A DNA stretch of 64,000 nt from Candidatus Saccharibacteria bacterium UBA6824 (GTDB taxonomy: Bacteria; Patescibacteriota; Saccharimonadia; Saccharimonadales; UBA10212). The notes below the pieces were generated by a model. The model worked only from the letters and a program-made list of their open reading frames with translations, had not been told where the DNA came from and ran no database searches. Positions 1 through 64,000 of the stretch are shown in pieces (positions within the stretch are counted from its first letter, which is position 1; each line of letters opens with the position of its first letter). The position numbers and the translations under genes are program-made. The DNA lies in assembly GCA_002452155.1 (NCBI GenBank), contig DKEK01000002.1, forward strand, positions 85,750 through 149,749. Reading direction: 5' to 3'.

Positions 1-486
1 GCTGGTAGCATCAGCATAGGCTTGGCCCTGCGACGAAACATAGCCGCTATAAACAGCCTGCTGGGTTACGAAGCTTCGATAACCGCTAACCAATATTAAC
101 TTCTGGGAGTCGTTGGCTGCTGCGGCCACCAGTTTTTCCACGGCGCCTGCTGCCTCTGAGCGCAGGTGCATATTTTCGGACGCCGAGCCTTCGCTTAGAG
201 CCACTTTCGGTACAACCAAATTTACCGGGGTGTAATTGCTGGGCAAAATTCGTCCCTTATCGACCACTACCCAGATGCTGGCTGGGTCGTTTATAGAGTG
301 CTGACTTTTATCAAAGCTGGCAGGGGTTGTCGAGACCGACTTAGAAGGTGTAGATGTAATTATTTGAGGTTTTTTAGCCGACTGATCGTCCCGCCACCAA
401 ACCAGCGCGGCCACGATTACCACGAGTACAACAAAGACCAACAACTTTCGTAGTAGATGACGCTTGGCCGCCGGGTGAATAGACAT
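1..486 (-). CDS. D-alanyl-D-alanine carboxypeptidase family protein (VanY/peptidase M15B-like), 5' portion; the gene continues beyond the window edge
   Basis: Reverse translation from the ATG at 484-486 gives MSIHPAAKRHLLRKLLVFVVLVVIVAALVWW..., with an N-terminal TM anchor and then ...ILVSGYRSFVTQQAVY...; the SGYRS motif and overall layout fit VanY-like M15B peptidases. Truncated by the window edge. Confidence 0.5.
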   Translation of the reverse strand, partial: MSIHPAAKRHLLRKLLVFVVLVVIVAALVWWRDDQSAKKPQIITSTPSKSVSTTPASFDKSQHSINDPASIWVVVDKGRILPSNYTPVNLVVPKVALSEGSASENMHLRSEAAGAVEKLVAAAANDSQKLILVSGYRSFVTQQAVYSGYVSSQGQAYADATS

Positions 487-503
487 CAGTTTTATTGTAC
501 AGC

Positions 504-1409
504 TTATTTTAACGAGCTTCGTGCCTTGGCTGCGAGACGGGCGATTAGGCGCAGCAAAAATGGCGCCGCCAGATAAGCGCCCACGGCATAAATTATGCCG
601 AGCAATACATCAAAGGCATAATGTTCGCCCTGATAAACAACGCCAAAATATATCAATGCCGGATATATTAGTGACAAGGCGCCCCATTTTTTTCCGTAAA
701 GCTTAAAGACGAATATTGACAGCAGCGTAGCGCAACCGGCATGAAGACTGGGAATTGCGGCTACTGGGTTGGGAGCAATGTGATTATACAGAGTCGGAAA
801 GTCGCGAATGCCTAAACTGAACCAGACATCGCTAGAGATGCGCGTAATGTGCTGGATATAATGACCGTCGCTAGCCATCCAAGGGGGCGCAGCTGGGAAC
901 AACAAAAAGGTTAAATACCCCAAAAAGAACAAAACTAGATAGGTACTTACAACCCGCCAATATTGGCTATCCCTGGTTTTCCAGACTAATAGCGCCAGAC
1001 CCAGCGGAATGATAAAAAACAACATATAAGGAATGTAGAGTACAAAGTCGTACCACCTTACATGGCCATGCCATAGCCAGTTTTGGGCATAAGTGGTAGG
1101 AAGGTTGCCGAAAAGAAGCTTATCTACATGAGGTGCGAAAGTGTAATTAACGTGCGCATTTAGCTCGTCGGCGAAACCACGGAACGACTCATACACTAAA
1201 AGCAGCAGCACAAAAGGCAGGATGCGCTTAAGCATGCTTATGGCCTGATTAAAGATCATGAAAACAAAAACCAAAAAAATTACTAGCTTATCCGGCGTCG
1301 GAAAACTAAAGTGAGTAACAAATATGAGTAGGCAAGCGACGCTGCCGGCAATGCCAATAAGCCGAACGATATTTTTTTTGATATTTGCCACTAGCATATA
1401 GTGTATCAA
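504..1409 (-). CDS. Polytopic membrane protein, PAP2-like / sphingomyelin-synthase-like phosphotransferase family
   Basis: Multi-TM protein with a PSLHAG motif (PAP2 motif C2, SGH-like) and GEHYAFDVLLG (HYxxDV, PAP2_like_2 motif D4). Confidence 0.45.
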   Translation of the reverse strand: MIHYMLVANIKKNIVRLIGIAGSVACLLIFVTHFSFPTPDKLVIFLVFVFMIFNQAISMLKRILPFVLLLLVYESFRGFADELNAHVNYTFAPHVDKLLFGNLPTTYAQNWLWHGHVRWYDFVLYIPYMLFFIIPLGLALLVWKTRDSQYWRVVSTYLVLFFLGYLTFLLFPAAPPWMASDGHYIQHITRISSDVWFSLGIRDFPTLYNHIAPNPVAAIPSLHAGCATLLSIFVFKLYGKKWGALSLIYPALIYFGVVYQGEHYAFDVLLGIIYAVGAYLAAPFLLRLIARLAAKARSSLK

Positions 1410-1460
1410 GTAAGTGCTCTCCCTCAGATAATTCTCAGGTTTAGGGTTACAATGTAAGGA

Positions 1461-2138
1461 ATGAGGATTCTAGTCGTCGAAGACGAACATAAGATAGCCG
1501 GCGCCATTAAAAAGGGCCTGGAGCAGGAAAAATACGCCGTCGACATCGAATATGACGCCGACGCCGGCTACGGGGCCGCCTTAAACGAGCCGTACGACCT
1601 GATGATTATTGACCGTATGCTGCCCGGCAGTATGGAGGGCATGGACATAGCCCGCCGCCTGCGCGAGAAAAAAATTCATACACCCATCCTGCTTTTGACG
1701 GCCAAAGATCAGACTCGCGACCGCGTGGCCGGCTTGAACGCCGGCGCCGACGATTATCTGGTCAAGCCCTTTTCGTTTGAAGAACTGCTGGCCCGCGTTC
1801 GGGCGCTGCTGCGCCGGCCGGCCGAAACCAAAACTAATGTTTTAAAGGTCGGCGACCTAACCCTGGATACCACAAATTACACCGCCCAGCGGGCCGGCAA
1901 GCGCATCGGCTTAAGCTCCAAAGAATTCGCACTTTTAGAATATTTGATGCGTAATGCCGGCCAAGTACACTCTAAAGAAAATATCATTGCCCACGTCTGG
2001 AACTTCGACGCCGATATTCTACCCAACACCGTTGAGGTTTATATTGGTTATCTGAGGGGTAAAATAGACAAACCATTTAAAGCCAGGCCACTGCTGCATA
2101 CGCTGCGCGGTTTCGGCTACAGAATAGAGGCCCGTTGA
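1461..2138 (+). CDS. OmpR-family two-component response regulator (receiver plus winged-helix output)
   Basis: MRILVVEDE...DLMIIDRMLPG...LLLTAKD receiver motifs with a C-terminal winged-helix; a 4-nt ATGA overlap with the downstream kinase gene. Confidence 0.9.
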   Translation: MRILVVEDEHKIAGAIKKGLEQEKYAVDIEYDADAGYGAALNEPYDLMIIDRMLPGSMEGMDIARRLREKKIHTPILLLTAKDQTRDRVAGLNAGADDYLVKPFSFEELLARVRALLRRPAETKTNVLKVGDLTLDTTNYTAQRAGKRIGLSSKEFALLEYLMRNAGQVHSKENIIAHVWNFDADILPNTVEVYIGYLRGKIDKPFKARPLLHTLRGFGYRIEAR

Positions 2139-3133
2139 TGTTTCGCTCGGCGGCCGCTAAATTAACCGCTGGCTACCTGGCCATCATCATGGCGCTGTCT
2201 ATTGGCTGTAGCTTTGCCCTCTACCGTGTCTCTTCCAACCAGCTGGCCAGCAGCGCTCAGCGGCCAGTTGATCTTTATAACGCCGTGTTTGGTCCGAGTA
2301 GTGCCGGCGACATCAATAATCTTCGCCAGCGTCAGCTGGAGAAGGATCGCAGCCGTCTAAAGGTTAATTTGCTCCTCTTTAATATCGCGGTGCTGGCCTT
2401 TGGGGCCAGTGTCAGTTATATTTTGGCCCGCCGGACGCTGGCGCCCATAGAAGACTCACTAGAAATGCAGAAGCGCTTCACCGGTGACGCCAGCCACGAG
2501 CTGCGAACACCACTAACTGCTATGCAGACAGAGATAGAAGTCGCCCTGCGTAGTCCTGACCTGACTAAAAAAGAAGCTATTGATCTGTTAAAGAGTAACT
2601 TAGAAGAAGTTGGTAAGCTTAAGTCACTCAGCGAAGGCTTGCTAACACTGGCTACTACGAGCAGCCGGGACACCCGGCGCCAGCAGGTGTCTATTAAAGA
2701 TGTGGCCAGCCTAGCCCTGGAGCAAGCGGCCAAACCGGCCGTGGCCCGCAAAATCACCATTAAAAGCATCGTCAAGGAGGCGCACGTGCTCGGCAACCCC
2801 CAGCAATTACTTAATCTGCTAAGTATTTTGCTCGATAACGCCATCAAATATAGCCAGCCAGGATCTAAAATTACGATTGAAACGAAGCCTCAGGATAAAT
2901 ACGCCGTAATCAGTGTTACCGACCGGGGGCAGGGTATCGCAGCTGCCGATCTTCCGCACATATACGATCGTTTTTACCGAGCTGATACTTCACGCAGCTC
3001 CAAAAATGCCCAGGGCTATGGTTTGGGACTGGCTATCGCTAAAAATATCGTTGATCTGCATAAAGGCGCTATCGAGGTTAAGTCAAAACCAGGGAGGGGC
3101 TCCACATTTACTGTCCGCTTACCATTAGCGTAA
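2135..3133 (+). CDS. Sensor histidine kinase (membrane-bound, HisKA plus HATPase_c)
   Basis: Two N-terminal TM segments, an H-box SHELRTPL, an N-box LLDNAIKY, and G-boxes DRGQGI / GYGLGLAI. Confidence 0.9.
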   Translation: MMFRSAAAKLTAGYLAIIMALSIGCSFALYRVSSNQLASSAQRPVDLYNAVFGPSSAGDINNLRQRQLEKDRSRLKVNLLLFNIAVLAFGASVSYILARRTLAPIEDSLEMQKRFTGDASHELRTPLTAMQTEIEVALRSPDLTKKEAIDLLKSNLEEVGKLKSLSEGLLTLATTSSRDTRRQQVSIKDVASLALEQAAKPAVARKITIKSIVKEAHVLGNPQQLLNLLSILLDNAIKYSQPGSKITIETKPQDKYAVISVTDRGQGIAAADLPHIYDRFYRADTSRSSKNAQGYGLGLAIAKNIVDLHKGAIEVKSKPGRGSTFTVRLPLA

Positions 3134-3136
3134 TAT

Positions 3137-4249
3137 TTGGATATGGCAAGACATAAAAATAAACAAGCCTTTGATGTCCACCGGACGCTGCCCAACCCCC
3201 ACCGGAAGGCTATTGCAGCCGCCGAGGCCCCGCCAACCAGGTCGGCAGGAGCCAAGCGGGCGCTATGGAAGCGGTTGCTGGTTTGGACGTTCCTGCTACT
3301 GCTGGCCTTTATTATTTTTGTGGGCACATGGGACGCTATTAATATTTCGCGGGCTGCCACTAAGATATTTGGCTCCGGTAATTTGTTGGGGCTGCTGTCC
3401 GATCGGGGACTTAAAAGCCAAAATGACCGGGTCAATGTCCTGCTCGTCGGTTATTCTGTCGATGACCCCGGGCATCCGGGGGCGGACTTAACAGACTCCA
3501 TACTTTTGCTTTCCATGAATACTCGCAATCACACCGGCTACATGCTTAGCATCCCGCGCGATTTGTACCTTAAAATCCCCGGGTTCGGTTTTGGCAAAAT
3601 AAATGAAGCTTATAAAGATGGCGGCATGCCCCTTCTGGAACAGATCGTCCAAAGTGATTTCGGTACGGAGGTAGATTATTACGCGCTGATCAACTACTCG
3701 GCCGTCCGCGACACCGTCAATGCCCTGGGCGGCATCAATATCAACATTGCCAGCCCCGATCCGCGCGGACTTTATGACACTAACATCAGTCCGGTTGACG
3801 GCGGCCCCCTGAAGCTGGCCAACGGACCGCAGAAACTTGATGGGCAGACGGCGCTCAACTTGACTCGCGCTCGCGGTGACGCCTACGGTTCGTACGGTTT
3901 TGCCCAAGCCGACTTTGACCGTACCCAGCACCAGCGTCAGGTCCTGCTCGCCATCAAAGACAAACTAAACTGGAAGTTAGTGCTAAACCCTCTAAAGAAC
4001 GGCAAAATCTTCCAGGCTATGGGCAAAAACGTCAAAACCGATATCAGTTTGGGCGAGACGCGTTCCTTGTTCAAAACATTTAATTCCATCCCCAGTTCGA
4101 GCCTGCAATCCATCTCACTACGAAGTATTGGTGGCAAGAACTTGCTGGCCAGCTACGGCACCGATAGCGGCCAGTCGGCCTTAGTGCCGGCAAGCGGTCT
4201 AGAAAATTACCTGCAGATCCAAGCCGCCGTCGATCAGCTAAACCAATGA
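3137..4249 (+). CDS. LytR-CpsA-Psr (LCP) family cell-envelope phosphotransferase
   Basis: N-terminal TM anchor, then LLLSMNTRNHTGYMLSIPRDLY...LTRARGD..., a typical LCP core. Lies 4 nt downstream of the kinase gene, so probably the same operon. Confidence 0.85.
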   Translation: MDMARHKNKQAFDVHRTLPNPHRKAIAAAEAPPTRSAGAKRALWKRLLVWTFLLLLAFIIFVGTWDAINISRAATKIFGSGNLLGLLSDRGLKSQNDRVNVLLVGYSVDDPGHPGADLTDSILLLSMNTRNHTGYMLSIPRDLYLKIPGFGFGKINEAYKDGGMPLLEQIVQSDFGTEVDYYALINYSAVRDTVNALGGININIASPDPRGLYDTNISPVDGGPLKLANGPQKLDGQTALNLTRARGDAYGSYGFAQADFDRTQHQRQVLLAIKDKLNWKLVLNPLKNGKIFQAMGKNVKTDISLGETRSLFKTFNSIPSSSLQSISLRSIGGKNLLASYGTDSGQSALVPASGLENYLQIQAAVDQLNQ

Positions 4250-4251
4250 TT

Positions 4252-5157
4252 TTAGCCGGGTGTTTTAATCAGTTTTATGAACAGCCCCAAGCCCAAAATT
4301 ACCAAGGGGAAAATTATGGCCGTACCGACCAAGAAAGCACCGGCGTAGCTGGCCGCCCCAAAAGCGTCGACTAGTTTTATTTTTGCGTGGACCAAGTACG
4401 GCCGGTTGGCCATAGCCAGTAGCAGCGGCGCGGCCAAACCCACGAAACTGGCATAATATTTGAGTTTGAAGTTAGTTTTTCCGCTAATTACCAAAGAAGC
4501 CATAAACAGACCGACGATGCTGAGCAGATCGAGCACCACAATCGGCCATTTTTGCAGACCAATGCCGCTATAGATGATAGCCAGCGGCAAAAAACTACCC
4601 AACACCATCAGCCAAGCACAGTAGAGCACCAGACCGGACCACTTCCTTTTGCTGTCTGATTGCCCATCCAAAAACAGCTTGCCGATGGCTACAATGCCCA
4701 AAATCACACTGAGCATAATCATAAACCCGACTAAGGAGCTCCAAAATGGCTCAGCCGTCAGTAAATAAACTCCGGCAGCGCTAAAGCTAAGCGGAATGCT
4801 AAAACAGGTCAGGGCGAATAAGGAGGCGCCCCATCTTGGCAGGCGGTCGGGCCGCCAATAAAATAAAACTAGCACTACGCAGGCCCGGGCCAAAAGAGCA
4901 AAAAGGCCGACCACCAGCGTAGATAGGAGCGCGCGGCTAAGGAAGTTCAAGGCGTTATTAAATAGCATGGCAACCGTTGTGAAGCCAAAGACTAAAAAGA
5001 CATTTGTGACTTCCCAAAGCGGCGTAAAGTATTTGCGTGTTTGATTTTGGCCGCCGGTCAGAAAACTCAGGGCGACACCGCACTCGACACTGCAGGCCAG
5101 ACCGTACACAGCGAAGAAAATGGCCGCTGTCAGCATCGAGGCGTCAACTAGGCTCAT
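4252..5157 (-). CDS. cydB: Cytochrome bd ubiquinol oxidase subunit II (CydB-like)
   Basis: 301-aa polytopic membrane protein directly downstream of, and overlapping, the CydA-like gene; TPLWEVTNVFLVFG resembles the CydB N-terminal region. Confidence 0.5.
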   Translation of the reverse strand: MSLVDASMLTAAIFFAVYGLACSVECGVALSFLTGGQNQTRKYFTPLWEVTNVFLVFGFTTVAMLFNNALNFLSRALLSTLVVGLFALLARACVVLVLFYWRPDRLPRWGASLFALTCFSIPLSFSAAGVYLLTAEPFWSSLVGFMIMLSVILGIVAIGKLFLDGQSDSKRKWSGLVLYCAWLMVLGSFLPLAIIYSGIGLQKWPIVVLDLLSIVGLFMASLVISGKTNFKLKYYASFVGLAAPLLLAMANRPYLVHAKIKLVDAFGAASYAGAFLVGTAIIFPLVILGLGLFIKLIKTPG

Positions 5158-6457
5158 GCAGTGCCTCCGCCGGATGAAAAACTTTTCTAAGGGCGAATAT
5201 GCTCAGTGCCAACAAGAGCAAATATAGTAGCGGGAAGGTTTCGCCCAGGCCAATCACGGCTTTATTTTGGGTTACGGCGTCGGCTGTGCGCAAAACGCCA
5301 TGAATGACATAAGGCTGCCGGCCAAATTCGGTCACCAACCAGCCAAATTCAGCGCCAATTACCCCCAAGAAGCCGCAAACAAAAAGGCCTTTGAGCATAA
5401 TTTTGCGGTGGGCTATACGAGGCCGCCAGCGTCGAAATACCAGATACAACCCGGGTATTAATATACCAATCGTGCCAATGGCCACCATGCCATCGAAAAA
5501 GTAATGGACGATGACTGGTGGCCGATCGCTCGGCTTAATATCGGCCAGACCCGTGACTTTGCCATTAAAATGACCGGTAGCTAAAAAACTCAACAGGCCT
5601 GGAACCTTAAGGGCATGCTTAACCTCGCTGCCACTGACCGTGCCGCCTACTAGTAGCGGGGCATTGGTTTGAGTCTGCTGCAGCCCCTCAATGGCCGCCA
5701 GTTTAGCCGGCTCGTTTTTAGCCAAAAATTTGCCGGCCCGGTCGCCGGTAAAAGCTACTAATATGCCAAAAATGACCGCCAAGCTAGCCAGGCCAAGCAT
5801 TAATCTCTGTAGTCTAGGCCCCGGCCGGCCTTTGTTGTGCCGCCAGGCAATCCAGGCATAAATTGCCAGTAGCACAAGGGTTGTCGCAAATAAATAAGAC
5901 AGAATTGAATGCGTCACTTCGGTACCGACAGCCGGATTAAAGACCGCTTGGCGGGTATTAATATCCACCGGGTTACCGTTACCGTCCAGCCTAAAGCCGC
6001 GGGGGGTGTTCATCCAGGCATTGACGGTAGTTATCGCAAAGGCCGAACCGATAGATCCGGCCACGATCGGCAAGCTGCATAGCCAATGCTGTAGCGGCGT
6101 AAATCGTTTCCACGAAAGCATATAGATAGTTAAAAACAGGGCTTCGATCAAAAATGCGAACCCCTCGAGCGCAAATGACAGACCGACAACCTTACCGGCC
6201 AGCGAAGTAAATATCGGCCATAGCAGGTTAAACTGCATACTGACAATCGTGCCAGAAATCGCCCCAGCGATGAACAAAACGACCAGCGCCTTAGACCACT
6301 CATGGGCAGTTTGGCGGGCGGCCGGCCGTTTTTTCCAGATACTGTAGGCTTCCAGACCGCAAATCAGCAGCGGTAGGGCCACGCCAAATAGCACAAAAAA
6401 CAGATGAAACCCTAGCGTATCACCAATTAGCCGTCTACCGGCCGCTACCGTTTCCAT
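5144..6457 (-). CDS. cydA: Cytochrome bd ubiquinol oxidase subunit I (CydA-like)
   Basis: FHLFFVLFGVALPLL resembles the CydA helix-1 haem-ligand region, with a periplasmic Q-loop-like segment and 9 predicted TM helices. Confidence 0.65.
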   Translation of the reverse strand: METVAAGRRLIGDTLGFHLFFVLFGVALPLLICGLEAYSIWKKRPAARQTAHEWSKALVVLFIAGAISGTIVSMQFNLLWPIFTSLAGKVVGLSFALEGFAFLIEALFLTIYMLSWKRFTPLQHWLCSLPIVAGSIGSAFAITTVNAWMNTPRGFRLDGNGNPVDINTRQAVFNPAVGTEVTHSILSYLFATTLVLLAIYAWIAWRHNKGRPGPRLQRLMLGLASLAVIFGILVAFTGDRAGKFLAKNEPAKLAAIEGLQQTQTNAPLLVGGTVSGSEVKHALKVPGLLSFLATGHFNGKVTGLADIKPSDRPPVIVHYFFDGMVAIGTIGILIPGLYLVFRRWRPRIAHRKIMLKGLFVCGFLGVIGAEFGWLVTEFGRQPYVIHGVLRTADAVTQNKAVIGLGETFPLLYLLLLALSIFALRKVFHPAEALHEPS

Positions 6458-6556
6458 TGGTTTTAGTATATCTCAGCACTGGCGGCTACCATAACCATAT
6501 TGTAAAGCGTAGTTAAAATGTTTATGATACAACCAAAGCATTAAATAAGGAACAGA

Positions 6557-7099
6557 GTGATGGCATTAAAAAAACACATCGCCGACGCCAGCCTGTACGT
6601 CTGGGCGTTACTTAGAATCGCATTTGGCTATATATTTTTATGGGCTTTTTTGGATAAGTTGTTTGGGCTTGGCTTTTCAACCTGCAGGGATAAAATAACA
6701 GCTGTTATTAGCGGCGGTTGTTCGCAGGCTTGGGCCCATGGCGGCTCGCCGACGAAGGGTTTTTTGGGCAACGCAACGACTGGACCGTTCAAGGACTTCT
6801 ACCATCACCTGGCCGGACAGATGTGGGTTAACTGGTTGTTCATGCTCGGCCTGCTAGTTATTGGGCTTGGTTTGCTACTCGGCATTTGGGTCCGCTTGGC
6901 AGCCTTTGCCGGCATTGTGATGATGTTACTGATGTGGAGTGCGCTGCTATGGCCGGTCAATGCGCCCGGTGTCGACGAGCATATTATCTACGCCTTAGCC
7001 CTGTTTGGCATAGCCCTAGTCGATGACAACCAGGTTTGGGGGCTACGCTCCTGGTGGCGCAAAACCCGCTTGGCCAAAGTCGCACCATTTCTCCGCTAG
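6557..7099 (+). CDS. DoxX-family membrane protein
   Basis: LLRIAFGYIFLWAFLDKL at the N-terminus is a DoxX signature; 4 TM helices. Confidence 0.4.
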   Translation: MMALKKHIADASLYVWALLRIAFGYIFLWAFLDKLFGLGFSTCRDKITAVISGGCSQAWAHGGSPTKGFLGNATTGPFKDFYHHLAGQMWVNWLFMLGLLVIGLGLLLGIWVRLAAFAGIVMMLLMWSALLWPVNAPGVDEHIIYALALFGIALVDDNQVWGLRSWWRKTRLAKVAPFLR

Positions 7100-7109
7100 T
7101 TTCTTGGCC

Positions 7110-8771
7110 TCAAAAATTCTCCCTGATGTGAGACATAGAAAAGTCCCAGTCGGCGTCGGTTTTTTTGTGGGGGTTAAAGATGTTTTCCGGGTCAAAGATT
7201 TTTTTGGCTTGGCGGAATAGCTCGACAATTTCTTTACCGTACATTTGTTCCAGCCACGGGCCGCGGATCATGCCGTCATTGTGTTCACCGGACAAGCTGC
7301 CGCCGTAACTTAGAATCAGTTCATTGACTTCGCGCATTGCCGGCGCCAGCTTGGCACGCTCCGCCGGTTCTTCGATCTTCATCAGTGGGATGACGTGGAA
7401 GTTACCGTCACCCATATGGCCGGCAATAGTTGCCAGTAGTCCATGCCTTTTTATAATTTCGCGCAGGCGCGGCAAAAACTCCGACAAACTAGCCGGTGGC
7501 ACGACTAAATCGTCTATAAACGGCGCTGTATGCTTGTTTTTGACTTTTTTCCGCAGCAGGTTAAAGCTCTCGCGGCGCATAATGCGAAACTTCCAGGCCT
7601 TGGCTTCGGTGCTGTCTTCTTCGGTTGCCTCCAGGTGAAATGGTTTTAAGCCCAAGCGCATGGCGTGGACCTTCTGGGCGACTTCTTCTGGTGTCTGGGC
7701 TGTATATTCAATCAGCAGTACCATTTTGGGTATGCCCTTCAGCAGCAGGAAAGCATCAGGAATCAGGCTCCACGCTAACTTAAACAAGCCCCCCCAGCCC
7801 AGGGTTTTACGGAAGTAAGGGAAGAATTTAATCGCCAACTCCAGCGTATAGTTGTCGAAGGCTTCAAAGCTGGCTGGTTTGGTGGGCGCCACCGTATTGA
7901 TGATTTCGCCCAGCTGGTTGAGGTTTTTCATAAAGCACACCAGCACACCGGAATGAGGCTTATCGTGCACCAGCCGAAACTCAATATCACCGATTAGACC
8001 GAGGGTACCTTGGGAGCCGGTAAATAGCTTGGTCAGATCAAACACCCCGGTTTTGCGGTCCCAGACATCCCACAAGTTGTAGCCGGTCGAGTTTTTGCTG
8101 ACATGCGGCTTGGCCTTTTTTATTTTGTCGTAGTTGGCCACGAGCAGGTCAAACATTTGTTTATATATTTGGCCTTCAAAATTATCTTGGGCCATTTTTG
8201 CTTCCAGCTCGTCTTTCTTGAGCGATTTTAATTCATACATTTGTCCGTCGGCTAATACAACACCTAGTTTGTTGACATAATCTTCGGTCTTACCGTACTC
8301 CAGCGACTTTTCGCCGCCGGCGTTGTTGGCCACCATGCCCCCCATCGCCGCCAGTTCGCGGCTGGCCGGGAAGCTAGGCAGCAGGGCGCCTTTTTGCAGC
8401 GTAGCTTTTTCGAAATCTCGGTAAAAAACGCCAGGCTGGGTACGAGCCGAAAAATCCTGCAGGTCTTCGATTCTGTTCATATAGCGCGTAAAGTCAACGA
8501 TCACAGAATCGTTGATGGCGCCGCCGGACATGCAGGTACCGCCACTGCGGGCAGTCAATGATAGATTTGATACCTTGGCCCGCATTAAGTGGGCGCTTAT
8601 CACCAGCCGCTGCAGATCCTGCGTATTCTTCGGGAACACTACCAGCTCGGGTACCATCTCAAACAGAGAGGCGTCGTGACTATAAAATTCCCGCGTTCGG
8701 TCGGAGCCATCAATGTCGCCCTCAAAACCCCTTTTTTTTAGCAGATCGATAAATGGGCCCACCGTACTCAT
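7110..8771 (-). CDS. FAD-linked oxidase (GlcD / D-lactate dehydrogenase family)
   Basis: FAD_binding_4-like N-terminus (VVFPKNTQDLQRLV...SLTARSGGT...GG) with a C-terminal FAD-oxidase domain. Start moved to the ATG at 8771, which has an AAGGG SD; the longest ORF begins at a TTG at 8816. Confidence 0.75.
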   Translation of the reverse strand: MSTVGPFIDLLKKRGFEGDIDGSDRTREFYSHDASLFEMVPELVVFPKNTQDLQRLVISAHLMRAKVSNLSLTARSGGTCMSGGAINDSVIVDFTRYMNRIEDLQDFSARTQPGVFYRDFEKATLQKGALLPSFPASRELAAMGGMVANNAGGEKSLEYGKTEDYVNKLGVVLADGQMYELKSLKKDELEAKMAQDNFEGQIYKQMFDLLVANYDKIKKAKPHVSKNSTGYNLWDVWDRKTGVFDLTKLFTGSQGTLGLIGDIEFRLVHDKPHSGVLVCFMKNLNQLGEIINTVAPTKPASFEAFDNYTLELAIKFFPYFRKTLGWGGLFKLAWSLIPDAFLLLKGIPKMVLLIEYTAQTPEEVAQKVHAMRLGLKPFHLEATEEDSTEAKAWKFRIMRRESFNLLRKKVKNKHTAPFIDDLVVPPASLSEFLPRLREIIKRHGLLATIAGHMGDGNFHVIPLMKIEEPAERAKLAPAMREVNELILSYGGSLSGEHNDGMIRGPWLEQMYGKEIVELFRQAKKIFDPENIFNPHKKTDADWDFSMSHIRENF

Positions 8772-8838
8772 TACCCTTAAGCTTACGTGACTAAAATACA
8801 ACGCGCAACTAATCAAAAAGTTTTATAATAGGTAGTCC

Positions 8839-9756
8839 ATGAGGCAGTATTTAGAGCTACTAGAAGATATAAGAACCAACGGTGTCAAAAAAAGTGACCG
8901 CACTGGTGTTGGCACAATCAGCGTCTTTGGTCGACAGCTACGCTTTGACCTATCTGAAGGATTTCCGGCAGTCACGACTAAAAAGCTTTTTATGCGCGGT
9001 ATCATCCACGAACTAATCTGGTTTTTACAGGGCAGTAGCAATATCAAGTATCTGGTCGATAACGACGTACACATTTGGGACGAGTGGCCCTACAAACATT
9101 ATCTGATGGAGCAAGGTAAAGAAGTACCGGATTCAAGCAGCGGGAAGTGGAAGAAGGGTATTGCCGAATTTACTGAGCGTATAAAAAACGATCCTGCTTT
9201 TGTCAAAAAATACGGCGAACTCGGTCCGGTATATGGCTACCAGTGGCGCAATTGGCCAACTCCGGACGGCAAGCATATCGATCAAATAGCCAAGGCCATC
9301 GATACCATTAAAAATAGTCCTGATTCACGGCGTATCATCGTCTCGGCCTGGAATGTAGCTGATATCGACGAGATGGCCAAAGCCGGCCTGCCGCCATGCC
9401 ATTTGCTCTTCCAGTTTTACGTAGTTGGCGGTAAGCTAAGCTGCCAGATGTACCAGCGTAGCGCCGATACGTTTTTGGGTGTCCCATTTAATATAGCCTC
9501 TTACTCGTTACTGACGATGATGATCGCCCAAGTTTGCGGGCTTAAGCCGGGCGACTTTGTGCATACGTTTGGCGACACACACCTTTACCTCAACCACTTG
9601 CAGCAGGTGGACGAACAATTGTCACGCCGGCCCAAATCCCTGCCCAAGATGAAAATTAATTCCAAAGTCAAAGACATTTCCGCTTTCACCATTGATGATT
9701 TTGAGCTGCTTGACTATGACCCGTATCCGGCTATTTACGCACCGATAGCGGTTTAA
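8839..9756 (+). CDS. thyA: Thymidylate synthase
   Basis: [12 protein letters not shown] active-site cysteine motif, the RRIIVSAWN motif and DTHLYLNH. Confidence 0.95.
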
Positions 9757-9765
9757 GGCTCATTT

Positions 9766-10263
9766 ATGATTATATCTGCCATAATAGCAACAGATACCGA
9801 AGGGGCCATTGGCAAGGATGGGCAAATACCGTGGCGTCTGCCGGCAGAGCAGGCCATTTTTAAAAAAACGACAATCGGCCATTCTATTGTCATGGGTAGA
9901 AAAACCTATGAATCAATTGGCCGGGCGCTGCCAGGCCGGACTAACATCATTATAACTCGCCAAAAAGGCTACCGGGCAGCTGGTTGCGTAGTGGTGGATT
10001 CACTGCAGCAGGCCATGCAGGAAGCTAAGCTGGCAGCTGGCAGTGAAGAGATATTTATAATCGGCGGTGCACAGATCTACCAGCAAGCCATGCCGATGGT
10101 GGATAGGATATATCTGACCAAAGTTCATACTGTCGCTTCCGGCGATACATTCTTTGAATTCGACGAGTCCCGGTGGCAAGAAATATCAAAAACTAAATAC
10201 CAAGCCGACGCTGATAACATTTACGACTACGATTTCATCACCCTGGTACGAAAACCGAAATGA
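9766..10263 (+). CDS. folA: Dihydrofolate reductase
   Basis: MIISAIIA...GKDGQIPWRLPAEQAIFKKTT..HSIVMGRKTYESIG; lies immediately downstream of thyA, the classic gene pair. Confidence 0.9.
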   Translation: MIISAIIATDTEGAIGKDGQIPWRLPAEQAIFKKTTIGHSIVMGRKTYESIGRALPGRTNIIITRQKGYRAAGCVVVDSLQQAMQEAKLAAGSEEIFIIGGAQIYQQAMPMVDRIYLTKVHTVASGDTFFEFDESRWQEISKTKYQADADNIYDYDFITLVRKPK

Positions 10264-10269
10264 TAGAAT

Positions 10270-10818
10270 GTGAACATCATAAAAAAGTCATTGAACAATT
10301 CGAACTTTCGCATCTGGCTGGCCCTAGTCGGCACGGCCACCCTAATTATCGGCGGTGCCTACACCATGGTCCAGCAATCGACCCGGCAAGCAGCCAATGA
10401 CGCGCCTATAGCCAGGGCGCAGCAGGTCAAGCAGCTACTGGAAAGCGGAGTCAGCCCGGCAGATGCTGTTCCATCCCAGAAGATAGATCTCAAAGAGAAT
10501 ATTAACGTTTTTGTCATCGTTACGGGCAAAAATCAGCAGGTATTGGCCAGCTCAGCCCAGCTTGATGGCAAAACACCGCTGCCTCCAACCGGTGTATTTA
10601 GATATGCCCTGTTGCATGGCTCGGATACATTAACCTGGCAGCCGGCGGCTGATGTCCGCATCGCTTCGCATGCCGAAACTTACAAAGACGGCTTCATAAT
10701 CACCGGTCAATCGCTTGACCCTTTCGAGGAACGCGTAGGTATCTACGATTTACTCGCCCTCGCTGCTTGGCTGGCTGTTTTGATCTGGGCTTCTTTAGTT
10801 TTGCTGTTCCCGCTCTAA
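10270..10818 (+). CDS. Hypothetical membrane protein (N- and C-terminal TM helices)
   Basis: ORF with tight spacing to neighbouring genes and hydrophobic termini; no recognisable domain. Confidence 0.4.
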   Translation: MNIIKKSLNNSNFRIWLALVGTATLIIGGAYTMVQQSTRQAANDAPIARAQQVKQLLESGVSPADAVPSQKIDLKENINVFVIVTGKNQQVLASSAQLDGKTPLPPTGVFRYALLHGSDTLTWQPAADVRIASHAETYKDGFIITGQSLDPFEERVGIYDLLALAAWLAVLIWASLVLLFPL

Positions 10819-11531
10819 GCCGCCGCTTTCTCTAGCGAAAGCCCTTGTGCGAAAGCAAGGGCTGCCGCGGCTTCTTCTCGTGGTATATTGCCGGTCAAAA
10901 CGTAACCTGACCCCTGCATAATTCTAGCTCGAGCATATTCAGGCGCCATCATCAGCAGAGCGCCGGTTATCAATTCTTCAGGAAGGACCGTAATGTCGTC
11001 TACGCCCTCGATTAACCCTTCATTTGCTTGCATAAATCTATCCCTCGCACGTCTTAAGCCGGCGATCTCGGCTTCGGTCTGATTGGGCCTGACGGCAATT
11101 TTCTCCGAGCCTCTAGCCGCCAGGTAGTTTTCATCTAGCCGGCGTAATTTACGGGTCTCGGTTATGGTTTGTTTCATAGCCTCTGGGAAAGGTACCGTAA
11201 CATCAATAATATGCCTATCGTGGTGATCGTTGTGACGGCAGGCATATATCCATACTGTTAGATGAATCAACTCCCTGAACTTAGCAGCCAGGCCTCCGTG
11301 AGCTTCATGAAAGGGCTTCGAACTATGTAGGTGGTGCTGCGTTAGGCGGCAGGTTTCGTTGTCGCCCCTAAAACGGCAGTTTTCTCGCATACAATCGAGC
11401 ATCGGAGGGGGTATGACAATACCGTACTCATTCGTATCAAGGTGCATACGCTCGGGATGTACTATTAATTCTGGGGGGCGCTCTAAATCGACCAAACCGC
11501 TGCCATCTAGCGGGAAAGCCTCTTTAGCCAT
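10815..11531 (-). CDS. Hypothetical Cys/His-rich protein
   Basis: 238-aa ORF carrying CMRENCRFRGDNETC and CRHNDHHDRH clusters; no family recognised. Confidence 0.4.
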   Translation of the reverse strand: MAKEAFPLDGSGLVDLERPPELIVHPERMHLDTNEYGIVIPPPMLDCMRENCRFRGDNETCRLTQHHLHSSKPFHEAHGGLAAKFRELIHLTVWIYACRHNDHHDRHIIDVTVPFPEAMKQTITETRKLRRLDENYLAARGSEKIAVRPNQTEAEIAGLRRARDRFMQANEGLIEGVDDITVLPEELITGALLMMAPEYARARIMQGSGYVLTGNIPREEAAAALAFAQGLSLEKAAA

Positions 11532-11663
11532 TTGTTATCCTTTTTGTTTTTCCCATAACGCTTATTTTTACTTTTTCATAAGGTCGGCGCTTATGCAAGT
11601 TTTTATCATTTAGAAATGCAGGAAAAGGCCCGCTTATCCACAGAACAGAAGGGTGGGGCGTCC

Positions 11664-11692
11664 TAGACAAAATAAATTTCTTATGCTAAAAT
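11664..11692 (+). promoter_or_regulatory. Sigma-70-like promoter for the DEAD-box helicase gene (TAGACA-17-TAAAAT, extended TG)
   Basis: TAGACA at 11664-11669, a 17-nt spacer, then TGCTAAAAT at 11684-11692. Implies a leader of roughly 90 nt containing the small hairpin CTTCATTTGAAG before the AGGAGG SD. Confidence 0.4.
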
Positions 11693-11790
11693 AGCTATAT
11701 TGTTCGAAATGAATCCGGCGTTTTAGTTTTTAACCCAGGCTTCATTTGAAGCAAAAGTGTTAATAACTAAAATAGGAGGATTCTTTTTTT

Positions 11791-12993
11791 ATGCCTTACG
11801 TTTCACACCGCCGGCCCAGCGCCGGCCGACGCCCAGCCGCAGGCGCCCCGCGCCGCTCTAGAAGCAACAAACAGGCAATCGCGCCAGGTCGTTATGTAAA
11901 AGCCGCTAACCCCGCACAAACCGGCGATTACACCGCCAAGAATGACTTCGCCGATTTCGCCATCCATCCCTTGTTCAAAAACAATATTGCCGGCAAGGGC
12001 TATAAAATGCCGTCGGAAATCCAAGATAAAGCTATTGCTTTAGGGCTATCGGGCCGCGATGTAGTCGGCGTAGCCAATACCGGCACCGGCAAGACGGCCG
12101 CTTTTGCTATTCCGATCTTAAATAAACTTGTACACGAGCGCGATTCACAAGCCCTTATTATCGCACCGACCCGCGAGTTGGCCTTGCAGATCGAGGGGCA
12201 GTGTAAGTTGCTGGCCCAACACAGCGGCCTGTCAGGCGCCTTGATTATTGGCGGCCTGCCCATGGGCAGCCAGGTTAACGCCCTTAAAAATGGCGCCAAT
12301 ATTATCATTGGCACGCCGGGACGGCTCAAAGACCACGTCAAACAGGGAACCCTAAAGCTCAACAATTGCCGGATGGTGGTGCTCGACGAAGTTGACCGCA
12401 TGCTGGACATGGGTTTCATAAACGACGTGCGGCACTTGCTGGAGTTACTGCCGGCTGAACGCCAATCGTTCTTTTTCTCGGCGACTCTTGGTCCGGAGAT
12501 CGACATGCTAATCCAGAGCTTTTCCAAAGATCCGGTTACCGTCAACGTCAAAGCCGGCGAAACCAGCGACAATGTCCACCAGGACGTAATAGCTTACGAG
12601 ACCAAGCCCCAGCGCCTGGACCTGCTACACGACTTACTGCTTCGTAGTGACGTCAGAAAGACGCTGATTTTTTGTGAGATGAAATGCGGTGCTGAGAGAC
12701 TTGCCAAGGAACTGGTGGCCCGCGGCTTTAACGCCGATGCCTTGCACGGTGGCAAAACCCAAAACCGCCGCCGCCGGGCACTGGATAGTTTCCGCGACAG
12801 TAGCATTAACATCTTAGTGGCCACAGACGTCGCCGCCCGCGGCATAGACGTCATTGATATTACCCACGTAATCAACTTTGATGAGCCCCACAGTTATAAC
12901 GACTACATTCACCGCATTGGCCGCGCCGGCCGGGCCGGCAGAATTGGCCACGCCCTAACCTTTGTGCAAACCAAAGCTGCCGTCCGCTTCTAA
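11791..12993 (+). CDS. DEAD-box ATP-dependent RNA helicase
   Basis: Q-motif (F..F...GYKMPSEIQ), Walker A ANTGTGKT, DEVD, SAT, HRIGRAGRAG; strong AGGAGG SD. Carries an Arg-rich N-terminal extension of about 60 aa. Confidence 0.9.
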   Translation: MPYVSHRRPSAGRRPAAGAPRRSRSNKQAIAPGRYVKAANPAQTGDYTAKNDFADFAIHPLFKNNIAGKGYKMPSEIQDKAIALGLSGRDVVGVANTGTGKTAAFAIPILNKLVHERDSQALIIAPTRELALQIEGQCKLLAQHSGLSGALIIGGLPMGSQVNALKNGANIIIGTPGRLKDHVKQGTLKLNNCRMVVLDEVDRMLDMGFINDVRHLLELLPAERQSFFFSATLGPEIDMLIQSFSKDPVTVNVKAGETSDNVHQDVIAYETKPQRLDLLHDLLLRSDVRKTLIFCEMKCGAERLAKELVARGFNADALHGGKTQNRRRRALDSFRDSSINILVATDVAARGIDVIDITHVINFDEPHSYNDYIHRIGRAGRAGRIGHALTFVQTKAAVRF

Positions 12994-13031
12994 CCCGAGC
13001 CGATTGACCCTTAAAGTAGTAAGATGATTTT

Positions 13032-13412
13032 GTGATTCAACTCAGCGATAAGCAATTCAAAAAAATTGTAACCGAGGCTATTGACGCCATTCCGTCGCCC
13101 TATATCGACCGGCTGGAAAACGTCGCTTTCATTATCGAAGATGCGCCGACGCCGGCGCAGTCCCACAAGCTGGGTCTGCGCTGCGAGAATCTGCTTTTCG
13201 GGCTGTACGAGGGCGTGCCGCTGCCTCGTCGTATGGGTGCCACCAAACTTTTGCCCGATAAAATAACCCTTTTTAAGAAGCCGCTGGAAATGGTCAGCCA
13301 AGATGTGAACGATCTCATCAAGCGCGTAAAAAATACCGTTTGGCATGAAGTAGCCCATTATTATGGTTTAGATCACGAGCGTATCCACGAGTTAGAGAAT
13401 AGGCCGAAGTAA
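13032..13412 (+). CDS. Minimal zincin-like metallopeptidase family protein (Zincin_1/DUF1025-like)
   Basis: Small protein with a C-terminal HEVAHYYGLDHERIHELE (HExxH...H). Confidence 0.55.
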   Translation: MIQLSDKQFKKIVTEAIDAIPSPYIDRLENVAFIIEDAPTPAQSHKLGLRCENLLFGLYEGVPLPRRMGATKLLPDKITLFKKPLEMVSQDVNDLIKRVKNTVWHEVAHYYGLDHERIHELENRPK

Positions 13413-13424
13413 ACCGGCCGGTGT

Positions 13425-13928
13425 TTGAAGTTGCAACGGTTTTTATGGGATAATAGAGGTATGAGATATTTTTGGCGTGGCTTAGGCAAACACCGTTTAC
13501 TGGCCGGCCTGTTGCTAGTTGGTATCACCGGCTGGGCAATGTATGCCGGCACTCAGCAAGCTTCAAACCAAGCAGCTTATAGTCAAGGTTCGCCGCGGCA
13601 GGGGATGTCCGGCGCTAAAATTTTGCAGACAGATACACTCGGTATTTCAAGTGAGGCTAGTAGCAGCAGTCAAACTAATTCCGATAATCAACCCCAAAAC
13701 GATAATTCGGCGTCTGGTAGCCCATCCTCGACAGCTGTTCCGCCCAGCCTGCCAGCCGGCGAGGATAGCAGTTATCCTAAGTCAATGCCCTGCATGCAGT
13801 CAGCGGCCAATACTGAATGGCCCGGCTGCTTCCCCAAAGGCTGCACGGAGCCCATGGCGGACGGCAGTATGGACTGCAGCCGCTGCGGCGTCGATATGGG
13901 CGCGCAGCCTGCCTGCTTGATCCAATAA
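13425..13928 (+). CDS. Hypothetical secreted protein with a Ser/Asn-rich linker and a Cys-rich C-terminus
   Basis: N-terminal TM/signal, low-complexity SSEASSSSQTNSDNQPQNDNSASGSPSS, and six Cys in the last 60 aa. Confidence 0.35.
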   Translation: MKLQRFLWDNRGMRYFWRGLGKHRLLAGLLLVGITGWAMYAGTQQASNQAAYSQGSPRQGMSGAKILQTDTLGISSEASSSSQTNSDNQPQNDNSASGSPSSTAVPPSLPAGEDSSYPKSMPCMQSAANTEWPGCFPKGCTEPMADGSMDCSRCGVDMGAQPACLIQ

Positions 13929-13980
13929 AACTGTATTCTTCACCAAAACGGGGGTATAATTAGGTCAGATTGGAGGGTAT

Positions 13981-14238
13981 ATGGCACAAAAAACACTCGG
14001 CAAAGTCATTCACTACTACGACCACCTAGGCGTCGCGGTAATAAAGTTGGCTAAGGGCGCTGCCCTAAAAAAGGGTGACAGGGTGGAGTTCAAAGGTAGC
14101 AGTACCGACTTTACCCAGAAGGTTGTTTCGCTGCAGGCGGACCACGAAGACGTCGATTCAGTCAAGGCCGGCGACGACTTTGGCCTAAAAGTCGATAAGC
14201 CCGTCCGCGAGGGCGACGCCGTCCACCCAGCCGCCTAG
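13981..14238 (+). CDS. Small beta-barrel protein resembling translation-factor domain II (EF-Tu domain 2-like)
   Basis: GKVIHYYDHLGVAVIKL...KKGDRVEF.G..TDFTQKVVSLQ.DHEDVDSVKAGDDFGLKV pattern; GGAGGG SD. Confidence 0.4.
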   Translation: MAQKTLGKVIHYYDHLGVAVIKLAKGAALKKGDRVEFKGSSTDFTQKVVSLQADHEDVDSVKAGDDFGLKVDKPVREGDAVHPAA

Positions 14239-14276
14239 CTCTATATTCTTCCCTCGGACAGGTCTATACTTCCTAA

Positions 14277-15536
14277 TTGATGAAGCATAAGCGTAATCAA
14301 TCGGGTTTTCATCATATTTTTTTGCTACTCGTGATTCTTGTTCTGGCCGTCGTCGGCTTCGTCGGCTATAGGGTGTTCAATAAAAACCACAGTTCCGGCG
14401 GCGGTAATTCGGGAACAAAAGCCGGCCTAAAATTGGTCAAGGGCGAAAATATCGATAATCAAGGCTGTAGCGGCTCCGGGCCAGTCATGTTCGGTACCAG
14501 CCCGATGGACCCTAAAGACGTTGGCGTGTTTCTACCACTTGGTTTGATGGTTGGCGCTCATGTGACGCCGATTGATCACATGTATTTCTCGCCGATTGAC
14601 TTTCACTCTGCCCGCGACACTTACGAGGTAAGGGCAATGGCCGATGGGCTCATTACCGCCATCAGCCAGCGGTCTCGGCAGGTAAATGACATTAATAATG
14701 GCGCGCCTAAACTGGCGGAGTACCAGCTCAAGTTTTGGTACAGCTGCACCTTCGCTAGTTACTATGACTTGATCACCAGTTTATCACCCAGGTTGCAATC
14801 GGAGTTCGAAGCTCACAAGGGGAGTGGCGGTAACGCCAGCGTTCAGGTCAAGGTTAAAGAGGGCGAAGTAGTAGGCCGGATCGGCGGCCAAACGCTTGAT
14901 TTCGCAGTTTATGATTACACAAAAATATTACCGGGCTTTATCGTACCCGAACATTATTTGGGAGAGTCATGGAAACTTCACGTTGTTAATCCGTTTCCGT
15001 ACTTTAAAGAACCGGTTAGAAGCCAGCTACTGGCTTTAGACCCCCGCCAAGCCGATCCCCGCGAAGGCAAAATCGATTATGACCAAGACGGCAAGCTGGT
15101 CGGCACGTGGTTTAAGGAAGGCAATAATGGCTTTGGCTCGAGCGGTGGGCAAAACCCGTCGCCCTGGCGGGCCCATCTGTCCTTTGTCTATGACGCTGTT
15201 GATCCGGCGTTGGTTGAAGTATCCATAGGCGATTACGGCGGACAATCCCAGCAGTTCGCCCTCATATCTAACGGGCCCGATCCGGCCACCATAGGCGTCG
15301 GCAACTTGGTCAAGTTCGAGCTGACCCAGATCGATCACTATCTTAGCGGCAGCGGCCAGCAGTGGGATAATATGCATGTTTATAGCGACATCAAAGGTCG
15401 GCCTGGTACGTACGTGCAGGGAGTGGCCCTGACGCAGATGACCGATAAACGCAAGCTCAAGTTCGAAGCCTTCCCGGGTAAAACTGCCGCACAGGTAACC
15501 GGCTTTACAACGGCCGCCCAAACCTACGAACGCTAG
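14277..15536 (+). CDS. Hypothetical secreted/membrane-anchored protein
   Basis: N-terminal TM (IFLLLVILVLAVVGFVGY); 419 aa with no recognised domain; followed by a T8 run. Confidence 0.4.
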   Translation: MMKHKRNQSGFHHIFLLLVILVLAVVGFVGYRVFNKNHSSGGGNSGTKAGLKLVKGENIDNQGCSGSGPVMFGTSPMDPKDVGVFLPLGLMVGAHVTPIDHMYFSPIDFHSARDTYEVRAMADGLITAISQRSRQVNDINNGAPKLAEYQLKFWYSCTFASYYDLITSLSPRLQSEFEAHKGSGGNASVQVKVKEGEVVGRIGGQTLDFAVYDYTKILPGFIVPEHYLGESWKLHVVNPFPYFKEPVRSQLLALDPRQADPREGKIDYDQDGKLVGTWFKEGNNGFGSSGGQNPSPWRAHLSFVYDAVDPALVEVSIGDYGGQSQQFALISNGPDPATIGVGNLVKFELTQIDHYLSGSGQQWDNMHVYSDIKGRPGTYVQGVALTQMTDKRKLKFEAFPGKTAAQVTGFTTAAQTYER

Positions 15537-15693
15537 AGGGCCTCGAAAAATCCTTTTTTTTGCTTGTGCTTGCATTAGTCTCAAGATAGTTCCAATATTG
15601 CACATCTCGCGATATGAAATTATCTGGTTGACTACCAAAGCGCCATTCATACCGGCAGCATATCATATATAATAAGCGTAACTGGAGTCTATC

Positions 15694-16785
15694 TTGAGGA
15701 AGATTTTTATTGTCGTAGCTGGTGGAAACGCTGATGCTCAGCGACATTTTGAAGACACTATTCAAAGAAAAAGGAATATTGCTGAGGTAAAACAATTTCT
15801 GCCACCCGAACAAGTAAATAATTTAGAAAATATCTACCACGGATCAGACTTTATTGTTTGGGGTTCTGTGCCTGGCACAATGAATGAACCGCGTTGGGAA
15901 AAAATGGATCCCGGAGACGTGGTACTTATCTACAATGGTGGCAGGATTCAGTTTGCCGGCGAAGTTGCCGCAAAAGTCCGCAGCAAAGACCTAGCAAGGT
16001 ATTTCTGGCGTGAAACCGAAGATCGTGAGACTTGGGAACTCATGTATTTTATAGTCAACGAGGAACGTGTCGATGTCCCTTTAGCAAAACTCAATCCGTT
16101 TTTTGGATATAGCGAAATATATGCACCGCGCGGGTTTACTCAAATCGACCAGGAGAAGGTAAAAACTTTTGCAGCAAATTACGGTGACATTCTAGGAGTG
16201 CTGAAGTCGCTCGAAAAAAACGAAGAAATTATTCCAGTGGCCCCAGTAAAAACACAAGTATTTGAAGAGGAAATCGAGCGGGCAACTACTGAGCATGACG
16301 AAATGCAGTGGAGGTTGATAAGGCTAGGCGAATTAGCGAAACTCGATATTTGGGTTCCGGCAAATGATCAAGGTAAGCAATTTGAGGGCAATAAGTTTCG
16401 TGAGCACGTCTTGCCGGAGTTCCAGCAGGGGATTGATGTGCCGCCAACCATTAAGAATATCGACGTAGTCTGGAAATTTGGCCCGTACTCAATCAAGTCA
16501 GCCTTCGAAATAGAGCATTCGACGTCAGTGTATTCGGGTATTTTGCGTCTCTCAGATTTAAGGACAGAAACACCTAACTCGACCTTTCCGTTATTTATCG
16601 TTGCTGACCAGGGACGTAAACGTAAGGTTTTGAATGAATTGCTACGACCGACTTTTTCTAGCCCGGCGTTGCGTTTAAACGAGGTCGTTAAGTATCTTAG
16701 CTACGACAATATTCGAGAAATTGATGGCTCAGCCAAAAGCGGCTTTAACCCAGAAGTTTTTCAAACTGTCGGGGTTTCACCTTAA
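15694..16785 (+). CDS. Hypothetical fusion: N-terminal PUA-like (EVE/ASCH-like) domain plus a C-terminal putative restriction-endonuclease-like domain; candidate modification-dependent nuclease
   Basis: The gene lies in a low-GC islet (about 42% against about 55% in the flanks). N-terminus: DFIVWGSVPG...WEKMDPGDVVLIYNGGRIQFAGEV, a PUA-like pattern. C-terminus: IDVVWKFGPYSIKSAFEIEHS, a D...ExE/H spacing reminiscent of PD-(D/E)xK. Confidence 0.4.
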   Translation: MRKIFIVVAGGNADAQRHFEDTIQRKRNIAEVKQFLPPEQVNNLENIYHGSDFIVWGSVPGTMNEPRWEKMDPGDVVLIYNGGRIQFAGEVAAKVRSKDLARYFWRETEDRETWELMYFIVNEERVDVPLAKLNPFFGYSEIYAPRGFTQIDQEKVKTFAANYGDILGVLKSLEKNEEIIPVAPVKTQVFEEEIERATTEHDEMQWRLIRLGELAKLDIWVPANDQGKQFEGNKFREHVLPEFQQGIDVPPTIKNIDVVWKFGPYSIKSAFEIEHSTSVYSGILRLSDLRTETPNSTFPLFIVADQGRKRKVLNELLRPTFSSPALRLNEVVKYLSYDNIREIDGSAKSGFNPEVFQTVGVSP

Positions 16786-16830
16786 GCCCAGAACTAACTT
16801 CCGAAAGCGTATAATCATTAGCATAAGGGG

Positions 16831-17421
16831 GTGGGGATGTTTGGTAAGTTCAAGGTTTGGTTCTCGGCTCTATCTTCAATTGGAAAAGTAGGAGTCATCG
16901 CGGGCGCATCGATTCTTACAATAGGTGTAGCCAGTGCGGCCGGCCATTTATCAAAGACCCAATCACCAGTAGTCCCGCCTCCAACAGTTAAGTCCGACAG
17001 CATCGAGCACAAAACGATCATGACGACTGAAGCAGTAGCGTTTGACACAAAAACCGTTGACGATCCTACCCTGGCCGCCGGCACGGACAAAACACAAACC
17101 GAAGGCGTAAACGGCGTAAGAACCAAAACTTGGGATGTCACCTATACCAACGGCAAAGAAACCGGCCGAATAGTGGTGAATGATGGAATCACTACAGCCC
17201 CAGTAACCAAAATCATAGTACATGGTACATACGTCGCCCAGGCTCTAAATTGCCCCAATGGCACTTATGTAAATTCAGTAGGTAATACAGTCTGCAGCCC
17301 ATACAGCGCACCGAGGGTACCAGTCGGTGCAACCGCTCAGTGTAGAGACGGCACATATAGTTTCAGCCAATCCCGAAGTGGCACATGCTCCCACCACGGC
17401 GGTGTCGCTGTCTGGCTCTAG
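16831..17421 (+). CDS. Membrane-anchored G5 domain plus DUF3761 domain protein
   Basis: N-terminal TM, a G5-like segment (TEAVAFDTKTVDDPTLAAGTDKTQTEGVNG...NGKETG), and a C-terminal CRDGTYSFSQSRSGTCSHHGGV (DUF3761 signature). Confidence 0.55.
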   Translation: MGMFGKFKVWFSALSSIGKVGVIAGASILTIGVASAAGHLSKTQSPVVPPPTVKSDSIEHKTIMTTEAVAFDTKTVDDPTLAAGTDKTQTEGVNGVRTKTWDVTYTNGKETGRIVVNDGITTAPVTKIIVHGTYVAQALNCPNGTYVNSVGNTVCSPYSAPRVPVGATAQCRDGTYSFSQSRSGTCSHHGGVAVWL

Positions 17422-17512
17422 TCAAAAATAACGCTTTTTATAAACGCAGCGGCAAAAACAAAAGAACTGGCATTTTGACAAATTGTACTGAACATAGTTA
17501 AAATTAGGTTTT

Positions 17513-17812
17513 ATGTCAGAATTATCCCCAGACGAAGACGAGTATTTGATCAGTATTCCGGAAGCCGTACATTATACGGCGGACGGTATAATTACTGAGG
17601 CCGATGTCTACAGCAACATGGAAGCCGAAAGGCAGCGGGAAGTCATAGCAGGGGCGCTGGATATACCGCTTGAGAAGGTGCTGTTCGCGGACGAGGCTTC
17701 TGCCGATCCCAGGCTAGAAAGAGCCAGGCGAATATCGGTAGCATTTTCCAGTGCTCGTTGGAGTTCTAGCTGGGACCCGGACGCCGCCAAGGGCGACCCA
17801 AACCTAAACTAA
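17513..17812 (+). CDS. Hypothetical acidic small protein
   Basis: 99-aa ORF with a possible TTGACA-18-TAAAAT promoter at 17475-17504, which would make the mRNA nearly leaderless. Confidence 0.3.
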   Translation: MSELSPDEDEYLISIPEAVHYTADGIITEADVYSNMEAERQREVIAGALDIPLEKVLFADEASADPRLERARRISVAFSSARWSSSWDPDAAKGDPNLN

Positions 17813-17900
17813 AACTCCGGGCTCGAGAGAACCGAGTCATCGAAGCTCGAAAATAAGCTTTAGCGTGCTACAATTTAGGTAACTTAAAAAGGGGTGGGAT

Positions 17901-18551
17901 ATGGAAACGCAGCAGCAACCAGTGGCAGAACATCAGCCGCAAAAGATGCACAAAGACAGAAACATGAAAGGCAAAATGATAATGTTCTTGCTGGCTATTA
18001 TATTGCTAGGCGTGGGCGCCGGCGCCGGCTGGTGGTGGCGCGACAAAGACGCTAAAGCTTTGGATAAGACCAAGCAGTCCCAGATAACTACCTTAGGCAG
18101 CCAGATAACCCAGCTTCAAAAAGATCTGGTGGACGCTAAAAAAACTACGACCACGACTACTACGACCACCACGACCTCGACCGGCGTCCGACCCAGTGCA
18201 GCAACCTTAAGTAGCATCCAAGATGCCATTAAATCCGGCAACACCGCCGCTTTGGAGGGCTACATGGCATCGACCGTCAAGGTAATTATCGCCGCCAGTG
18301 AGGGCGTCGGTGACCGAACGCCGGCCCAAGCCGTTAGTGATCTTAAATACCTGGACAACGCCACCGATCCTTGGGACTTTGCCCTGCCGGCCGCTACACT
18401 TGCGGCCTACCAGACCGGAGGCTACAAGCAATATTTCCCAACCACCGCCCTGGTGGGTAAATCGGCCAATAAATACGTAGTGTCTTTTCAGTTTGATAGC
18501 AACGGCAAAATCAGCGGCGTCTTTATGGCCGCCAGCTCTGACTTGCTGTAA
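17901..18551 (+). CDS. Hypothetical membrane-anchored protein with a poly-Thr linker
   Basis: TM at residues 25-45, a TTTTTTTTTTTST linker, then a globular C-terminal domain; AAAGGGGTG SD. Confidence 0.4.
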   Translation: METQQQPVAEHQPQKMHKDRNMKGKMIMFLLAIILLGVGAGAGWWWRDKDAKALDKTKQSQITTLGSQITQLQKDLVDAKKTTTTTTTTTTTSTGVRPSAATLSSIQDAIKSGNTAALEGYMASTVKVIIAASEGVGDRTPAQAVSDLKYLDNATDPWDFALPAATLAAYQTGGYKQYFPTTALVGKSANKYVVSFQFDSNGKISGVFMAASSDLL

Positions 18552-18578
18552 TAGTTTGTTTTAAGAACGACCGGTCTG

Positions 18579-19100
18579 CTAAACCGCGGCTTGGGAGCCG
18601 AGGTATTTGCCGCGGATCTGAAATAGCAGCCACAGGCCGATGACCGTGCCGATTAAGTAACCGATAAAGTTACCGACGCCGCCGTAATTGGTAAAAATAT
18701 TGACGATTCCGTAGACCAGGTTAACCAGCAGGGCATAGAACATCAGGTTCCAGCCGCGCTTTTGGCGGGCACGGGTTGCCGGAAACGCCATCAGGTAAAG
18801 TACTGCTTCTACCACCAGCACAGCCAGTCCTAGCCAAACGGTGGCATCCAGCTTGTGAACCGCCACGCTGGTGTTAACCCCGTAAGCTTGGCCAAGCTGG
18901 TTGACGTAGTTTGCCAGGCCGTTAACCAAGTGCGCCCAATGCCACAAGGCGTAAGCCGCCCAAAGGGTTATAATCCCCAGCACCAGATTTATCCAGGGTA
19001 ACCACTCTGCCAGAACTTCTTTGCCTTTTTCCGGTAATTTTGGAGCACTTTTTATAAACACGCCCTCTAACGATTTTTCGAGTTGATCTAACGCCGCCAT
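18579..19100 (-). CDS. Hypothetical polytopic membrane protein
   Basis: Start moved to the ATG at 19100 (MAALDQLEKS...), which is preceded by a strong GGAGG SD; 4 TM helices. Confidence 0.45.
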   Translation of the reverse strand: MAALDQLEKSLEGVFIKSAPKLPEKGKEVLAEWLPWINLVLGIITLWAAYALWHWAHLVNGLANYVNQLGQAYGVNTSVAVHKLDATVWLGLAVLVVEAVLYLMAFPATRARQKRGWNLMFYALLVNLVYGIVNIFTNYGGVGNFIGYLIGTVIGLWLLFQIRGKYLGSQAAV

Positions 19101-19208
19101 TTTGACCTCCTTAGTTATTAACTTAAGAATAGACCTATCAGCCGCGCGTAGCAATAAGTAAAATAGCCGAGGCTGCGATTTGTGGCACGTGGGGTGCGAT
19201 AAATAGAC

Positions 19209-19244
19209 AAAAAAAACAGGCCGGAAAGCCCGGCCTGTTTTTTT
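19209..19244 (-). terminator. Bidirectional rho-independent terminator downstream of the aquaporin gene
   Basis: A8 run, then the stem CAGGCCGG / CCGGCCTG around a 5-nt loop, then a T7 run. Confidence 0.65.
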
Positions 19245-19258
19245 GCCGAAAAAGTCTT

Positions 19259-19891
19259 TTACTTCTTTTTGTTTGGAGCCAAAAGGTACATGTACAGGTT
19301 AACGCCGACAATCGCGCCAACGGCCGGGCCGAGGATGTAAATCGCATTGAAGTTGCGAATGGCCAAGGCCGTAGCCGGGTTTAGGTAGCCGGCGGAAGCG
19401 GTTGCGGCCACCAAGATACCGGCGAAGAATGATGCCCCATAAGCCAAAGCCGTTGTCAGCGTATCTAAACGACGCATTAAAGCAGCTGTTAAGCCCATGG
19501 CCAAGATAGCTGTGCCTACGAGCTCACCGACGAACATCGGTGTGCTCCAGGCCGTGGTTTTAACGGCTAGGGTGTGGTTGGTCAGGTATTGGTACAGCTG
19601 CCATGAGCCCGCAGCCCCCAAAAATTGGGCGGCAATGTAGCTGATCCCCCGAATGGTGGTGACCCTGCGGGCCGTCCACATTGCAAGCGTGATAGCTGGG
19701 TTAAAGTAGCCTCCCGACACGCCGCCAAACAGTACATAGGCTAGAGCCAAGGTCACCGCTACCGATGTTGCGATGAAGTAGGGTACCCCTGTTGTCTCTG
19801 ACAATACCAGCGCCACCATCACTAGCAGTCCTGTGCCAAAAAACTCGGCCAGGACCGCCGCCATTCTGGCTCGATTATATTTAATATACAT
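19259..19891 (-). CDS. Aquaporin / MIP-family channel
   Basis: Two NPA boxes (SGGYFNPAIT and AGYLNPATA) and 6 TM segments. At 210 aa it is short for the family. Confidence 0.75.
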   Translation of the reverse strand: MYIKYNRARMAAVLAEFFGTGLLVMVALVLSETTGVPYFIATSVAVTLALAYVLFGGVSGGYFNPAITLAMWTARRVTTIRGISYIAAQFLGAAGSWQLYQYLTNHTLAVKTTAWSTPMFVGELVGTAILAMGLTAALMRRLDTLTTALAYGASFFAGILVAATASAGYLNPATALAIRNFNAIYILGPAVGAIVGVNLYMYLLAPNKKK

Positions 19892-19953
19892 TTTCTTCGA
19901 CCCTCCTGTTAACTTATGGTTTTCACTATAGTACGCTTGCCAGGAATAGTAAA

Positions 19954-20023
19954 CCCAGCACCTAGGTCTGAGTGCTTCGCAAGTATCCGCTACAAGCGGA
20001 TAGTCTCAGCCCTAGGTGCTGGG
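19954..20023. repeat. 19-bp inverted repeat (18 of 19 bases match) with a 44-nt spacer, in the divergent aquaporin/glutaredoxin promoter region
   Basis: CCCAGCACCTAGGTCTGAG at 19954-19972 versus CTCAGCCCTAGGTGCTGGG at 20005-20023; the spacer also holds an inner hairpin CCGCTACAAGCGG. Confidence 0.5.
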
Positions 20024-20058
20024 AAACTAAAAACAGGGGTCATGATACAATATAAGGA

Positions 20059-20316
20059 ATGGATAACGCCCCGGCTGTAAAAATTTACTCTACCTCCTGG
20101 TGCGCTTATTGCGGTGCCGTCAAAGAGTATCTGGATAAGCTTAAGGTGCCCTACAGCGAGATAAACGTCGAGCAGGACCAAGCGGCCATGCACTATATCA
20201 TGAGCAAAACCGGTTCGGCCGGCGTACCGCAGATAGAGATTGGCGACCAAGTGATTTTAGGCTTTGACCGTGCGCGCATCGACCAAGCACTTAAAGATAA
20301 GCATTTAGTGTCTTAG
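20059..20316 (+). CDS. Glutaredoxin-like protein (NrdH/Grx family)
   Basis: WCAYC active site near the N-terminus and a VPQIEI.G thioredoxin-fold motif; 85 aa. Confidence 0.8.
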   Translation: MDNAPAVKIYSTSWCAYCGAVKEYLDKLKVPYSEINVEQDQAAMHYIMSKTGSAGVPQIEIGDQVILGFDRARIDQALKDKHLVS

Positions 20317-20373
20317 CGGCCCCGCTGTACGCTACATATAGCGTTTCGGCCGTTTTTATTTTATTATATCTGT

Positions 20374-20874
20374 ATGGAATTCAATCACGAATCATCAAGC
20401 CATGAAGCATCGCAGGGAAGCCGTTGGTCAATTGTGGGCGGCGAATTTCAACCTAGCGATGACTTCCCAGATCTGGAAGAGATAGAAATAATCAAAGGTA
20501 GATCAGCGCAACACGCTGACGAAGAAGTACAGAACAGGGTTTTTTATACAGAGCTGCTGGTTTACGCCTTAAGGCATGTTAATCCAGCACTTATAAATGT
20601 GTCCGTCCCCGAAAAAATTGTCATAAAAAGCCTGATAGACGAAATGGCTGACGCTATGTACCATCTCGGTGAAATGCACCGCAAGCAAGATGTAAAGAAG
20701 ATAGCTGAAGGGGCGATAGACGAACCAATGAACGGGGCAAAGGAGGTCCCGGTCATGCAAGCGCTACGAAGAATGCAAGAAGCCGGTGCTATAGATTACG
20801 ATACTCGCACTGTTTTGGATGCTGTTGTAAGGGCGGTACATATAAAACAAAGCGCCAAACAGCCTGTAGAATAA
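20374..20874 (+). CDS. Hypothetical protein
   Basis: 166-aa ORF with consistent coding statistics; no domain recognised. Confidence 0.35.
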   Translation: MEFNHESSSHEASQGSRWSIVGGEFQPSDDFPDLEEIEIIKGRSAQHADEEVQNRVFYTELLVYALRHVNPALINVSVPEKIVIKSLIDEMADAMYHLGEMHRKQDVKKIAEGAIDEPMNGAKEVPVMQALRRMQEAGAIDYDTRTVLDAVVRAVHIKQSAKQPVE

Positions 20875-20878
20875 TCCT

Positions 20879-21448
20879 ATGGCGTTTGAAGATTATAAAA
20901 CCAAGGACTCGGTAGTAGTCGTTTATACAGGGGAAGGCAAGGGCAAAACCAGTGCCAGTGTGGGGCTGATGGCTAGGGCGCTGGGCAGCGGTTGGAGGGT
21001 GGCCTTTATCCAGTTCATTAAGCACTGGAATGTCGGCGAGCATGATTTTATACACCAGATCCAGCCGCTTTATAAGCGCAAGCTGCTGTTTTATAAAGGC
21101 GGCAAAGGTTTTTACGACGCCGGCGACCTCAGCGCTAAAGACGTCACGCCGGCCCAGCACAAGCAGGCAGCCCAAGACACTTACAAAAAAGCTCTGGCTG
21201 CGGCCACCAGCGGCAAGTTCGATTTGGTCATTTGTGACGAGATAAACAACGCTGTTAATCACAAGCTGGTCAGCAAAAAACAACTGGTGAATTTGATTTC
21301 TAAACGAACGCCAAAAACCAGTTTGTGTTTGACCGGCCGTGATTTCCCCAAAGACTTACTGCCAAAAGCCGATATTGCCACCAACATGACCAAGCTCCGC
21401 CACCACTTCGACAAAAAATACCTAGCCAACAAAGGAATAGATTTCTGA
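20879..21448 (+). CDS. cobO: Cob(I)yrinic acid a,c-diamide adenosyltransferase (CobO/BtuR family)
   Basis: VVVYTGEGKGKTSASVGLMARALGSGWRVAFIQFIKHW against BtuR VFTGNGKGKTTAAFG...VGVVQFIKG; the DEI acidic motif LVICDEINNAV. Confidence 0.6.
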   Translation: MAFEDYKTKDSVVVVYTGEGKGKTSASVGLMARALGSGWRVAFIQFIKHWNVGEHDFIHQIQPLYKRKLLFYKGGKGFYDAGDLSAKDVTPAQHKQAAQDTYKKALAAATSGKFDLVICDEINNAVNHKLVSKKQLVNLISKRTPKTSLCLTGRDFPKDLLPKADIATNMTKLRHHFDKKYLANKGIDF

Positions 21449-21489
21449 CCCAAGAAAACCAGCCACACCGGAATCTTGTCTTTTGGTGG

Positions 21490-22026
21490 TTGGTCTTTTT
21501 AGTGCTTTTGGGTATCGCCACTTATTTCGGGCTGAGGTTGAGCCATCTGGAACTAAAGTTCCAGTCACCTCAACCGGGGCTTTATAGGGTAGTAAAGTTT
21601 GACGATGGCGACACCATCGAGGTTGATATGAACGGCACGACCGAGACTATTAGATTCATCGGCGTTGATACCCCAGAAACCCATAAACCGAATACGCCCA
21701 TCCAGTGCTACGGCCCGGAAGCCAGCGCCTATACGAAGCGGCTGATCGGCAACCAAAAAGTCCGCCTGCAGGCCGACCCATTGAACACCAACCGCGACCG
21801 CTATAACCGACTGCTACGCTATGTATATTTACCCGACGGCACGCTGGTTGAACAGAACCTAATCATGGGCGGCTACGGCTTTGCTTATACTTATTTCCCC
21901 TCGAGCAAAAACGCTGAATTTAGCGCTTATGAGCAACAGGCCAAGATCGCCGGCAAGGGGCTATGGTCAGCCTGCCAAGTGACGGTTGAAGCTAACGGCG
22001 TGAAACAAACTAACGCCGCGCCCTAG
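21490..22026 (+). CDS. Thermonuclease (SNase-like), membrane-anchored
   Basis: N-terminal TM, then IRFIGVDTPETHKP...CYGPEASAYTKRL...RYNRLLRYVYLPDG, staphylococcal-nuclease catalytic motifs. Confidence 0.75.
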   Translation: MVFLVLLGIATYFGLRLSHLELKFQSPQPGLYRVVKFDDGDTIEVDMNGTTETIRFIGVDTPETHKPNTPIQCYGPEASAYTKRLIGNQKVRLQADPLNTNRDRYNRLLRYVYLPDGTLVEQNLIMGGYGFAYTYFPSSKNAEFSAYEQQAKIAGKGLWSACQVTVEANGVKQTNAAP

Positions 22027-22810
22027 CTTCGCGCCGCTGCAGTAGCCAGTCGTCGAGGGCCGCCAGAGGGTAAACCGCAAGCACCCCCGCCCACTGCAGG
22101 CAAAAGAGCGCTGTGCGGACTATATTGGTGCGGTGATAAAAAGTCCGGATGGAACGCAGTTGATAAGAAATGTGGTAGGCGAATGTGGTGTGCATCGCCC
22201 GAAAGGATACACCAACTAAATTGTTGGCTATATAGCCAATCTTGCCGTGCTGGTTCAGGCAAAAGGCCAGGTCGTAATCTTCCCAAATGTCGGGCCGCAT
22301 CATAACTTTATTTTTAATTTTGTGCCAACCGCCGGCGCGGATAGCACAATTAGACCCCCAAAGCAGCCTATGGCCGGCGACTAGGCCGGCCACGTAAATA
22401 TAGCCATGGAAGATAGCCGAGCCAAGCCATTTCATCGGTACGTCATAAGGATCAGCGCCGCCGGTAACTGCCACTAGTTTGGGGTCATCCACGAAGGCCT
22501 CTGTAACTTTTTCACTCCAGTCGGTTGGCAAAACGCTGTCGGCGTCAATGCGGCCCAAAATATCGCCTTTGGCCCCGTTAAAGCCGGTTGCTTGGGCAAA
22601 CACCTGGTGCTGCTGCGGTTCGTGAAGGATAGTTACAAAACTATACTTAGCAGCCACCTCAACTGTTTTATCGGTTGAATTATTGTCAACTACAATCACT
22701 TCGTCCGGTTTTTGGGTCTGGGCGGCAATACTGTCCAGGCAGGCGCCGATGTAGCGCTCTTCGTTGTAGGCTGGTATAACTATACTAAGCGTAAGCGCAG
22801 ATTTGCTCAT
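22010..22810 (-). CDS. Family 2 glycosyltransferase
   Basis: LSIVIPAYNEE...VIVVDNNSTDKT...GRIDADS, the GT2 DxD region. Start moved to the internal ATG at 22810. Confidence 0.8.
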   Translation of the reverse strand: MSKSALTLSIVIPAYNEERYIGACLDSIAAQTQKPDEVIVVDNNSTDKTVEVAAKYSFVTILHEPQQHQVFAQATGFNGAKGDILGRIDADSVLPTDWSEKVTEAFVDDPKLVAVTGGADPYDVPMKWLGSAIFHGYIYVAGLVAGHRLLWGSNCAIRAGGWHKIKNKVMMRPDIWEDYDLAFCLNQHGKIGYIANNLVGVSFRAMHTTFAYHISYQLRSIRTFYHRTNIVRTALFCLQWAGVLAVYPLAALDDWLLQRREARARR

Positions 22811-22837
22811 ATCAGTTAATAAATAGAATAGCAGTTC

Positions 22838-23944
22838 ATGGCTGATCGAAGGTTGACTTTTCACAAAATCCGAAGCTATTTATGGCCGGCTTCCATCTGG
22901 AAGCGGGCTTTAGTTGCCTTGCTGGTGATAGTTATTTCGTCTACCGCCGCCAGCTACGCCGTCGCCCAGTGGTACATTGCTGAGCACGATAACGAGCCAC
23001 TGATACTCGGTACAACTTTTGTATCTGATTATGCCCAGAACTTTGGCCTGGACCCTAAAGACACGCTTAAGGCGATTTTGGGTGATTTAAAAGTCAAGCA
23101 GGTAAGGCTGGTGAGTTACTGGAACCAGATAGAACCAGCCCCTGGCCAATACGACTTTTCGAACTTGGACTGGCAGTTCGCCATGGCTAACCAATATGGC
23201 GCCAGAGTTAGCTTGGCTATTGGCCTGCGCCAGCCGCGCTGGCCAGAATGCCACGAGCCAAGCTGGATTCATGTTTCTAACACCAATAAAAGCGATTGGC
23301 AACCGCAACTTTATAGCTACATGAAGGCAGTTATTGAGCGTTATAAGCCCAACCCGGCTCTAGTCAGTTATGAGCTAGAGAATGAATTCTTTATGACGGT
23401 TTTTGGCGAGTGCAAGGACTTTGACCGTAGCCGCCTGGTCACCGAATTCAAAATGGTCAAAGCTTGGGATCCGGGCCGGCCGGTGATCATCAGCCGCAGC
23501 AATAACTGGGTCGGCGTACCGGTGCGCCAGCCGACACCAGACCAGTTTGGTGTATCCGTCTATAAGCGAGTTTGGGACAAAACTCTGACACACCGTTATT
23601 TTGAGTACCCATTGCCAGCCTGGTTTTACGCCAGCTTGGCCGGCTGGGAACAGATGATTAGCGGCAAAGACATGATTATCCACGAACTGCAAGCCGAACC
23701 GTGGCCGCCCACCGATATCCAACAGGCATCACTGCAAGAACAATACAAATCAATGGACGCACCGAGGCTGAAAGACCGGATAGCTTATGGCAAAGCAACG
23801 GGCATGCGGACCATCGATTTATGGGGCGCCGAGTGGTGGTACTGGGTCAAAACCACGCATAATGACCCCAGCGTTTGGAATGTCGTCAAGCAGGCCGTAT
23901 CGGAGGCTGAAGTTCAAAATCAAAAGCTACCAATAAAGCATTAA
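22838..23944 (+). CDS. Membrane-anchored putative glycoside hydrolase (TIM-barrel, GH5/GH113-like)
   Basis: N-terminal TM; ...YWNQIEPAPGQYDF...YELENEFF, an NE(P)-like catalytic motif. Divergent from the GT2 gene. Confidence 0.35.
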   Translation: MADRRLTFHKIRSYLWPASIWKRALVALLVIVISSTAASYAVAQWYIAEHDNEPLILGTTFVSDYAQNFGLDPKDTLKAILGDLKVKQVRLVSYWNQIEPAPGQYDFSNLDWQFAMANQYGARVSLAIGLRQPRWPECHEPSWIHVSNTNKSDWQPQLYSYMKAVIERYKPNPALVSYELENEFFMTVFGECKDFDRSRLVTEFKMVKAWDPGRPVIISRSNNWVGVPVRQPTPDQFGVSVYKRVWDKTLTHRYFEYPLPAWFYASLAGWEQMISGKDMIIHELQAEPWPPTDIQQASLQEQYKSMDAPRLKDRIAYGKATGMRTIDLWGAEWWYWVKTTHNDPSVWNVVKQAVSEAEVQNQKLPIKH

Positions 23945-23962
23945 CAGGGGTAAACTAGCGGT

Positions 23963-24418
23963 ATGGCTAAGAAGCCTAAGACTACCGGAAATATAGTCAA
24001 CAAAAGAGCCCGCTTTGATTATGAGCTGGGCGATTCTTTAGTGGTGGGCATTTCCTTGACCGGTGCCGAGACTAAGGCGCTACGGATGGGCCACGGCCAG
24101 CTGCACGGCGCTTACGTAACAGACAAGAATGGCGAATTGTGGCTGATCAATGCCCAAATTACGGGTGATAGGGGCATCCCAATAGACGAGCAGGCGAAGA
24201 CCCGCAGCCGTAAGCTGCTGGCCAAACGCGCCGAGATCGACAAGCTGCTGGCGGCCAAGAGCCGCGGCCTGACAATCGTGCCGCTGCAAGTCTTAAATAA
24301 GGGCCGCTATATTAAGCTCAAGATTGCCCAGGGGCGCGGCAAAAAGCGCTACGATAAGCGCGAAGTTCTCAAGCGCCGCCAACAGGAGAGGGAAGCCGCC
24401 CGCTTCAGCGAACTGTAA
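23963..24418 (+). CDS. smpB: SsrA-binding protein
   Basis: IVNKRARFDYELGDSLVVGISLTGAETKALR...KGRYIKLKIAQGRGKKRYDKRE. Confidence 0.9.
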   Translation: MAKKPKTTGNIVNKRARFDYELGDSLVVGISLTGAETKALRMGHGQLHGAYVTDKNGELWLINAQITGDRGIPIDEQAKTRSRKLLAKRAEIDKLLAAKSRGLTIVPLQVLNKGRYIKLKIAQGRGKKRYDKREVLKRRQQEREAARFSEL

Positions 24419-24467
24419 TTTCTACACTGTTTCGAGTTTAATTTAGAGCGTAAAATAAGATATAGAT

Positions 24468-24701
24468 ATGCGGGATGATGATTACGAGGGAGCGCTTCTA
24501 GAGGAAATTAAAGACCAGAATAAGGCTGTCTTAGAAGCCGTTGGTATGATAAAAGAGCAAGTAAAGCAATTGCCAACGCGCGATGAATTTAATGCGCTAA
24601 AAGAAGACGTAAGAACGATTAAAACCGTAGTCACCGATATGAATCACGACATTAAAGACTACGATCGTCGCATCACCCGGCTGGAAGAAGCTAAAGTCTA
24701 A
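24468..24701 (+). CDS. Hypothetical small coiled-coil protein
   Basis: 77-aa charged, heptad-like sequence between smpB and xth. Confidence 0.3.
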   Translation: MRDDDYEGALLEEIKDQNKAVLEAVGMIKEQVKQLPTRDEFNALKEDVRTIKTVVTDMNHDIKDYDRRITRLEEAKV

Positions 24702-24710
24702 AATATTCCT

Positions 24711-25508
24711 ATGCTCAAAATCTATTCCTGGAATGTGAATGGCATCCGGGCAGTAGTGCGCAAAGGTGCGCTACAGGCTTTCATGGCCAAACATAAGCCG
24801 GACATTTTGGCGCTGCAAGAGACCAAAGCCCGGCAAGGTCAGGCCGAGATTGATTTTAAGGGCTACGAAGAATATTGGGATTCAGCGGCCAAGGCGGGCT
24901 ACTCGGGTACGGCCATATTTACTAAAAAAAAACCGACAAAAATTATTAACGGACTGCCCAAAGATATCGTCAATCGATATAAGGTCCATGGCGATATCTA
25001 TGGCGACCCGAATAAAGAAGGGCGAGTGATTACAGCCGAGTTTGAAAAATTTTATTTAGTGAATGTCTATACTATAAATATTAAAGATGACTTAAGCCGT
25101 CTAAAAATCAGGCAAGCTTGGGATAAAGCCTTCTTGGCTTATATGCAAGCCCTGGAGAAGCATAAGCCGGTTATTTTTACCGGCGACCTCAATGTGGCTC
25201 ACACCGAAGATGATCTGGCCCGGCCCAAGGAAAACGTCGGCAAACGCGGTTTTACTAACGAAGAAAGGGCAGGCTTCCAAAATATCATCGACCACGGCTT
25301 TGTGGACACGTTCCGTATTTTCACTAGCGGCAATGGCCATTACAGTTGGTGGACCCATTGGGCCAATGCCCGGGCCCGTAACGTTGGCTGGCGGATTGAT
25401 TATTTCCTAGCTTCAAAATCCTTGAAACCGATAATTAAAAAAGCCCAAATCCACGCCGATATCATGGGCTCGGACCACGCCCCGGTTAGTCTTACGCTGG
25501 ACCTTTAG
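24711..25508 (+). CDS. xth: Exodeoxyribonuclease III
   Basis: MLKIYSWNVNGIRA...LALQETK...GDLNVAH...SDHAPV, the EEP-family catalytic motifs. Confidence 0.9.
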   Translation: MLKIYSWNVNGIRAVVRKGALQAFMAKHKPDILALQETKARQGQAEIDFKGYEEYWDSAAKAGYSGTAIFTKKKPTKIINGLPKDIVNRYKVHGDIYGDPNKEGRVITAEFEKFYLVNVYTINIKDDLSRLKIRQAWDKAFLAYMQALEKHKPVIFTGDLNVAHTEDDLARPKENVGKRGFTNEERAGFQNIIDHGFVDTFRIFTSGNGHYSWWTHWANARARNVGWRIDYFLASKSLKPIIKKAQIHADIMGSDHAPVSLTLDL

Positions 25509-25509
25509 T

Positions 25510-26070
25510 ATGCAGGTGCATATAATCGACGGCTGGTCAGAAGGCCCCCGGCATATGGCCGCGCTAGAGCAGGAGCTGTCACGGGCCGGCTTTAGCCTGA
25601 GCCAGGATAAAACAAAGGCCGACGTGATTATCGCTCATTCGGCAGGCTGGTACTTTCTGCCAAAAGATGACTCTAGCAAACTGATCGCTCATATCAACCC
25701 TCCGTATTGGCCTAATAGGCCAATATTGCTGGGGATGATCCGTAATGTGCTACTCGATATCCCCATGCAGCTCCGAAGCTGGGGCTGGAAAAGGCTGGCC
25801 GTCCACCGCCTGAAAAATATTTTTTATATTTTTATCCACCCGCTGCGGGGCCTCAGGATTTGGCGATCGCTCAAATCGGCTTTAGTCGAAAAAGATAAAA
25901 ACAAGAGAGTTTTAATTATGAGAAATAAAAGGGATTGCTTTTGCTCGCCAGAAATTAAAAGTTACCTAAAGTCAGTTAAAGGGGTGAAGATAGTTGAACT
26001 TCCAGGGTTGCACGAAGACTGCTGGTTCAACCCCAAACCGTATGTCGATTTGATCCTCAAAGAACTATAA
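25510..26070 (+). CDS. Hypothetical protein (possible alpha/beta-hydrolase-like fold)
   Basis: VIIAHSAGWYF resembles a GxSxG nucleophile elbow; 186 aa. Confidence 0.3.
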   Translation: MQVHIIDGWSEGPRHMAALEQELSRAGFSLSQDKTKADVIIAHSAGWYFLPKDDSSKLIAHINPPYWPNRPILLGMIRNVLLDIPMQLRSWGWKRLAVHRLKNIFYIFIHPLRGLRIWRSLKSALVEKDKNKRVLIMRNKRDCFCSPEIKSYLKSVKGVKIVELPGLHEDCWFNPKPYVDLILKEL

Positions 26071-26077
26071 TTAAGCT

Positions 26078-26812
26078 ATGGCAAAGCAAGCCGGGAGACC
26101 ATTCGCTGTTTTTGATATCGACGGCACGTTAATACGCTGGCAGCTGTATCATGCCATCGCCGAAGCTTTGGCCAAGCGTGGCCATATCGACGCAAGGACG
26201 CACCAAAAAATCAGGGATGCCCGGATGGTTTGGAAAATGCGCGCCCACGGTGAAGCCTTTGGGGCTTATCAAAGCGAACTGGTTACTGTTTACGAAAAAT
26301 TGCTGCTGGATCTACGCGTTAAGCAATTTAACAAAGCTGTCCAAGCCGTTTTTGATGAATACAAAGACCAGGTTTATATCTATACCCGCGAACTGATTAA
26401 GAAACTCAAAAAAGACGGCTATTTGCTGTTTGCAATTTCTGGCTCGCAAGTAGAAATTGTCAGTAAAATTGCCAAATATTACGGCTTTGACGACTGCATC
26501 GGTACAATCTACGAGCACCAAAATGATAAATTTACCGGGGCGGTGACCATTCATTTGGGCGGCAAGCACTTGGTCCTTCAGGAACTGATAGACAAACACC
26601 AGGCGACCATGGCCGGCAGCATCGCCGTTGGCGACGGCGCCAGCGATATTTCTATGCTGGAAATGGTGGAGAAACCAATTGCCTTTAACCCGGAAAAGAA
26701 GCTGCTCGATTACGCCAAGGGTAAAGACTGGAAGGTGGTTATTGAGCGTAAAAATATGGTCTATGAGCTAGAAAAGCGAGATGGCAGATACATACTGGCT
26801 AAAACAAACTAG
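26078..26812 (+). CDS. HAD-superfamily hydrolase (HAD-IB / phosphoserine-phosphatase-like)
   Basis: FAVFDIDGTLI motif I, ISGS motif II, K...GDGASD motifs III/IV. Confidence 0.75.
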   Translation: MAKQAGRPFAVFDIDGTLIRWQLYHAIAEALAKRGHIDARTHQKIRDARMVWKMRAHGEAFGAYQSELVTVYEKLLLDLRVKQFNKAVQAVFDEYKDQVYIYTRELIKKLKKDGYLLFAISGSQVEIVSKIAKYYGFDDCIGTIYEHQNDKFTGAVTIHLGGKHLVLQELIDKHQATMAGSIAVGDGASDISMLEMVEKPIAFNPEKKLLDYAKGKDWKVVIERKNMVYELEKRDGRYILAKTN

Positions 26813-27563
26813 GGACAAGCCGCTTTTCGAGGATCTGCTGTGGAGCCGACCGGAAAATAAGCGCCACGGTGGCAAACTACTGATTGTCGGCGGCAACCTG
26901 CATGGCTTTGCGGCGCCGGGCAGCGCCTACGGCGTTGCTGGGAAGGCCGGCATTGGCACGGCGCGCGTGCTATTGCCTGACAAATTGCAAAAAACCGTCG
27001 GTAAGCTCATCCCAGAGGCCGAATTCGCGCCGAGCACCTTAAGCGGTAGTTTTAGCAAAATGGCGTTGGCACAGCTGCTGGAAGCCGCCGAGTGGGCTGA
27101 TGGTGTACTACTGGCCGGTGACTTCGGCCGTAACTCCGAGACCACCATCTTGCTTGACAGTTTTATTTCTAAATACCAAGGATTGCTAAATCTCGCCGGC
27201 GACAGTATAGACTACTTAATAAACAGTGGAGATGATCCATTCCGCCGTTATAACTTTGTTATAACGGCGGACATTGGAAGCTTGCAGAAATTAGCTAGAC
27301 CGACAGTCATTAAACATGGCTTTGACTTATTGATGATGGTCAACGTATTAGGCGAGTTGACCGCGACAATCGACGCTCAGATTATAACCAAGCACGCCGA
27401 TAATTTTATTGTCGCCAGCGGCGGGCAGGTCAGCACCACGCCGGCACCCAAAGAAAGCCGCTGGCAGACTGAACTGCCGGCTTACACTAGCGTCTGGTGG
27501 CTCCAACAACCCCAAAAAGGCTTCGAAGCTATAACTAGTGCTGTTTACGAATACTTGAATTAA
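26781..27563 (+). CDS. YjeF C-terminal-domain-like protein (NAD(P)H-hydrate dehydratase family, divergent)
   Basis: RPENKRHGGKLLIVGGNLHGFAAPGSAYGVAGKAGIGTARVL matches the YjeF_C start (R...HKG..G.VLVIGGS..Y.GA), but the GSGD motif is missing. Confidence 0.4.
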   Translation: MADTYWLKQTRDKPLFEDLLWSRPENKRHGGKLLIVGGNLHGFAAPGSAYGVAGKAGIGTARVLLPDKLQKTVGKLIPEAEFAPSTLSGSFSKMALAQLLEAAEWADGVLLAGDFGRNSETTILLDSFISKYQGLLNLAGDSIDYLINSGDDPFRRYNFVITADIGSLQKLARPTVIKHGFDLLMMVNVLGELTATIDAQIITKHADNFIVASGGQVSTTPAPKESRWQTELPAYTSVWWLQQPQKGFEAITSAVYEYLN

Positions 27564-27564
27564 A

Positions 27565-27651
27565 TGGTGCCGGGAGAGAGAATCGAACTCTCACATCCTT
27601 GCGGACACGGGATTTTGAGTCCCGCGCGTCTACCAATTCCGCCATCCCGGC
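27565..27651 (-). tRNA. tRNA-Leu(CAA)
   Basis: The reverse complement reads GCCGGGATGGCGGAATTGGTAGACGCGCGGGACTCAAAATCCCGTGTCCGCAAGGATGTGAGAGTTCGATTCTCTCTCCCGGCACCA: 7-bp acceptor stem, anticodon loop CUCAAAA, long variable arm, T-loop TTCGATT, encoded CCA. Confidence 0.85.
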
Positions 27652-27696
27652 ACACTGCAGCTACAGAGGTATTGTACAATAAAGCTTAGTTTGCTT

Positions 27697-27813
27697 CATG
27701 GATCCCGTTAGAACCCAAAAGACCTACAATATAGATATGCGGCTTGAAACATGTACGCGTATTCGAACGTTCACTTATGGTTATAAGTTAAGTGGGTTCT
27801 AACGGGATGGATG
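27697..27813. repeat. 20-bp inverted repeat (18 of 20) with a 77-nt spacer between tRNA-Leu and the sortase gene; the right arm covers the sortase start codons
   Basis: CATGGATCCCGTTAGAACCC at 27697-27716 versus GGGTTCTAACGGGATGGATG at 27794-27813; the spacer contains the palindromes TACGCGTA and GAACGTTC. Confidence 0.5.
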
Positions 27814-29030
27814 AAGATAACAAGAATGACCAGTTTGATGCGGCGCTGCCGCTGCCGGTGGGGGATCAACCTCGTCCCGGCGGCCCGCCACCGCCTATGC
27901 CGGATGAGACCCTCAACCCGGCGGCTGATTTAATCCGCCAAAAAATTGAGGCGGCCTATGCAAGCGAGCCCAGTGTCAGCGCCGAAGCGGAGGTGGTTGA
28001 GCTAATAAGTCCGACGACGACGCTTTCCAAGCACCAGCAATTTGTCAATGCCCTAGTCAATTCCGGTAAATCGCTGGTAGAGACTCAAACCGCCTGGCAC
28101 GAATACTACCAAGGGCTCCCCGATGAGCAAAAACACGAGGTCTGGCGGGAATTTTATGCCATGCACGCCCAAACTTCCCAGTTTGCGGCCGCCACCGGCC
28201 AAGTGCCGAAGGCCGAGGCCCGTCCACATATAACGGCTGTACCCCAAGCCAAAGCACCGGTCAGCAAAACCTTGGGCGAGCTGCACTCGCACGTCTTAAA
28301 AAACGTTGCCAAAACTAAGGGCTACAAGCCGCCCAAGCACGTGCAGTCGCTGCTATTTGGTCTGGCAGCCGGCATAGGCGCAGTCCTTATTATTCTGTTT
28401 GGCTTTTTTAACGAGCGCTTTATCGCGCCATTTATCCAGCCCAGCCGGACCGTGACCAACACGCCCCTTATCAGCGACGCCGCAGCCATAGGCGCCGCGC
28501 CGGAAGTCATCATCCCCAAAATCAATGTCGAAATTCCGGTCGTTTATGGCGCCAACGCCGTGGACGAGTCGGCCATAGACGTGGCCCTGGAAGACGGTGT
28601 GGTGCACTACACGGGCACGGCTGTCCCGGGCCAAAACGGCAACGTGGCCATAGTCGGCCATTCCAGCAATAACATCTTCAATAAGGGCAGGTATAAATTT
28701 GCCTTTGTGCTGCTGAGCCGGCTGGAAAACGGCGATACATTTTATCTGCAAAAGGATGGCAAACGCTACACCTACCAAGTCTACCTAAAGGAGATTGTCG
28801 GCCCCGATAACGTATCGGTTTTGGGTCCGAGGGACAAGCCGGCGACAGCTACGCTCATCACCTGCGACCCCCCGGGTACCAGTATCAACCGACTGGTGGT
28901 CGTCGGCCAGCAAATAAGCCCCGACCTGGCCAGCAATAGCGGCGCGGCGGCAGACACACCGCAGGCCAGAATAATCCCCGGCAACTCGGAATCTCTTTGG
29001 CACCGCATCACGCACGCGCTATCGGGCTAA
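27792..29030 (+). CDS. Sortase-family transpeptidase with a Pro-rich N-terminal region and TM anchor
   Basis: TLITCDPPGT, the TLxTC catalytic Cys motif; a catalytic His in HSSNNIF; TM at FGLAAGIGAVLIILFGF. The start is either the GTG at 27792 or the ATG at 27807. Confidence 0.75.
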   Translation: MGSNGMDEDNKNDQFDAALPLPVGDQPRPGGPPPPMPDETLNPAADLIRQKIEAAYASEPSVSAEAEVVELISPTTTLSKHQQFVNALVNSGKSLVETQTAWHEYYQGLPDEQKHEVWREFYAMHAQTSQFAAATGQVPKAEARPHITAVPQAKAPVSKTLGELHSHVLKNVAKTKGYKPPKHVQSLLFGLAAGIGAVLIILFGFFNERFIAPFIQPSRTVTNTPLISDAAAIGAAPEVIIPKINVEIPVVYGANAVDESAIDVALEDGVVHYTGTAVPGQNGNVAIVGHSSNNIFNKGRYKFAFVLLSRLENGDTFYLQKDGKRYTYQVYLKEIVGPDNVSVLGPRDKPATATLITCDPPGTSINRLVVVGQQISPDLASNSGAAADTPQARIIPGNSESLWHRITHALSG

Positions 29031-29031
29031 A

Positions 29032-30516
29032 TCACGGCTTTGGTAAGTCTGTGCCGGCCCGCAGGTCAGTTCGCTGCAGGGCAACCCCGGCTTCCGTAGA
29101 GGCCAAGGAGAACAGCTGATTGTAATTTTTATCGAAAAATACAGCTAGTGGATCGATTGCCGGCAGCAGCATTTGCTGGTTAGTGGCGTCATAGTCCATG
29201 GCCAGTATTGAGCCGCCCGACAGGCCGATAAAACGGTAGCCATCCATCCAGTGCATCTCGCCCGAAAGTGGCGCAGACAGATTGTATTGGTAGCGTGAAG
29301 CATTTTCTATATCATAAACGCCAAATTTCTGGCCAGCCTCAACACCGATAAAGTGGGCTTTATCTGAAAAGCTCAGACTGCCTACGCCCGAATCGGGCAA
29401 GGCAATCAGCGGGATGGCCCTCTCCGTAGCCGGATCTTTTATGCCGCTTAAGGGGTCTTTATATATATTAATCCGGTCGGCGGTGTCGCTGCCGGCCACA
29501 TAGTACCAATGCCCCTGGAATTGGGCGGCGTCGAGGAAATATTTATTGCCGGCCGCAAAAGTATAAAGCGGGTAAGTCTTGCCATTTTCCCAGATACGGG
29601 CCATCACTTGGCCGGCAACCACGTTTTGGGCGGTCACATAGCTAAGCAGGTCCGGACCATAGCTGTTGTAGGCTAGTACGTCGCTAAGTAGCGGCTGGAG
29701 AGTGCCTTTACCTACATCACCAAGTGAAAGGCTATTATCGCTTTGCTTAAAGATATACAGTTGGTCAATTTTTTTATTGCGCAGACTCATCTTCGATGCC
29801 GCCACGCTGAAAGTTTGGCTAACATTGAGTGACGCCGCAGGGTCGGCGCGGTTAAAAATAATAAACTCATCGCCGCCGGGGTAGCTGTGCTTCAGCAGCA
29901 AATGGTTGTTATCACTAGCCCACTCGACGGCGCTTATGCTCTGGGGCGAACCACCATCTCCCAGGAGGGCCGCCGGCAGAACCAGTTGGACAGGGGGCTG
30001 GTCGGGCTTGCCGGTATCATACATATCAAAAACGACATTTTTGGGATCGGCGGCGGGAACCTGGGACAGGAGCCAGTGCTTATCGGGGCTCTGGGTAATA
30101 AGCTGGGGCTCGGAAGAATAGACTTTTAAGTTTTGGCTGGCCGGCTTGGCGGGGAATAAAAAAGGGTAGGTATAGCGGGCGATGCTGTGTTCGTTCAGGG
30201 TAAATCTGCGGTTCCAGTCACGATAGCCGGTTTTTTTTATGGACAGGTCATAACTGGCAGCCGGCAGTACCAGCCGGGCCGATGTTGTGCCTCCTTGAAA
30301 ATGACCATTTATGTAAATCGAGGCTCCGCCCGGTTTGGAATCGACGAACGCCAGGCCATTTTGGATCAGCGCGCCGGTCTTGGTATTAATGCCATAGCCG
30401 TTGGCGCCATAGACCAAAATTATGGACGTCAGGCCAATTGCAATGGCCGTCAAGCCGTAGCCAATCATTAGTCTAATATTGTGCTGGTGCCGCTTCCGCG
30501 GGTCTAAAAAGTCCAC
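29032..30516 (-). CDS. Membrane-anchored PEGA-domain protein with a beta-propeller-like C-terminal region
   Basis: N-terminal TM, then ASIYINGHFQGGTTSARLVLPAASYDLSIKKTGYRDW (PEGA-like), then a long Trp/Tyr/Gly-rich repeat region. Confidence 0.45.
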   Translation of the reverse strand: MDFLDPRKRHQHNIRLMIGYGLTAIAIGLTSIILVYGANGYGINTKTGALIQNGLAFVDSKPGGASIYINGHFQGGTTSARLVLPAASYDLSIKKTGYRDWNRRFTLNEHSIARYTYPFLFPAKPASQNLKVYSSEPQLITQSPDKHWLLSQVPAADPKNVVFDMYDTGKPDQPPVQLVLPAALLGDGGSPQSISAVEWASDNNHLLLKHSYPGGDEFIIFNRADPAASLNVSQTFSVAASKMSLRNKKIDQLYIFKQSDNSLSLGDVGKGTLQPLLSDVLAYNSYGPDLLSYVTAQNVVAGQVMARIWENGKTYPLYTFAAGNKYFLDAAQFQGHWYYVAGSDTADRINIYKDPLSGIKDPATERAIPLIALPDSGVGSLSFSDKAHFIGVEAGQKFGVYDIENASRYQYNLSAPLSGEMHWMDGYRFIGLSGGSILAMDYDATNQQMLLPAIDPLAVFFDKNYNQLFSLASTEAGVALQRTDLRAGTDLPKP

Positions 30517-30548
30517 AGGCTTTAGTTTACACCTAAAGCCGTTTACGA

Positions 30549-30660
30549 TTCACCGTTCACCTTTCACCGTGCGTTACCCGTTTACCGTTATCCATGATCA
30601 ATGATCAATGGCTAGTGGTAAATGTATGGTAAATAGTAAATGGAAAATGGTTAATGACCC
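30549..30660. repeat. Array of short direct repeats in a divergent intergenic region: five copies of TT(C/T)ACC(G), tandem ATGATCA x2, and GGTAAAT(G/A) x3
   Basis: TTCACC-like at 30549, 30556, 30563, 30574 and 30582; ATGATCAATGATCA at 30594-30607; GGTAAATG / GGTAAATA / GTAAATGG at 30617-30643. Confidence 0.45.
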
Positions 30661-30739
30661 CTTGTGCATAAGCATCTTGCACAATTTATTTATTCGGAGT
30701 AATATGGAATTTATACCACATTAGGGGTAACTGGATTTA

Positions 30740-31804
30740 GTGAACAAAGCAACAAGCATTGTAGAAATCAACGGCAACCGCTACGACGCGGTTAGCGGAC
30801 AATTAATCGGGGCGGTCAAAAAGGCTGCCTACCACGCTATAAAACCCACCCAGGGTTTAAGTATTGACGGCTTCACGCGCCGCCGGGCAGCTAAAGCTTT
30901 GGTCCTCGCCAAGCGCTCCGTGCATGAGCAGAGGCGCCACCCCGAACACTCTAAAACGTTGATGCGTTCCACCGTTAAAAAACCGGCCCGCGCCAAATCA
31001 GAGGATAAAATAAAGTCCCGGGGACTATCACCTGATCACGCCCGAGCCGACCGCGCCAGCCGCGTGCCCAAAAGCTCTAGCGTCGAGCGCTTTGGCGCGG
31101 CGTCCGGCCGCAGCTCTAAGGCTAAAATCGGCGAAGTAATCGCCCCGAACCCTAAGTTACCAGTTCGTACGGCTGCGGCGGCAACCGCCTCACTGCCGAG
31201 TATTATGGCCGACGCTTCACACCACAAGTTAGAGCGGCTACTGGATTATGCCCTAGCTCACGCCGATGCCCATAAAAAATCACTAGACGATGATGCTCGG
31301 GCGAAGCGTAAAGTTTTTGGCCGCCTGCCCAGATGGCTGGTGATCGGTTTGGTGATTACAGCTTTAGTAACCATCGCCGGCTTTGTGCTTTGGCGCGTGG
31401 TACCGGGGGCCTCATTTAAACTGGCCGCCACTAAGGCTCACGTTAACGCCAAGATGCCGACGCCGATTTCCGGCTACAGGATTGGGCCTATATCTTCGTC
31501 CCAAAACGCCGTAACCACCACCATCCAGTCAACTTCGGACAGTGCCAAAAAATATACCGTAACAGAACAAACTTCTAACCAGCCGGCCGCTTCACTGGCG
31601 GCCAGCGCCGCTACTGGGTCCTCGGGAGGCTCCGCCCAAGTCCAAACAGTCCAGGACCAAGATAAAACATACATACTGTCACAAGACGGCAACAAGAGTA
31701 CGGCGGTCTGTATCAAGGGTAATAATACCGTTAGCGTCGAAGCTGTGGACCTTAATGTCGCCCAGCTACTTGAAGCGATTAAAGACGCTTGCAAGGGCCT
31801 CTAG
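30740..31804 (+). CDS. Hypothetical bitopic membrane protein, basic N-terminal half
   Basis: GTG start with AGGGG 12 nt upstream; one TM (LPRWLVIGLVITALVTIAGFVLW); Ser/Thr-rich extracellular C-terminus. Confidence 0.4.
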   Translation: MNKATSIVEINGNRYDAVSGQLIGAVKKAAYHAIKPTQGLSIDGFTRRRAAKALVLAKRSVHEQRRHPEHSKTLMRSTVKKPARAKSEDKIKSRGLSPDHARADRASRVPKSSSVERFGAASGRSSKAKIGEVIAPNPKLPVRTAAAATASLPSIMADASHHKLERLLDYALAHADAHKKSLDDDARAKRKVFGRLPRWLVIGLVITALVTIAGFVLWRVVPGASFKLAATKAHVNAKMPTPISGYRIGPISSSQNAVTTTIQSTSDSAKKYTVTEQTSNQPAASLAASAATGSSGGSAQVQTVQDQDKTYILSQDGNKSTAVCIKGNNTVSVEAVDLNVAQLLEAIKDACKGL

Positions 31805-31877
31805 TAGCCAGGAGACAGACAACGCAGGTCAGAAAGACAGCCCTAAGGGGGCTTTTTTAAAGTACAATATAGGGGCA

Positions 31878-33299
31878 ATGAGCCAAAAAAAAGTTAGGAC
31901 CCGGTTTGCCCCGAGTCCGACGGGTTATTTACACGTCGGAGGCGTCCGCACGGCACTGTTTGCATGGCTGGTCGCCAAACAAGCCGGCGGCCAATTTATG
32001 CTACGGATTGAAGATACCGACCGCAGCCGCCACTTGGAGGAATCGGAGCAGCATATAATCGATAGTTTGCAGTGGCTGGGCATCGAACCCCACGAAAAGC
32101 CGGTCCGCCAAAGCCAGCGCCTGGATATTTATAAAAGGTGGGCGCAAAAGCTCGTGGAGTCGGGCGGGGCATATGCTGATAAGACTTCCGAAGAGCAGTT
32201 GGAGGAACTACGCAAAAAGGCGAAAGCCCAAAAACAACCGTTTTTATTCCGCGACCACCGGCCCGGCAACCCGCCAGCGTGGGATGGCAGCACTCCCTTG
32301 CGCTTCAAGTCTGACCCCAAGGAGTATAAATGGCACGACGAAGTAATGGGCGACCTCTCTACCGGACCGGAAGCAATTGATGACTTTATTATTATCAAGT
32401 CTGACGGCTATCCGACATATAACTTTGCCCATATCATAGATGACCACGAAATGAATATCAGCCACGTTATCCGCAGCCAGGAGTTCCTACCCTCCGTACC
32501 CAAGTTTCTAAACCTTTATGAAGCTTTAGAAATTGAAAGGCCGAAACTGGCTACCTTGCCTTATGTGATGGGTCCGGACGGTAAGAAGAAACTGTCCAAG
32601 CGCGATGGCGCCAAGGATATTTTGGATTATAAGCGGCAGGGCTATTTGCCTGAAGCCCTGATTAACTTCTTGGCTACTCTTGGCTGGAACGACGGCACCG
32701 AGCAAGAAATATTCACCGATGCCGAGCTGATTAAAAAATTTGATTTATCCCGGGTGCAGCGCAGTGGTGCACAGTTTGACGAGCAAAGGCTGCTGTGGAT
32801 GAATGGCCATTACCTCCGCGAGCTACCGCTAGATGATCTGCTAAAAAAAGCCGGGAAGTTTTGGCCGCCGGCGGCCAAAAACGCAGAGGCTTCATATAAA
32901 AAAGCCGTCCTGGGGCTGGTGCAAGATAGGTTAAAGTACTTGGCCGAGTTAGCAGATTTGACAGTTTTTTTCTTCGCCGAACCGAAAGCTTTGGACGTCG
33001 CAGCCCTCTATAAAAAGCCGGTTGACAAGCAGCTGCAGAAAAACCCGCCCGACTACAAAAACCTGCTTGAAATGGTTATTGAAGAATTGTCGGGTAGTGA
33101 TTTTTCAATCAAAGACATTCAGACGCGGCTGAACAAACTGCTGGGCAGTTTAGGTACCAAACCGGCTATCTTATTCCCGGTTATCCGGATTGCAATTAGC
33201 GGCAGCTCCGTGTCGCCGGAAATCTTTGGCACACTGCACGTCCTGGGCAAACAAATATCGCTGCAGCGCCTCAAAACAGCTTTACAGAGCCTGGAATAA
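31878..33299 (+). CDS. gltX: Glutamate--tRNA ligase
   Basis: RFAPSPTGYLHVGG (HIGH region) and KLSKR (KMSKS). Start set at the ATG at 31878 (MSQKKVRTRFAPSPTG) rather than the longer ORF that would overlap the upstream gene. Confidence 0.9.
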   Translation: MSQKKVRTRFAPSPTGYLHVGGVRTALFAWLVAKQAGGQFMLRIEDTDRSRHLEESEQHIIDSLQWLGIEPHEKPVRQSQRLDIYKRWAQKLVESGGAYADKTSEEQLEELRKKAKAQKQPFLFRDHRPGNPPAWDGSTPLRFKSDPKEYKWHDEVMGDLSTGPEAIDDFIIIKSDGYPTYNFAHIIDDHEMNISHVIRSQEFLPSVPKFLNLYEALEIERPKLATLPYVMGPDGKKKLSKRDGAKDILDYKRQGYLPEALINFLATLGWNDGTEQEIFTDAELIKKFDLSRVQRSGAQFDEQRLLWMNGHYLRELPLDDLLKKAGKFWPPAAKNAEASYKKAVLGLVQDRLKYLAELADLTVFFFAEPKALDVAALYKKPVDKQLQKNPPDYKNLLEMVIEELSGSDFSIKDIQTRLNKLLGSLGTKPAILFPVIRIAISGSSVSPEIFGTLHVLGKQISLQRLKTALQSLE

Positions 33300-33327
33300 A
33301 GCCCTCAAGCTTTGATACAATAGTTTA

Positions 33328-34545
33328 ATGTCAGATGATACTCCGCCGAATGACGAGTCCAAACAGCCGGCGGCCGCCCCCCAGCCGAAACCAGTAATCG
33401 GGCTGCGCAATAGCTCTTTGGGAAGAAGGCTGCCGGCAGATTCAGCGCCAAGCCAACCCGTAGCCGTCACCAAAAACAAGCGCCGGATGATGCCGGCTTT
33501 TTGGTACCGCTGGGACCGCAAGACCAAAATCTTATCAAGCACGGCTTTAGTTTTAGTTCTGGTTGCCGCCAGTGCGGCAGTTTATAGTACTTTTATTAAT
33601 AAATCCCACGGCTCTACGCAGTCAAAAACCGGCGGTAAAGTAGACAATAGAGTTGCTTCGCCTCTCACCGGTGTTAAAGTCGAGCCGGATCTAGCCAAAC
33701 GGCCTGTCACCGGCATTATGATCGAAAATAGCCCCGATGCCCGGCCGCAGTCCGGCCTGCAAAACGCCGGCGTTGTCTTTGAGGGCATCGCCGAGGGCGG
33801 CATTACCCGTTTCTTAGGGCTTTTCCAGGAGGGGCAGCCGCCCTACGTCGGGCCGGTGCGCAGTCTACGCACCTATTATATTGATTGGGCGGGCAGCTTT
33901 GACGCCAGCATCGCCCACATCGGCGGCAGTCCGGCTGCCCTGGATCGAATGCGTACCGGCGGCAAAGACCTCGATCAATTTTTCAACGCCGGCAGCTACC
34001 TGCGGGTAAATAGCCGGCCGGCACCCCATAATGTCTACACCAGCTTCGCTAAAATGGATGCCCTCAATCAAGCTAAAGGCTATACCAGCAGTAAGTTTGA
34101 CAGCTGGCCGCGTAAGGGCGACAAACCTCTAGTTACACCGACCGCTAAACTCATAGATGCTGACATATCGAGCGCCGCCTACAACTCGCACTACAATTAT
34201 GACGCTAACTCTAATGCGTACCTGCGCAGTGAGGGCGGCGTACCGCATATTGCCACGGCTGCCGAAGACGGGGGCGGGTCGCTGCAGCTGCAACCCAAAG
34301 TCTTGCTTATATTAGTTATGGGTTTTAGCATTGTAGACGATGACGGCCATGGCGGTTATGACACTATCGGCAGTGGGCCGCTATACGTTTTTCAGGACGG
34401 CGGTGTAACCCACGGCAGTTGGAGTAAGGCCAGCCCTCCGGCCCAATTTGTCTTCAAAGACGACGCCGGCAACCCCGTAAAGCTAAACGCCGGCCAAGCC
34501 TGGGTTACAGCCCTCCAGGACGGGCAACTCCACTACAGCCCCTAG
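33328..34545 (+). CDS. DUF3048-family membrane-anchored protein
   Basis: N-terminal TM, then ...MIENSPDARPQSGLQNAGVVFEGIAEGGITRFLGLF...VGPVRSLRTYYIDWAG, which matches the DUF3048 core as remembered. Confidence 0.5.
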   Translation: MSDDTPPNDESKQPAAAPQPKPVIGLRNSSLGRRLPADSAPSQPVAVTKNKRRMMPAFWYRWDRKTKILSSTALVLVLVAASAAVYSTFINKSHGSTQSKTGGKVDNRVASPLTGVKVEPDLAKRPVTGIMIENSPDARPQSGLQNAGVVFEGIAEGGITRFLGLFQEGQPPYVGPVRSLRTYYIDWAGSFDASIAHIGGSPAALDRMRTGGKDLDQFFNAGSYLRVNSRPAPHNVYTSFAKMDALNQAKGYTSSKFDSWPRKGDKPLVTPTAKLIDADISSAAYNSHYNYDANSNAYLRSEGGVPHIATAAEDGGGSLQLQPKVLLILVMGFSIVDDDGHGGYDTIGSGPLYVFQDGGVTHGSWSKASPPAQFVFKDDAGNPVKLNAGQAWVTALQDGQLHYSP

Positions 34546-34901
34546 AACGCCACACTGCACCAGCCTGCTTGCATGCGAAGCACGCAACTCCGCTGATGCT
34601 CTTGGCGCATTACGGCGTCAGAGCCTGCGCCGCTCCTTCAACGTATTTCTATACGTCTTAGTCTGCTGCTCGACTCTTCCTTGTTCTGCACTCAAGTGTG
34701 GCGTTCTAGGCGCGTAGTGGTAGGTGATAGTAGACTAACCACCCCTGTTTTGTTAAACTTACACCGTTCTTTTTGCAACTTTACCAATTTTGCAAGGTCG
34801 TGCGTAAGCAGATCCTTGTAAAATTGAAGAGGAGGAAGCGACCTGAGGCTGAAAGTAAGCAAGTATGCGCGCTTACGAAAGTCGAACGTCGATTCCGACG
34901 A

Positions 34902-34976
34902 GGCGCTATCGTCTAGCGGTTAGGACGCCAGGTTCTCATCCTGGTAACCGGGGTTCGATTCCCCGTAGCGTCACCA
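34902..34976 (+). tRNA. tRNA-Glu(CTC)
   Basis: GGCGCTATCGTCTAGCGGTTAGGACGCCAGGTTCTCATCCTGGTAACCGGGGTTCGATTCCCCGTAGCGTCACCA: acceptor stem with one G-U pair, anticodon loop UUCUCAU, T-loop TTCGATT, encoded CCA. Confidence 0.85.
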
Positions 34977-35002
34977 GCTTTTGACCGAAAAGGATATTTA
35001 TT

Positions 35003-35518
35003 TTATTCTGCGATAATATTTTTTGCCGCGGAAGCAAAAGCGGTATTTATGCTTTGAAGTTGTGTTTGATAGCTTGTGTCTGTGGTGCAGGGCTTATTCT
35101 TTATCCAGGTGCTATTGTAACCATAGTAGTAACCGCCAATCGTAGTGCCATCTGGGTATTTTTGCTGATAACTCTCACCACTCACTGGATCGGTGTAGTT
35201 TGAGGAGGTCCTTGCAAGGGATGCCAGGGGAGTTTGTCCGCTGTTTGCGCTTGAGGCTGCGCAATGACTAACTCCATCTAAAGATTTCAGCCCAAGCCAG
35301 ATTGTGTTGGGTTGTCCGTTGCTATCTTGTGAGCTAGTACTTACTACATAATATGCATCAGCAACATCATTTGAGAGTGGCAACTTAACCTTCCACTCGC
35401 TAATACTTAGGTATGACTGAGTTGGAGGTTTTTGCGTAGTTGTCTGTGAAGATGAGCCAGGGCTGGTTGTCTTCTTGTTGCTGTGTCTGTACACCAAAGT
35501 TCCACCTACCGCGAGCAT
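35003..35518 (-). CDS. Hypothetical secreted protein, paralogue of the adjacent upstream gene; the annotated start is probably truncated
   Basis: Shares the VYRHS(N/H)KKT...Ser/Thr-rich N-terminal region with the 35591..36277 gene. The TM helix GFGLIVALLVIVVVT lies in frame upstream of the first ATG with no canonical start between it and the upstream gene's TAA; an ATT at 35576-35578 is the only in-frame start-like codon. Confidence 0.4.
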   Translation of the reverse strand: MLAVGGTLVYRHSNKKTTSPGSSSQTTTQKPPTQSYLSISEWKVKLPLSNDVADAYYVVSTSSQDSNGQPNTIWLGLKSLDGVSHCAASSANSGQTPLASLARTSSNYTDPVSGESYQQKYPDGTTIGGYYYGYNSTWIKNKPCTTDTSYQTQLQSINTAFASAAKNIIAE

Positions 35519-35590
35519 TGTAACAACTACAATTACTAGGAGAGCTACAATTAGACCAAAGCCGTTATCCTTTTTAATACGATATCCCCA

Positions 35591-36277
35591 TTAATAACTT
35601 AAAGACTGCAGAATGGATATGGCTGTAGTGACCTCTGACTGTTTTGAGAAATTATCGTATGTACTATAGATAAGCACACCGCCGGCTTGTGCTGGTTTGA
35701 CGTAGTTGCCGCTCCATCTTACAACATAGCCAGTCTGAGACTTAGACGTGTAGTAAGGCCACGATTTTATGGGCTGCGCTTGGATATCCGTATATTCCGA
35801 AATACTTAGCGTTTGATATGGTTGCCCATTTACCGTCTGGCTATTAACCACAATGTATAAGTCCTTGCCATAGTTACTTGATGAGAGCTTCGTAACACCA
35901 TTGTAGGCACAACCATCACATCCAAAAGATGAATTACTATTTAACTTATAAACATCGTATTTGAGAGTAAAGTTGTTTGGTCCCTGAACAGAAACAGACT
36001 CCTTAGTATTGGTATCACGTGGATCCAAAGTATCCGTTAGTTGCCAATCGCTAGGATATCTAATACTGAACCCTTCAACACTTGACTTGTATGTCTTCCA
36101 ACCAGCATATGGATCAGCCGCCTGACTTTGAGTATTGCTGGAGGTATTACTAGCTGATGAGTTGTTTGTTGTCTTATGGCTATGTCTGTAAACAAACACT
36201 CCAGTTACTGCAACAACAGCAATAATTGCGACTGCAACAAGGGCTGGAATTAAGCCAAAGCCATCACTTTTCTTCAT
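35591..36277 (-). CDS. Hypothetical secreted protein with a pilin-like N-terminus
   Basis: MKKSDGFGLIPALVAVAIIAVVAV resembles a class-III (prepilin-like) signal, but has Pro at +5 instead of Glu. Confidence 0.45.
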   Translation of the reverse strand: MKKSDGFGLIPALVAVAIIAVVAVTGVFVYRHSHKTTNNSSASNTSSNTQSQAADPYAGWKTYKSSVEGFSIRYPSDWQLTDTLDPRDTNTKESVSVQGPNNFTLKYDVYKLNSNSSFGCDGCAYNGVTKLSSSNYGKDLYIVVNSQTVNGQPYQTLSISEYTDIQAQPIKSWPYYTSKSQTGYVVRWSGNYVKPAQAGGVLIYSTYDNFSKQSEVTTAISILQSLSY

Positions 36278-36360
36278 ATTCTACTTCCTCTCCTGAGGCA
36301 CAGTATATCTCAAGTAGTTAGGTTAGAGAAGGTAGTAAGGTCTTTGAAATATATCAACAT

Positions 36361-36380
36361 ATTCCAAATCGATTTGGAAT
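36361..36380. promoter_or_regulatory. Perfect 20-bp palindrome ATTCCAAATCGATTTGGAAT upstream of the Y-family polymerase operon; candidate operator
   Basis: Perfect dyad symmetry about 280 nt upstream of the 36640 start. The same spacer also has GTCGCCCGGGCGAC at 36432-36445 and TAGCT iterons at 36473-36514. Confidence 0.35.
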
Positions 36381-36639
36381 ATTGCCAAGGCAAAGTTGGT
36401 GTTTATAATTAAAGTTAGCCATGTGTGGGCTGTCGCCCGGGCGACTTCCTCCGCACAGACTTATGTAGCCTTTAGCTAGTAGCTTTTAGCTGTTAGCTCC
36501 AACAAGTTAGCTCCTGGTCACGAAACTCTAATGAACGGTTAGTAAGTTTTTACCCAGCAGCTCCCCTAAAAATCCGTTCGCCCCATCTAAAACAGATGAA
36601 GGCCCTCTTTTTATAACCTAAAGATCAGGAGACAAGAAA

Positions 36640-36960
36640 ATGGAAAATCTAACCGAAATTAACAAAGATGTCAGCATCGTAGCCTACTACTTTAGGCAGG
36701 GCACCAAGCGCCTGCGCTGCTTTCCTAAAAGGATGGAATACGACGGCAAGAGTGTGGTCTTCACAGAACAAGGTCTGCGCCATCCAACCAGAAAAGGCCA
36801 GCGTATGATCCATGTGTTTGACATGACCGATGGTAACGCCGATTACCGGCTGGAGTTCGACGCCGAGCAGCTGACCTGGAAATTGGTTTACATAGCCGAC
36901 CAAAGCTACGGCCCCCTGGAGCCGCAATATGCCGCACCCAAAACTTCAGCTGCCTATTAG
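36640..36960 (+). CDS. Hypothetical small protein; possible YolD-like accessory factor, based on its position just upstream of the Y-family polymerase gene
   Basis: 106-aa ORF with AGGAGA SD that ends at or overlaps the start of the polymerase gene. Assigned from genomic context, not sequence. Confidence 0.3.
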   Translation: MENLTEINKDVSIVAYYFRQGTKRLRCFPKRMEYDGKSVVFTEQGLRHPTRKGQRMIHVFDMTDGNADYRLEFDAEQLTWKLVYIADQSYGPLEPQYAAPKTSAAY

Positions 36961-36979
36961 CCACGCCAAGCCGCAGGTC

Positions 36980-38200
36980 ATGCACATTGACCTCAACAGT
37001 TGCTTCTCTACAGTTGAGCAGCAGGCCAGGCCGTTGCTGCGCGGCCGGCCGGTAGGTGTCACTAACCGCAAAACCCCCAATGCCACGGTTGTGGCGGCTT
37101 CTATTGAGGCTAAAGCCCTGGGCGTCAAAGTGGGCATGACGGCACACGACGCCAAGATTCTGGTGCCGGGCTTGGTGATGTTAGAAACCGACCCGCCTAA
37201 ATACCACCACGTTTACCAGATTCTGGTCAATATTATGCGGTCTTATTCGCCCAACATCGTCATGAAAAGCATCGACGAGGGCATCATCAATTTTGAAAGC
37301 ACTATGGGCATTATTAATAAGCGGCCGCTGGCCGATATCGGCTGTGAAATAAAGCAGCGCCTGCGCGACGAAGTCGGCTGCTGGATGAAATGCAACATCG
37401 GTATCGCCCCCAACCGCTTTTTGGCTAAAACCGCCGCCGGGCTTCACAAACCGGATGGGCTGGATACTATCGATCACAAAAACCTCCGAAAAATCTTCTC
37501 TGAATTGCACTTAACCGACCTGAGCGGCATCGCCGAGCGCAATGCTGCCCGGCTAAATGCCCGCGGCATTTTTACCCCCTTGCAATTTCTTGACGCCCCG
37601 GCAGATTTACTCAAACGCCACGTATTTAAGAGTGTTTGCGGCGATGATTGGTATAAGCGTCTGCGGGGCTTTGAGGTAGACGATTTTGAATCCTCGGTCA
37701 AAACTGTCGGCCGGCAGTTTGTTTTAGACGACATGCAGCCCAGCGATGAAGTGCTGCGATCGCGCCTGGCCTACCTGTGTGAAACCACGGCTATGAAGCT
37801 GCGCTATAAGGGGCTGTGCGCCAGAGGCGTATATTTATACCTGTACTACGGCGGCGGCGATTCATGGTATGAGCGCCGGATGTTCAAAAGCACTTTCTTT
37901 TCAAACGCCGAAGTCCATCGCCGGGCAACATTGTTATTTAACCGACGTCCCCGGGGAGACTTCGTGCGCATGATAGCTGTTTCATGCTACGGCCTGGAGC
38001 CTTCCAACTTGAACCAAGTAAGTATATTAGATGAGCTGAACAGGGAAGTCTGGCTGACCGAAGCCGTAGACCAGATTAACAGCCAGTTCGGCGAATTTAC
38101 GGTGACTTATGCCAGCAGCCTGGACGCCAAGAGTGTTGTTAAACAAAAAATCCCGTTTGGGACTACAAGATATTTTGAGCTGCTCCTTAACGGAGCGTGA
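36980..38200 (+). CDS. dinB: Y-family DNA polymerase (DinB/UmuC-like)
   Basis: MHIDLNSCFSTVEQ matches the DxDxFFAxVE motif; palm, finger and little-finger layout. Start placed at the ATG at 36980; the longest ORF begins at 36929. Confidence 0.8.
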   Translation: MHIDLNSCFSTVEQQARPLLRGRPVGVTNRKTPNATVVAASIEAKALGVKVGMTAHDAKILVPGLVMLETDPPKYHHVYQILVNIMRSYSPNIVMKSIDEGIINFESTMGIINKRPLADIGCEIKQRLRDEVGCWMKCNIGIAPNRFLAKTAAGLHKPDGLDTIDHKNLRKIFSELHLTDLSGIAERNAARLNARGIFTPLQFLDAPADLLKRHVFKSVCGDDWYKRLRGFEVDDFESSVKTVGRQFVLDDMQPSDEVLRSRLAYLCETTAMKLRYKGLCARGVYLYLYYGGGDSWYERRMFKSTFFSNAEVHRRATLLFNRRPRGDFVRMIAVSCYGLEPSNLNQVSILDELNREVWLTEAVDQINSQFGEFTVTYASSLDAKSVVKQKIPFGTTRYFELLLNGA

Positions 38201-38272
38201 TTGTAAAATTAGCCGTAAAAACAGATAATGTAACCATTACAAGCTTCAGGAAGCTCGAGGTGGGCAATATAA

Positions 38273-39517
38273 ATGTTTTTTAAGAAAAAAACTGAGGGTC
38301 AAGGCAATAGCCCAAACGAGACATTGGCGGTTAGCGATAAGCTGGCCAAAGAGCAGGGGCTTAGCTCGGAATTTATATTAGGCGCCATTGAGGACGGCGT
38401 AGTCATGGTCGGCGCCGACAATATAATCCACCTGTTTAACCCAGCTGCTGGCCAAATTACCGGTTGGCCGGCGAATGAGGCTGTGGGCCTGGAATTCCAC
38501 AGTGTGTTGCCGCTGGTAGATGAACATGGCAGCCCTATCGCCGCAACTTTGCATCCCTTTGCCGCAGTTTTAGCCAGCGGTAAGGGCGTACGCGACAGCA
38601 AAAGCTTTTTGCAGACACGTAGCGGCAAGTTAATCCCTATTTCATTAATCGTCTCACCGATGGCCGGTAGCGTCGAGCGGGCACCGCGCGGTGTAGTCGG
38701 CGTTTTTCGCGACATCACCACCGAAAAGCAGGAAGAAGCTCGCCGCAGCGAATTTGTCAGTACTGCCAGCCACGAAATGCGGACGCCTATAGCGGCTATC
38801 GAAGGCTATCTGTCACTGGCGCTTAATCCCAAAGTGGCGCAGATCGACCCCCACGCCAAAAGTTATCTCGAAAAAGCCCACGTCGCCACCCAACATCTGG
38901 GTGAGTTGTTCGCCGACCTTCTAACCAGTTCTAAGGCCGAGGATGGCCGGATTGCCAGCTATCCGACAGCCGTCGAAGTCGGTGAGATCGTAGCCCAAGC
39001 CGCCGAGACCGGCCGCTTTAACGCCCAGAAGAAGGGCCTACAGCTCAAATATCAGGTCAGCAGCAACAAAGAAGTAACCGGCGGCAAGGTTATCCGGCCG
39101 CTATTTTACGCCTTCGTGGACCCCAACCGCTTGCGCGAAGTGCTGCAAAATCTAATTGACAACGCCATAAAGTACACGCCCGAAGGCACTATTACAGTAG
39201 CCTTAACCGGCGACAACAGTGTCATCCAAATGCAGGTAAAGGACACCGGTGCCGGTATACCCGAAGAGGACATCCCCCATCTGTTCCAGAAGTTCTACCG
39301 GGTAGATAGTTCAATGACCAGATCAATCGGCGGTACCGGCTTGGGCCTATACATCAGCCGCAAGATCGTCGAGATGTACAACGGCCATATCTGGGTCGAA
39401 AGCCAGCTTGATAAGGGCAGTACCTTCTTCATAAACTTGCCGCGGCTGAGCGCCGAACAGGCACTGGCAATGCAAAAGAACCAGGCCAATGTTGTCAGCC
39501 CTTTGGAACAACACTAA
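38273..39517 (+). CDS. Cytoplasmic PAS-domain sensor histidine kinase
   Basis: No TM; a PAS-like N-terminus; H-box SHEMRTPI, N-box LIDNAIKY, GTGLGLYI. Confidence 0.85.
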   Translation: MFFKKKTEGQGNSPNETLAVSDKLAKEQGLSSEFILGAIEDGVVMVGADNIIHLFNPAAGQITGWPANEAVGLEFHSVLPLVDEHGSPIAATLHPFAAVLASGKGVRDSKSFLQTRSGKLIPISLIVSPMAGSVERAPRGVVGVFRDITTEKQEEARRSEFVSTASHEMRTPIAAIEGYLSLALNPKVAQIDPHAKSYLEKAHVATQHLGELFADLLTSSKAEDGRIASYPTAVEVGEIVAQAAETGRFNAQKKGLQLKYQVSSNKEVTGGKVIRPLFYAFVDPNRLREVLQNLIDNAIKYTPEGTITVALTGDNSVIQMQVKDTGAGIPEEDIPHLFQKFYRVDSSMTRSIGGTGLGLYISRKIVEMYNGHIWVESQLDKGSTFFINLPRLSAEQALAMQKNQANVVSPLEQH

Positions 39518-39565
39518 TAAAATGGGTGTTAAATTGAAGCATAAGCGTATAAAATTAAGCTAACT

Positions 39566-40357
39566 ATGGCAAAGATTCTTTTAGTTGAGGACGACAATAA
39601 CCTGCGCGAAATATTCGAGATGCGCTTGCAGGCGGAGGGCTACGAAACCTTGACTGCCAGCGACGGCGAAGAGGCCCTAGTGGTCGCCCTCAAAGAGAAA
39701 CCCGAGCTAATTATCGCCGATGTCATGATGCCCAAAATGAGCGGTTTTGAGATGCTGGAGACCATGCGGGCCGCACCGGATACCAGCAAAATCAAAGTGA
39801 TCATGATGACCGCCCTGGGTCAGGCCGAAGACCAGGCTCGCGGCGAAAAACTAGGCGTGGTAAAATATCTAGTGAAATCCCAAGTCACACTGGAAGATTT
39901 CGTTCGTGTTGTTAAGGAAGTTGTCCAACCCGGCGCCAAGACTGGCGGCGAACAACCAAATAAGACGACCGAACCTGTCCAAGGAGACGAAAAATCAACT
40001 AACGATAAAGAAAGCGAGCAAATTATGCCCCCAGCAGACAGCAACCCAAAACCAACTAACGGCGCCCCGGCCCCCGGTGGCGACAACCCAATCAGCGGTG
40101 CTCCAGCCGCCGATGACCAAATGAGCACCTCCCAGGCCAAAGACGACATGAATAAGCAAGTCGATGACGCCATGGGCGGTCCAGGCGCTCCAGCTGCGCC
40201 GGCAGGGCCAGCCAGCGACCCGGCTGCACCGGCCGGTGATGATATGCCAGCCGAGCCAGCACCCGGCCCTGATGCCCCGGCTCCAACGCCGCCTCCATCG
40301 GAAGGTGGCGGCCCGGCTAACGGTCCTGGCACCCCAACGCCTCCCGGCGGAATGTAA
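39566..40357 (+). CDS. Response regulator with a receiver domain only, plus a long acidic Pro/Ala-rich C-terminal tail
   Basis: ILLVEDD...IIADVMMPK...MMTA receiver motifs; residues 120-263 are low-complexity with no DNA-binding output. Confidence 0.8.
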   Translation: MAKILLVEDDNNLREIFEMRLQAEGYETLTASDGEEALVVALKEKPELIIADVMMPKMSGFEMLETMRAAPDTSKIKVIMMTALGQAEDQARGEKLGVVKYLVKSQVTLEDFVRVVKEVVQPGAKTGGEQPNKTTEPVQGDEKSTNDKESEQIMPPADSNPKPTNGAPAPGGDNPISGAPAADDQMSTSQAKDDMNKQVDDAMGGPGAPAAPAGPASDPAAPAGDDMPAEPAPGPDAPAPTPPPSEGGGPANGPGTPTPPGGM

Positions 40358-40383
40358 GCCGGAAGACGGAAGACAGAACTAGA

Positions 40384-40410
40384 ACGCGCCCTGAACAGGG
40401 CGCGTTTTTA
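40384..40410 (+). terminator. Rho-independent terminator after the response-regulator gene
   Basis: ACGCGCCCTG-AA-CAGGGCGCGT hairpin followed by TTTTT. Confidence 0.75.
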
Positions 40411-40537
40411 TTAAGTATTTATATTATTCTGCTATCGGGAAGGTAGCCCAAGAAAATGTACTCCATTTTCCCGGAGCGGATAGGAAACCCGCGATGCGGG
40501 TGTCTTATAAGGCGTTAGCCGCTATAATACCCCTGAT

Positions 40538-41851
40538 ATGAGTAAATCAGTCCCTATTGTGGCCATTGCCGGACGGGCCAATGTCGGTAAATCAAGCCTG
40601 TTTAACTCCCTAATTGGGCGCCGTGAAGCTATTGTGGCCGAGGAACCCGGCACGACCCGTGACAGTGTGACGGCCAAGGCCAGCTACGAGGGCAAAGACT
40701 TTTGGCTGGTCGATACTGCCGGGCTGAAATCGGCGCAGGACAGCTTCGAGCTATCGATTCAAGACCAGATTAGTGAGGCGGCCGCCAGTGCCGATCTTAT
40801 ATTAGTGGTCGTCGAAGCCGATGTACCACCCACCCAGGAAGACAGGCGAGTTGCCACCATGGCCCTAAAGAGCAAAAAGCCGGTGCTGCTAGTCGTTAAT
40901 AAGATTGATAAAAACCCCAAGGGCGACCTTACGGTCTGGCAAAAACTGGGTATTAAAACCATCCTGGCAACCAGTACTACCCAAAGAAAGGGCGTCACCG
41001 AGCTGTTAGCAGCGGTAGCCAGCCAGTTGCCGCGGGCTAAGATAAAAACAGAGGGCAACCGAGTAAAAGTAGCCTTGCTGGGACGGCCGAATGTCGGCAA
41101 ATCGGCCTTATTCAACACACTCGGAGCCAAGCAGCAGGCAATTGTGGCAGAGAAGGCGGGCACTACACGTGATGTTAATCGAGTGGTGGTGCGTTATCAT
41201 GAGCGCGAGATCGAGTTAATGGATACGGCCGGGATTCGCCGCAGTGGCAAAATCGAGCGCGGCGTAGAGCACTTTAGCGTGCTGCGGGCCCTGGCCGCAG
41301 CAGAAGAAGCTGACGTGGCTTTGCTCCTAATGGATGTAAACGAACTCAACGTGCAACTGGACCAAAAAATCGCCGGGCTGGTCAAAGAGGCCGCCAAGGG
41401 TTTGGTTTTGGTGGTTAGCAAGTGGGACAGCGCCGATAAAGACAGCTTTACGCGCGACGCTTTGGCGCCGCAGATAGCCGCTACATTCCCATACGTACCG
41501 TGGGCACCGCTGATCTTTACAAGCGCGGTGACGGGGCAAAACGTTACCAAGATATTCGATTTAGTGCTGGAAATTGCCCAGAACCGGGCCCAAAAATTCA
41601 AGACTGCCGAACTCAATAAATGGCTGCAACACGCCATTAACCAGCACCCGCCGGCTGGCCTAAAAGGCCGCAACCCAAAGCTCAATTACATGGTCCAAGA
41701 GGAAGATATAGATATGCCCAGTTTCAAAATCTTCGGTGGCCACACTAAATTCCTGCACTGGAGCTACAAACGCTACTTGGAGCGCAGCTTCCGCGAGCAA
41801 TGGCCGCTAAACGGCACGCCGCTTAAATTCTGGTTTATAGAAAAACATTAA
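40538..41851 (+). CDS. der: Ribosome-biogenesis GTPase Der (EngA), tandem GTPase domains plus KH-like domain
   Basis: Two G-domains (GRANVGKSSLFN and GRPNVGKSALFN, DTAG x2, NKID/SKWD). Confidence 0.9.
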   Translation: MSKSVPIVAIAGRANVGKSSLFNSLIGRREAIVAEEPGTTRDSVTAKASYEGKDFWLVDTAGLKSAQDSFELSIQDQISEAAASADLILVVVEADVPPTQEDRRVATMALKSKKPVLLVVNKIDKNPKGDLTVWQKLGIKTILATSTTQRKGVTELLAAVASQLPRAKIKTEGNRVKVALLGRPNVGKSALFNTLGAKQQAIVAEKAGTTRDVNRVVVRYHEREIELMDTAGIRRSGKIERGVEHFSVLRALAAAEEADVALLLMDVNELNVQLDQKIAGLVKEAAKGLVLVVSKWDSADKDSFTRDALAPQIAATFPYVPWAPLIFTSAVTGQNVTKIFDLVLEIAQNRAQKFKTAELNKWLQHAINQHPPAGLKGRNPKLNYMVQEEDIDMPSFKIFGGHTKFLHWSYKRYLERSFREQWPLNGTPLKFWFIEKH

Positions 41852-41866
41852 GGTTACAATAAGAAA

Positions 41867-42523
41867 ATGGCACTTTTCCAGAAAAAACCGCAGGTTAGTG
41901 ACACGATGCCGCTTTATACAATCGGTTCGAATAAGACAGTTTTGATTATTGGTTTGGGCAACCCCGGCCAGCAGTACGCTGGTACGCGCCATAATGTCGG
42001 CTTTGAAGTTTTGGACCATTTCGCAAAAAAGAATGATTTTCCGGCTTGGATGGCCAAAAGGGACTTGAAGTGTGAGCTAACAATGGCTAATCTAGGTGAA
42101 AACCGGGTTATTTTATGTAAGCCTACTACGTTTATGAACCTCAGCGGTGAAGCCGGCCAAGCGGTGCAACATTTCTACCGGGTTTATAACCCCCAGACGC
42201 TGGTTGTTTACGACGAGCTGGCAATTGCGTTCGGACAGCTTAGAACCCGCCTGGGCGGCTCTGACGCCGGCCACAACGGCGTAAAATCATTGATCGCCCA
42301 CCTAGGCGAAGATTTCGGCCGCCTGAGGATCGGCATTGGCCAACAAACCGCTGAAAAAACCGCCCCCTCGTCCAAAGAAGCCAATACCAGCAAATATGTG
42401 CTTAGTAAGTTCAGCAAAGAAGAGCAGGCGATACTCCCCAAAATCCTACAGGAAGCCAACGGCCTTATCACCGAATACATCTTTGGCGGCGCCTTGCCGA
42501 ACGACACCCGCACAGTTTTATAA
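41867..42523 (+). CDS. pth: Peptidyl-tRNA hydrolase
   Basis: LIIGLGNPGQQYAGTRHNVGF...DELAIAFGQLR...GHNG. Confidence 0.9.
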   Translation: MALFQKKPQVSDTMPLYTIGSNKTVLIIGLGNPGQQYAGTRHNVGFEVLDHFAKKNDFPAWMAKRDLKCELTMANLGENRVILCKPTTFMNLSGEAGQAVQHFYRVYNPQTLVVYDELAIAFGQLRTRLGGSDAGHNGVKSLIAHLGEDFGRLRIGIGQQTAEKTAPSSKEANTSKYVLSKFSKEEQAILPKILQEANGLITEYIFGGALPNDTRTVL

Positions 42524-43133
42524 AATACAACTCGCTGGAGAGCCTTTATGGCCGGGTTCCTAAAAGACCTCCAGAGGGGGTGGGCACCGCTGGAGGCCTA
42601 TTACACCCTTCAACCCCACCATAAGCGAAGCGTCGAAAGTATCCGCTATAAAAGCTAAGATATTCGTGCCGCCCCTGGATAAATCCAGGGAACATCGTTG
42701 CCGACCCGCCGACCCACATTGAACGTAGAGTCATCCTGCAGCCGTCCGAAGATGGAGCAGGGCAGAGTTAAAGGGAATAAACTGTTTAAGATTTCCCACC
42801 CAATTTTTAAGCTTAAACAGTTGTATTTGCTTTTGGCGGTTACTATACTCATGTTAAAACCAAAAAATTGGGTGGGACCAACGGGTAAGTGGAGGGTATC
42901 AACTTAAACGCTAGATCTTAAACACTTAATAACAAGTGCAAAAAACACTTATCATTTGGGGGTATAAGGTGCGTAATCCTAACGTAATGAGGATTACGAG
43001 TTGCAATTTTAGCAGAAATGTGACATTAAGTCAATAGTAGAAAATGAAACTAAATGAAAGTCAATAGCCTTAAGCGCTTTCCTATCCCTTTGAGCCAAGT
43101 ACACAAAAAAATTAGTCGTGCTAACATAAAAAT

Positions 43134-43361
43134 ATGAAGAAAAAGCAGAGTTGGTGGGAGGAAGTATTAAAAGCAGTAGGCTATATTCTTGGCTCTTTCT
43201 TTATTGGAGCAACTTTCCTTATTGCTGTTGAAGCAATTGGTTCAACGCTGGCTGACAAAAACATTAGCCTTTGGGAATGGTATACCTTCTCAACCTTAAC
43301 CGGAGGATTTCTGTGGTGGTTATGGCAAACTTTAGTACCTGAAAATAAGGACGATAATTAG
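43134..43361 (+). CDS. Small two-TM membrane protein inside the mobile element
   Basis: 75-aa ORF with two hydrophobic helices and a Trp-rich C-terminus (WWLWQ). Confidence 0.3.
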   Translation: MKKKQSWWEEVLKAVGYILGSFFIGATFLIAVEAIGSTLADKNISLWEWYTFSTLTGGFLWWLWQTLVPENKDDN

Positions 43362-43392
43362 GCTATGAGCAAAAAACTCTTTAAAAGACTGA

Positions 43393-44310
43393 TTAAGACC
43401 GCTTCAACGCCCGTTCCAAAAGAACAGGACAAACAGCTTCAAAGCGGTGGTTATAACGAAAGACAAACTCCGAAACGTAAGAGTCCAAATACTTCGGAGA
43501 AACGTAGTGATAGGTCCCGTTGATAGAACGCTTTAGTTGCGACCAAAAGCCCTCTAAGTTGTTAGTATGTACGCCGTTTTCAACATAGTGCCCAACGCCA
43601 TGGTCTACAGTCAAGTGCTTGAAATCCCGGTGGGCATTTGTATATATTTTGCTCTTGTCAGTATGCAGAACAGCGTTAGGTTGTATGTTGGCCTTTAAGT
43701 AGGGCATAACTGTAAAGGCACTTGCACCGTCTACGACTTTGGCCTTTATTTTGCCACGCTTTTCAGCAATGCCGACAACCGGCACTTTATTATCATAGGA
43801 ATGAGCCTGTCGTCTGCGGCCACCAATATATGTTTCATCAGCTTCAACTACCCCAATCAATCTTTCAGCGTCCTGTTTCATGAGTAGGCGTATCTGTTTA
43901 GCCATGCGCCAAGCGGTTTTGTACGTTACGCCGAGGTGTCGCTCAAGTTCTTTGGCCGATACCCCGTTCTTAGCAACTGAAACTAAATAGATGGCATGAA
44001 ACCAGCTAGTTAGGGGAGTCCGGGAGCTACGGAATATCGTATTGGCTAGAGGGTACAACTGATAACCACAGTGCATACAAGCATATGACTGGCGTTTCTT
44101 GACCCGGTAGAACTTAGTTTCAGCCGCACACTTCGGACAGAACTTTAAGTCGCCGTAGCGGTTATCAAAGACGGCTTGCAGGCAAGCATTGTCGTCTGGA
44201 TATTCCGCTTGGAACTGCTTGTAAGTGTATCTCATACCTCTAATTGTACAGGCTAGATACTTGTCTGTCAAGGAATTAAGTAAGGAGTAAGTGTTGTACT
44301 TTTTGTTCAC
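43393..44310 (-). CDS. IS1595-family transposase (zinc-ribbon plus DDE domain)
   Basis: N-terminal C..C...C..C zinc ribbon (CPKCAA...CMHCGY) then the DDE region (VEADETYIGG...HTDKSKIY...NLEGFWSQLKR). Confidence 0.8.
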   Translation of the reverse strand: MNKKYNTYSLLNSLTDKYLACTIRGMRYTYKQFQAEYPDDNACLQAVFDNRYGDLKFCPKCAAETKFYRVKKRQSYACMHCGYQLYPLANTIFRSSRTPLTSWFHAIYLVSVAKNGVSAKELERHLGVTYKTAWRMAKQIRLLMKQDAERLIGVVEADETYIGGRRRQAHSYDNKVPVVGIAEKRGKIKAKVVDGASAFTVMPYLKANIQPNAVLHTDKSKIYTNAHRDFKHLTVDHGVGHYVENGVHTNNLEGFWSQLKRSINGTYHYVSPKYLDSYVSEFVFRYNHRFEAVCPVLLERALKRS

Positions 44311-45605
44311 TAATCGTCAAGTAAACCTACGTCTTTTAAACGTTTGTAGAAGAGTTTCCCCTGCAATCCAGTCTCAATTACTTCTTCCATATCACTATGA
44401 TTTTTTATGTAGTGACTTTCGCTGAAAGTTATGCCTACGCTTTCTTCGGGTTTGGTGTGACGCATTACCTCACGGCTGGACACTCGATGCTTATAAGGCA
44501 GTTTTTGGTCTTTACCATAATCTTTCCATGCATTAGGAGTCATGCCGGTAACACCAACCGTAATATCGCTAGTAACAATATCGTATCTGTCACCTACCGC
44601 TTTAATCTTGCTGTGAAATCTCTTATTTTCATTCACTTGAAAGTTTCTGGACTCATATCTTTTAAACAGAGCTACGACCTGTTCAGCGGTGCTGATACCT
44701 AGCCCTTCGCTTACTTTTGCAAGCTCACTGGCCGCCTTATCGCTATTGCCGGATATGGCTAGTCCAACGGCTTCTAGAGTTGAACTTGCAAGATTGTAGA
44801 GCTGTTCAGCACGAGCTGGATAGTCTGGAGTACGGCCACTTTGTTTGAACGCCACCAGCAACTCAGGCACTAATTCAAATGGCAGAAGTGGGGTAAAACC
44901 TTTTTCGAACCCCTTGACGAATGGTCCACTGATTTGTGGACCATCAAGTTTACGGTTGTGGATACTTACCACAAACTTTTTAAAACTTGTTCCTTGCACC
45001 CACTTAGAAAATGCGTCTGACCGCACTCCGATAAAGTCGGCTATGGACGGAAGGCTGAATAAGAAATAGCTTTTTACTTCGACTCCCGCCACAACGTCAG
45101 TTTTGACCTCAACCAGCCTAATCTCACTGGGGAAAACTCCGGCAGGAACTTTAGGGCTTCTAGTGGGGCCTATGGCTTGTTCTATGGCTCCCTCAACATT
45201 AACTGGCTCATCGAGTACTTCCACTACCGCTTCGGGTTCTGACATAATCCACTCCTTAATACCCAGAAGCTTCTTAATTAGGTCTTCTTCATTCTCTTTA
45301 TCTGTTTCAACGGCTACGTAGCGACCAAAAATGCCATCAGCTACCATTCGTTTTGGCTCAGCAGAATTATCATAAAAGACATTGGCGTTTTTTAGCTCCG
45401 GGACTGTACTATAAATCCTAGCCTTCAGTTCATTTATATAGGCCTCGACTACCTTGTTTGGTAGAAAACATTGCTGACCTCTTAATGCAAAAGCCCTAAT
45501 TTTACCAGCCTTCTGGAAGCGATAAGTACGTTGGCGATAGAAGTATTTTGCGCCTAGCTCGGCCTCAAGCTCAACGGCGGTCATCAGTTTATACATATTA
45601 CTCAT
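44310..45605 (-). CDS. Hypothetical 431-aa protein with an N-terminal excisionase/MerR-like HTH (HTH_17-like), translationally coupled to the transposase
   Basis: LMTAVELEAELGAKYFYRQRTYRFQKAGKIRAF fits the HTH_17 pattern. A one-nucleotide overlap joins its stop to the transposase start. Low GC. No other domain recognised. Confidence 0.45.
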   Translation of the reverse strand: MSNMYKLMTAVELEAELGAKYFYRQRTYRFQKAGKIRAFALRGQQCFLPNKVVEAYINELKARIYSTVPELKNANVFYDNSAEPKRMVADGIFGRYVAVETDKENEEDLIKKLLGIKEWIMSEPEAVVEVLDEPVNVEGAIEQAIGPTRSPKVPAGVFPSEIRLVEVKTDVVAGVEVKSYFLFSLPSIADFIGVRSDAFSKWVQGTSFKKFVVSIHNRKLDGPQISGPFVKGFEKGFTPLLPFELVPELLVAFKQSGRTPDYPARAEQLYNLASSTLEAVGLAISGNSDKAASELAKVSEGLGISTAEQVVALFKRYESRNFQVNENKRFHSKIKAVGDRYDIVTSDITVGVTGMTPNAWKDYGKDQKLPYKHRVSSREVMRHTKPEESVGITFSESHYIKNHSDMEEVIETGLQGKLFYKRLKDVGLLDD

Positions 45606-45695
45606 GTCAGTTACACTCCTGTTACAGTTATACTATATATTGTAACACACCCAATCAAGAGCCGCTTAAGCGTTTTTACAGTTTATACTTGGCTC

Positions 45696-46556
45696 ATGGG
45701 TATACACGTCCTTAAGCGTGATGATGCCGATTTCCCAATTATTTTGCGGCAGATCCCGTCGCCGCCGAAACAGTTATTTTGGCTCGGCGTGCACCCCAAT
45801 ACACTAATTAGCCAGCCGCGGGTAGCTATCGTCGGCAGCCGCAAAGTCTCCGCCTATGGCCGGACCGTAACTGAACGCCTAGCCGGCGAGCTGGCGAGAT
45901 TGGGTGTGGTTATTGTTAGCGGCCTGGCGCTTGGAGTTGACGCCGTAGCCCATCAAGCAACCCTAGACGCTGGCGGCCTGACCATGGCTGTACTGCCAAC
46001 CAACCTGGACAGCATTTACCCGGCCTCGCACTTTAACCTGGCTAGACAAATCATCGCTAGCGGTGGCGGCTTAATTTCCGAATACCCGCCCGGAACTGAA
46101 GCCTTTCCGTCTAACTTCATCGCCCGCAACCGGCTTGTCAGCGGCCTGGCAGATGTCCTGCTCATCACTGAAGCCGCCAAAAATAGTGGCACCATGCATA
46201 CCGCCGGCTTTGCGCTCGAGCAGGGCAGAACGGTTATGGCGGTGCCAGGCAATATAAACAGCCCCGGCAGCGAAGGCTGCAACAACCTAATAAAAGCCGG
46301 GGCCACGCCGGTAACCGCTACAGAGGATGTTCTTTTTGTCCTTGGGCTAAGATCTGGCGCGGGGGAGCAGACCAGCATCTTCCGAGGCACAGACAACGAG
46401 CAAAAGATTTTCGATCTCATTAGGCGCGGCGTTGCTGACCAAGAAGAAATAGCCGTAGCCGCTCGGCTGGAGGGCCCGGCCCTGAGTGCCGCCCTGACAA
46501 TGCTGGAAATTAATGGCTACATCCGGGCCGAGCGCGGCAGCTGGACATTGGTTTAG
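45696..46556 (+). CDS. dprA: DNA-processing protein DprA (Smf)
   Basis: Rossmann-like core, GLALGVDAVAHQATL...GGLISEYPPGT...RNRLVSGL, and a C-terminal winged helix. The ATG sits at the last base of the IS right inverted repeat. Confidence 0.85.
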   Translation: MGIHVLKRDDADFPIILRQIPSPPKQLFWLGVHPNTLISQPRVAIVGSRKVSAYGRTVTERLAGELARLGVVIVSGLALGVDAVAHQATLDAGGLTMAVLPTNLDSIYPASHFNLARQIIASGGGLISEYPPGTEAFPSNFIARNRLVSGLADVLLITEAAKNSGTMHTAGFALEQGRTVMAVPGNINSPGSEGCNNLIKAGATPVTATEDVLFVLGLRSGAGEQTSIFRGTDNEQKIFDLIRRGVADQEEIAVAARLEGPALSAALTMLEINGYIRAERGSWTLV

Positions 46557-46598
46557 TACACTTGACGTGTTCACGGTTATTGATAGACTGGCAAGCAT

Positions 46599-48893
46599 AT
46601 GCCAAAGAACCTGGTCATTGTGGAGAGCCCGACCAAAGCCAAAACCCTTGCCCGTTATTTGGGTAAGGACTATGAGATAAAAAGCAGCTTTGGTCATATT
46701 CGCGACCTACCCAAAAAAGATATTGGCGTGGATGTGCAAATGAACTTCGAACCTACCTACCAGGTACCGCCCGACAAGCAGAAAATAGCCAGAGAGCTTA
46801 AATCGGCCGCTAAAGGCAGTACAGTCTGGCTGGCTAGCGACCCCGACCGCGAAGGCGAGGCCATTGCCTGGCACATCTGCAATATTTTAGGTCTAGACCC
46901 AGGAAGCACTAAACGTATTGTTTTCCACGAGTTTACCGAAACTGCTCTTAGGAAAGCTATGGCGGCTCCGCAAACTGTTGATATGAAACTGGTCGATGCC
47001 CAGCAGGCCCGGCGTATTTTAGACCGGCTGGTGGGTTATGAACTAAGTCCGGTGCTGTGGAAAAAGGTCCGCAGCGGTTTGAGCGCCGGCCGGGTACAGA
47101 GCGTAGCTGTGCGACTGATAGTCGAGCGGGAAAGGGAAATAAAGGCTTTCACACCGGAAAGTTCATACAAAGTAACGGCCGTTTTCGATGCCCGGGACAA
47201 GGATGTGCCGGCCGAGTTATCCGAAAGATTAGACAATGATAAAGCGGCTGAAGATTTTCTCAATTCGATAAAAGCATCGTCTTTCAAAGTTTTGGCGATT
47301 GCTAAAAAACCCGGCACCAGGAGCCCCAGCGCACCCTTTACTACCAGCACCCTGCAGCAAGAGGCCTCTCGTCGGCTGGGCTACAGCGTCCGCCAGACGA
47401 TGGTGCTGGCCCAGCGGCTGTATGAAAACGGCCATATCACTTACATGCGTACCGATAGCGTCAATTTGGCCGGCGTGGCGGTGAGCGCCGCCAAACAATA
47501 TATAACTAGCAGTTACGGCGCCGATTATGTCCAGGTCCGGCAATATAAAACCAAAAGCCGCGGCGCCCAAGAAGCCCACGAAGCCATCCGCCCGACCCAA
47601 ATAGGCACTCTCAGCGCCGGCGCCGATAGCGCCCAGAACAAGCTTTATGAACTTATTTGGCAACGAACGCTAGCCAGCCAAATGGCGCCGGCTAAAATCG
47701 AAAAAACAGAGGTCGAAATTGATATCAGCGGCCGAGACCAAAAATTTATGGCTACCGGTGAAATTCTACGGTTTGACGGTTTTTTGAGAGTTTACGGCGG
47801 CGGCAAAGACGACCGGATTCTGCCCGAGCTGACACAGGGGCAAGAGCTAAAACTTAAAACCGCCAGCGCCCTGCAAAGCTTTAGCCGGCCGCCGGCCCGC
47901 TATAGCGAGGCCAGCTTAGTTAAGAAGCTAGAGGAACTGGGCATCGGCCGCCCCAGTACTTACGCCCCGACCATCGGCACGATTCAGGACCGCGGTTATA
48001 TTGAAAAGAAAGATCTGCAAGGCGAGCCCCGACAACTGAAGGAGTTTATTTTAGCCGGCGGCCAACTTAGCCAGCGGACCCAAGACGCCGTGGTGGGTGC
48101 GGACAGGGCCAAACTGCTGCCCACCGAGCTGGCCGAAATCGTCAACGACTTTTTGGTTAAATATTTTGCTACTATCATCGACTATGATTTTACGGCCAGG
48201 GCCGAAGAAGACTTCGACGATATCGCCGAGGGTAAGGCCGATTGGCGCGAAACCTTGAAGCGCTTTTATGAACACTTCCACCCGCTAGTCGAAAAAGCCG
48301 AAGGCGCCAGCCGGGCCGAGGCTATGAAAGTCAGGCAACTGGGCAAGGACCCGGGGAGCGGCCAGCCGATCATAGCCCGCTTTGGCCGCTTCGGCCCGGT
48401 TTTGCAGATGGGCGAGACCCCGGCCAAAGATGACAAGCGGGCCGCCAAGCCGAAATTCGCGCCGCTGCCCGAAGGCACGACCATAGACGAGATAACCCTG
48501 GAGCAGGCCTTGCCGATGTTTGACTTGCCGCGGGTAGTTGGCAAGACCGAGGCCGGCGAAGAGATAAGCGCCAATATTGGACCCTACGGCCCGTACATTA
48601 AAGTCGGCAAGAAGTTTATTAGCCTCAAAGAAGACGATCCACTACACATAACCGAAGTCCGGGCCAGGGAGATTATCAAAGACCAGGCCCAAGCAACAGC
48701 TAATAAAACGATTGCCGATTTTGGCAGCTTGAAAATCCTGCGCGGCCCCTACGGACCATACATCACAAATGGTAAGAAAAATGCGCGGATCCCAAAGAGC
48801 ACCGATCCAGAGAAGTTAACAGAGGCCGAGGCCCAAAAAATGTTAGACGAGGCGCCTGATAAGTCCGGCTTCCGGCGCCGAAAGAAAAAGTAG
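46599..48893 (+). CDS. topA: DNA topoisomerase I
   Basis: Toprim (LVIVESPTKAKT, DPDREGE), active-site Tyr region (ITYMRTDS), and C-terminal Zn-ribbon-less Lys-rich repeats. Confidence 0.95.
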   Translation: MPKNLVIVESPTKAKTLARYLGKDYEIKSSFGHIRDLPKKDIGVDVQMNFEPTYQVPPDKQKIARELKSAAKGSTVWLASDPDREGEAIAWHICNILGLDPGSTKRIVFHEFTETALRKAMAAPQTVDMKLVDAQQARRILDRLVGYELSPVLWKKVRSGLSAGRVQSVAVRLIVEREREIKAFTPESSYKVTAVFDARDKDVPAELSERLDNDKAAEDFLNSIKASSFKVLAIAKKPGTRSPSAPFTTSTLQQEASRRLGYSVRQTMVLAQRLYENGHITYMRTDSVNLAGVAVSAAKQYITSSYGADYVQVRQYKTKSRGAQEAHEAIRPTQIGTLSAGADSAQNKLYELIWQRTLASQMAPAKIEKTEVEIDISGRDQKFMATGEILRFDGFLRVYGGGKDDRILPELTQGQELKLKTASALQSFSRPPARYSEASLVKKLEELGIGRPSTYAPTIGTIQDRGYIEKKDLQGEPRQLKEFILAGGQLSQRTQDAVVGADRAKLLPTELAEIVNDFLVKYFATIIDYDFTARAEEDFDDIAEGKADWRETLKRFYEHFHPLVEKAEGASRAEAMKVRQLGKDPGSGQPIIARFGRFGPVLQMGETPAKDDKRAAKPKFAPLPEGTTIDEITLEQALPMFDLPRVVGKTEAGEEISANIGPYGPYIKVGKKFISLKEDDPLHITEVRAREIIKDQAQATANKTIADFGSLKILRGPYGPYITNGKKNARIPKSTDPEKLTEAEAQKMLDEAPDKSGFRRRKKK

Positions 48894-49007
48894 ACACTTT
48901 TCCACATATTTTACAGATTACAAAAATAAATCTGTAGTAGAACAAACATAAACGGATTGTGCCAAAGACGCCAATTAGTGATAGAATAAACGTAGAGTAA
49001 TATATAC

Positions 49008-49036
49008 TTGACTATTGAAAACTAAAGTTTTATAAT
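49008..49036 (+). promoter_or_regulatory. Near-consensus sigma-70 promoter (TTGACT-17-TATAAT) for the HTH-protein gene
   Basis: TTGACT at 49008-49013, a 17-nt spacer, TATAAT at 49031-49036, inside an AT-rich 160-nt spacer after topA. Confidence 0.5.
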
Positions 49037-49082
49037 TATATTAGCCGGTAGCGTGATAATGCACGCTAACAGGGAAGAAATT

Positions 49083-50129
49083 ATGGCGAACAACACGGAA
49101 GCAACCACCAGTTTAAACATCGAATCAATCGTTCGGGACATACTCGGTACGATTGACAGAGAGCGCGAGCGGGAAATTATCGCCCGCCGTTTTGGTTTGT
49201 TTGACCGCCGCGAAACCCTGGAACAGATCGGCGAGCTGCTTGGTATTACCCGTGAACGAGTCCGCCAGTTGGAAAAGGCCGTCATCACTAAACTCAAAGC
49301 CGCCGGCGAGGATCTGCCGCATATCAAAGAAGTCGAATCGGTGGTGGGGGAACATCTGACCGAGATGGGTAATGTCGCCCGGACCGGTGAAATCACTAAG
49401 CGACTGTCGCCGGAAAATACGAAGATTGACCAATCACGGATTGCTTTTTTGGCCCATTTGGCGCCAAACATCGCTGTTATTGGCGACAACGACCACTTTT
49501 ATCATTCGGTTGGCCTGGCGGGGAAGCACAGCGAGAAAGCCATCCGCGACCATGTGGGCAAAGTAACAGATGCCATAATTGCGATCGGCGAGCCAACTAA
49601 TATAGAAACAATTGCCAATCAGGCCGGCAATAGCGACCACAGGCACGTTGAAGCGCTAGCTAGTATCTCTAAAAACATCTCTAACCTGCACGGACGTTGG
49701 GGCCTAACCAAGTGGCCGATGGTCAACCCCAAAAATATCCGCGATAAAATTTACGTCATACTGCACGACTACAAGAAGCCGATGCACTTTTCGCAGATCG
49801 CCGAGGCCATCAAAAAGAGTGATTTTAAACGCAAAGATGTTACCACCCAGGCCATCCACAACGAGCTGATAAAAGATAAGCGCTTTGTGCTGATTGGCCG
49901 CGGCATTTATGCCCTACGCGAATGGGGTTATAAGAAGGGCGCCGTGGCCGACGTCATCGCCGAGGTTCTTAAAAAAGAAAACGGACCGCTGCACCGCGAC
50001 GAAATCGTCAGGCGTGTACTTAAAAGCCGCCAGGTTAAAGAGACTACGATTCTACTGAACCTGCAGGGCAAGCCGCAGTTCAAGCGCGTGGCCAAAGCCA
50101 CCTACGCACTAGCGACCGACGCCGTATAA
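49083..50129 (+). CDS. DNA-binding protein: sigma-70 region-4-like HTH plus a C-terminal HARE-HTH domain
   Basis: RFGLFDRRETLEQIGELLGITRERVRQLEKAVITKLK (sigma r4 HTH); C-terminal ...KRFVLIGRGIYALREWG (HARE-HTH signature). Start chosen at the ATG at 49083 with AGGGAAG SD; the longest ORF begins at a GTG at 49053. Confidence 0.5.
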   Translation: MANNTEATTSLNIESIVRDILGTIDREREREIIARRFGLFDRRETLEQIGELLGITRERVRQLEKAVITKLKAAGEDLPHIKEVESVVGEHLTEMGNVARTGEITKRLSPENTKIDQSRIAFLAHLAPNIAVIGDNDHFYHSVGLAGKHSEKAIRDHVGKVTDAIIAIGEPTNIETIANQAGNSDHRHVEALASISKNISNLHGRWGLTKWPMVNPKNIRDKIYVILHDYKKPMHFSQIAEAIKKSDFKRKDVTTQAIHNELIKDKRFVLIGRGIYALREWGYKKGAVADVIAEVLKKENGPLHRDEIVRRVLKSRQVKETTILLNLQGKPQFKRVAKATYALATDAV

Positions 50130-50239
50130 GACACTTATCGCGCCGGGCGTGGAATGAATCCGCTCGCTTTAGTGCTATCTTCTCGAGGAATGCGGTAGTA
50201 AGAGATATAGCGTAAGCGTATAATTGGATAAAGATATTT

Positions 50240-52813
50240 ATGATACTACGTAGGAATAAAAAAGTGCGAATGCATCACGAGCATTGTTTGTTAATGCTCG
50301 AAATTCCGCGCGAAAACGATAAAAAAGAACTCGCGGCCGAGCAAATGCTGGCGGCCCTGCATGGGATCTTACGATCCCGGCGGGAGCTGCGGGTATCGGG
50401 CACCCTGCAAGAGCATATTAGTTTGGAAATTGCTGCCAAGGGCCCACGAATTCGTTTTTATATCTGGACGCCTAAACATCTGCAGGCTTTTGTCGAAGGT
50501 CAGATTTACGCCCAATATCCTACTGTCCAGATCACCGAGCAGGATAGCGATTATTCAGAGCGGCAGCTCGACCAAGAAGTGATCCATACGGCCGAGTTGA
50601 CCCTAATTGGAAACGAAACCATGCCGATTAAAACTTTCCCCAGCTTTGAGGTGGACCCCCTGGCATCCATCACTGCCACCTTAGCTAAACTCGATAAAGA
50701 AGATGAAGAGATGTGGATCCAGATCATGGCCCGGCCGATTGCCGATGATTGGCACAAGCGCGGCAGCAAAATGGTCGCCCGTATCCGCGGGGGCAGGGGA
50801 GGCCTAAGCGGTAGCGGCGGCTCTACTATAAATTATGCCGGGCAAGCCTTTGCGGCCTTGGTCCGGCCGCCGGACGCCACCGGCAAGGAAGCTGGCGCTG
50901 CGCCGGAGATTTCTGAACGGGACAAGGCCCGTATAACAGCCATCGAAACCAAGACCCAGAAGCTGGGCTACCAAGTTAAGATCCGGCTGGTTTACGCCGG
51001 CAACGATGCCCGGACAGCCCGGCTACGGATACAGGCCCTGGTAGGGGCATTTAAGCAATTCAATACCACTAACTTGAATGGTTTTAAGGTCAAAAGCACT
51101 AGTTTCAAGCAGGACAAACAGCTAGAATACCAAACGCGTTTTTTTATTGATAACGGCTTTATATTAAACATTGAAGAGCTGGCTAGTCTCTTTCATCTGC
51201 CGCATACTACAGTCGAGACCCCCAATATTGTTTGGGCGACCACCAAAACGGCCGAACCGCCGGCTAATATCCCGGTTGCCGAACCCGGCCAAGAAGCAGA
51301 AACCAGCTTATTCGGCGTGACCAACTTCCGCGGCGACAACACCGTCTTTGGTATCCGCCGTGATGACCGCAGCCGCCATATGTACATATTGGGACAAACC
51401 GGTACCGGTAAATCTGGTGCCCTGGAGCTGTTGACTATATCTGATATTTACTACAACAAAGGCTTCGCGGTCATTGACCCTCATGGCGATTACGCCCAAC
51501 ACGTTATGAAGTTTATACCTAAAAATCGGGTCGATGATGTCGTCTACTTCAACCCGGCCGACACCAACCGCCCGATTGGCTTTAATCCGCTAGAAATTAA
51601 CGACCAGTCACTCAAAGGCCATATTAGCTCCGAGGTAGTTGGTGTGCTGAAACGGCTGTTTGCCGAAAGCTGGGGGCCGCGGCTGGAATATATCCTGCGC
51701 TACACGCTGCTGGCGCTGCTGGATTTTCCCAACGCCACGATGCTGGACATCACCCGTATGCTGACCGACCGGCACTTCCGGGCTGACGTCATAAAGCATA
51801 TCGACGACCCGGTGGTAAAGAATTTTTGGACTGTTGAGTTCGCCAGCTGGAACGATAAATTTGCCTCTGAAGCGGTGGCCCCGGTGCTGAACAAGGTCGG
51901 TGCCTTTACGGCTAATCCGATGATTAGGAATATTGTCGGCCAGCCTAAGAGTACTTTCGATATCCGCAGCATTATGGATGAGGGTAAAATTCTTATCGTT
52001 AATCTTAGCCGTGGTCTGATGGGCGAGGATAATGCCGGGGTCTTGGGCTCTTTAATCGTTACTAAGATCCAACTGGCTTCTATGGGACGGGCCGATATGC
52101 CCGCGGCCGAGCGGACACCGTTTTACCTCTACGTCGACGAGTTCCAGAATTTTGCCACCGAGTCGTTTGCGACTATTCTTTCGGAGGCCCGTAAGTACGG
52201 CCTCAACCTAACTGTCGCCAACCAGTACATTTCGCAGATGGGCGAGGAAGTCCGCAGCGCCGTCTTTGGCAATGTCGGTACTGTCATGAGCTTCCGGGTT
52301 AGCCCGGACGACGCACCTTTTTTGCAAAAGTATTTCGAACCGGAATTTGAAGCCGCCAACCTTATACAGCAACATTCACGTTTCTTCGTAATAAGCATGA
52401 TGATAGACGGCGAGAAGGCGCCGGCCTTTTCGGCCAAGACACTTAACTTGCCACAGCCGCCAGATGATAATTCGGTCCAGATCATCGCCCAGACTCGTGA
52501 ACGCTATAGCCGAAGCAAAGCTGAAGTGGAGGCCGAGATCCGCGCGGCTTCCGGCCTGCCGGGTACCGCCAAACCAGAAGCCGCGCCAAGGGCTAATGAC
52601 CGGCCCAAGTTAGCGCCGCATCGACAGATCGTCAAACTAGCAACCGGAGTTACCCACCCAGGTAAACCTACGGAGTCAGAAACCGCTCAGCCGCCTAAGC
52701 GCAAACGCTCGAGGCGACGGGGCAAGTCAGGTGGTGGAGCAGCCAGCCAAGCCAGCCGGGCCCCAGCTGATAAGTCGGCTGACAGCGATGAACAGACCAT
52801 TCGCTTACGCTAA
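50240..52813 (+). CDS. Large soluble FtsK/TraD/VirD4-superfamily P-loop ATPase (type IV coupling-protein-like) with a basic C-terminal tail
   Basis: Walker A at YILGQTGTGKSG, Walker B at FYLYVDEFQNF, ...KYGLNLTVANQYISQM; no N-terminal TM helices; C-terminal KRKRSRRRGK. Confidence 0.5.
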   Translation: MILRRNKKVRMHHEHCLLMLEIPRENDKKELAAEQMLAALHGILRSRRELRVSGTLQEHISLEIAAKGPRIRFYIWTPKHLQAFVEGQIYAQYPTVQITEQDSDYSERQLDQEVIHTAELTLIGNETMPIKTFPSFEVDPLASITATLAKLDKEDEEMWIQIMARPIADDWHKRGSKMVARIRGGRGGLSGSGGSTINYAGQAFAALVRPPDATGKEAGAAPEISERDKARITAIETKTQKLGYQVKIRLVYAGNDARTARLRIQALVGAFKQFNTTNLNGFKVKSTSFKQDKQLEYQTRFFIDNGFILNIEELASLFHLPHTTVETPNIVWATTKTAEPPANIPVAEPGQEAETSLFGVTNFRGDNTVFGIRRDDRSRHMYILGQTGTGKSGALELLTISDIYYNKGFAVIDPHGDYAQHVMKFIPKNRVDDVVYFNPADTNRPIGFNPLEINDQSLKGHISSEVVGVLKRLFAESWGPRLEYILRYTLLALLDFPNATMLDITRMLTDRHFRADVIKHIDDPVVKNFWTVEFASWNDKFASEAVAPVLNKVGAFTANPMIRNIVGQPKSTFDIRSIMDEGKILIVNLSRGLMGEDNAGVLGSLIVTKIQLASMGRADMPAAERTPFYLYVDEFQNFATESFATILSEARKYGLNLTVANQYISQMGEEVRSAVFGNVGTVMSFRVSPDDAPFLQKYFEPEFEAANLIQQHSRFFVISMMIDGEKAPAFSAKTLNLPQPPDDNSVQIIAQTRERYSRSKAEVEAEIRAASGLPGTAKPEAAPRANDRPKLAPHRQIVKLATGVTHPGKPTESETAQPPKRKRSRRRGKSGGGAASQASRAPADKSADSDEQTIRLR

Positions 52814-53010
52814 TGTGCTTGCATTCCCAAGCTTTGGCGAAACCAATAAAATATTATTGACAGAACAAATTACGAACATGGTAATAGTTCGGCAGTGAAT
52901 AGGGTCTGAGCCATAGCGGAGCAGCGGGCGGCTAAATAATTAAGCGGGGAAATTAATTGAAATTAAAAAAACTGGAAAACGAAATGATAAAAGCCGGAGG
53001 GAACAATAGT

Positions 53011-53283
53011 TCAAGCCATAGAGTATACGTCGCACAATGTATATTTTACGACTCTATGTATTGGGCTGCAGCTTATATACCAATACCTCTTCAACAGGGG
53101 AGTTTCGCTCGTCCAGCCGTAAAAACACTTATGCTTGAAGCTTCCCCCATTATTAGGTAGTCTGACTTGTTGCTGTTTTATGGCTGGAGTCGCTCTCTGT
53201 GTTACCTGGGTCGTAATATCCTGTGAAAGGTCGCACAAGTTATCCACAGCCCATGTTATATATTTGACATTTGGGTCTTTCAT
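53011..53283 (-). CDS. Hypothetical small protein in an AT-rich islet
   Basis: 90-aa ORF in a 40% GC segment; no domain; could be spurious. Confidence 0.2.
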   Translation of the reverse strand: MKDPNVKYITWAVDNLCDLSQDITTQVTQRATPAIKQQQVRLPNNGGSFKHKCFYGWTSETPLLKRYWYISCSPIHRVVKYTLCDVYSMA

Positions 53284-53428
53284 ATTTTTGTATAGTTTCC
53301 CCTGCTTTTCCAGCTTCTGAATACAAAATTTGACATTTGCGGAATTACACTGCCCCGTATGTATTTAGGGTTATTTAATAAATATAACGAACTGAACAAA
53401 ATACGAACTGGTTGGGCAGGAGATTGCC

Positions 53429-54304
53429 TCACTTGTAATATATCTTGCCGGCCACCCGGACGTCTAAATATTGTCCGGGCGCAGGTCCCTCGGAATCGAA
53501 TTTATGTTTAGCCGCCAGGTACTGCCCTGCTTGGAGGCTGGCATCGCCGCCCAGGTAGAACTTAACAAAGTATGGTTGGTTTTCCACCCGTAGCTCCAGC
53601 TGCCCGGCAGTAGCCGGTAGGGTCAAGGACTGGACTTTAACACCGCCGCGGTTGCACTGAGCCAGAAGGCTGTTAATGAAGGCTACCGACTCTGTGCCCA
53701 GGACTTGTTTGCCGGGCGCCGCTGCAAAATTTGATTGATCTATGACACTCGGCAGCTTAGAGGCACCCGCCAGCTGGGCGCTAAGACCGGCCACCACGCC
53801 GTTAGAGCCGACGACGTACAAATTGTTATTACTGCTGAAGTTAAAGGTTGGTACGGCGATTATTAGCCGCAGGCTTGGTATTTGGCTGACGATCGGCAGC
53901 TGTATTTTAACTACGTCGATTTCCGGAAATTTCTGCTTCAAGGCGGTCGTGATGCCGCGCTCGTCTAGAGTTAATTTGGTCCTGTTCCGGGCGGCCTTAA
54001 AGGCCCTATCGGCAGCTGTCTCGTAAACGGTGCTGGGGTGGTAGGCGTTACTACTAACTACCGTGTTGGGGTGGGGTTTAATAATCAAACAAAAAATAGC
54101 GGCGGCCACAACTGCCGTCCAAACTGCCGCCTTTATAAGGCGGGCGAATAACTGCTTGACGGGTTTTTTTAGTGGCGGCCGCTTTTGAAAAGGGCTAGGT
54201 GGCGGGGCTTTAGCCGAACCGCCATAATAACTGGGGCCAATCCGGCCGGCCGGAGTACTGGGGCGGCGGTTTTTTGAGTTGCTCTTTTTGCTACGTAGTC
54301 CCAT
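53429..54304 (-). CDS. ftsQ: Cell-division protein FtsQ/DivIB-like (bitopic, POTRA-like)
   Basis: Sits at the end of the division cluster after murG; basic Pro-rich cytoplasmic N-terminus, one TM, and a periplasmic domain of about 200 aa. Confidence 0.45.
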   Translation of the reverse strand: MGLRSKKSNSKNRRPSTPAGRIGPSYYGGSAKAPPPSPFQKRPPLKKPVKQLFARLIKAAVWTAVVAAAIFCLIIKPHPNTVVSSNAYHPSTVYETAADRAFKAARNRTKLTLDERGITTALKQKFPEIDVVKIQLPIVSQIPSLRLIIAVPTFNFSSNNNLYVVGSNGVVAGLSAQLAGASKLPSVIDQSNFAAAPGKQVLGTESVAFINSLLAQCNRGGVKVQSLTLPATAGQLELRVENQPYFVKFYLGGDASLQAGQYLAAKHKFDSEGPAPGQYLDVRVAGKIYYK

Positions 54305-54312
54305 AGTCTTGG

Positions 54313-55515
54313 TTAATTTTTGGCAACATCGAGCAGAATATCGGCTAGCTTGGCAGCGGCATCAGGTCGGGCCAGCGAGCCAATATTGTGCTCTAGCTGC
54401 TGGCGCCGCTGCTTATTTTTCAGCAGGGCGTCTAATGTGCTGAGCAACTGCTCCGGCTTAACGTCATTAGGCAGAATCTCAGTGGCGGCGTTTGTTGTAA
54501 ATTCTTCAGCATTTTTCATCTGGTGTCCGCCGCTTAGGAAAGGACTGGGAATTATAACGGCGGCTTTGCGTTGGATGGCTAGTTCAGCTAAGGTCGTGGC
54601 CCCTGCCCTGGCCAGCACTACGTCGGCTGCACCGCTATAGGCATAAAAATCACTAGAGAAACCCAGCACCCTCACCGACTCGGGCATATCAGGGCCAAGT
54701 AGCTTTAGATATTGGTCGGCTACCCTGTCCTGATGGCCAGAGCCGCTGATATGAATAATCTGCAGTTTGGGATTTTGTTTGAGTAATTTAGGTGATATTG
54801 CCACCATTAGCTCGTTTATAGTACGGGAGCCATGGCCGCCACCGGATACAAATAACATCTGGGCATCAGCCGGCAGGCCAATTTGACGCTTTAGTGCCTT
54901 TTTCTGCTCGGGATCGACCATTTTAACCCGCTCGTCCAGGGGTATACCAACGTAGCGAATGCTGTCTTTAGAATAGGGGTAATACCGCGGCGGCATCCCG
55001 GCGGCATGGACCACAGCCCAGCGTCCAATCAGGCGGTTAGCCAGGCCCGGCACGGCATCGGAGTCGTGGGTAACGATTGGTACGCCGCGTAGGCGAGCGG
55101 CAATTCCGACCGGCACTACCACGTAGCCGCCTTTGCTAAAGACCACGTCCGGCTTATATTTTCCGAGTAGCCGCAGGGCGGTGAGAGTACCAAAAAGAAC
55201 CTTAAAAATATCACGAAAATTGAGTAGCAGCGTTTTTATATCGCTCAGATGGGACAGCAGGCTTTCATCGTGGTAGCGGCGAAATTTACCCGAGCTCAGC
55301 CGGCAGACTTTGTCAAAAGCCGGCTCAGCCGCCGGCGAAAGGTCAATTTGCTCACCCTTTAGGCCAATGTAGATGACCAGGCACCGGGGGTCTTTGGCTT
55401 TAAGTGCGCGGGCGAGTGGTAAGAGAGGGGTTATATGTCCCCCGGAGCCGCCGCCCGTTAAGATTATTTTGGTCTGATGAGCCCGCACCGGAGCCCGTTT
55501 TTGGTTCTTGGACAT
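54313..55515 (-). CDS. murG: UDP-N-acetylglucosamine--N-acetylmuramyl-(pentapeptide) pyrophosphoryl-undecaprenol N-acetylglucosamine transferase
   Basis: ILTGGGSGGHITP N-terminal motif and the GT28 C-terminal domain. Confidence 0.9.
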   Translation of the reverse strand: MSKNQKRAPVRAHQTKIILTGGGSGGHITPLLPLARALKAKDPRCLVIYIGLKGEQIDLSPAAEPAFDKVCRLSSGKFRRYHDESLLSHLSDIKTLLLNFRDIFKVLFGTLTALRLLGKYKPDVVFSKGGYVVVPVGIAARLRGVPIVTHDSDAVPGLANRLIGRWAVVHAAGMPPRYYPYSKDSIRYVGIPLDERVKMVDPEQKKALKRQIGLPADAQMLFVSGGGHGSRTINELMVAISPKLLKQNPKLQIIHISGSGHQDRVADQYLKLLGPDMPESVRVLGFSSDFYAYSGAADVVLARAGATTLAELAIQRKAAVIIPSPFLSGGHQMKNAEEFTTNAATEILPNDVKPEQLLSTLDALLKNKQRRQQLEHNIGSLARPDAAAKLADILLDVAKN

Positions 55516-56677
55516 TATAACTAGTATAGCGCGAAATCTGGAAAACTATCCCGAGAGCGGCTGTCAAAAAGACCAAGCTGGTACCGCCCTGGCTAATTAG
55601 CGGCAAGGTGATTCCCTTTAGGGGCAGCAGGCCAAGCATAGCGCCGACATTGACTACCATTTGGGTCGACAACCAAGCCAATACCCCCACTAAAATGAGC
55701 CGCGGGAATTGGTCCGGGGTACGCTCGATAAGTTTCTTAATTCGGGTAATAAAGACAGCGTAGAGGCTAATGATGAGTGTAGTACCAATAAAGCCAAACT
55801 TCTCGGCCATAATAGCAAATATGGAGTCGTTGGAAGCTTCGGGTAAATAGCCATAGGCCTGGACACTGTAGCCCAGCCCCAGGCCAAAGACACCGCCCGA
55901 ACCGACAGCGATTAGAGCCTGGCAGGCCTGGTAACTATTGCCTTTGCAGTCGCGGCCCGGGTGCAAATAGCTGGCCAGGCGGTCGCGGCGGTAACCGCTA
56001 GAGCTGATGGCCAGTATTACTACCCCGGCGACTACAACCGAAATTAAAGCTACTTTTTTCAGTGGAATACCGACCGTAAAGGCCATAGCCCCCATTATGG
56101 CAATCATTACGGCGGCCGAACCGAGGTCACTTTGGAGTTTGGCTACCACGATTGCGATTAAGACCAAAGCCGCTATCAGCGGTTTAAGGGTAGCTTTGGT
56201 ATCGGCTAGTTTGCCTTTTCGCCACTGTCCGTTCAAGAAATTGGCCAACCAAACAATTAGGGCCAGTTTAATAAGCTCGGCTATCTGGAAAGAAAAGCCG
56301 CCCAAGCGGATCCAGCGATGGGCCGGATATATTTCGTTAATGGGGGTGAACAAAACAATTAGCGATCCGACTAGAGCGGTTATTACCAGTGGTTTAGCCA
56401 GCTCCGCCCAACGACGGATGGGCAAGTAGGCCGCCACCATAAATGCCACTGCGCCCAAGCCGACATCAAGTAATTGTTTGCTAACAAAGTAACCCTGGCT
56501 AACGTGCTGGGAGGCGCTTAAGCCCGGGCTTATAGAATAAACAACAATCAAACCAATAAGCATCAGTAGGGCAGTTAAAACCAGGATTACGTAATCCGGC
56601 CGGTGACGCCTTGAGGTCTGCCCCGTGCTGGTGGCTAGGTCCGAACTTTGGCCCAAGTGGCTACGTCTGGCACGCAC
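55400..56677 (-). CDS. ftsW: SEDS-family peptidoglycan polymerase FtsW
   Basis: 10 TM helices and conserved LIAVGSGGVFGLGLG...SIFAIMAEKFGFIG. Start moved to the GTG at 56677, 6 nt past the mraY stop. The low-complexity 3' tail overlaps the annotated murG start by 116 nt. Confidence 0.85.
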   Translation of the reverse strand: MRARRSHLGQSSDLATSTGQTSRRHRPDYVILVLTALLMLIGLIVVYSISPGLSASQHVSQGYFVSKQLLDVGLGAVAFMVAAYLPIRRWAELAKPLVITALVGSLIVLFTPINEIYPAHRWIRLGGFSFQIAELIKLALIVWLANFLNGQWRKGKLADTKATLKPLIAALVLIAIVVAKLQSDLGSAAVMIAIMGAMAFTVGIPLKKVALISVVVAGVVILAISSSGYRRDRLASYLHPGRDCKGNSYQACQALIAVGSGGVFGLGLGYSVQAYGYLPEASNDSIFAIMAEKFGFIGTTLIISLYAVFITRIKKLIERTPDQFPRLILVGVLAWLSTQMVVNVGAMLGLLPLKGITLPLISQGGTSLVFLTAALGIVFQISRYTSYNVQEPKTGSGAGSSDQNNLNGRRLRGTYNPSLTTRPRT

Positions 56678-56682
56678 AAAAT

Positions 56683-57726
56683 TTAAGATACTCCACCGAC
56701 CGCAAACATAATTACGCCTAAAATTGCCGCTACCTGGCCAAGCACCCAAAAACGCATGGTGATCTTGGTCTCCGGCCAACCGATGGCCTCAAAATGGTGG
56801 TGGATTGGACTTGATATAAATATCTTTTTACCGTGGCGCAGTTTCTTGCTGGCAATCTGCAGGACCACTGACCCGGTTTCAATTACAAATACCAGGCCGA
56901 TGATTGGCAGCAGCAGTATGGTGTTGGTGAGTAGCGCCACTACACCAAGCGCCGTGCCGAGCGCAAAAGATCCAACGTCGCCCATAAAAAAACGCGCCGG
57001 GTAGATATTAAACCAGGTGTAGCTAAGCAATGCACCAACAATGGTCATACAAAAACCGGCGACGCCGTATTTCTTTTCGATAAAGGCAATCAGCGCATAG
57101 GCGCTAAAGGCTGAGACCGCTAGGCCGCCGGCCAGGCCGTCCAGTCCGTCAGTAATATTTACGGCGTTGGCAGTGGCAAAAACCACCAAGACAAACAGCG
57201 GTACGATCAGCCAGCCGAGGTGCAGGCTGCCAACAAAAGGTATGTCGATGGCCGTGACGCCTAATTTAGCAAAAAACCAGAGGCCGCCTACTAGTGAGAT
57301 GCCGATAAGTAGCAGGGCTTTGATTTTGGCCCGCATGCCGGCAATACCACCCTTGATACTCTTGATATTAATAATGTCGTCGAACAGGCCGATTAGCCCC
57401 GCCCCGGCCATGGCTGCCAGCGGTAGCCAGGTTTCGGACCGCGACAGATTACCAGCCACCGTCACTAAGATAGTGGACAGCACAAAGATCATGCCGGCCA
57501 TGGTCGGTATGTTGCGGGCGTGTTTGGCGGCGTGCAGTTTGTTATAGACCGTAGCCGTTTCGCCAGTCATGGCGGTTGTACGCTGTTTTTTCCACCATTT
57601 ACCGGAAAAGGCAGCCGTGGTATATAGTGGAGTCAAGAGCATGCTGATCAAAAAACTCAACAGGCCAAACATAAATATTTGTTCGACGGTAGAAGAATCG
57701 ACAACTATTTGTAAAATGGAAGTCAA
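56683..57726 (-). CDS. mraY: Phospho-N-acetylmuramoyl-pentapeptide transferase
   Basis: NAVNITDGLDGLAGG, the DDxxD-region motifs, and 10 TM helices. Confidence 0.9.
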   Translation of the reverse strand: MTSILQIVVDSSTVEQIFMFGLLSFLISMLLTPLYTTAAFSGKWWKKQRTTAMTGETATVYNKLHAAKHARNIPTMAGMIFVLSTILVTVAGNLSRSETWLPLAAMAGAGLIGLFDDIINIKSIKGGIAGMRAKIKALLLIGISLVGGLWFFAKLGVTAIDIPFVGSLHLGWLIVPLFVLVVFATANAVNITDGLDGLAGGLAVSAFSAYALIAFIEKKYGVAGFCMTIVGALLSYTWFNIYPARFFMGDVGSFALGTALGVVALLTNTILLLPIIGLVFVIETGSVVLQIASKKLRHGKKIFISSPIHHHFEAIGWPETKITMRFWVLGQVAAILGVIMFAVGGVS

Positions 57727-57791
57727 CTTAGACGCCCTTTACTGGTCGTGTTTGTTTTGTCATACCGGATCTAATTATACCACCCGTAGCC

Positions 57792-59591
57792 CTATCCGCC
57801 ACCCCGAGGAATAACATTGAAGTTGTCGATTAGCATGTGGGCCAGAGCGCCAAAAATCGGTTGAGCGGCGCCGCTGCCGGCGTATTTGCCCAGGTGCGGT
57901 TCGTTGATGCGCACGGCAATTACATATTGCACTTTGTCGCCGCCGACAAAACCGACATAGGTGCCATTAAAGCGGTTGGTAAAATAGCCGCCGGCCGGGT
58001 TGGCAATCTCGGCAGTCCCGGTTTTGCCGCCAACACTAAAGTTATCGCCAAAATTTAAATATGAGAATCCGGACTTAAAGTGATCTTTAACGGCGAACTC
58101 CAGCATCGAACGCAAGCTTTCGCCAACGCTGGGCGAAACTACGCTCTTGCGCGTCACAACCGGTTTTTTAGGAGTTAGTTTGCCCGAGCCATCAACCACG
58201 GCGTCCACTAATCGCGGCTGATAATATGTGCCGCCGTTTAAGACACTGGACAGCGCGGCGGCCATTTGCAGCGGTGTGGCCGTCATGGCTTGGCCGAAAG
58301 CGGTGTTGGCGTAAGTTAGCTGCAAGCCGTAGCCTTTGTCCGGGTCGGGGATATAACCGCTGGCCTCGTAGCCCTGTTCGATACCCGTTAACTGCCCCAG
58401 GCCAAAATGTTTGACCATATAATCATGCCACTTGTCGCGCGCGGCCTGGGTCACCTGCCCGGTTTGGCCGCCCATTTGCATTAGCATCCAGGTGGCCCCG
58501 GTGTTAATCGATAGGTTTAAAATATCGGTTATGCTGTGCAGGCCGGGGCCGCCGTCTTCTTCGATGTTGGTAATGCTGTGACCATCGAGCTCCCAGTGGC
58601 CGGGATCATTGTAGGTGGTGCTCGGCTTGATGGCGCCGCTGTCGAGCGCTGCCGATGCCGTCAGGGTTTTCATTATCGAGCCGACTTCCAGCGGTGAGCT
58701 GACGGCGGCGTTATTAAATAAGTTGGCGTCGCTGACGTTAAAATACTGGGACGGTTCGTAGGTTGGGTAGTTGGCCATGGCTTTAATGGCGCCGGTGTTA
58801 GGATCCATTATCAGGGCGCTGGCGCCGGGGCTGCTGGCCCGCTGCGTGCCGGCTTTCAAGATTGTTTCCAGTGTTTTTTGCATCCCGAGATCAATTGTCA
58901 TCACTAGATCCTGGCCGGGTCTCGGATCGACCTGGACATTGTCGCGGCTAGCCGCCAGCGGTACGCCTTCGGCGTCGGTAATAGCTTTGAGCTTGCCTGG
59001 TATGCCCATAAGTGTCTTATCTAGCGCCTGCTCGAGTCCGTAGTTCCCCTTGCCGTCGTTATTCACAAAACCCAGCACCTGGGCGGCTAAAGAGCCCTGC
59101 GGATAGGTCCGATAGTCTTGAGCCTGGGTACCGATGCCCGGTAATTTAAGGGCGGCAATCTGTTTTTTTTGGTCTTCACTGACGCGACGGGCCAGCACTA
59201 CGTAGCGGCTGTTTTTGCTTTTCATGGCTTTTTCGTACTCGCCACCGTCGGCTTTAGTAATAGCAGCCGCCTTAGCAGCGGTCTCTGGAGCATTTTTGAT
59301 AAAGGCCGGGTCGGCATAGAGTGTATAGAGTTTTTCGTTTAGCACCACTGGAACTGTGCCACTGCCGCTTTTAGCCGAAATTATGCCCCGCGGGGCTGGA
59401 ATAATATATTCTTTTAACTGGTCAGATAGGGCCTGGGCGCGGTAGTGGTCGTGGCGGATAATTTGCAAATAAAAAAGCCGGGCGATGAAAACCACCATAA
59501 TAAAAATCAAAACGCCGTACCAGATGGATAGGCGTTTAGCAGATTGAGGCGTTTTTGGCGCCGGCGCCGGGTTTAGGCTTGGTGTCATCAA
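57792..59591 (-). CDS. ftsI: Class B penicillin-binding protein (FtsI-like transpeptidase)
   Basis: N-terminal TM, a dimerisation domain, and the transpeptidase motifs SIMK (SxxK), SIN and KTGT. Confidence 0.85.
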   Translation of the reverse strand: MMTPSLNPAPAPKTPQSAKRLSIWYGVLIFIMVVFIARLFYLQIIRHDHYRAQALSDQLKEYIIPAPRGIISAKSGSGTVPVVLNEKLYTLYADPAFIKNAPETAAKAAAITKADGGEYEKAMKSKNSRYVVLARRVSEDQKKQIAALKLPGIGTQAQDYRTYPQGSLAAQVLGFVNNDGKGNYGLEQALDKTLMGIPGKLKAITDAEGVPLAASRDNVQVDPRPGQDLVMTIDLGMQKTLETILKAGTQRASSPGASALIMDPNTGAIKAMANYPTYEPSQYFNVSDANLFNNAAVSSPLEVGSIMKTLTASAALDSGAIKPSTTYNDPGHWELDGHSITNIEEDGGPGLHSITDILNLSINTGATWMLMQMGGQTGQVTQAARDKWHDYMVKHFGLGQLTGIEQGYEASGYIPDPDKGYGLQLTYANTAFGQAMTATPLQMAAALSSVLNGGTYYQPRLVDAVVDGSGKLTPKKPVVTRKSVVSPSVGESLRSMLEFAVKDHFKSGFSYLNFGDNFSVGGKTGTAEIANPAGGYFTNRFNGTYVGFVGGDKVQYVIAVRINEPHLGKYAGSGAAQPIFGALAHMLIDNFNVIPRGGG

Positions 59592-59595
59592 TTAA

Positions 59596-59943
59596 TTATT
59601 GACTGATGCTGCCCGTCGGTGCAACCGAAACCAGCCCCTTGGCGGCATCACTATTAGCTACCCTCTCGAGCGACTGCAACCTAGCCGAGCTGACCTCCAG
59701 ATTGGCTTTTTGGTCTTTGAGCTCCGATTGCTGCTGTTGCAGGCTGTTGATAGTGTAACCGTAGCTATTGGTCTTGGTGACCTGCGTTAGATACAGCAAG
59801 CCGATCAAACAAGCCAAAACTATTAAGATGATAGTGTTACTGACCGGTCCCAATGTGCGGCTGACGGCCACAAACGACACGGCATTTTGGCCGCGGCGGG
59901 CATAACCAGATTTAGAAGCGGCGACTGAGCTTGAATATGTCAT
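59596..59943 (-). CDS. ftsL: FtsL-like bitopic division protein
   Basis: Lies between rsmH and ftsI; one TM then a coiled coil (LQQQQSELKDQKANLEVSSARLQSLE). Confidence 0.5.
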   Translation of the reverse strand: MTYSSSVAASKSGYARRGQNAVSFVAVSRTLGPVSNTIILIVLACLIGLLYLTQVTKTNSYGYTINSLQQQQSELKDQKANLEVSSARLQSLERVANSDAAKGLVSVAPTGSISQ

Positions 59944-60195
59944 ATATTTTTTGTTTCTATTTTTATTTTTGCTTGCCCCTTACCTTTTCTGAGTGGAGTA
60001 GTCTGTAATCAGATTACGGAACTTCATGAAAAGGTGTGGGGTGTTTTCCAGGGCCCGGCCGCATTTTCTTTTAGGGTAAATACGGCCGAGCAATAATCCC
60101 GGTGATCTTATGCTAGTGTATGACCCTTACGGGCACTCTAGCGGCACGGGAGTTTTTGTACTCTACCTTGATTGGCATGAGTTTTCTAGACCTTT

Positions 60196-61077
60196 CTATG
60201 TTTTTATTTTGGCTACGGCCCGCAGTTTTGCACTGCGAGCGCGCGGATTTAAAGCTATTTCTTCGGCCTTGGCGGTAATCGGTTTTTTGCTTAGTAGGCG
60301 AATTTCGGCCTCATAGCCCTGCCCCGCCGCCTCTTTGAAGGCTTGCTTGACTAAGCGGTCTTCCAGGCTGTGGAAGCTGATGACTGCCAGACGGCCGCCG
60401 GGCTCCAGCAGCTGCAGCATCAGCGGCAAGCTGTCTTGTATTTGGGCCAGTTCGTCATTGACGGCTATCCGCAGCGCCTGAAAAGTTCTGGTCGCCGGAT
60501 GGGTCTTGCTGCGAAAACGGTAAGTGCTGGCCACAACTTTGGCCAGCTGGTCAGTGGAGTGGATCGGCCGGTTAGTCACAATCTTCGCTGCTACGGCTCG
60601 GCTTTTTGGCTCCTCGCCGTAGTTTTTTAAAAGATTGGCTATTTTCTGCTCGTCCCAGTGGTTAACAATCTCGCCGGCAGTTAAATGCTGCGAGTTGTCC
60701 ATCCGCATATCAAGCGGCCCGGGGCGAACAAAGGAAAAACCGCGTAGTGCTTGCTCAAAGTGCAGTGAACTTACACCGAGATCGGCCAAAATTAGGTCGA
60801 AACGTTTCCCCCGCTCTACCAGCTCCTGGCTGGCTGCTAAAAAGTCGCTTTGTAGGATATCTATGTCCTTGAACTTTTTTTTCAGCATTTTGACGGCTTC
60901 GGGATCTCTATCTATGAGTAGAGCCTGCTTGGGCGCCCGGGTGAGTTCTAAAATGGCGCCGGCGTGGCCACCCAATCCGGCGGTCAAGTCTAGGTACGAC
61001 TCGCCGGCTTTGGGGGCCAGTAGATGGAGTACCTCGCGCAGCAGCACGGGGTTATGGACAATTTTTTGTTTTGGCAT
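60196..61077 (-). CDS. rsmH: 16S rRNA (cytosine1402-N4)-methyltransferase
   Basis: HNPVLLREVL..., SAM-binding DLTAGLGGHA, and DLGVSSLHF motifs. Confidence 0.9.
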   Translation of the reverse strand: MPKQKIVHNPVLLREVLHLLAPKAGESYLDLTAGLGGHAGAILELTRAPKQALLIDRDPEAVKMLKKKFKDIDILQSDFLAASQELVERGKRFDLILADLGVSSLHFEQALRGFSFVRPGPLDMRMDNSQHLTAGEIVNHWDEQKIANLLKNYGEEPKSRAVAAKIVTNRPIHSTDQLAKVVASTYRFRSKTHPATRTFQALRIAVNDELAQIQDSLPLMLQLLEPGGRLAVISFHSLEDRLVKQAFKEAAGQGYEAEIRLLSKKPITAKAEEIALNPRARSAKLRAVAKIKT

Positions 61078-61403
61078 TCTCGTTTTTGTTTTGGTGTTTT
61101 TGTTTTTGCAAGATCACCTATTCAGCAGCCAGTTTTTTGTTTTTGGATTGTTTTTTGTTTTTGTTTATCCGCCTAAAAGGCGAATTAGGAGCTTACGGCG
61201 CGAAATAAATTTCTTGCCATAGGCTCTAAAGTTCTTGTGAGAGACTTTGTGAGGTGGAGTTTTGGGAGGTGTTACGTTTAAAAATGTACAAGGGTGTTTT
61301 TAACGATGTTACCCTATATACCACCGACTGACTGCCAAATAGCTGATCTCGAAGTGTCTATTTGGTTTTGGTTACCGCCGAGTTTTTAAGATGCGAAGGC
61401 TAT

Positions 61404-61760
61404 TTACGGTTTGGCCATCAGGCGCCAATAGCGCCCTGCCCTGACGGCTACGACGTCGCGGCTGATACCGGCGTGGTCCAGCAGGTGCTGTTCCAGCGTG
61501 ATTCTGCCCTGACGCGCGTCAATGACACCCTCAATCCTGCCCATTCTGAACTGGACGTTAAGATCAGCCGTCTGCTCGTCGAGGATATTCCCCTGCAGCT
61601 GCGGCTCGACCTGTTCGTCCCAGACGGACTTAGGATAGAGGTGTAAATAGTTTTTAAAACCTTTGGTTATAACTACGCCGCTGTCAAACTCGGCTCGAAG
61701 TTCGGCCGGAATGCCCAGCCGCCGCTTGTCGTCAAGTTTTCTTTCGAAGTAGTCTCCCAT
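61404..61760 (-). CDS. mraZ: Transcriptional regulator MraZ
   Basis: Two DxxxR motifs (DDKRRLGIP and DARQGRITL) in a duplicated fold; 118 aa. Confidence 0.8.
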   Translation of the reverse strand: MGDYFERKLDDKRRLGIPAELRAEFDSGVVITKGFKNYLHLYPKSVWDEQVEPQLQGNILDEQTADLNVQFRMGRIEGVIDARQGRITLEQHLLDHAGISRDVVAVRAGRYWRLMAKP

Positions 61761-61811
61761 TGGTCCCTTTTTTAATAGTGGTTTTTATTTTTGGTGAGGA
61801 GCTATTTTGGC

Positions 61812-61859
61812 TACCCACGTTTACCCACTAAGCTGAGTGTACAGGCCCTATCTACCCAC
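61812..61859 (-). promoter_or_regulatory. Three direct GTGGGTA repeats upstream of mraZ (two spaced 10 bp apart): candidate MraZ operator
   Basis: Plus-strand TACCCAC at 61812-61818, 61822-61828 and 61853-61859, which reads GTGGGTA on the coding strand of mraZ; matches the TGGGN direct-repeat architecture of MraZ boxes. Confidence 0.45.
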
Positions 61860-61873
61860 AAGCAAGCACTTTA

Positions 61874-61901
61874 TAAAAAAAGCTCCCCTGTCGTAGGGGC
61901 A
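61874..61901 (-). terminator. Rho-independent terminator after the LysM-protein gene (minus strand)
   Basis: On the minus strand: GCCCCTACGACAGGGGAGC hairpin (stem CCCCT/AGGGG) followed by U7. Confidence 0.55.
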
Positions 61902-61976
61902 CTTATCCACAGAAAGTGGTGAGTTTACAATTTATGCGCAATATGTAGCGGTTTGGGGTTACCAGATAGCGCTAGG

Positions 61977-62402
61977 TTAGCCGTTGGACTTGGGTTCGAG
62001 ATTTTTCATATTTGCGGTGGCATCCAGCTGAAGCACCGTATCTCCGGGGTGAATCTCCCCTAGTGTTTGAGCTTGCTTAGGGAGCTGTCTGTTAAGAGCG
62101 GCTACCTTTTCTTGGAACTCTACTCCGTACGGATCTAGGTCCGGATAGGCTTTATTGACAATTTCCGTTAGAGTATCGCCACCTTGGACTGTATAGCTAT
62201 TGTAGTGTCGCTCTGGATGTTCAGCCCTTGGGTTTTCGACCGTGGGCCCTGTGCCCTGAACTCTATCCATTGCCGTATTAGCTGCTACCCCTGCACCTAT
62301 AACCCCGGCGGCCAACAAAGTGACTCCGCCAACCCGGCGTCTCTTAAATTTAGGGTCTTGATTAAATTTCTTACCAGTTAGTTTTTCAGCTTCGGTTGCC
62401 AT
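61977..62402 (-). CDS. Membrane-anchored LysM-domain protein
   Basis: N-terminal TM; YTVQGGDTLTEIVNKAY...LGEIHPGDTVLQL, a LysM pattern. Confidence 0.6.
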   Translation of the reverse strand: MATEAEKLTGKKFNQDPKFKRRRVGGVTLLAAGVIGAGVAANTAMDRVQGTGPTVENPRAEHPERHYNSYTVQGGDTLTEIVNKAYPDLDPYGVEFQEKVAALNRQLPKQAQTLGEIHPGDTVLQLDATANMKNLEPKSNG

Positions 62403-62455
62403 AACAGTTTATATACTAGCACAAAGTGTTAAAAAGGTCAAGCTTAGTTCTTGGC

Positions 62456-63802
62456 TTACCCCTTCGCAATCCGGGCGGCGAACCATTTGCCGCTTTGCTT
62501 GACAGTCCGCTTCATGCCGCCTTGCCTGTCAACTGCTACCAGGCCAAACTTGGGCCACCAGCCGGTTGACCATTCAAAGTTGTCCAGCAGGCTCCAGTGG
62601 AAGTAGCCGATGACGTTAGCGCCTTTCGCATTAGCTTTCTCGATGGCGGACAGTGTTTCTTCTATCCACCATTTACGGTAATGGTCATGCTCATCGGCTA
62701 CGCCATTCTCGGTCACCAAAATAGGCTGTTTGTACTTTTTAGCTACGTGCTTGATGATCTTATAAATGCCGTCGGGCTCCATGTACCAGCCTAGGTCGTT
62801 TAAGGGACCTGGCGGGTTGTGGCGTCGTTTTTTAAACGGTCCGCGGTGGCCTAAGCGGCCGGTTCGATGCGGATCGCGGTTGTAACGCATAGGATTTTTT
62901 CTGATAAAACCCTTAAAATAATCTGTAAAGTAATAATTAAAGCCGACAAAGTCCTGGTGCTTTCTGACTCGATTTAAAAACCACCAGTTCCAGACATAAT
63001 TTGCCAGCGCTGCTACGGTTTTGTCGATCAAATTTCCAGGCCGTTTGGGCTGGTTATTGTTGCATTGTGTGGCTACACCAACCATCAACTGCGGCTCTAT
63101 TTTTTTAAGCAGCCGATACGTCCGGCGATGGGCTAAGGCCAGATTATAATAGACTTGAGCCGCCTCAATCGGATTATATTTCTGTGGCGGCCAGTGCCCT
63201 TCTAAGTAACTCATACCAATATAAGTATTGGGTTCATTTATCGTCAGCACCCATTTGCAGGGCACGACCAAATCTTCGGCAATCCGCTGCACAAAGCGGA
63301 CAAAGTAGTCTATATTGCGACGATGGACAAAGCCGCCTTTTTGGTCAAACCAGACCGGCAGTGTCCAGTGCCACAGGTTAACCACCGGCTGGATACCCCG
63401 TTTTTTAAGCTCGGCGATGTATTTTTTGTAGTGATCGATAGCTTCCTGGTCCCACTGACCTTCTTCAGGCTCAATCCGCGACCATTCAATGCCAAAACGC
63501 AGCGCGTTGAGATTGAGTTTTTGGGCAATGTCAAAATCTTCTTCGTAGCGCTGATAATGTTCGACGCCGCGGCCGCTAATGTAGTTGGCTGGATCCTCGG
63601 CCTGGTCTTTTATCTCTTTCCAGGTAGGTAGCCAGTGAGCCAGCCTTTTTTCAGCCGTTGCCGCCAGCTCATTGGCGTGAGCCTGCTCCCACTGGCTCCA
63701 CTGGTTATGGTTGCCGCCCTCGACTTGGTGCGCCGACGTACTAGCGCCCCACAAAAAACCCTCTGGAAATTTAGAATTTTTATTTTTTGCCATTACCAAC
63801 AT
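62456..63802 (-). CDS. Family 1 glycoside hydrolase (beta-glucosidase / 6-phospho-beta-glucosidase-like)
   Basis: FPEGFLWGASTSAHQVEGG N-terminal signature, acid/base LTINEPN, nucleophile ILVTENG. Confidence 0.85.
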   Translation of the reverse strand: MLVMAKNKNSKFPEGFLWGASTSAHQVEGGNHNQWSQWEQAHANELAATAEKRLAHWLPTWKEIKDQAEDPANYISGRGVEHYQRYEEDFDIAQKLNLNALRFGIEWSRIEPEEGQWDQEAIDHYKKYIAELKKRGIQPVVNLWHWTLPVWFDQKGGFVHRRNIDYFVRFVQRIAEDLVVPCKWVLTINEPNTYIGMSYLEGHWPPQKYNPIEAAQVYYNLALAHRRTYRLLKKIEPQLMVGVATQCNNNQPKRPGNLIDKTVAALANYVWNWWFLNRVRKHQDFVGFNYYFTDYFKGFIRKNPMRYNRDPHRTGRLGHRGPFKKRRHNPPGPLNDLGWYMEPDGIYKIIKHVAKKYKQPILVTENGVADEHDHYRKWWIEETLSAIEKANAKGANVIGYFHWSLLDNFEWSTGWWPKFGLVAVDRQGGMKRTVKQSGKWFAARIAKG

Positions 63803-63873
63803 TGTAGCAAACCGCTTTCCCTCAAGCCGCTATAGCTTCGACATCTACTTGCAATCTTATAAAATACATTCTA

Positions 63874-64000
63874 GTGGAAGAAGTTAAGCCAAAACCGCCA
63901 ACGGAATATTATTTTGATGTCTTAAACGGCCAAGAGTTATTGGGGGGAGTGGCTCTAGAAGTACATATTGAGGCAGGCGGTCATCCGGCTGATGTCCACC
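63874..64000 (+). CDS. Possible 5' end of a hypothetical gene running off the window
   Basis: Open frame from the GTG at 63874 (VEEVKPKPPTEYYFDVLNGQ...) to the window end; weak support. Confidence 0.2.
   Translation, partial: MEEVKPKPPTEYYFDVLNGQELLGGVALEVHIEAGGHPADVH

Follow-up and report, generated by a model that had tools for sequence, protein, structure and literature searches.

The locus and its gene

Does a lone gene in a low-GC islet of a Saccharibacteria contig encode a restriction enzyme that cuts only modified DNA? This was the proposal of an initial annotation of the 64 kb stretch of DNA analysed here (the window), in which the islet was seen to hold a single gene fusing a PUA-like reader to a putative nuclease. 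The drop in composition is readily recovered, since GC falls in a 300-bp profile from 0.55–0.56 at 15100–15549 to 0.38–0.46, and the islet (15537–16800) lies at the 2.6th percentile of GC, with just 2.6% of stretches of equal length having an equal or lower value. The k-mer comparison points the same way, with a tetranucleotide distance from the window at the 95.5th percentile. Two other stretches deviate more (~34.6–35.9 kb and ~42–44.6 kb, the latter containing an IS1595 transposase); the GC dip is genuine, though not unique in the window. At third codon positions the GC of the 363-aa gene is 0.42; its upstream and downstream neighbours have 0.60 and 0.49, and the DEAD helicase has 0.64.

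The gene stands alone in the islet as described, and public annotations of identical contigs predict this 363-aa product too; the identical protein (P0001) is found on eight public contigs. Its coordinates and those of its features are collected in Table 1. The upstream neighbour encodes a 419-aa protein with an N-terminal hydrophobic anchor and the downstream one is a G5 + DUF3761 gene. In the window its surroundings are housekeeping genes and not a defence island, which weighs against a restriction enzyme. The promoter-like sequence upstream is weak evidence for a promoter, because the scanned region contains four such sites where 2.6 would be expected. A possible remnant of an HNH gene in the upstream spacer (15629–15570, minus strand) was discarded as not significant, being a 20-aa match with an E-value of 0.16.

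Table 1. Features of the locus, in window coordinates (aa, residues of the 363-aa protein).
Feature	Coordinates	Strand	Remarks
Low-GC islet	15537..16800		43.4% GC vs 50.6% for the window
Promoter-like TTCATA-16-TATAAT	15646..15673	+	10/12 matches; consensus match only
Shine-Dalgarno-like GGAG	15684..15687	+	6 nt 5' of the TTG start; read directly from the sequence
Two-domain protein gene (YTH/EVE-like reader + NmeDI_C nuclease)	15694..16785	+	363 aa; TTG start; stop codon 16783-16785
PUA-like domain, YTH/EVE clade, TgMcrB-N-type	15694..16143	+	aa 1-150
W56 codon, first candidate aromatic-cage residue	15859..15861	+	invariant (100%) among 32 diverse N-domains; opposite W53 of TgMcrB; invariant G57 next
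W105 codon, second candidate cage residue	16006..16008	+	100% conserved; aligns with W115 of TgMcrB
W114 codon, third candidate cage residue	16033..16035	+	96% conserved; paired with F121 of TgMcrB by profile alignment
Helical linker	16144..16278	+	aa 151-195; helices 153-163, 166-174, 188-195 in the full-length model; conservation lower
NmeDI_C (PF27126) PD-(D/E)XK-type nuclease domain	16279..16782	+	aa 196-363
D257 codon, predicted catalytic Asp	16462..16464	+	invariant (100%) among 78 diverse C-domains; immediately precedes the modelled second core strand
E272-I273-E274 codons, 'ExE' in place of canonical (D/E)xK	16507..16515	+	E272 100%, E274 98% conserved; E272 within the modelled third core strand, E274 one residue past its end

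The N-terminal reader domain

The first 150 residues have a YTH/EVE-type PUA-like fold, a beta-barrel that superposes on solved members, and the relatives of the N-terminal half include EVE, ASCH, and YTH proteins together with the EVE-HNH enzyme VcaM4I. The closest solved relative is TgMcrB-N (21% identity), retrieved by phmmer with an E-value of 1.2e-3 and by hmmsearch with a diverse profile at 5.2e-6 (6p0f) and 1.8e-4 (full-length protein, 6ut5). The profile check that had been suggested for this half gave a divided answer, as a PUA-like structure was found in this way but residues 1–180 returned zero matches to the local copy of Pfam, with its EVE, YTH, and ASCH models, even at E ≤ 10. The domain is a divergent branch for which that copy has no model. 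Scans of the full protein against local copies of Pfam and NCBIfam matched neither of its domains, which does not favour a type IV enzyme; the sole Pfam line, PfUIS3 (E 0.14), is noise.

The N-terminal motif on which the initial annotation had relied, VW56G..PG61.....W68.KM.PGD75VVLIY80..GRIQFAGEV, is indeed present. W56, G57, and D75, as well as D257, E272, and E274 in the other half of the protein, are 93–100% conserved among diverse homologs of differing domain context, and the motif residues are therefore non-random. Three tryptophans, W56, W105, and W114, are invariant or nearly so in every fusion context (32 diverse N-domains). As judged from alignment alone, with aromatic residues of TgMcrB-N opposite, they are candidates for an aromatic cage.

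The C-terminal nuclease domain

Residues 196–363 adopt a PD-(D/E)XK-type nuclease fold of the NmeDI_C family, in agreement with what had been suspected from the sequence. The precomputed PF27126 tag is carried by P0001 and by all 120 of the 120 homologs among the matches listed, and the PADLOC REase_II model, independent of that tag, matches with an E-value of 3.7e-5. In a first full-length AF2 model, residues 218–277 had a pLDDT below 50; the C-domain was then re-modelled with a diverse alignment (pLDDT 94.8) and shows an alpha-beta-beta-beta-alpha-beta nuclease core with canonical strand order, and not a non-nuclease domain. Among its structural neighbours are the cleavage domains of FokI and BspD6I and also NucS. 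The C-domain profile gave only chance kallikrein matches among PDB sequences, so no solved structure is closely related in sequence to NmeDI_C.

The C-terminal motif NID257VVWKFGPYSIKSAFE272IE274HS has a gap of exactly 14 residues between D257 and E272. Of the D-(14 aa)-E-x-E/H pattern originally pointed out, D257, E272, and E274 stand (98–100% conserved), but H275 is not conserved in the wider domain family. In the model, D257/E272/E274 occupy the canonical catalytic positions and are the predicted catalytic triad, in a D...ExE arrangement. D257 and E272 are invariant and the lysine position of (D/E)xK is taken by E274; no conserved lysine was found in the 78 diverse C-domains. This absence of the canonical catalytic lysine speaks against a type IV nuclease. 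BamHI has the same variant D...ExE arrangement and is active.

A predicted modification-dependent endonuclease

Because a YTH/EVE-type reader is fused to an NmeDI_C cutting domain in a lone gene, the protein is predicted to be a single-chain restriction enzyme cutting only modified DNA. Domain calls and context place a modified-base sensor and a nuclease in one polypeptide without a cognate methyltransferase, as expected of a single-chain type IV enzyme. The candidate put forward by the initial annotation is thus supported by both domain calls, each confirmed independently, by the sibling fusions, and by the solitary context (see below), and we consider it likely that the product is a single-chain DNA endonuclease of the modification-dependent kind (type IV).

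In such an enzyme the N-domain would bind DNA and flip the modified base into a pocket with W56, W105, and W114 as its lining, while the C-domain, held by the helical linker, would bind metal via D257/E272/E274 and cut the DNA backbone. By analogy with characterised enzymes, the cut is probably made a short and constant distance away from the modified base, and a dimer or a pair of sites is probably required; host DNA would escape by being free of that modification. The mark that is read may be N6-methyladenine (6mA), because TgMcrB-N is reported to prefer 6mA DNA, although the argument comes from a single relative at 21% identity. A more far-reaching version, in which a widespread, recently mobile, single-chain 6mA-dependent restriction enzyme cuts on either side of the modified base at a set distance, as NmeDI does, and releases short fragments, is speculative and in our view rather unlikely. 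If true, it would be the equivalent of MspJI or AbaSI for adenine methylation, of potential use in 6mA mapping, and in Saccharibacteria it could tell methylated host or phage DNA from that of the cell itself.

Module mobility and genomic neighbourhoods

Both the reader and the nuclease are evolutionarily mobile modules. Elsewhere the reader domain is joined to HNH, NucS_C PD-(D/E)XK, and McrB-type AAA_5 modules, and in an archaeal provirus to an 'AAA family ATPase'. The NmeDI_C module is mostly attached to sensor-type N-domains (its own type, an hhalign-related cluster of 14, weak EVE matches, and Mrr_N), and appears as a general cleavage module plugged by evolution onto varied modification sensors.

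The two-domain gene itself is horizontally scattered and has no conserved partner. Its spread is patchy, with identities of 47–87% over at least seven phyla (Patescibacteria, Acidobacteriota, Omnitrophota, Verrucomicrobiia, Planctomycetia, Gammaproteobacteria, and Actinomycetota), and a scan with exact conserved-peptide patterns, which undercounts, recovered it in at least 44 of ~185,000 species genomes. The phylogeny is incongruent with that of the species, as a syntenic copy in another Saccharimonadales MAG is only 47% identical versus 65–67% for the Acidobacteriota copies. In 40 of 47 loci the gene has a lower GC than its flanks, and no neighbour is conserved among these 47. Some relatives adjoin Cas1-like (by sequence inspection only), IS110, TIR, or retron-type genes. 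Viral contigs (IMG/VR) contained no relatives and plasmids carried single-domain relatives but not the two-domain protein, both results being unfavourable to a type IV enzyme; in a phage collection the only relative was the N-domain-ATPase homolog of an archaeal provirus. An empty-site search returned 80 metagenome loci with relatives of the upstream 419-aa gene (≤ 74% identity) that are without the nuclease gene and also without the other neighbours, so that synteny is lost and the comparison is uninformative.

These distributions bear on the alternative that survives best, a nuclease of DNA repair or genome maintenance instead of defence. Its PUA-like domain would detect a base of the cellular genome that is damaged or carries aberrant alkylation, with the nuclease nicking beside it as NucS/EndoMS-like enzymes do. 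Conservation across phyla is very high (62–87%), and values of 62–68% are unusually high for a defence gene, a point that also counts against the type IV reading. The gene is retained in very small Patescibacteria genomes, with housekeeping surroundings in the window; four Saccharibacteria loci have it beside a G5 gene, six loci have a MazG-like nucleotide-sanitising gene a short way upstream of it (directly abutting in five), and NucS is among the structural neighbours. However, so few occurrences among species genomes (even as an undercount), the species-incongruent phylogeny, the GC below the flanks in most loci, and sibling architectures typical of restriction (HNH and McrB fusions) all argue against repair, which we regard as improbable.

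A conventional type II-like endonuclease, whose N-domain would read unmodified sequence while an unlinked methyltransferase protects the host as M.NmeDI does for R.NmeDI, is quite improbable. It is true that the namesake of the C-domain family, R.NmeDI, is a true type II enzyme (PMC2095814), that a C-domain homolog on a plasmid is annotated as 'type II restriction endonuclease', and that the search for a methyltransferase in the host covered 64 kb of its genome. A C5 DNA methylase is found directly upstream of one homolog (L026), but this is the only one of the 47 loci with a methyltransferase adjoining the gene, and no methyltransferase motif was found in any ORF of the window. Besides, the PADLOC type II model, which has the length of NmeDI, matches only the C-terminal core, the N-halves being unrelated, and among characterised members the fold clade of the N-domain consists of modified-base readers. 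An ORF with an 'NPPY' sequence (25510–26070) had been considered as a methyltransferase; motif I is missing from it, and its resemblance is to a hydrolase. The lack of a partner methyltransferase or ATPase noted at the outset thus holds within the window and in 46 of the 47 homologous loci, and no ATPase or McrC gene was found to be conserved in these neighbourhoods.

We find it very improbable that the protein acts on RNA, its YTH-like domain reading m6A or another mark in tRNA, rRNA, or phage RNA and its C-domain cleaving or merely binding RNA. Eukaryotic YTH domains are m6A readers in RNA, modified-RNA sensing has been proposed for the YTH-like domains of CoCoNuT McrBC systems (PMC11090510), and one NmeDI_C protein has a HEPN_Swt1 domain, but little RNA affinity is reported for TgMcrB-N, the closest relative (PMC7544203), restriction-type PD-(D/E)XK domains, NmeDI included, are DNases, and the sibling fusions carry DNA-acting HNH and McrB modules. 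A catalytically dead nuclease that merely binds or regulates modified DNA seems equally remote, for although the (D/E)xK position is without a conserved lysine and several earlier PUA-PD-(D/E)XK candidates were very weakly active in vitro (PMC6765204), D257, E272, and E274 are almost fully conserved at the canonical metal-binding positions and the enzyme that gave the domain its name, R.NmeDI, does cut DNA (PMC2095814).

Comparison with known systems

The expectation that the modification-dependent enzyme proposed here is probably an undescribed family was too strong, because its C-domain is in Pfam and two earlier studies precede it. Bell, Wolf and Koonin 2020 (PMC7641849) mentioned fusions of PD(D/E)XK nucleases to domains homologous to the YTH domain of TgMcrB, the same architecture as in the 363-aa protein, although in a single computational sentence without family definition, catalytic residues, taxonomic spread, or assay; they called such domains rare and mostly archaeal, whereas the family described here is bacterial and found in many phyla. 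Lutz et al. 2019 (PMC6765204) established fusions of PUA-superfamily domains and nucleases as modification-dependent enzymes. The reader-nuclease design is already known, YTH-like plus PD-(D/E)XK included, and no new category of system is opened. If the prediction is true, a compact (363 aa), ATP-independent family joins the small set of modification-dependent nucleases, which are useful reagents in the mapping of DNA modification, and bacteria of the candidate phyla radiation, with genomes of ~1 Mb, keep type IV defence genes and exchange them with soil Acidobacteriota and other phyla.

The reader is of the same type as the YTH-like N-terminal domain of TgMcrB (Thermococcus gammatolerans, PDB 6P0F/6P0G), part of an McrBC type IV system, whose fold is reported to target 6mA DNA (PMC7680126, PMC7544203). 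In TgMcrB, however, it sits on an AAA+ GTPase and a separate McrC nuclease is needed, while in the 363-aa protein it sits directly on the nuclease. Membership of McrBC was rejected because neither an ATPase nor McrC is present, the protein itself being without an AAA+ domain.

The catalytic module is shared with R.NmeDI of Neisseria meningitidis, a type II enzyme recognising (12/7)RCCGGY(7/12) that works as a tetramer and cuts 12/7 nt away on both sides of its site (PMC2095814). Both have a C-terminal nuclease of the Pfam NmeDI_C family and similar lengths (351 vs 363 aa), a comparison made through the 351-position PADLOC model of NmeDI length, which stands in for the NmeDI sequence. By analogy, this likeness suggests that the 363-aa protein would cleave at some distance from where it binds, on both sides and as an oligomer. 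In contrast to what is predicted for this protein, NmeDI is accompanied by a cognate C5 methyltransferase that overlaps it, and the sites it cuts are unmethylated. A type II system of the NmeDI type would show similarity over the full length and an adjacent methyltransferase; here only PADLOC positions 237–308 of 351 match and no methyltransferase is adjacent.

Similar in overall design are the single-chain enzymes that join a PUA-superfamily domain to a nuclease, namely VcaM4I and TspA15I (EVE-HNH), YenY4I (PUA-DUF3427-PD-(D/E)XK), and MspJI (SRA-like plus PD-(D/E)XK), and where such fusions have no methyltransferase nearby, modification dependence has been demonstrated (PMC6765204, PMC7897488). 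The reader of the 363-aa protein belongs to a different subfamily, TgMcrB-type YTH-like and without a Pfam EVE match, and its nuclease is NmeDI_C with D...ExE instead of HNH or DUF3883/Mrr-like. The marks read by the known enzymes are 5mC or 5hmC, while the protein described here may read 6mA. If that is true, it would be among very few candidates reading 6mA by a YTH-type pocket, in contrast to the winged-helix sensors of DpnI-like enzymes.

The reader-nuclease gene and its compositional setting

The initial annotation had described a lone two-domain gene in a low-GC islet, and we have recovered all of its elements: the open reading frame, the GC dip, both quoted sequence motifs (14 residues separating D257 from E272) and the neighbours, which are a 419-aa anchored or secreted protein upstream and a G5 plus DUF3761 protein downstream. 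The same gene boundaries are called on public contigs carrying the identical protein, and the putative start signals are listed in the table. GC content is 43.4% in 15537-16800 against 50.6% window-wide, a value as low being reached in just 2.6% of equal-length windows, while GC3 is 0.42 in the reader-nuclease gene compared to 0.60 in the upstream gene, 0.49 in the downstream gene and 0.64 in the DEAD helicase nearby. The k-mer comparison proposed earlier as a check of horizontal origin also sets the islet apart, its tetranucleotide distance lying at the 95.5th percentile. Two further stretches of the window deviate more in composition, and one of them (about 42-44.6 kb) holds an IS1595-family transposase, so that low GC marks foreign DNA in this genome. 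This transposase and an adjacent 431-aa protein are flanked by pth-like and DprA-like genes (both identified by sequence inspection only). The most deviant stretch of the window, with GC down to 41%, encodes two small anchored proteins.

Features of the window and of homologous loci (coordinates within the window or within each locus)
Feature	Location	Strand	Details
Reader-nuclease ORF	window 15694-16785	+	363 aa, TTG start
GGAG	6 nt 5' of the TTG start	+	read from sequence
Promoter-like site TTCATA-16-TATAAT	window 15646-15673	+	consensus match
Two small Ser/Thr-rich anchored proteins	window 35003-36277	-	one with a weak PsbP_2 match
IS1595-family transposase	window 43393-44310	-	DDE_Tnp_IS1595 (E 1e-36) plus zinc ribbon; second low-GC stretch
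431-aa protein without family	window 44310-45605	-	adjacent to the transposase
C5 DNA_methylase	L026 4829-5959		E 8e-90; directly upstream of the homolog
MazG-like nucleotide pyrophosphohydrolase	L033 5642-5992; L037 5623-5970; L038 5642-5992; L042 5649-6002; L048 5645-5992; L026 3249-3668		PF12643, E 7.5e-21
233-aa protein	L034 7112-7810; L036 6999-7700; L037 7113-7814		C-terminal HNH motif; directly downstream of the homolog
425-aa "HNH endonuclease"	L055, Bacillus mycoides plasmid NZ_CP036038, 101516-102793		same YTH-like N-domain
Apparent "stand-alone" NmeDI_C genes	L136 3496-4597; L137 3472-4576		overlap upstream EVE/unknown ORF by 29-50 nt

Reader and nuclease domains

The proposal of a PUA-like domain at the N-terminus is supported by its relationship to the N-terminal domain of Thermococcus gammatolerans McrB (TgMcrB) and by its conserved tryptophans. 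The domain has no match in the local Pfam or NCBIfam libraries, and phmmer against PDB sequences gave a single meaningful match, the TgMcrB domain (6p0f, E 1.2e-3, residues 3-146), which a profile of 20 diverse copies drawn from different fusion contexts strengthens to E 5.2e-6. W56, G57 and W105 do not vary among 32 diverse copies, W114 is 96% conserved, and H18, T22, N64, D75, K94 and Y118 are conserved at 84-93%; the alignment pairs W56/W105/W114 with W53/W115/F121 of TgMcrB. The YTH fold of TgMcrB is reported to have 6mA-modified DNA as its target and to bind RNA poorly (PMC7680126, PMC7544203), although inconsistencies in the deposited DNA complex have been pointed out (PMC7544203).

The C-terminal half carries the precomputed Pfam tag PF27126 (NmeDI_C) in all homologs, and residues 252-322 align with a PADLOC type II REase model (E 3.7e-5). 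Because a first structure model was poor over residues 218-277 (pLDDT < 50), the domain was re-modelled from a diverse alignment of 26 sequences, 34-62% identical to the window protein, reaching pLDDT 94.8 and pTM 0.90. The modelled order (helix 200-214, strands 218-220, 258-262 and 266-273, helix 280-292, strand 300-304) is that of the classical PD-(D/E)XK core, with N.BspD6I (8.1), NgoMIV (8.0), the R.BspD6I small subunit (7.8) and FokI (7.5) as its structural neighbours, followed by AF1548, NucS, BsaWI, SdaI, PaqCI, EcoT38I, BstEII, Cfr10I and SgrAI. Among 78 diverse copies, D257, E272, R285 and D288 are fully conserved (100%), followed by E274 (98%), D225 (94%) and H201 (92%), and no lysine is conserved. 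In the model D257 lies one residue ahead of the second core strand, E272 inside the third and E274 one residue beyond its end, all three canonical catalytic positions, and the predicted active site is therefore D...ExE, an arrangement known from BamHI. The divergent PD-(D/E)xK half suspected initially is borne out by the modelled core, with D257 and E272 as predicted catalytic residues, while H275, once counted in the motif, is not conserved in the wider family.

Modularity of both domains

An exhaustive HMMER search of 1.84 billion representatives (E <= 1e-3) gave 3000 matches, most spanning one half only. Elsewhere the reader domain is joined to HNH nucleases, NucS_C-type PD-(D/E)XK nucleases, McrB-type AAA_5 ATPases and ParB_N; a Bacillus mycoides plasmid encodes it within an "HNH endonuclease", and an Archaeoglobus provirus within an "AAA family ATPase". 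The nuclease domain is found with EVE, Mrr_N, HEPN_Swt1, TPR and unknown N-terminal modules. Among 48 diverse NmeDI_C proteins whose nuclease is preceded by 120 residues or more, 14 make up the largest N-terminal cluster, which is remotely related to the window reader (hhalign E 6e-5), six carry the window-type domain itself and seven Mrr_N; one member of a cluster of four weakly matches Pfam EVE, and one further protein (P0265) matches it clearly. The PADLOC model, whose 351 positions equal the length of R.NmeDI, matches these proteins over its C-terminal half only. These varied partners and half-length matches indicate that NmeDI_C is a cleavage module with interchangeable DNA-recognition modules, mostly of the modification-sensor type. 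Short "stand-alone" NmeDI_C ORFs are preceded by an overlapping EVE or unknown ORF in defence-island-like surroundings, and at L136 and L137 the overlaps mean either that reader and nuclease genes are split or that the long-read assemblies contain frameshift errors. Next to the NmeDI_C genes of these two loci are fragments of DpnII/MboI, a methylase of the MmeI type, a TIR protein and a reverse-transcriptase-protease gene.

Distribution and horizontal transfer

The window protein occurs at 100% identity on eight contigs, and other Saccharibacteria have two-domain homologs 77-87% identical. Among 185,579 species genomes, a scan with exact conserved-peptide patterns, which undercounts, located 44 loci, all from MAGs (47-84% identity); the hosts are Saccharibacteria, many other Patescibacteria lineages, Acidobacteriota, Omnitrophota, Verrucomicrobiia, Planctomycetia, Gammaproteobacteria and Actinomycetota. 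Gene GC is below flank GC in 40 of 47 loci, and no neighbour family is common to more than six of the 47. In L044, a locus of another Saccharimonadales MAG, the copy at 6001-7047 adjoins the G5 gene and is only 47% identical to window 15694-16785, whereas Acidobacteriota copies reach 65-67%, which indicates that the gene was exchanged horizontally or replaced at this position; the DEAD helicase of that MAG is 64% identical. Sequence comparison suggests that an allele of foreign origin has taken the place of the gene, or that the G5 gene adjoins a hotspot of integration. A search for empty sites was uninformative, synteny being already lost in the relatives examined.

The absence of a partner methyltransferase noted initially holds in 46 of 47 loci, the exception (L026) being either type II-like or a sign that the reader tolerates 5mC. 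The MazG-like gene ends right before the reader-nuclease start in five loci and lies ~2.3 kb upstream in the sixth; its product might remove modified dNTPs, keeping host DNA clear of the nuclease's mark. In its three Patescibacteria-like loci the 233-aa HNH protein may act as another type IV-like nuclease, in tandem with the first; an echo of its N-terminal "ILSYREMC" motif, 20 aa long and not significant (E 0.16), lies on the minus strand at window 15629-15570.

Proposed mechanism and relation to known systems

The protein combines two domains of described fold with conserved residues, encoded by a solitary gene of patchy, horizontally transferred distribution. Its reader would flip a modified base into a pocket lined with tryptophans, and the nuclease would cleave DNA through D257/E272/E274 and a divalent metal. 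By analogy with R.NmeDI and the FokI and BspD6I cleavage domains, cleavage would probably occur at a short fixed distance and require oligomerisation; R.NmeDI is a tetramer that needs two sites and cuts 12/7 nt on both sides (PMC2095814). Which modification is read is the least secure part of this scheme. The closest relative, TgMcrB, suggests 6mA, with weak support from two cases in which relatives coexist with C5 methyltransferases (L026 and the Bacillus plasmid); we hold this reading tentatively and with some doubt, and 5mC, 5hmC or 4mC are possible. On that plasmid, which is conjugative, the gene has a Sau3AI-family restriction gene on one side and a dcm methyltransferase on the other, providing a cultivable source for assaying recognition by the YTH-like reader.

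As a prediction from domains, conserved residues and context, the original call of a modification-dependent restriction enzyme was essentially right, and we consider it likely that the window protein is such a DNA endonuclease. Experiments have established the design in which a sensor of the PUA superfamily precedes an HNH or PD-(D/E)XK nuclease and no methyltransferase lies close by (Lutz et al., 2019, PMC6765204; Pastor et al., 2021, PMC7897488), and TgMcrB YTH-domain homologs fused to PD(D/E)XK nucleases have been mentioned (Bell et al., 2020, PMC7641849), so the protein belongs to an already known design and "probably undescribed family" was too strong. What is new with respect to these systems is the definition of a family joining a TgMcrB-type reader to NmeDI_C, the residues predicted for catalysis and for the pocket, the family's bacterial breadth, particularly in Patescibacteria and Acidobacteriota, and its unusually high conservation.

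Follow-up and report, generated by a model that had tools for sequence, protein, structure and literature searches.

Evidence for an IS1595-family transporter insertion sequence with an unnamed 431-aa passenger gene in dprA of a Candidatus Saccharibacteria bacterium

Introduction

The IS1595 family reportedly includes passenger-carrying elements of the ISPna2+, ISNwi1+ and ISNha5 type, which Siguier, Gagnevin and Chandler are said to have described in 2009. A category of transporter IS (tIS) is documented for IS1595 (bioRxiv 10.1101/2021.05.26.445724), and a passage of PMC3129680 cites Siguier et al. 2009 for the tIS of this family. Moreover, mobile elements such as prophages and islands have been found in the competence genes comK, comYC, comFA, comEC and comM (Croucher et al. 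2016, PMC4774983; review PMC12378983), and the natural transformation pathway, including dprA, is known to be used by Saccharibacteria (PMC10633639).

Here, a stretch of 64,000 nucleotides from Candidatus Saccharibacteria bacterium UBA6824 (GCA_002452155.1, DKEK01000002.1:85750-149749), in the following called the window, was analysed around its dprA gene. It is concluded with high confidence that positions 43077-45710 represent a 2634-bp tIS of the IS1595 family which carries a 431-aa gene, p431, as cargo.

Results

The inserted DNA was delimited by comparison with the close relative L029 (DprA 80% and TopA 83% identical), in which the site is empty. The L029 sequence aligned with the window up to position 43076 and resumed at 45710, with a single copy of CCTTAAGC, and this alignment gives the exact junctions of an insertion of 2634 bp at 43077-45710. 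The inserted DNA has a GC content of 43.5% compared to 52-53% in the flanks, which is close to the value of about 40% given in a preliminary description of the region, and it is present in one copy within the window. The insertion is flanked by the 8-bp target-site duplication CTTAAGCG, the left copy at 43069-43076 being an exact direct repeat of the right copy at 45711-45718, and only a single copy is found in L029. The preliminary description had put the ends at 43091 and 45696 and suggested a search for an 8-bp duplication directly outside of them; none is present there, but it was found 14-15 bp further out, beside the true ends at 43077 and 45710. Likewise, the element had been described as inserted against the dprA start codon, but the insertion point lies inside dprA, in the ancestral codons 6-8, and the right copy of the duplication forms codons 6-8 of the present gene.

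The 11-bp inverted repeat on which the earlier boundaries were based exists at the positions claimed, with TGAGCCAAGTA occupying 43091-43101 and TACTTGGCTCA, which is exactly complementary to it, occupying 45686-45696 and ending on the A of the dprA ATG. However, it is only the inner part of a terminal repeat of about 25 bp. The left terminal repeat CTTTCCTATCCCTTTGAGCCAAGTA (43077-43101, plus strand) pairs with the right one, which reads outward as TACTTGGCTCATGGGTATACACGTC (45686-45710, minus strand) and contains the present dprA ATG; the inner 11 positions match perfectly and about 17/24 match overall. Perfect inverted 11-mers are not rare in DNA of this composition, about 2.6 being expected per shuffled 3.5-kb region, and the repeat could in principle be a chance match within a low-GC island acquired by another route. 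In the actual 3.5 kb, 9 overlapping pairs were observed against the shuffle mean of 2.6, and a pair linking these two intergenic zones occurred in only 68 of 5000 shuffles. Furthermore, the repeat lies exactly at the empty-site junctions with the 8-bp duplication beside it, and four further elements have it at the corresponding position with conserved sequence. A chance origin is ruled out by the empty site, the conservation and the duplication, and is given practically no weight.

Whether the repeat accompanies other copies of the transposase was checked, and it was kept in three further Saccharibacteria genomes, L003, L006 and L134, where a TAT(C/A)CC..AGC(C)AAGTA repeat bounds the elements. 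In each of them the repeat pair encloses a p431 homologue together with an IS1595 transposase, in different chromosomal neighbourhoods. L003 has conserved terminal repeats and an exact 8-bp duplication GTAAAAAA, which is present twice; L006 has conserved terminal repeats and the duplication CGAGATGA, the right copy of which is displaced by 12 bp; in L134 the terminal repeats are conserved at 24/25 positions and no target duplication was found. Since the same repeats enclose p431 and transposase in three other genomes, two of them with 8-bp duplications, the unit qualifies as a tIS and p431 as true cargo; in total, p431 lies within terminal repeats in five elements. The earlier proposal of an IS1595-family element with passenger genes, the 431-aa gene being inside the mobile unit, is thus borne out by the empty site, the target duplication and the conserved terminal repeats. 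The family consensus of the terminal repeat is GGCGAC-TATCCC-N-AGCAAGTA, and the GG with which the tip GGCGAC begins is typical of the IS1595 family. In the window, the tips CTTTCC and GACGTG both differ from this consensus. Because both tips have diverged, the window copy is probably immobile and fixed.

The transposase gene (43393-44235, minus strand) starts at the ATG at 44235 (MRYTYKQ...) and encodes 280 aa, in agreement with the JGI annotation of a 280-aa gene on the same contig. As had been recognized earlier, it is an IS1595-type transposase with zinc ribbon and DDE domains, which was confirmed by Pfam DDE_Tnp_IS1595 (PF12762; E 1.3e-36, profile positions 2-153 of 153), Pfam Zn_ribbon_IS1595 (PF12760; E 1.6e-9, positions 1-46 of 46) and NCBIfam transpos_IS1595 (NF033547; E 2.8e-58, 197 bits compared to a cutoff of 75). 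The Zn-ribbon domain begins 13 residues after the ATG. A sigma-70-like promoter, TTGACA-17-TACAAT, was detected at 44243-44277 (minus strand; score 11/12 in the promoter scan), and its -35 region is overlapped by the subterminal IR-like repeat AATTCCTTGACAGACAAGTA at 44258-44277 (minus strand). This promoter/repeat block upstream of the transposase is conserved in L003 and L035, and an IR-like repeat just upstream of the transposase gene was also found in L109, L125-L128 and L134. Translational coupling of the transposase to p431, as suggested in the preliminary description, is unlikely, given the transposase's own promoter and an ATG located 74 bp downstream of the p431 stop codon; the statement that the 431-aa gene ends where the transposase starts holds for the maximal GTG ORF only and not for the ATG at 44235. 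In L006 and L134, the p431 homologue and the transposase gene are convergent.

The internal repeat raises the possibility of a nested or composite origin, in which a simple IS, consisting of the transposase and the small ORF orf75 and extending from the repeat at 44258-44277 to the left terminal repeat at 43077, came to lie beside a p431 cassette with an extra copy of the repeat, so that the transposase can use the inner or the outer repeat. Such an origin would fit the presence, in the window and likewise in L003, L109 and L134, of an IR-like repeat immediately before the transposase gene, the near-cargo-free element of about 1.55 kb in L125-L128, whose IR-like repeat lies only 82 bp inside the terminal repeat, and the homology between the window and L035, which starts exactly after the cargo stop codon (p431 in the one, a P63C-domain gene in the other). 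On the other hand, the target duplication flanks the outer repeats, and the recorded event therefore moved the whole 2.6-kb unit, while the inner repeat, overlapping the -35 region, may be only an operator. We regard this origin as possible but not the likelier course; it bears on the formation of the tIS and does not conflict with the insertion of a complete tIS as concluded above.

The second passenger, orf75 (43134-43361, plus strand, 75 aa), was identified by ORF listing and hydropathy as a small hydrophobic ORF. It had been described as a two-TM protein; the ORF is present, but it has one strong and one weak hydrophobic segment instead of two clear TM segments. No match was found in Pfam, PHROGs, NCBIfam or PADLOC, and the other related elements contain no homologue.

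The passenger gene p431 (44310-45605, minus strand) encodes 431 aa comprising a putative N-terminal HTH, an acidic disordered linker and a C-terminal phage-type domain; it has 77 full-length homologues, and the AlphaFold2 model reached a mean pLDDT of 79.6. Weak but consistent signals point to the excisionase/MerR-like HTH proposed before: HTH_17 (PF12728) weakly matched 4 of 30 family members (best E 0.006), with no match for the window p431 itself, and Foldseek related the N-terminal domain to HTH/Xis/PrtN proteins of 50-70 aa with probabilities of 0.95-1.0 but E-values of 0.3-1. The remaining approximately 380 aa had been considered to be without recognisable domain, but the C-terminal domain is homologous to that of phage AntA/Rha/Bro-N proteins. 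In a profile search, proteins of about 240 aa matched p431 positions 306-430, a Pfam scan of these proteins revealed AntA, Rha or Bro-N domains, and hhalign of the p431 C-terminal domain with them gave 99.2% (E 1.7e-19, 171 columns). The Pfam domains Bro-N, Phage_pRha and AntA themselves were found neither in p431 nor in 30 family members, and no p431 relatives were found in phage records and viral contigs.

Directly upstream of p431, the putative palindromic operator GTTAC-N16-GTAAC (45621-45646, minus strand) overlaps the p431 promoter (extended -10 TGtTACAAT). At 14 out of 19 p431 family loci, the palindrome immediately precedes the start codon; among these are solitary chromosomal genes and relatives having the N-terminal domain only. 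As it spans the promoter of p431 itself, the palindrome points to DNA binding as a dimer, and from its conservation the HTH of p431 most likely binds this palindrome and represses its own gene.

Two observations could be read as indicating that p431 is a resident chromosomal gene beside which a one-gene IS1595 inserted: distant homologues of p431 occur singly, tightly flanked by housekeeping genes and away from any transposase, and the transposase family, with thousands of homologues in Saccharibacteria, is far larger than that of p431 (6992 compared to 77 matches). Against this stand the terminal repeats and the duplication, which enclose p431, and the low GC content of the element, which p431 shares. 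In addition, of six p431 genes of the Saccharibacteria type, four are located within IS1595 elements that are bounded by IRs and occupy unrelated loci. The L029 empty site, which lacks p431, orf75 and the transposase together, contradicts a resident p431, and we consider this reading very improbable. In our view p431 is probably cargo and not a transposition factor: thousands of close transposase relatives occur without it, and its distant homologues are solitary chromosomal genes. On the other hand, its HTH is excisionase-like, and p431 genes are linked to genes of mobility in five out of six contexts in Saccharibacteria.

The present dprA (45696-46556, plus strand) has a chimeric 5′-end, in which codons 1-5 (MGIHV), that is the ATG and the four codons after it, are transposon sequence in place of the ancestral MKVNS, and the remainder is native. 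The product matches Pfam DNA_processg_A (E 2.3e-70) and shares 80% identity with L029 DprA across the full 286 residues. The orphaned ancestral 5′-end ATGAAAGTCAATAGCCTTAAGCG (MKVNSLK., 43054-43076, plus strand) aligns with the L029 dprA start ATGAAAGTCAATAACCTTAAGCAC and with other relatives; it is now 2.6 kb from the remainder of the gene, and the displacement of the native upstream region that had been postulated is thereby upheld. The promoter scan of the 90 bp that separate p431 from dprA yielded no sigma-70-like promoter from which dprA could be transcribed. The right terminal repeat of L003 reads ..CATGGTATAGTCGCC, with an in-frame stop within, compared to one extra G and a remodelled tip in the window copy.

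In L109, a related element with different cargo occupies the identical 8-bp dprA site in the opposite transposase orientation. The transposases of the two elements are 79% identical, compared to only 58-71% for the host core proteins, and the dprA site is empty in about a dozen lineages at similar distance. It is conceivable, though improbable, that this tIS family inserts non-randomly, with either the transposase or the DNA-binding cargo directing it to the dprA site. Similarly doubtful is a role of p431 as functional accessory, i.e. as transposition regulator, as directionality or targeting factor or as regulator of host genes, which would explain both the phage-regulator-class DNA-binding proteins in related elements and the two hits at the same dprA site. 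Besides the identical site in window and L109, the excisionase-like N-terminal domain, the L129 homologue adjoining a large serine recombinase in place of a transposase, and the P63C-domain protein in the same slot of the L109 sister element speak for such a role, P63C belonging together with Bro-N, Rha and AntA to one domain-shuffling network of phage regulators. However, no gene of this kind accompanies the transposase in most of its relatives. The operator is retained at solitary p431 genes of other phyla, which would befit a regulator working on its own; L003 and L006 have target duplications that do not resemble each other in sequence, and p431 and the P63C protein have no detectable homology (hhalign probability 0.2%). 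The assignment of p431 as cargo is retained here.

The AT-rich flank to the left of the element is native and part of a conserved structured RNA gene of about 440 nt (minus strand) and its promoter. The hairpin and the AGTCAATAG repeats noted there before do exist, but they are native sequence outside the insertion. The RNA gene adjoining dprA, which gave no Rfam match, was exposed as a by-product of this analysis.

Discussion

In the mechanism proposed, the transposase would recognise the imperfect terminal inverted repeats of about 25 bp, insert the whole unit and duplicate 8 bp of the target, here codons 6-8 of dprA. Through the insertion, the original start of dprA and all of its native upstream region came to lie 2.6 kb from the gene, and dprA now begins in frame at the ATG inside the right terminal repeat with its protein length kept. 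Here, an insertion sequence has "repaired" the gene it struck, the new start codon being supplied by the terminal repeat. The element is taken to carry three independently expressed genes, namely the transposase, p431 and the small hydrophobic ORF; the transposase would be transcribed from its own promoter, and the overlapping subterminal repeat may serve autoregulation.

Saccharibacteria have tiny genomes, and genetics for them has been developed only recently. A native transposon with defined ends could therefore become a tool, and the present element is fully delimited with respect to ends, target duplication, empty site and cargo. The p431 genes constitute a hitherto uncharacterised and, by their conserved operator, probably self-regulated family of DNA-binding proteins of Patescibacteria with a phage-type C-terminal domain. 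The second, independent element at the same dprA site makes a conflict between elements and competence testable. If targeting were true, the elements would uncouple dprA from its native control region with the ORF kept via the terminal-repeat start codon, p431 would be a transposon-encoded regulator and not inert cargo, and a Patescibacteria case of conflict between mobile elements and natural transformation would be at hand.

As with the insertions in com genes, the gene occupied by the mobile element belongs to the transformation pathway, and another lineage has a related element at this very site; unlike them, the dprA insertion leaves the ORF intact in length via an element-supplied start codon, and the window element is a DDE transposon instead of a site-specific integrase element. 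The p431 residues ~7-70 share the fold of excisionase/MerR-like HTH_17 domains (Xis, PrtN, BldC and the SoxR DNA-binding domain), whereas p431 scores below the Pfam threshold, exceeds a typical Xis in length about sixfold and in most contexts needs no recombinase partner. Its C-terminal ~170 residues are homologous to the domain that follows AntA, Rha or Bro-N (PF08346, PF09669, PF02498) in phage proteins of about 240 aa, but in place of these N-terminal domains p431 has a domain resembling HTH_17, together with an acidic linker and an unassigned middle domain. The window element itself is an IS1595 tIS, a documented category, and shares with it the single DDE transposase with N-terminal zinc ribbon, the short terminal inverted repeats, the 8-bp duplication, the passenger genes inside the repeats and a size of 2.6-3.4 kb. 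It differs from known IS1595 tIS in the subterminal IR-like repeat overlapping the transposase promoter, in the Saccharibacteria host and in the cargo, a previously unnamed 431-aa DNA-binding protein in the window and a P63C protein with HicAB in the sister element.

Delimitation of the element in dprA

The closest database relatives of the window were Saccharibacteria and Patescibacteria assemblies. The locus comprises der (40538-41851), pth (41867-42523), a 610-bp non-coding stretch, a low-GC block, dprA (45696-46556) and topA (46599-48893). Downstream of topA, which shares its contig with locus L001, window positions 49022-52813 encode a sigma-70 region 4/HARE-HTH protein and a protein of 847 aa that combines DUF87, TraG-D_C and TrwB-like coupling-protein domains.

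The preliminary description had placed the ends of an IS1595-family element of about 40% GC at 43091 and 45696, on an exact inverted repeat (TGAGCCAAGTA at 43091-43101 and TACTTGGCTCA at 45686-45696). Between the repeat arms lie three ORFs: a 75-aa ORF (orf75, 43134-43361, plus strand), an IS1595-type transposase gene (minus strand) and a 431-aa ORF (p431, 44310-45605, minus strand). The 11-mer alone is weak evidence: about 2.6 perfect inverted 11-mers were expected in shuffled copies of the 3.5-kb region, and one joining these two intergenic zones occurred in 68 of 5000 shuffles. The 8 bp just outside it, TATCCCTT and TGGGTATA, are not directly repeated, and the true ends are situated farther out.

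These ends were given by locus L029, a metagenomic contig whose DprA and TopA are 80% and 83% identical to those of the window. It aligned to window positions 42767-43076 and then directly from 45710 onward; it is an empty site, in which dprA begins ...ATGAAAGTCAATAACCTTAAGCACGATGCC... (MKVNNLKHDA). The window carries ATGAAAGTCAATAGCCTTAAGCG at 43054-43076, followed by 2634 bp of foreign DNA and then by CTTAAGCGTGATGATGCC; therefore, the element spans 43077-45710. It is flanked by an exact 8-bp target duplication, CTTAAGCG, at 43069-43076 and 45711-45718. The low GC content was borne out, with 43.5% in the element against 52-53% in the flanks (window, 50.6%). The insertion, previously thought to abut the dprA start, instead occurred at codons 6-8 of the ancestral gene, although the right repeat does reach the present ATG. 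Within the 64-kb window no second copy of the transposase gene, p431 or the repeat was found.

Terminal repeats and related elements

The terminal repeat is an imperfect one of about 25 bp (CTTTCCTATCCCTTTGAGCCAAGTA versus the complement of TACTTGGCTCATGGGTATACACGTC); the 11-mer is present and kept in other elements, but is merely its inner part. Copies of the element would be bounded by GGCGACTATCCC..AGCAAGTA. The same repeat of about 25 bp bounds elements at unrelated chromosomal sites, each with a p431 homologue and an IS1595 transposase gene. At locus L003, the repeats GGCGACTATCCCCTCATAGCAAGTA / GGCGACTATACCATGACAGCAAGTA enclose 3407 bp and are flanked by an exact target duplication, GTAAAAAA. 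Repeats of the same type enclose 3287 bp at L006, with the duplication CGAGATGA, the right copy of which is displaced by a 12-bp duplication. The repeats of the 2983-bp element at L134 match at 24 of 25 positions, and no target duplication was found there. Enclosure of both genes by the repeats at these three loci substantiates the proposal that the 431-aa gene belongs to the IS. At L006:11122-11141, the 12-bp insert CGAGAAGTCGCC between the terminal repeat and the right duplication copy resembles a copy, made by slippage, of the duplication together with the repeat tip. With CTTTCC and GACGTG at its repeat tips instead of the consensus GGCGAC, the window copy has probably lost its mobility.

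Transposase gene and internal organization

The IS1595-type assignment of the transposase, with zinc ribbon and DDE domain, was confirmed by Pfam (DDE_Tnp_IS1595, 1.3e-36; Zn_ribbon_IS1595, 1.6e-9) and NCBIfam (197 bits, cutoff 75). Translational coupling to p431 had been proposed because the GTG start of the maximal transposase ORF overlaps the p431 stop. The zinc-ribbon domain starts at residue 38 of this maximal ORF, and a promoter matching the consensus at 11 of 12 positions (TTGACA-17-TACAAT, 44271-44243) lies within the supposed ORF extension, followed by AGAGG and an ATG at 44235. This promoter block is kept at the DNA level in L003 and in L035, a locus with a related element, the JGI gene call on the same contig is 280 aa long, and the two genes are convergent in L006 and L134. 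Coupling is thus not supported and was rejected.

About half of the closest transposase homologues were called at 305-312 aa, so that some 25 codons upstream of the likely ATG are open in frame in many elements. These codons cover the promoter and an inverted-repeat-like sequence, and the open frame is putatively attributed to the conserved DNA sequence.

The IR-like subterminal repeat, AATTCCTTGACAGACAAGTA, contains the -35 region of the transposase promoter. A similar one is present in L134 and in an element of about 1.55 kb at loci L125-L128 (there 82 bp inward from the terminal repeat); the cargo slot thus lies between the terminal and the subterminal repeat. A second variable slot follows the transposase gene and holds orf75 in the window, a 138-aa ORF in L003 and HicB/HicA in L109, a locus of another Saccharibacterium. 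No homologues of orf75 were found in other elements.

Domains and genomic contexts of p431

Direct matches of p431 were absent from Pfam, PHROGs, NCBIfam, PADLOC and PDB sequences. Its 77 full-length homologues (43-67% identity) belong to Patescibacteria throughout. A phage origin was considered and dismissed, no relative being present in IMG/VR contigs or GenBank phage records. The AlphaFold2 model (mean pLDDT 79.6) has three parts, namely an N-terminal domain (residues 1-121), a disordered acidic linker (124-158) and a C-terminal region after the linker. Over its first 70 residues or so, the protein is similar to small HTH proteins of the excisionase, MerR and PrtN types; for these matches Foldseek gave probabilities of 0.95-1.0 with E-values that were not significant, SoxR and BldC were weak matches, and HTH_17 was weakly matched in 4 of 30 family members. 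These weak matches agree with the excisionase/MerR-like HTH recognized earlier. The remaining 380 aa or so, described as devoid of any recognizable domain, proved to be related to other proteins in part. An exhaustive profile search returned, besides the small family itself, only remote proteins of about 240 aa that align to positions 306-430 and bear AntA, Rha or Bro-N domains, and profile-profile comparison of the C-terminal region with them gave a probability of 99.2% (E 1.7e-19, 171 columns).

As to whether p431 is cargo or functional partner, six contexts of Saccharibacteria-type p431 genes (52-100% identity) were examined. Four are inside IS1595 elements (window, L003, L006 and L134), one gene is solitary (L027) and one lies beside a large serine recombinase gene (L129). 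At L129:5001-8393, downstream of the p431 homologue (61% identical) come a 75-aa ORF and, in place of an IS1595 transposase, a large serine recombinase of 538 aa; the p431 family is thus associated with mobility genes of more than one type. Distant homologues in Shapirobacteria and other Patescibacteria are solitary and packed among housekeeping genes. The transposase family is large (6992 matches below 1e-40 among 8000 candidates scored) and its sampled relatives lack p431, which is therefore dispensable for transposition in general. The most fitting interpretation of the protein is as cargo, belonging to a class that is typical of mobile elements, although it might conceivably serve the element as a regulator.

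A palindrome, GTTAC-N16/17-GTAAC, covers the extended -10 (TGtTACAAT) directly upstream of the start at 14 of 19 family loci. It is located at 45621-45646 in the window and was also found at L003, L006, L008, L011-L013, L017-L019, L022, L023, L027, L129 and L134, which span several Patescibacteria lineages. Moreover, it precedes solitary genes and relatives of about 130-180 aa that consist of the N-terminal domain alone. Its conservation at the -10 points to autorepression, in which p431 would bind through its HTH.

A sister element at the same dprA site

Loci L035 and L109-L118 carry a transposase 79% identical to that of the window in the same pth-dprA interval. This sister tIS (L109:2826-5617, also L035 and L110-L118), from another Saccharibacterium, is inserted at dprA codons 6-8 and comprises a P63C-domain gene, the IS1595 transposase gene and HicB/HicA. 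Its terminal repeats have diverged (..TAGCCAAGTA / TACTTGGCTTG..), and CTTAAGCT stands on either side of them as target duplication. To its left remains the orphaned dprA start ATGAAAGTCAACACCCTTAAGCT, the same dprA position in that genome's own sequence variant, and dprA now starts at a TTG within the terminal repeat (TTGATAGACAGG). The transposase gene is oriented opposite to that of the window. No homology was detected between p431 and the P63C cargo.

It is formally conceivable that the shared position and the related transposases go back to a single old insertion, with a later inversion, an exchange of cargo and precise loss on repeated occasions. However, the host proteins of the two genomes are only 58-71% identical, below the 79% of the transposases, and L029, the closer relative, has an empty site, as do about ten others. 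It is therefore more economical to assume that this dprA site was hit twice independently. The duplications at L003 and L006 are unrelated in sequence and thus reveal no simple target consensus.

Consequences for dprA

The final 15 bases of the element (ATGGGTATACACGTC, MGIHV) make up the present dprA ATG and the four codons after it. MGIHV replaces MKVNS in frame, so that the length of DprA is kept, and the ORF is intact and full length. Of the earlier suggestion that the insertion displaces or supplies the dprA promoter, displacement is in line with the native upstream region now being 2.6 kb off, whereas for supply a consensus scan of the 90 bp separating p431 from dprA found no sigma-70-like promoter on the plus strand. 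Saccharibacteria are naturally competent (PMC10633639), and there are known precedents for mobile elements within competence genes (PMC4774983, PMC12378983).

A conserved structured RNA adjoining dprA

The AT-rich flank at 42900-43090, with its hairpin and direct repeats, is conserved in L029 and 12 further relatives and is therefore native. It is the promoter-proximal part of a structured RNA gene of about 440 nt (42562-43034, minus strand) between pth and dprA, which adjoins dprA in all 13 Saccharibacteria loci. An invariant minus-strand promoter, TATTGACA-17-TGcTAAAAT (window 43034-43006), is followed by about 440 nt with invariant blocks and long-range helices, and the 3′ end (window 42598-42562) is formed by a terminator hairpin, the 15-nt loop of which is invariant, followed by a U-tract. 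The hairpin noted before, CGTAATCCT...AGGATTACG, forms the first stem-loop of the RNA; of the two AGTCAATAG copies, one is complementary to the -35 box and the other corresponds to ancestral dprA codons 3-4.

Transcription of the plus strand was weighed as well. There, RNAalifold gave -39.0 kcal/mol, and 14 pairs were changed on both sides, versus 4.1 in shuffles (none of 500 reached 14) and 1-3 in slid controls. The minus strand gave -46.3 kcal/mol with 52 pairs, of which 16 show compensatory changes and many are G-U, and is favoured by its invariant promoter and its terminator as well as by the pattern of G-U pairs. No match to Rfam 15 was obtained, whether at the gathering score or with E relaxed to 5. 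This unannotated RNA gene may exceed the transposon in novelty.

Comparison with known transporter insertion sequences

What is notable locally is the insertion into dprA that donates a start codon, the recurrent target site, the putatively self-regulated cargo protein and the neighbouring unannotated RNA gene. The element itself is a well-delimited IS1595-family transporter IS of a known type: the tIS category is already described for the IS1595 and IS66 families (bioRxiv 10.1101/2021.05.26.445724; PMC3129680), and the architecture is the same as that of known tIS.

What the first reader, a model, noticed from the sequence alone, without database searches (positions are those of the whole stretch)
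42524..42900. ORF-free 375-nt highly structured segment between pth and the mobile element: candidate ncRNA or integration hotspot
No ORF of 60 aa or more lies on either strand, yet the sequence is dense in secondary-structure signals. There is a 7-bp stem CCTCCAG...CTGGAGG (42568-42596), a CCCTGGA-TAAA-TCCAGGG hairpin (42674-42691), tandem GCCGACCC GCCGACCC (42700-42715), a CCTGC...GCAGG stem around GUCCGAAGAUGGAG, and a 13-nt long-range inverted repeat CCCACCCAATTTT / AAAATTGGGTGGG (42795-42807 versus 42864-42876). GC is 55-60% until about 42890 and then collapses into the IS. A segment of this length and structure immediately 5' of a mobile element is where a tmRNA, RNase P RNA or other ncRNA serving as an integration target would sit. 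It does not match the obvious candidates by eye, so it may be a different or divergent RNA.
Basis: seen in the sequence. Interest (0 to 1): 0.55.

Follow-up and report, generated by a model that had tools for sequence, protein, structure and literature searches.

The report
New conserved structured RNA in Saccharibacteria
The apparently empty stretch after pth is most of a roughly 440-nt non-coding RNA gene on the opposite strand; it is kept with compensatory base-pair changes in all 71 related Saccharibacteria loci that could be read in full, matches no known RNA family, and the unchanging loop of its last hairpin also appears in dozens of phage genomes.

Summary
The structure signals are real, but the strand, the extent and the link to the mobile element were misread. 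Window 42554-42999 (minus strand) is a stand-alone RNA gene. It has a near-consensus promoter (TTGACT-17-TGCTAAAAT, 43034-43006) and ends in a hairpin plus U-run about 40 nt from the pth stop. 71 Saccharibacteria loci carry it (324-505 nt) between pth and dprA. A 63-pair model is 91% paired against 35-53% in slid controls, with 39 compensatory pairs, and its G·U pairs fit only the minus strand. Rfam 15 and ARAGORN find nothing, and none of the defining features tested for tmRNA, RNase P, SRP or 6S RNA was met. The "IS" does not begin at 42900. A 2.6-kb IS1595 element (43077-45709, 9-bp duplication) sits in codon 8 of dprA, not in the RNA gene.

The invariant 15-nt loop of the 3' hairpin (CGGUGCCCACCCCCU) recurs in 53 viral contigs, each time on a different, covarying stem. 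In two of them it is grafted onto a Y-RNA-like tRNA mimic. The loop therefore looks like a portable recognition module.

The mechanism is unproven. My best guess is that the C-rich, anti-Shine-Dalgarno-like loops pair with GGUGGG-type ribosome-binding sites, as in RNAIII. A protein-binding handle is about equally likely. I found no prior description.

The parts
43029..43034 (-). -35 box TTGACT of the RNA promoter (family consensus GTATTGACA)
   Evidence: 10/12 match with TG extension; conserved in all 71 full-length loci
43006..43014 (-). Extended -10 TGCTAAAAT. The transcription start is inferred at about 43000 (+/-3); it was not measured.
42554..42999 (-). The RNA gene as aligned (446 nt). 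The likely transcript runs from about 43000 to about 42562 (about 440 nt).
42973..42997 (-). P1, the 5' hairpin GUAAUCCU...AGGAUUAC
   Evidence: helix 1: all 9 pairs show compensatory changes
42958..42970 (-). Conserved single-stranded ACCUUAUACCCCC (ACCU invariant). Its partner is unknown. On the plus strand it reads GGGGGTATAAGGT, which may also be a dprA promoter.
42928..42956 (-). P2, a variable hairpin (absent or different in some genomes)
42909..42927 (-). P3 5' strand (family consensus GUUAGAUUGUUUAAGAG)
   Evidence: helices 2-3: 17 pairs, about 95% paired; pair 211:467 is UA in 37 sequences and AU in 32
42886..42906 (-). P4, a hairpin with a covarying stem and an invariant C-rich loop (UACCCUCCAC, 42891-42901) that contains CCUCC
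   Evidence: helix 4
42795..42876 (-). Present in only about half of the family.
42776..42792 (-). P3 3' strand (AUCUUAAACAGUUUAUU; family consensus CUCUUAAACAAACUAAC)
42767..42775 (-). P6 5' strand CCCUUUAAC
   Evidence: helix 5: 99.8% paired; the terminal pair is CG in 65, AU in 4 and GC in 2 sequences
42733..42762 (-).
42700..42717 (-).
42673..42690 (-). Variable hairpin CCCUGGA-UUUA-UCCAGGG
42629..42670 (-). P8, helix GGCACGAA.../...UUCGACGCU enclosing a variable hairpin
   Evidence: helix 6: 88.6% paired, 3 of 5 pairs compensatory
42614..42620 (-). Invariant GGUGGG(G), perfectly complementary to CCCACC in the terminal loop. Candidate pseudoknot; both sides are invariant, so covariation cannot test it.
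   Evidence: helix 7
42606..42613 (-). P6 3' strand (G)UUGAAGGG, followed by conserved UGUAAU (42600-42605)
42565..42599 (-). Terminal hairpin: a 10-bp covarying stem, the invariant 15-nt loop CGGUGCCCACCCCCU (42575-42589), then a U-run (42562-42565). The same loop sits on unrelated stems in 53 viral contigs.
   Evidence: helix 8 (10 of 11 pairs compensatory)
43054..43076 (+). Context, not part of the RNA: relic of the original dprA start (MKVNSLKR...), cut off by the IS
43077..45709 (.). Context, not part of the RNA: IS1595-family element (2633 bp). It has a 9-bp target duplication CCTTAAGCG (43068-43076 and 45710-45718) and terminal repeats at 43083-43101 and 45686-45704.

Best explanation
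Identity (well supported): window about 43000 to 42562, minus strand, is a stand-alone gene for a roughly 440-nt, multi-helix non-coding RNA that is conserved across Saccharibacteria. It is transcribed from its own near-consensus sigma-70 promoter. It ends in a hairpin plus U-run that faces the end of pth.

Architecture: a 5' hairpin (P1) and a conserved single strand. Two long-range helices (P3, P6) each close a sub-domain. There are two hairpins whose loops never change and are C-rich: UACCCUCCAC (P4) and CGGUGCCCACCCCCU (the terminal hairpin). An invariant GGUGGG can pair with the CCCACC tip of the terminal loop.

Mechanism (inferred, about 0.3): the RNA acts in trans through these exposed, anti-Shine-Dalgarno-like loops. 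The terminal loop would pair with G-rich ribosome-binding sites of the type GGUGGG / GGGGGUGGGCA and so control their translation, much as S. aureus RNAIII uses the C-rich loops of its hairpins, including its terminator hairpin. Candidate targets in the window are the secreted G5/DUF3761 protein gene at 16837, the membrane-protein gene at 17901 and the histidine-kinase gene at 38273. The internal GGUGGG would act as a competing lid. Phages carry the same loop on their own stems, which marks it as a self-contained recognition module that they copy to reach the same partner.
For: Identity:
- The core (42559-42637) is about 90% identical in relatives whose Pth protein is only 50-75% identical.
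- 72 of 80 loci carry the invariant 13-mer, once each and always in the same orientation. 71 have the full gene with its promoter.
- Covariation on 63 pairs: 91.3% paired against 35-53% slid; 39 compensatory pairs; score 0.305 against at most 0.085; 0 of 500 shuffles as good.
- G·U pairs are frequent on the minus strand and would be C·A mismatches on the plus strand.
- Minus-strand fold z = -4.0. Promoter.
- The gene stays intact although an IS separates it from dprA here, and it persists where dprA is missing (L044, L063, L074).

The loop as a module:
- The exact 17-mer occurs in 53 viral contigs, against 1 and 12 for composition-matched controls.
- Flanking stems are a median of 8 bp, against 0-1 bp in the controls.
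- The 50 distinct viral hairpins are 93.6% paired with covariation 1.108.
- A model built only from the viral hairpins finds each host locus exactly once, at the RNA's 3' end.

Pairing hypothesis:
- The best two of 67 translation-start regions in the window give duplexes of -25.4 and -21.3 kcal/mol (median -8.2). Shuffled loops reach those values in 6 and 17 of 400 trials.
- In the first set of 9 sequences of the G5 gene (the window plus 8 metagenome orthologues), 7 keep at least 8 nt of complementarity at the ribosome-binding site. L086 has 11 nt (GGGGGUGGGCA); L084 and L085 have AGGUGGGCAA.
- Mean duplex is -19.2, against -15.5 +/- 1.3 for shuffled loops (10 of 2000 as good) and -12.0 for the canonical 16S tail.
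- GGUGGG(CA) recurs at the histidine-kinase ribosome-binding site in many loci.
- Published surveys report a canonical anti-SD for CPR bacteria other than some Parcubacteria (PMC9297842, PMC6107228). GGUGGGCA is therefore not explained by ordinary SD pairing.
Against: - No expression data. The transcript ends are inferred from sequence only.
- The target idea was formed after seeing the window's own genes, and the statistics are modest (p about 0.005-0.04).
- In a second, prospective sample of G5 orthologues, only 1 of 5 new genomes kept the complementary site. Overall about 8 of 15 do.
- The complementary motif is not enriched at start sites in the phage fragments.
- G-rich ribosome-binding sites pair with any C-rich probe to some degree.
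- An absolutely invariant 15-nt loop with a conserved upper stem is as typical of protein recognition as of base pairing.
- No Saccharibacteria 16S 3' end could be read here.
Confidence: 0.45

Rival explanations
1. The identity is the same, but the RNA works as a protein-binding scaffold. The invariant terminal hairpin (conserved upper stem plus CCCACC tip) would be a handle for a conserved cellular protein. A KH-type or other C-rich-RNA binder is one candidate (PNPase, Era or KhpB, since the loop resembles the 16S 3' tail GAUCACCUCCUU). Phage copies would be decoys or adaptors for that protein.
For: - The loop is invariant in 71 hosts and at 54 phage sites while the stems are free to change. 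This pattern is typical of loop-specific protein sites.
- In L194 and L195 the hairpin caps the acceptor-like stem of a YrlA-like Y RNA (44.2 and 37.7 bits). From general knowledge, Y RNAs work by tethering proteins.
- The candidate mRNA target is only half conserved.
- The loop can form G2-C14, G3-C13 and G5-C12, leaving a defined hexaloop.
Against: No candidate protein was identified. No protein gene co-occurs with the hairpin in the phage fragments; its neighbours are diverse. The KH/Era/PNPase idea rests on sequence resemblance and recall only.
Confidence: 0.3
2. It is a cis-antisense or promoter-interference regulator of dprA. The RNA and dprA are transcribed divergently from overlapping promoters, and the RNA's 5' end would be antisense to the dprA leader.
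For: - The position is fixed, with the invariant 13-mer 356-560 nt upstream of dprA in nearly all loci.
- The -35 box lies 20 nt from the original dprA ATG.
- The conserved ACCUUAUACCCCC reads GGGGGTATAAGGT on the dprA strand and resembles the GGGGGTATAAT promoter at 13950.
Against: - This does not explain about 400 nt of covarying structure or the invariant 3' loop.
- The gene is intact here, although 2.6 kb of IS now separates it from dprA. It is also intact in loci with 0.6-0.8 kb inserted (L053, L079) and in loci without dprA (L044, L063, L074).
- Phages carry the 3' module without dprA.
Confidence: 0.07
3. It is an extremely diverged form of a universal RNA (RNase P RNA, tmRNA, SRP RNA or 6S RNA) that the covariance models miss.
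For: - The size range (324-505 nt), class-wide conservation and strong promoter resemble housekeeping RNAs.
- CPR RNase P RNAs are known to escape default thresholds (PMC8172020).
- One complete Nanosynbacter genome is annotated with only 2 ncRNAs (PMC8830319).
Against: - No hit to any of these families, even at E <= 10 on short segments of two representatives. Nothing at gathering score in the window or 11 loci.
- ARAGORN finds no tmRNA in the window or 35 loci.
- RNase P CR-I occurs in 0 of 71 and CR-V in 1 of 71 RNAs. ACCA near the 3' end occurs in 1 of 71.
- The 5' and 3' ends form local hairpins, not a closing or acceptor stem.
- Both circular Saccharimonadia genomes in PMC8172020 did yield an RF00010-type RNase P RNA.
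Confidence: 0.03
4. It is not an RNA gene. It would be only a pth 3' UTR and bidirectional terminator, a degraded protein gene or small ORF, or the attachment-site remnant of a mobile element.
For: - The terminal hairpin lies within 6-40 nt of the pth stop and has an A-run upstream on the plus strand.
- Mechanical ORFs of 62-69 aa exist.
- Partial second copies of the hairpin lie next to the gene in L034, L043 and L033.
Against: - The element stays with dprA, not pth, when insertions separate them (L012, L029, L046, L060).
- Its own promoter is conserved in 71 of 71 loci.
- Long-range helices covary.
- No frame is conserved, and the longest ORFs range from 14 to 109 aa. There are no Pfam hits.
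- The phage copies have unrelated stems, so they are not att remnants of this gene.
- Genes downstream on the same strand, where present, are unrelated to each other, so it is not a cis leader.
Confidence: 0.02

Closest known systems
Staphylococcus aureus RNAIII (Rfam RF00503)
   Same: A large (514 nt), many-hairpin, stand-alone regulatory RNA. From general knowledge, the C-rich loops of several of its hairpins, including the terminator hairpin, pair with Shine-Dalgarno regions of mRNAs for surface proteins and a regulator. Here there are two invariant C-rich loops, one of them in the terminator-like hairpin, and the candidate targets are a secreted protein, a membrane protein and a sensor kinase.
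   Different: No sequence or structure homology (no Rfam hit). No embedded peptide gene and no agr-like neighbourhood. The long-range helices and a probable pseudoknot are unlike RNAIII. Target pairing is only predicted here.
Large bacterial structured ncRNAs of unknown or partly known function (OLE, raiA motif, ROOL, GOLLD, HEARO)
   Same: Several hundred nucleotides, intricate covarying structure, lineage-restricted, found by comparative genomics, and in some cases linked to phages. From general knowledge, raiA-motif RNAs often lie next to the competence gene comFC; this RNA lies next to dprA.
   Different: No covariance model for any of them matches. The host clade is different (Saccharibacteria/CPR). 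A portable invariant-loop hairpin shared with phages has not, to my knowledge, been described for those classes.
Bacterial Y RNAs / YrlA (Rfam RF02553)
   Same: In two viral contigs the same invariant-loop hairpin is part of a YrlA-like tRNA mimic. Y RNAs are modular, often phage-borne, and use separate modules to bind different partners.
   Different: The Saccharibacteria RNA itself gives no YrlA hit. It has no terminal Ro-binding stem formed by its 5' and 3' ends and no tRNA-like T/D-arm module. No rsr gene was seen nearby. The viral YrlA hits are below Rfam's gathering score (44 and 38 against 69 bits).
tmRNA and RNase P RNA
   Same: Similar length, class-wide conservation, pseudoknot-rich appearance and a strong promoter. 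The flanks are prone to insertions, as at tRNA and tmRNA genes.
   Different: No tRNA-like domain, CCA end or tag frame. No CR-I or CR-V/P4 motifs. No model or ARAGORN hit. The neighbouring IS made its target duplication in dprA, not in the RNA.
C-rich-loop sRNAs of Gram-positive bacteria (RsaE/RoxS)
   Same: From general knowledge, these use exposed C-rich motifs in hairpin loops as seeds against G-rich ribosome-binding sites.
   Different: They are about 100 nt and unrelated in sequence, and their seeds are short CCCC motifs rather than a 15-nt invariant loop with a conserved upper stem. No Rfam match here.

Membership tests
tmRNA (RF00023 and permuted forms) | tRNA-like domain: 5' and 3' ends pair into an acceptor stem, with a T-arm and a 3' CCA | tested here: not met
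   ARAGORN finds no tmRNA in the window or 35 related loci. The 5' and 3' ends form separate local hairpins. A T-loop-like motif occurs in 6 of 71 RNAs and ACCA near the 3' end in 1 of 71.
tmRNA (RF00023 and permuted forms) | Match to the family covariance model | tested here: not met
   No hit at gathering score. At E <= 10 there is only an 8.7-bit plus-strand fragment at 42927-42998, on the wrong strand and covering 59 of 374 model positions.
Bacterial RNase P RNA (RF00010/RF00011) | Conserved regions CR-I (GAGGAAAGUCC) and CR-V (ACAGAAnnnGGCUUA) that form P4 | tested here: not met
   With up to 2 substitutions allowed, CR-I is found in 0 of 71 RNAs and CR-V in 1 of 71.
Bacterial RNase P RNA (RF00010/RF00011) | Match to the family covariance model, even below threshold as reported for CPR | tested here: not met
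   No RF00010 or RF00011 hit at E <= 10 in window 42300-43200 or L016 6600-7150. PMC8172020 recovered RF00010-type RNAs in both of its Saccharimonadia genomes.
SRP RNA (RF00169/RF01854) | Domain IV hairpin with the conserved tetraloop and symmetric-loop motif; match to the model | tested here: not met
   No hit at E <= 10. My loose regular expression for the motif matched 71 of 71 RNAs and is therefore uninformative. The verdict rests on the covariance models.
6S RNA (RF00013) | Single long rod closed by the 5' and 3' ends, with a central bubble | tested here: not met
   No model hit. The covariation-supported structure is multi-domain with two long-range helices and no closing stem between the 5' and 3' ends.
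Y RNA-like / YrlA (RF02553) | tRNA-like module plus a Ro-binding terminal stem; match to the model | tested here: not met
   The host RNA gives no YrlA hit. Only two viral contigs carrying the shared hairpin give sub-threshold YrlA hits.
RNAIII-type base-pairing regulator (functional class, not a homology family) | Exposed C-rich hairpin loops complementary to ribosome-binding sites of target mRNAs | tested here: inconclusive
   Complementarity is found and partly conserved, with modest significance. It is lost in about half of the orthologues.
RNAIII-type base-pairing regulator (functional class, not a homology family) | Demonstrated effect on target translation or stability | not testable with these tools
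   This needs reporter fusions or RIL-seq in a cultured Saccharibacterium.
Intrinsic terminator | G+C-rich hairpin followed directly by a U-run at the end of a transcription unit | tested here: met
   There is a 10-bp stem plus UUUU at 42562-42599 on the minus strand. The scan tool did not call it because the loop (15 nt) exceeds its 3-8 nt limit. The invariant loop is not explained by termination alone.
cis-regulatory leader / riboswitch | A conserved downstream gene on the same strand | tested here: not met
   In most loci the next feature is the convergent pth. Where genes are inserted downstream they are unrelated to each other: an acyltransferase, a reverse transcriptase and unknowns.
Integration target (tRNA/tmRNA-type att site) | A mobile element abuts the RNA gene and duplicates part of it | tested here: not met
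   The IS1595 target duplication CCTTAAGCG lies in dprA. The phage copies of the loop have unrelated stems.

The most novel reading that the evidence does not exclude
Saccharibacteria possess a previously unrecognised housekeeping-grade RNA. Its invariant 3' hairpin would be a portable 'address' read by a core cellular partner. One candidate reading is that the loop mimics the 16S rRNA 3' tail (anti-Shine-Dalgarno region) and so governs a set of mRNAs with GGUGGG-type start sites. Their phages would have copied this address repeatedly, as free mini-hairpins, inside mRNAs and grafted onto Y-RNA-like tRNA mimics, to hijack or jam the same partner. That would be a new axis of host-phage RNA mimicry in the candidate phyla radiation.
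Probability: 0.25. Interest if true: 0.9.

Novelty: categorically new. Interest (0 to 1): 0.8.

Why it matters
Saccharibacteria have tiny genomes (0.7-1 Mb), short intergenic regions and, according to a 2022 transcriptome preprint on TM7x, no validated small RNAs. An RNA of 324-505 nt kept at one locus across the class, with invariant stretches of 13-17 nt and a near-consensus promoter, is conserved about as strongly as RNase P RNA or tmRNA, yet it belongs to no described family. It is therefore a strong candidate for a lineage-defining piece of cell biology in a major uncultured radiation.

The shared hairpin gives an immediate experimental handle: a 15-nt loop that can be mutated, pulled down or used as bait. 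It also links host and phage RNA biology. Saccharibacteria can now be transformed genetically (PMC10633639), so the predictions are directly testable.

On the practical side, the gene should be added to annotation pipelines and to Rfam. It also warns against treating the pth-dprA spacer as a neutral site.

Tried and rejected
- **Known RNA families.** Rfam at gathering score on the whole window and 11 loci, and at E <= 10 on two representatives, gave only chance hits (ASpks, miRNA precursors, flavi_FSE) with no agreement between the two. ARAGORN for standard and permuted tmRNA found nothing.
- **T-box.** By eye the plus strand resembles the T-box motif (GGGUGGnACCGC). I dropped this because it is on the wrong strand, has one base too many and gives no model hit.
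- **Small protein.** A 35-aa plus-strand ORF with a GGAGA upstream, and the 62-69 aa ORFs, were rejected: no conserved frame, insertions inside them, and no Pfam hit.
- **RNAalifold pairing.** RNAalifold paired ACCUUAUACCCCC with GGUGGGUUGAAGGGU. I preferred CCCUUUAAC:GUUGAAGGG because its end pair shows three compensatory states. The partner of ACCUU remains unknown.
- **Phage att remnant.** I first read the viral hits as attP copies of the RNA's 3' end. The stems are unrelated and covary, so this was rejected.
- **Second viral probe.** GGTGGGTTGAAGGGTGT gave four chance hits in coding sequence and one real one, L172.
- **'Between two tRNA genes'.** My first reading of L194/L195 was wrong. 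ARAGORN finds no tRNA there; it is a YrlA-like RNA.
- **Cis leader.** Rejected.
- **Extended Shine-Dalgarno.** It is argued against only from the literature (PMC9297842, PMC6107228) and from ordinary GGAGG sites in the window that lack the UGGGCA extension.
- **Literature.** Searches for Saccharibacteria ncRNAs and for the invariant sequences themselves found no description.
- **Phage targets.** A search for the complementary motif at start sites in the phage fragments found no enrichment.
Full report
**What is at the coordinates.**
Two statements do not hold. The mechanical ORF list has ORFs of 62, 65 and 69 aa in the segment, although none has a Pfam match. The drop in G+C near 42890 is not the edge of the mobile element. 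Folding already hinted at the strand. The minus strand folds at -137.1 kcal/mol (z = -4.0, 0 of 100 shuffles as good, centroid close to the MFE). The plus strand folds at -120.2 kcal/mol (z = -2.7).

**Known families.**
Rfam 15 at gathering score finds only two tRNAs in the 64-kb window. At E <= 10 on 42300-43200 it returns only chance hits. ARAGORN finds no tmRNA. The same holds for 11 related loci, for a second representative at E <= 10, and for 35 loci with ARAGORN.

**Relatives.**
The Pth protein retrieved 80 loci, nearly all titled Saccharibacteria or Saccharimonadales, that share the order HK-RR-der-pth-[element]-dprA-topA. blastn with the segment showed a core (42559-42637) about 90% identical in genomes whose Pth is only 50-75% identical. 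The invariant 13-mer GGGGGTGGGCACC occurs once in 72 of 80 loci, always in the same orientation. The other eight contigs end 0-1.4 kb after pth. When insertions separate pth from dprA, the element stays with dprA, 356-560 nt upstream of its start.

**Extent, strand and ends.**
The closest relative, L043, aligns to window 42558-43076 (78.6%), well past 42900. Alignment of the whole spacer on the minus strand reveals a near-consensus promoter, GTATTGACA-N17-TGCTAAAAT. In the window the -35 box is at 43034-43029 and the -10 box ends at 43006. It is present in all 71 loci where the full element could be delimited. The 3' end is a hairpin followed by a U-run, about 40 nt from the pth stop and convergent with it. 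The lengths are 324-505 nt. The window copy is 42554-42999 as aligned, with a probable transcript of about 440 nt. The transcription start and end are inferred, not measured.

**Structure.**
On the 71-sequence alignment A1 I defined eight helices from RNAalifold and from inspection of conserved blocks, then had the pairs counted.
- Of the cells, 91.3% form standard pairs, against 35-53% when the 3' partners are slid by 1-3 columns.
- 39 of 63 pairs show changes on both sides.
- The covariation score is 0.305, against 0.047-0.085 for the slid versions, and 0 of 500 shuffles reach the observed values.
- The long-range helix P3 has UA in 37 sequences and AU in 32 at one pair.
- The long-range helix P6 (CCCUUUAAC:GUUGAAGGG) has CG 65, AU 4 and GC 2 at its end pair.
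- Ten of the 11 pairs of the terminal stem are compensatory, with up to five pair types each.
- G·U pairs are common in this orientation and would be C·A mismatches on the other strand, which fixes the strand.

Against this variable background some segments never change: ACCU in the 5' single strand, the P4 loop UACCCUCCAC, GGUGGG-UUGAAGGG, and the 15-nt terminal loop CGGUGCCCACCCCCU. GGUGGG is a perfect complement of the loop's CCCACC. That pseudoknot cannot be tested by covariation because both sides are invariant.

**Not coding, not a leader, not a known universal RNA.**
No reading frame is conserved. The longest ORFs range from 14 to 109 aa, and the open frames around the invariant core differ in every genome. 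Where a gene lies downstream on the same strand it differs from genome to genome: an acyltransferase, a reverse transcriptase, or unknowns. RNase P CR-I is found in 0 of 71 RNAs, CR-V in 1 of 71, and a CCA-type end in 1 of 71. Lui et al. (PMC8172020) recovered RF00010-type RNase P RNAs in both of their circular Saccharimonadia genomes, so that RNA is expected elsewhere in these genomes.

**The mobile element.**
Comparison with L043 shows that window 43054-43076 is the original start of dprA (MKVNSLKR...). An IS1595-family element of 2633 bp occupies 43077-45709. It carries a transposase with Pfam domains DDE_Tnp_IS1595 and Zn_ribbon_IS1595. It is flanked by a 9-bp direct repeat CCTTAAGCG and has terminal inverted repeats at 43083-43101 and 45686-45704. 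It interrupts dprA at about codon 8, and its right end supplies a new in-frame ATG (MGIHV-LKRDDADF...). The RNA gene and its promoter are untouched. Both flanks of the gene are nevertheless variable in other genomes, and one viral contig (L172) is a provirus lying beside a complete copy of the RNA gene.

**The loop is a portable module.**
The exact 17-mer GCGGTGCCCACCCCCTC occurs in 53 IMG/VR contigs, many of them 35-55 kb. Two composition-matched control 17-mers give 1 and 12 hits. In the viral contigs the 17-mer is flanked by inverted repeats that differ from contig to contig. The uninterrupted stem has a median of 8 bp, and 47 of 54 sites have at least 6 bp, against 0-1 bp for the controls. 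On 50 distinct viral hairpins, 93.6% of cells pair against 33-44% when slid. The covariation score is 1.108 against at most 0.22, and every variable stem position uses four to six pair types, including G·U. A covariance model built from the viral hairpins alone finds each host locus exactly once, at the 3' end of the RNA on the minus strand. In the window the hit is 42562-42602 (52 bits, E = 3e-13), and there is nothing else in the 64 kb.

The viral contexts are diverse:
- between a weakly portal-like ORF (P22_portal, 16 bits, below the Pfam cut-off) and an acidic ~270-aa ORF that I take to be a scaffold protein;
- after an amidase gene;
- followed by a U-run in 10 of 50 cases (background 5%), and preceded by a -10-like box in 13 of 50 (background 15%);
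- in L194 and L195, inside a YrlA-like Y RNA at 44.2 and 37.7 bits, both below Rfam's cut-off of 69, where it caps the acceptor-like stem.

That the phages infect Saccharibacteria is inferred, from L172 and from their composition.

**How it might work.**
The invariant loops are C-rich and resemble the anti-Shine-Dalgarno region: CACCCCCU in the loop against CACCUCCU in 16S rRNA, and CCUCC in the P4 loop.
- *In the window.* The best-pairing translation-start regions are a secreted G5/DUF3761 protein gene (16837; AAGGGGGUGGGGAUG; -25.4 kcal/mol) and the next membrane-protein gene (17901; -21.3). The median over 67 genes is -8.2, and the histidine-kinase gene (GAGGUGGGCAAUAUAAAUG) is also near the top. 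Shuffled loops match the best two values in 6 and 17 of 400 trials.
- *First ortholog set.* Seven of the nine G5-gene sequences compared (the window plus 8 metagenome orthologues) keep at least 8 nt of complementarity at the start site. These include GGGGGUGGGCA (11 nt) and AGGUGGGCAA, an extension that the canonical 16S tail does not explain.
- *Second, prospective sample.* Only one of five new genomes did so.
- *Histidine kinase.* GGUGGG(CA) recurs at its start site in many loci.
- *Literature.* The anti-SD CCUCCU is retained in CPR bacteria other than some Parcubacteria, and the 13-nt tail is almost invariant across prokaryotes (PMC9297842; PMC6107228).

I take this as moderate, partly post-hoc support for an RNAIII-like pairing mechanism (about 0.3). 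A loop-specific protein handle explains the absolute invariance and the Y-RNA graft at least as well (about 0.3). A role limited to dprA is unlikely, given the IS-separated and dprA-less loci.

**Verdict.**
The interpretation 'a different or divergent ncRNA' is right. The strand, the boundaries and the integration idea are wrong. I found no description of this RNA in Rfam 15 or in the searchable literature, so I rate it as a new RNA class whose function is still open.

Noticed in passing
window 43054-43076, 43077-45709, 45696-46556: The IS1595-family element is inserted at about codon 8 of dprA with a 9-bp target duplication (CCTTAAGCG). The IS right end supplies a new in-frame start, so DprA now begins MGIHV instead of MKVNS. 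A 27-aa relic ORF remains at the old start. dprA may now depend on an outward-reading IS promoter.
   Followed up: yes
window 44310-45605 (-), 43134-43361 (+), 43365-43523 (+): The IS carries passenger ORFs: a 431-aa protein with no Pfam match and two small plus-strand ORFs of 75 aa (hydrophobic) and 52 aa. Their function is unknown.
   Followed up: partly
L012 2205-4814; L029, L046, L050, L056, L060 (between pth and the RNA); L041, L051, L053, L079 (between the RNA and dprA): Both flanks of the RNA gene carry unrelated insertions of 0.6-3.2 kb in different genomes. L012 has a reverse transcriptase (RVT_1) with a 298-aa unknown protein directly downstream of the RNA. L046 has an acyltransferase. 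The spacer behaves as a variable-gene hotspot.
   Followed up: partly
L172 5738-8444 (IMGVR_UViG_3300049064_000004): A 38-kb 'viral' contig ends with a complete copy of the RNA gene, promoter included (7940-8372), next to RecT-like and other phage genes. It also has its own second hairpin with the invariant loop (6863-6879, opposite strand) upstream of recT. It is probably a provirus integrated beside the RNA gene.
   Followed up: partly
L194 9435-9592 (-), L195 7426-7533 (-): In two viral contigs the invariant-loop hairpin is embedded in a Y-RNA-like (YrlA, RF02553) tRNA mimic, where it caps the acceptor-like stem (44.2 and 37.7 bits, below the gathering score of 69). ARAGORN sees no tRNA there. 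No Ro/TROVE gene was seen in the adjacent ORFs.
   Followed up: partly
L034 6697-6742; L043 6672-6690; L033 about 6955-6970: Degenerate second copies of the terminal hairpin or loop lie just beyond the RNA's 3' end in a few genomes (L034: 23 bits with the hairpin model). They look like relics of local duplication.
   Followed up: partly
A1 columns 478-642 (L041, L067); the 3' domains of L041, L052, L057, L058, L062, L066, L067: Two genomes have an extra block of about 140-150 nt inserted after the P3 3' strand. A sub-group has a different, shorter 3' sub-domain (CUCGCAUUUUUUGAG...GGCCUUCAAGGUGGG). The long P5 hairpin is present in only about half of the family.
   Followed up: no
window 13948-13983 and 42958-42970: GGGGGTATAAT forms an evident promoter 20 nt before the 85-aa gene at 13981. 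The plus strand opposite the RNA's conserved ACCUUAUACCCCC reads GGGGGTATAAGGT. It could be the dprA promoter, which would make the two transcripts overlap at their 5' ends.
   Followed up: partly
window, many gene starts (for example 39566, 40538, 50240, 54313-55515): Many genes have a TATAAT-like box 5-20 nt before the ATG and no Shine-Dalgarno sequence, which suggests leaderless or very short-leader mRNAs. Only a minority have GGAGG-type sites.
   Followed up: no
window 13981-14238: The ribosome-binding site UGGAGGGUA of this 85-aa gene (weak EF-Tu domain 2 hit, below the Pfam cut-off) is a perfect 9-nt complement of the invariant P4 loop UACCCUCCA. Orthologues were not examined.
   Followed up: no
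L018 7172-7591; L044, L063, L074: dprA appears truncated or split in L018 and is not detected between the RNA and topA in L044, L063 and L074, although the RNA gene is intact there.
   Followed up: no
L010, L023, L069 (record titles): Three loci with the full Saccharibacteria gene order and the RNA come from bins titled Babeliales, Binatia and Limnocylindrales. These contigs are probably mis-binned.
   Followed up: no
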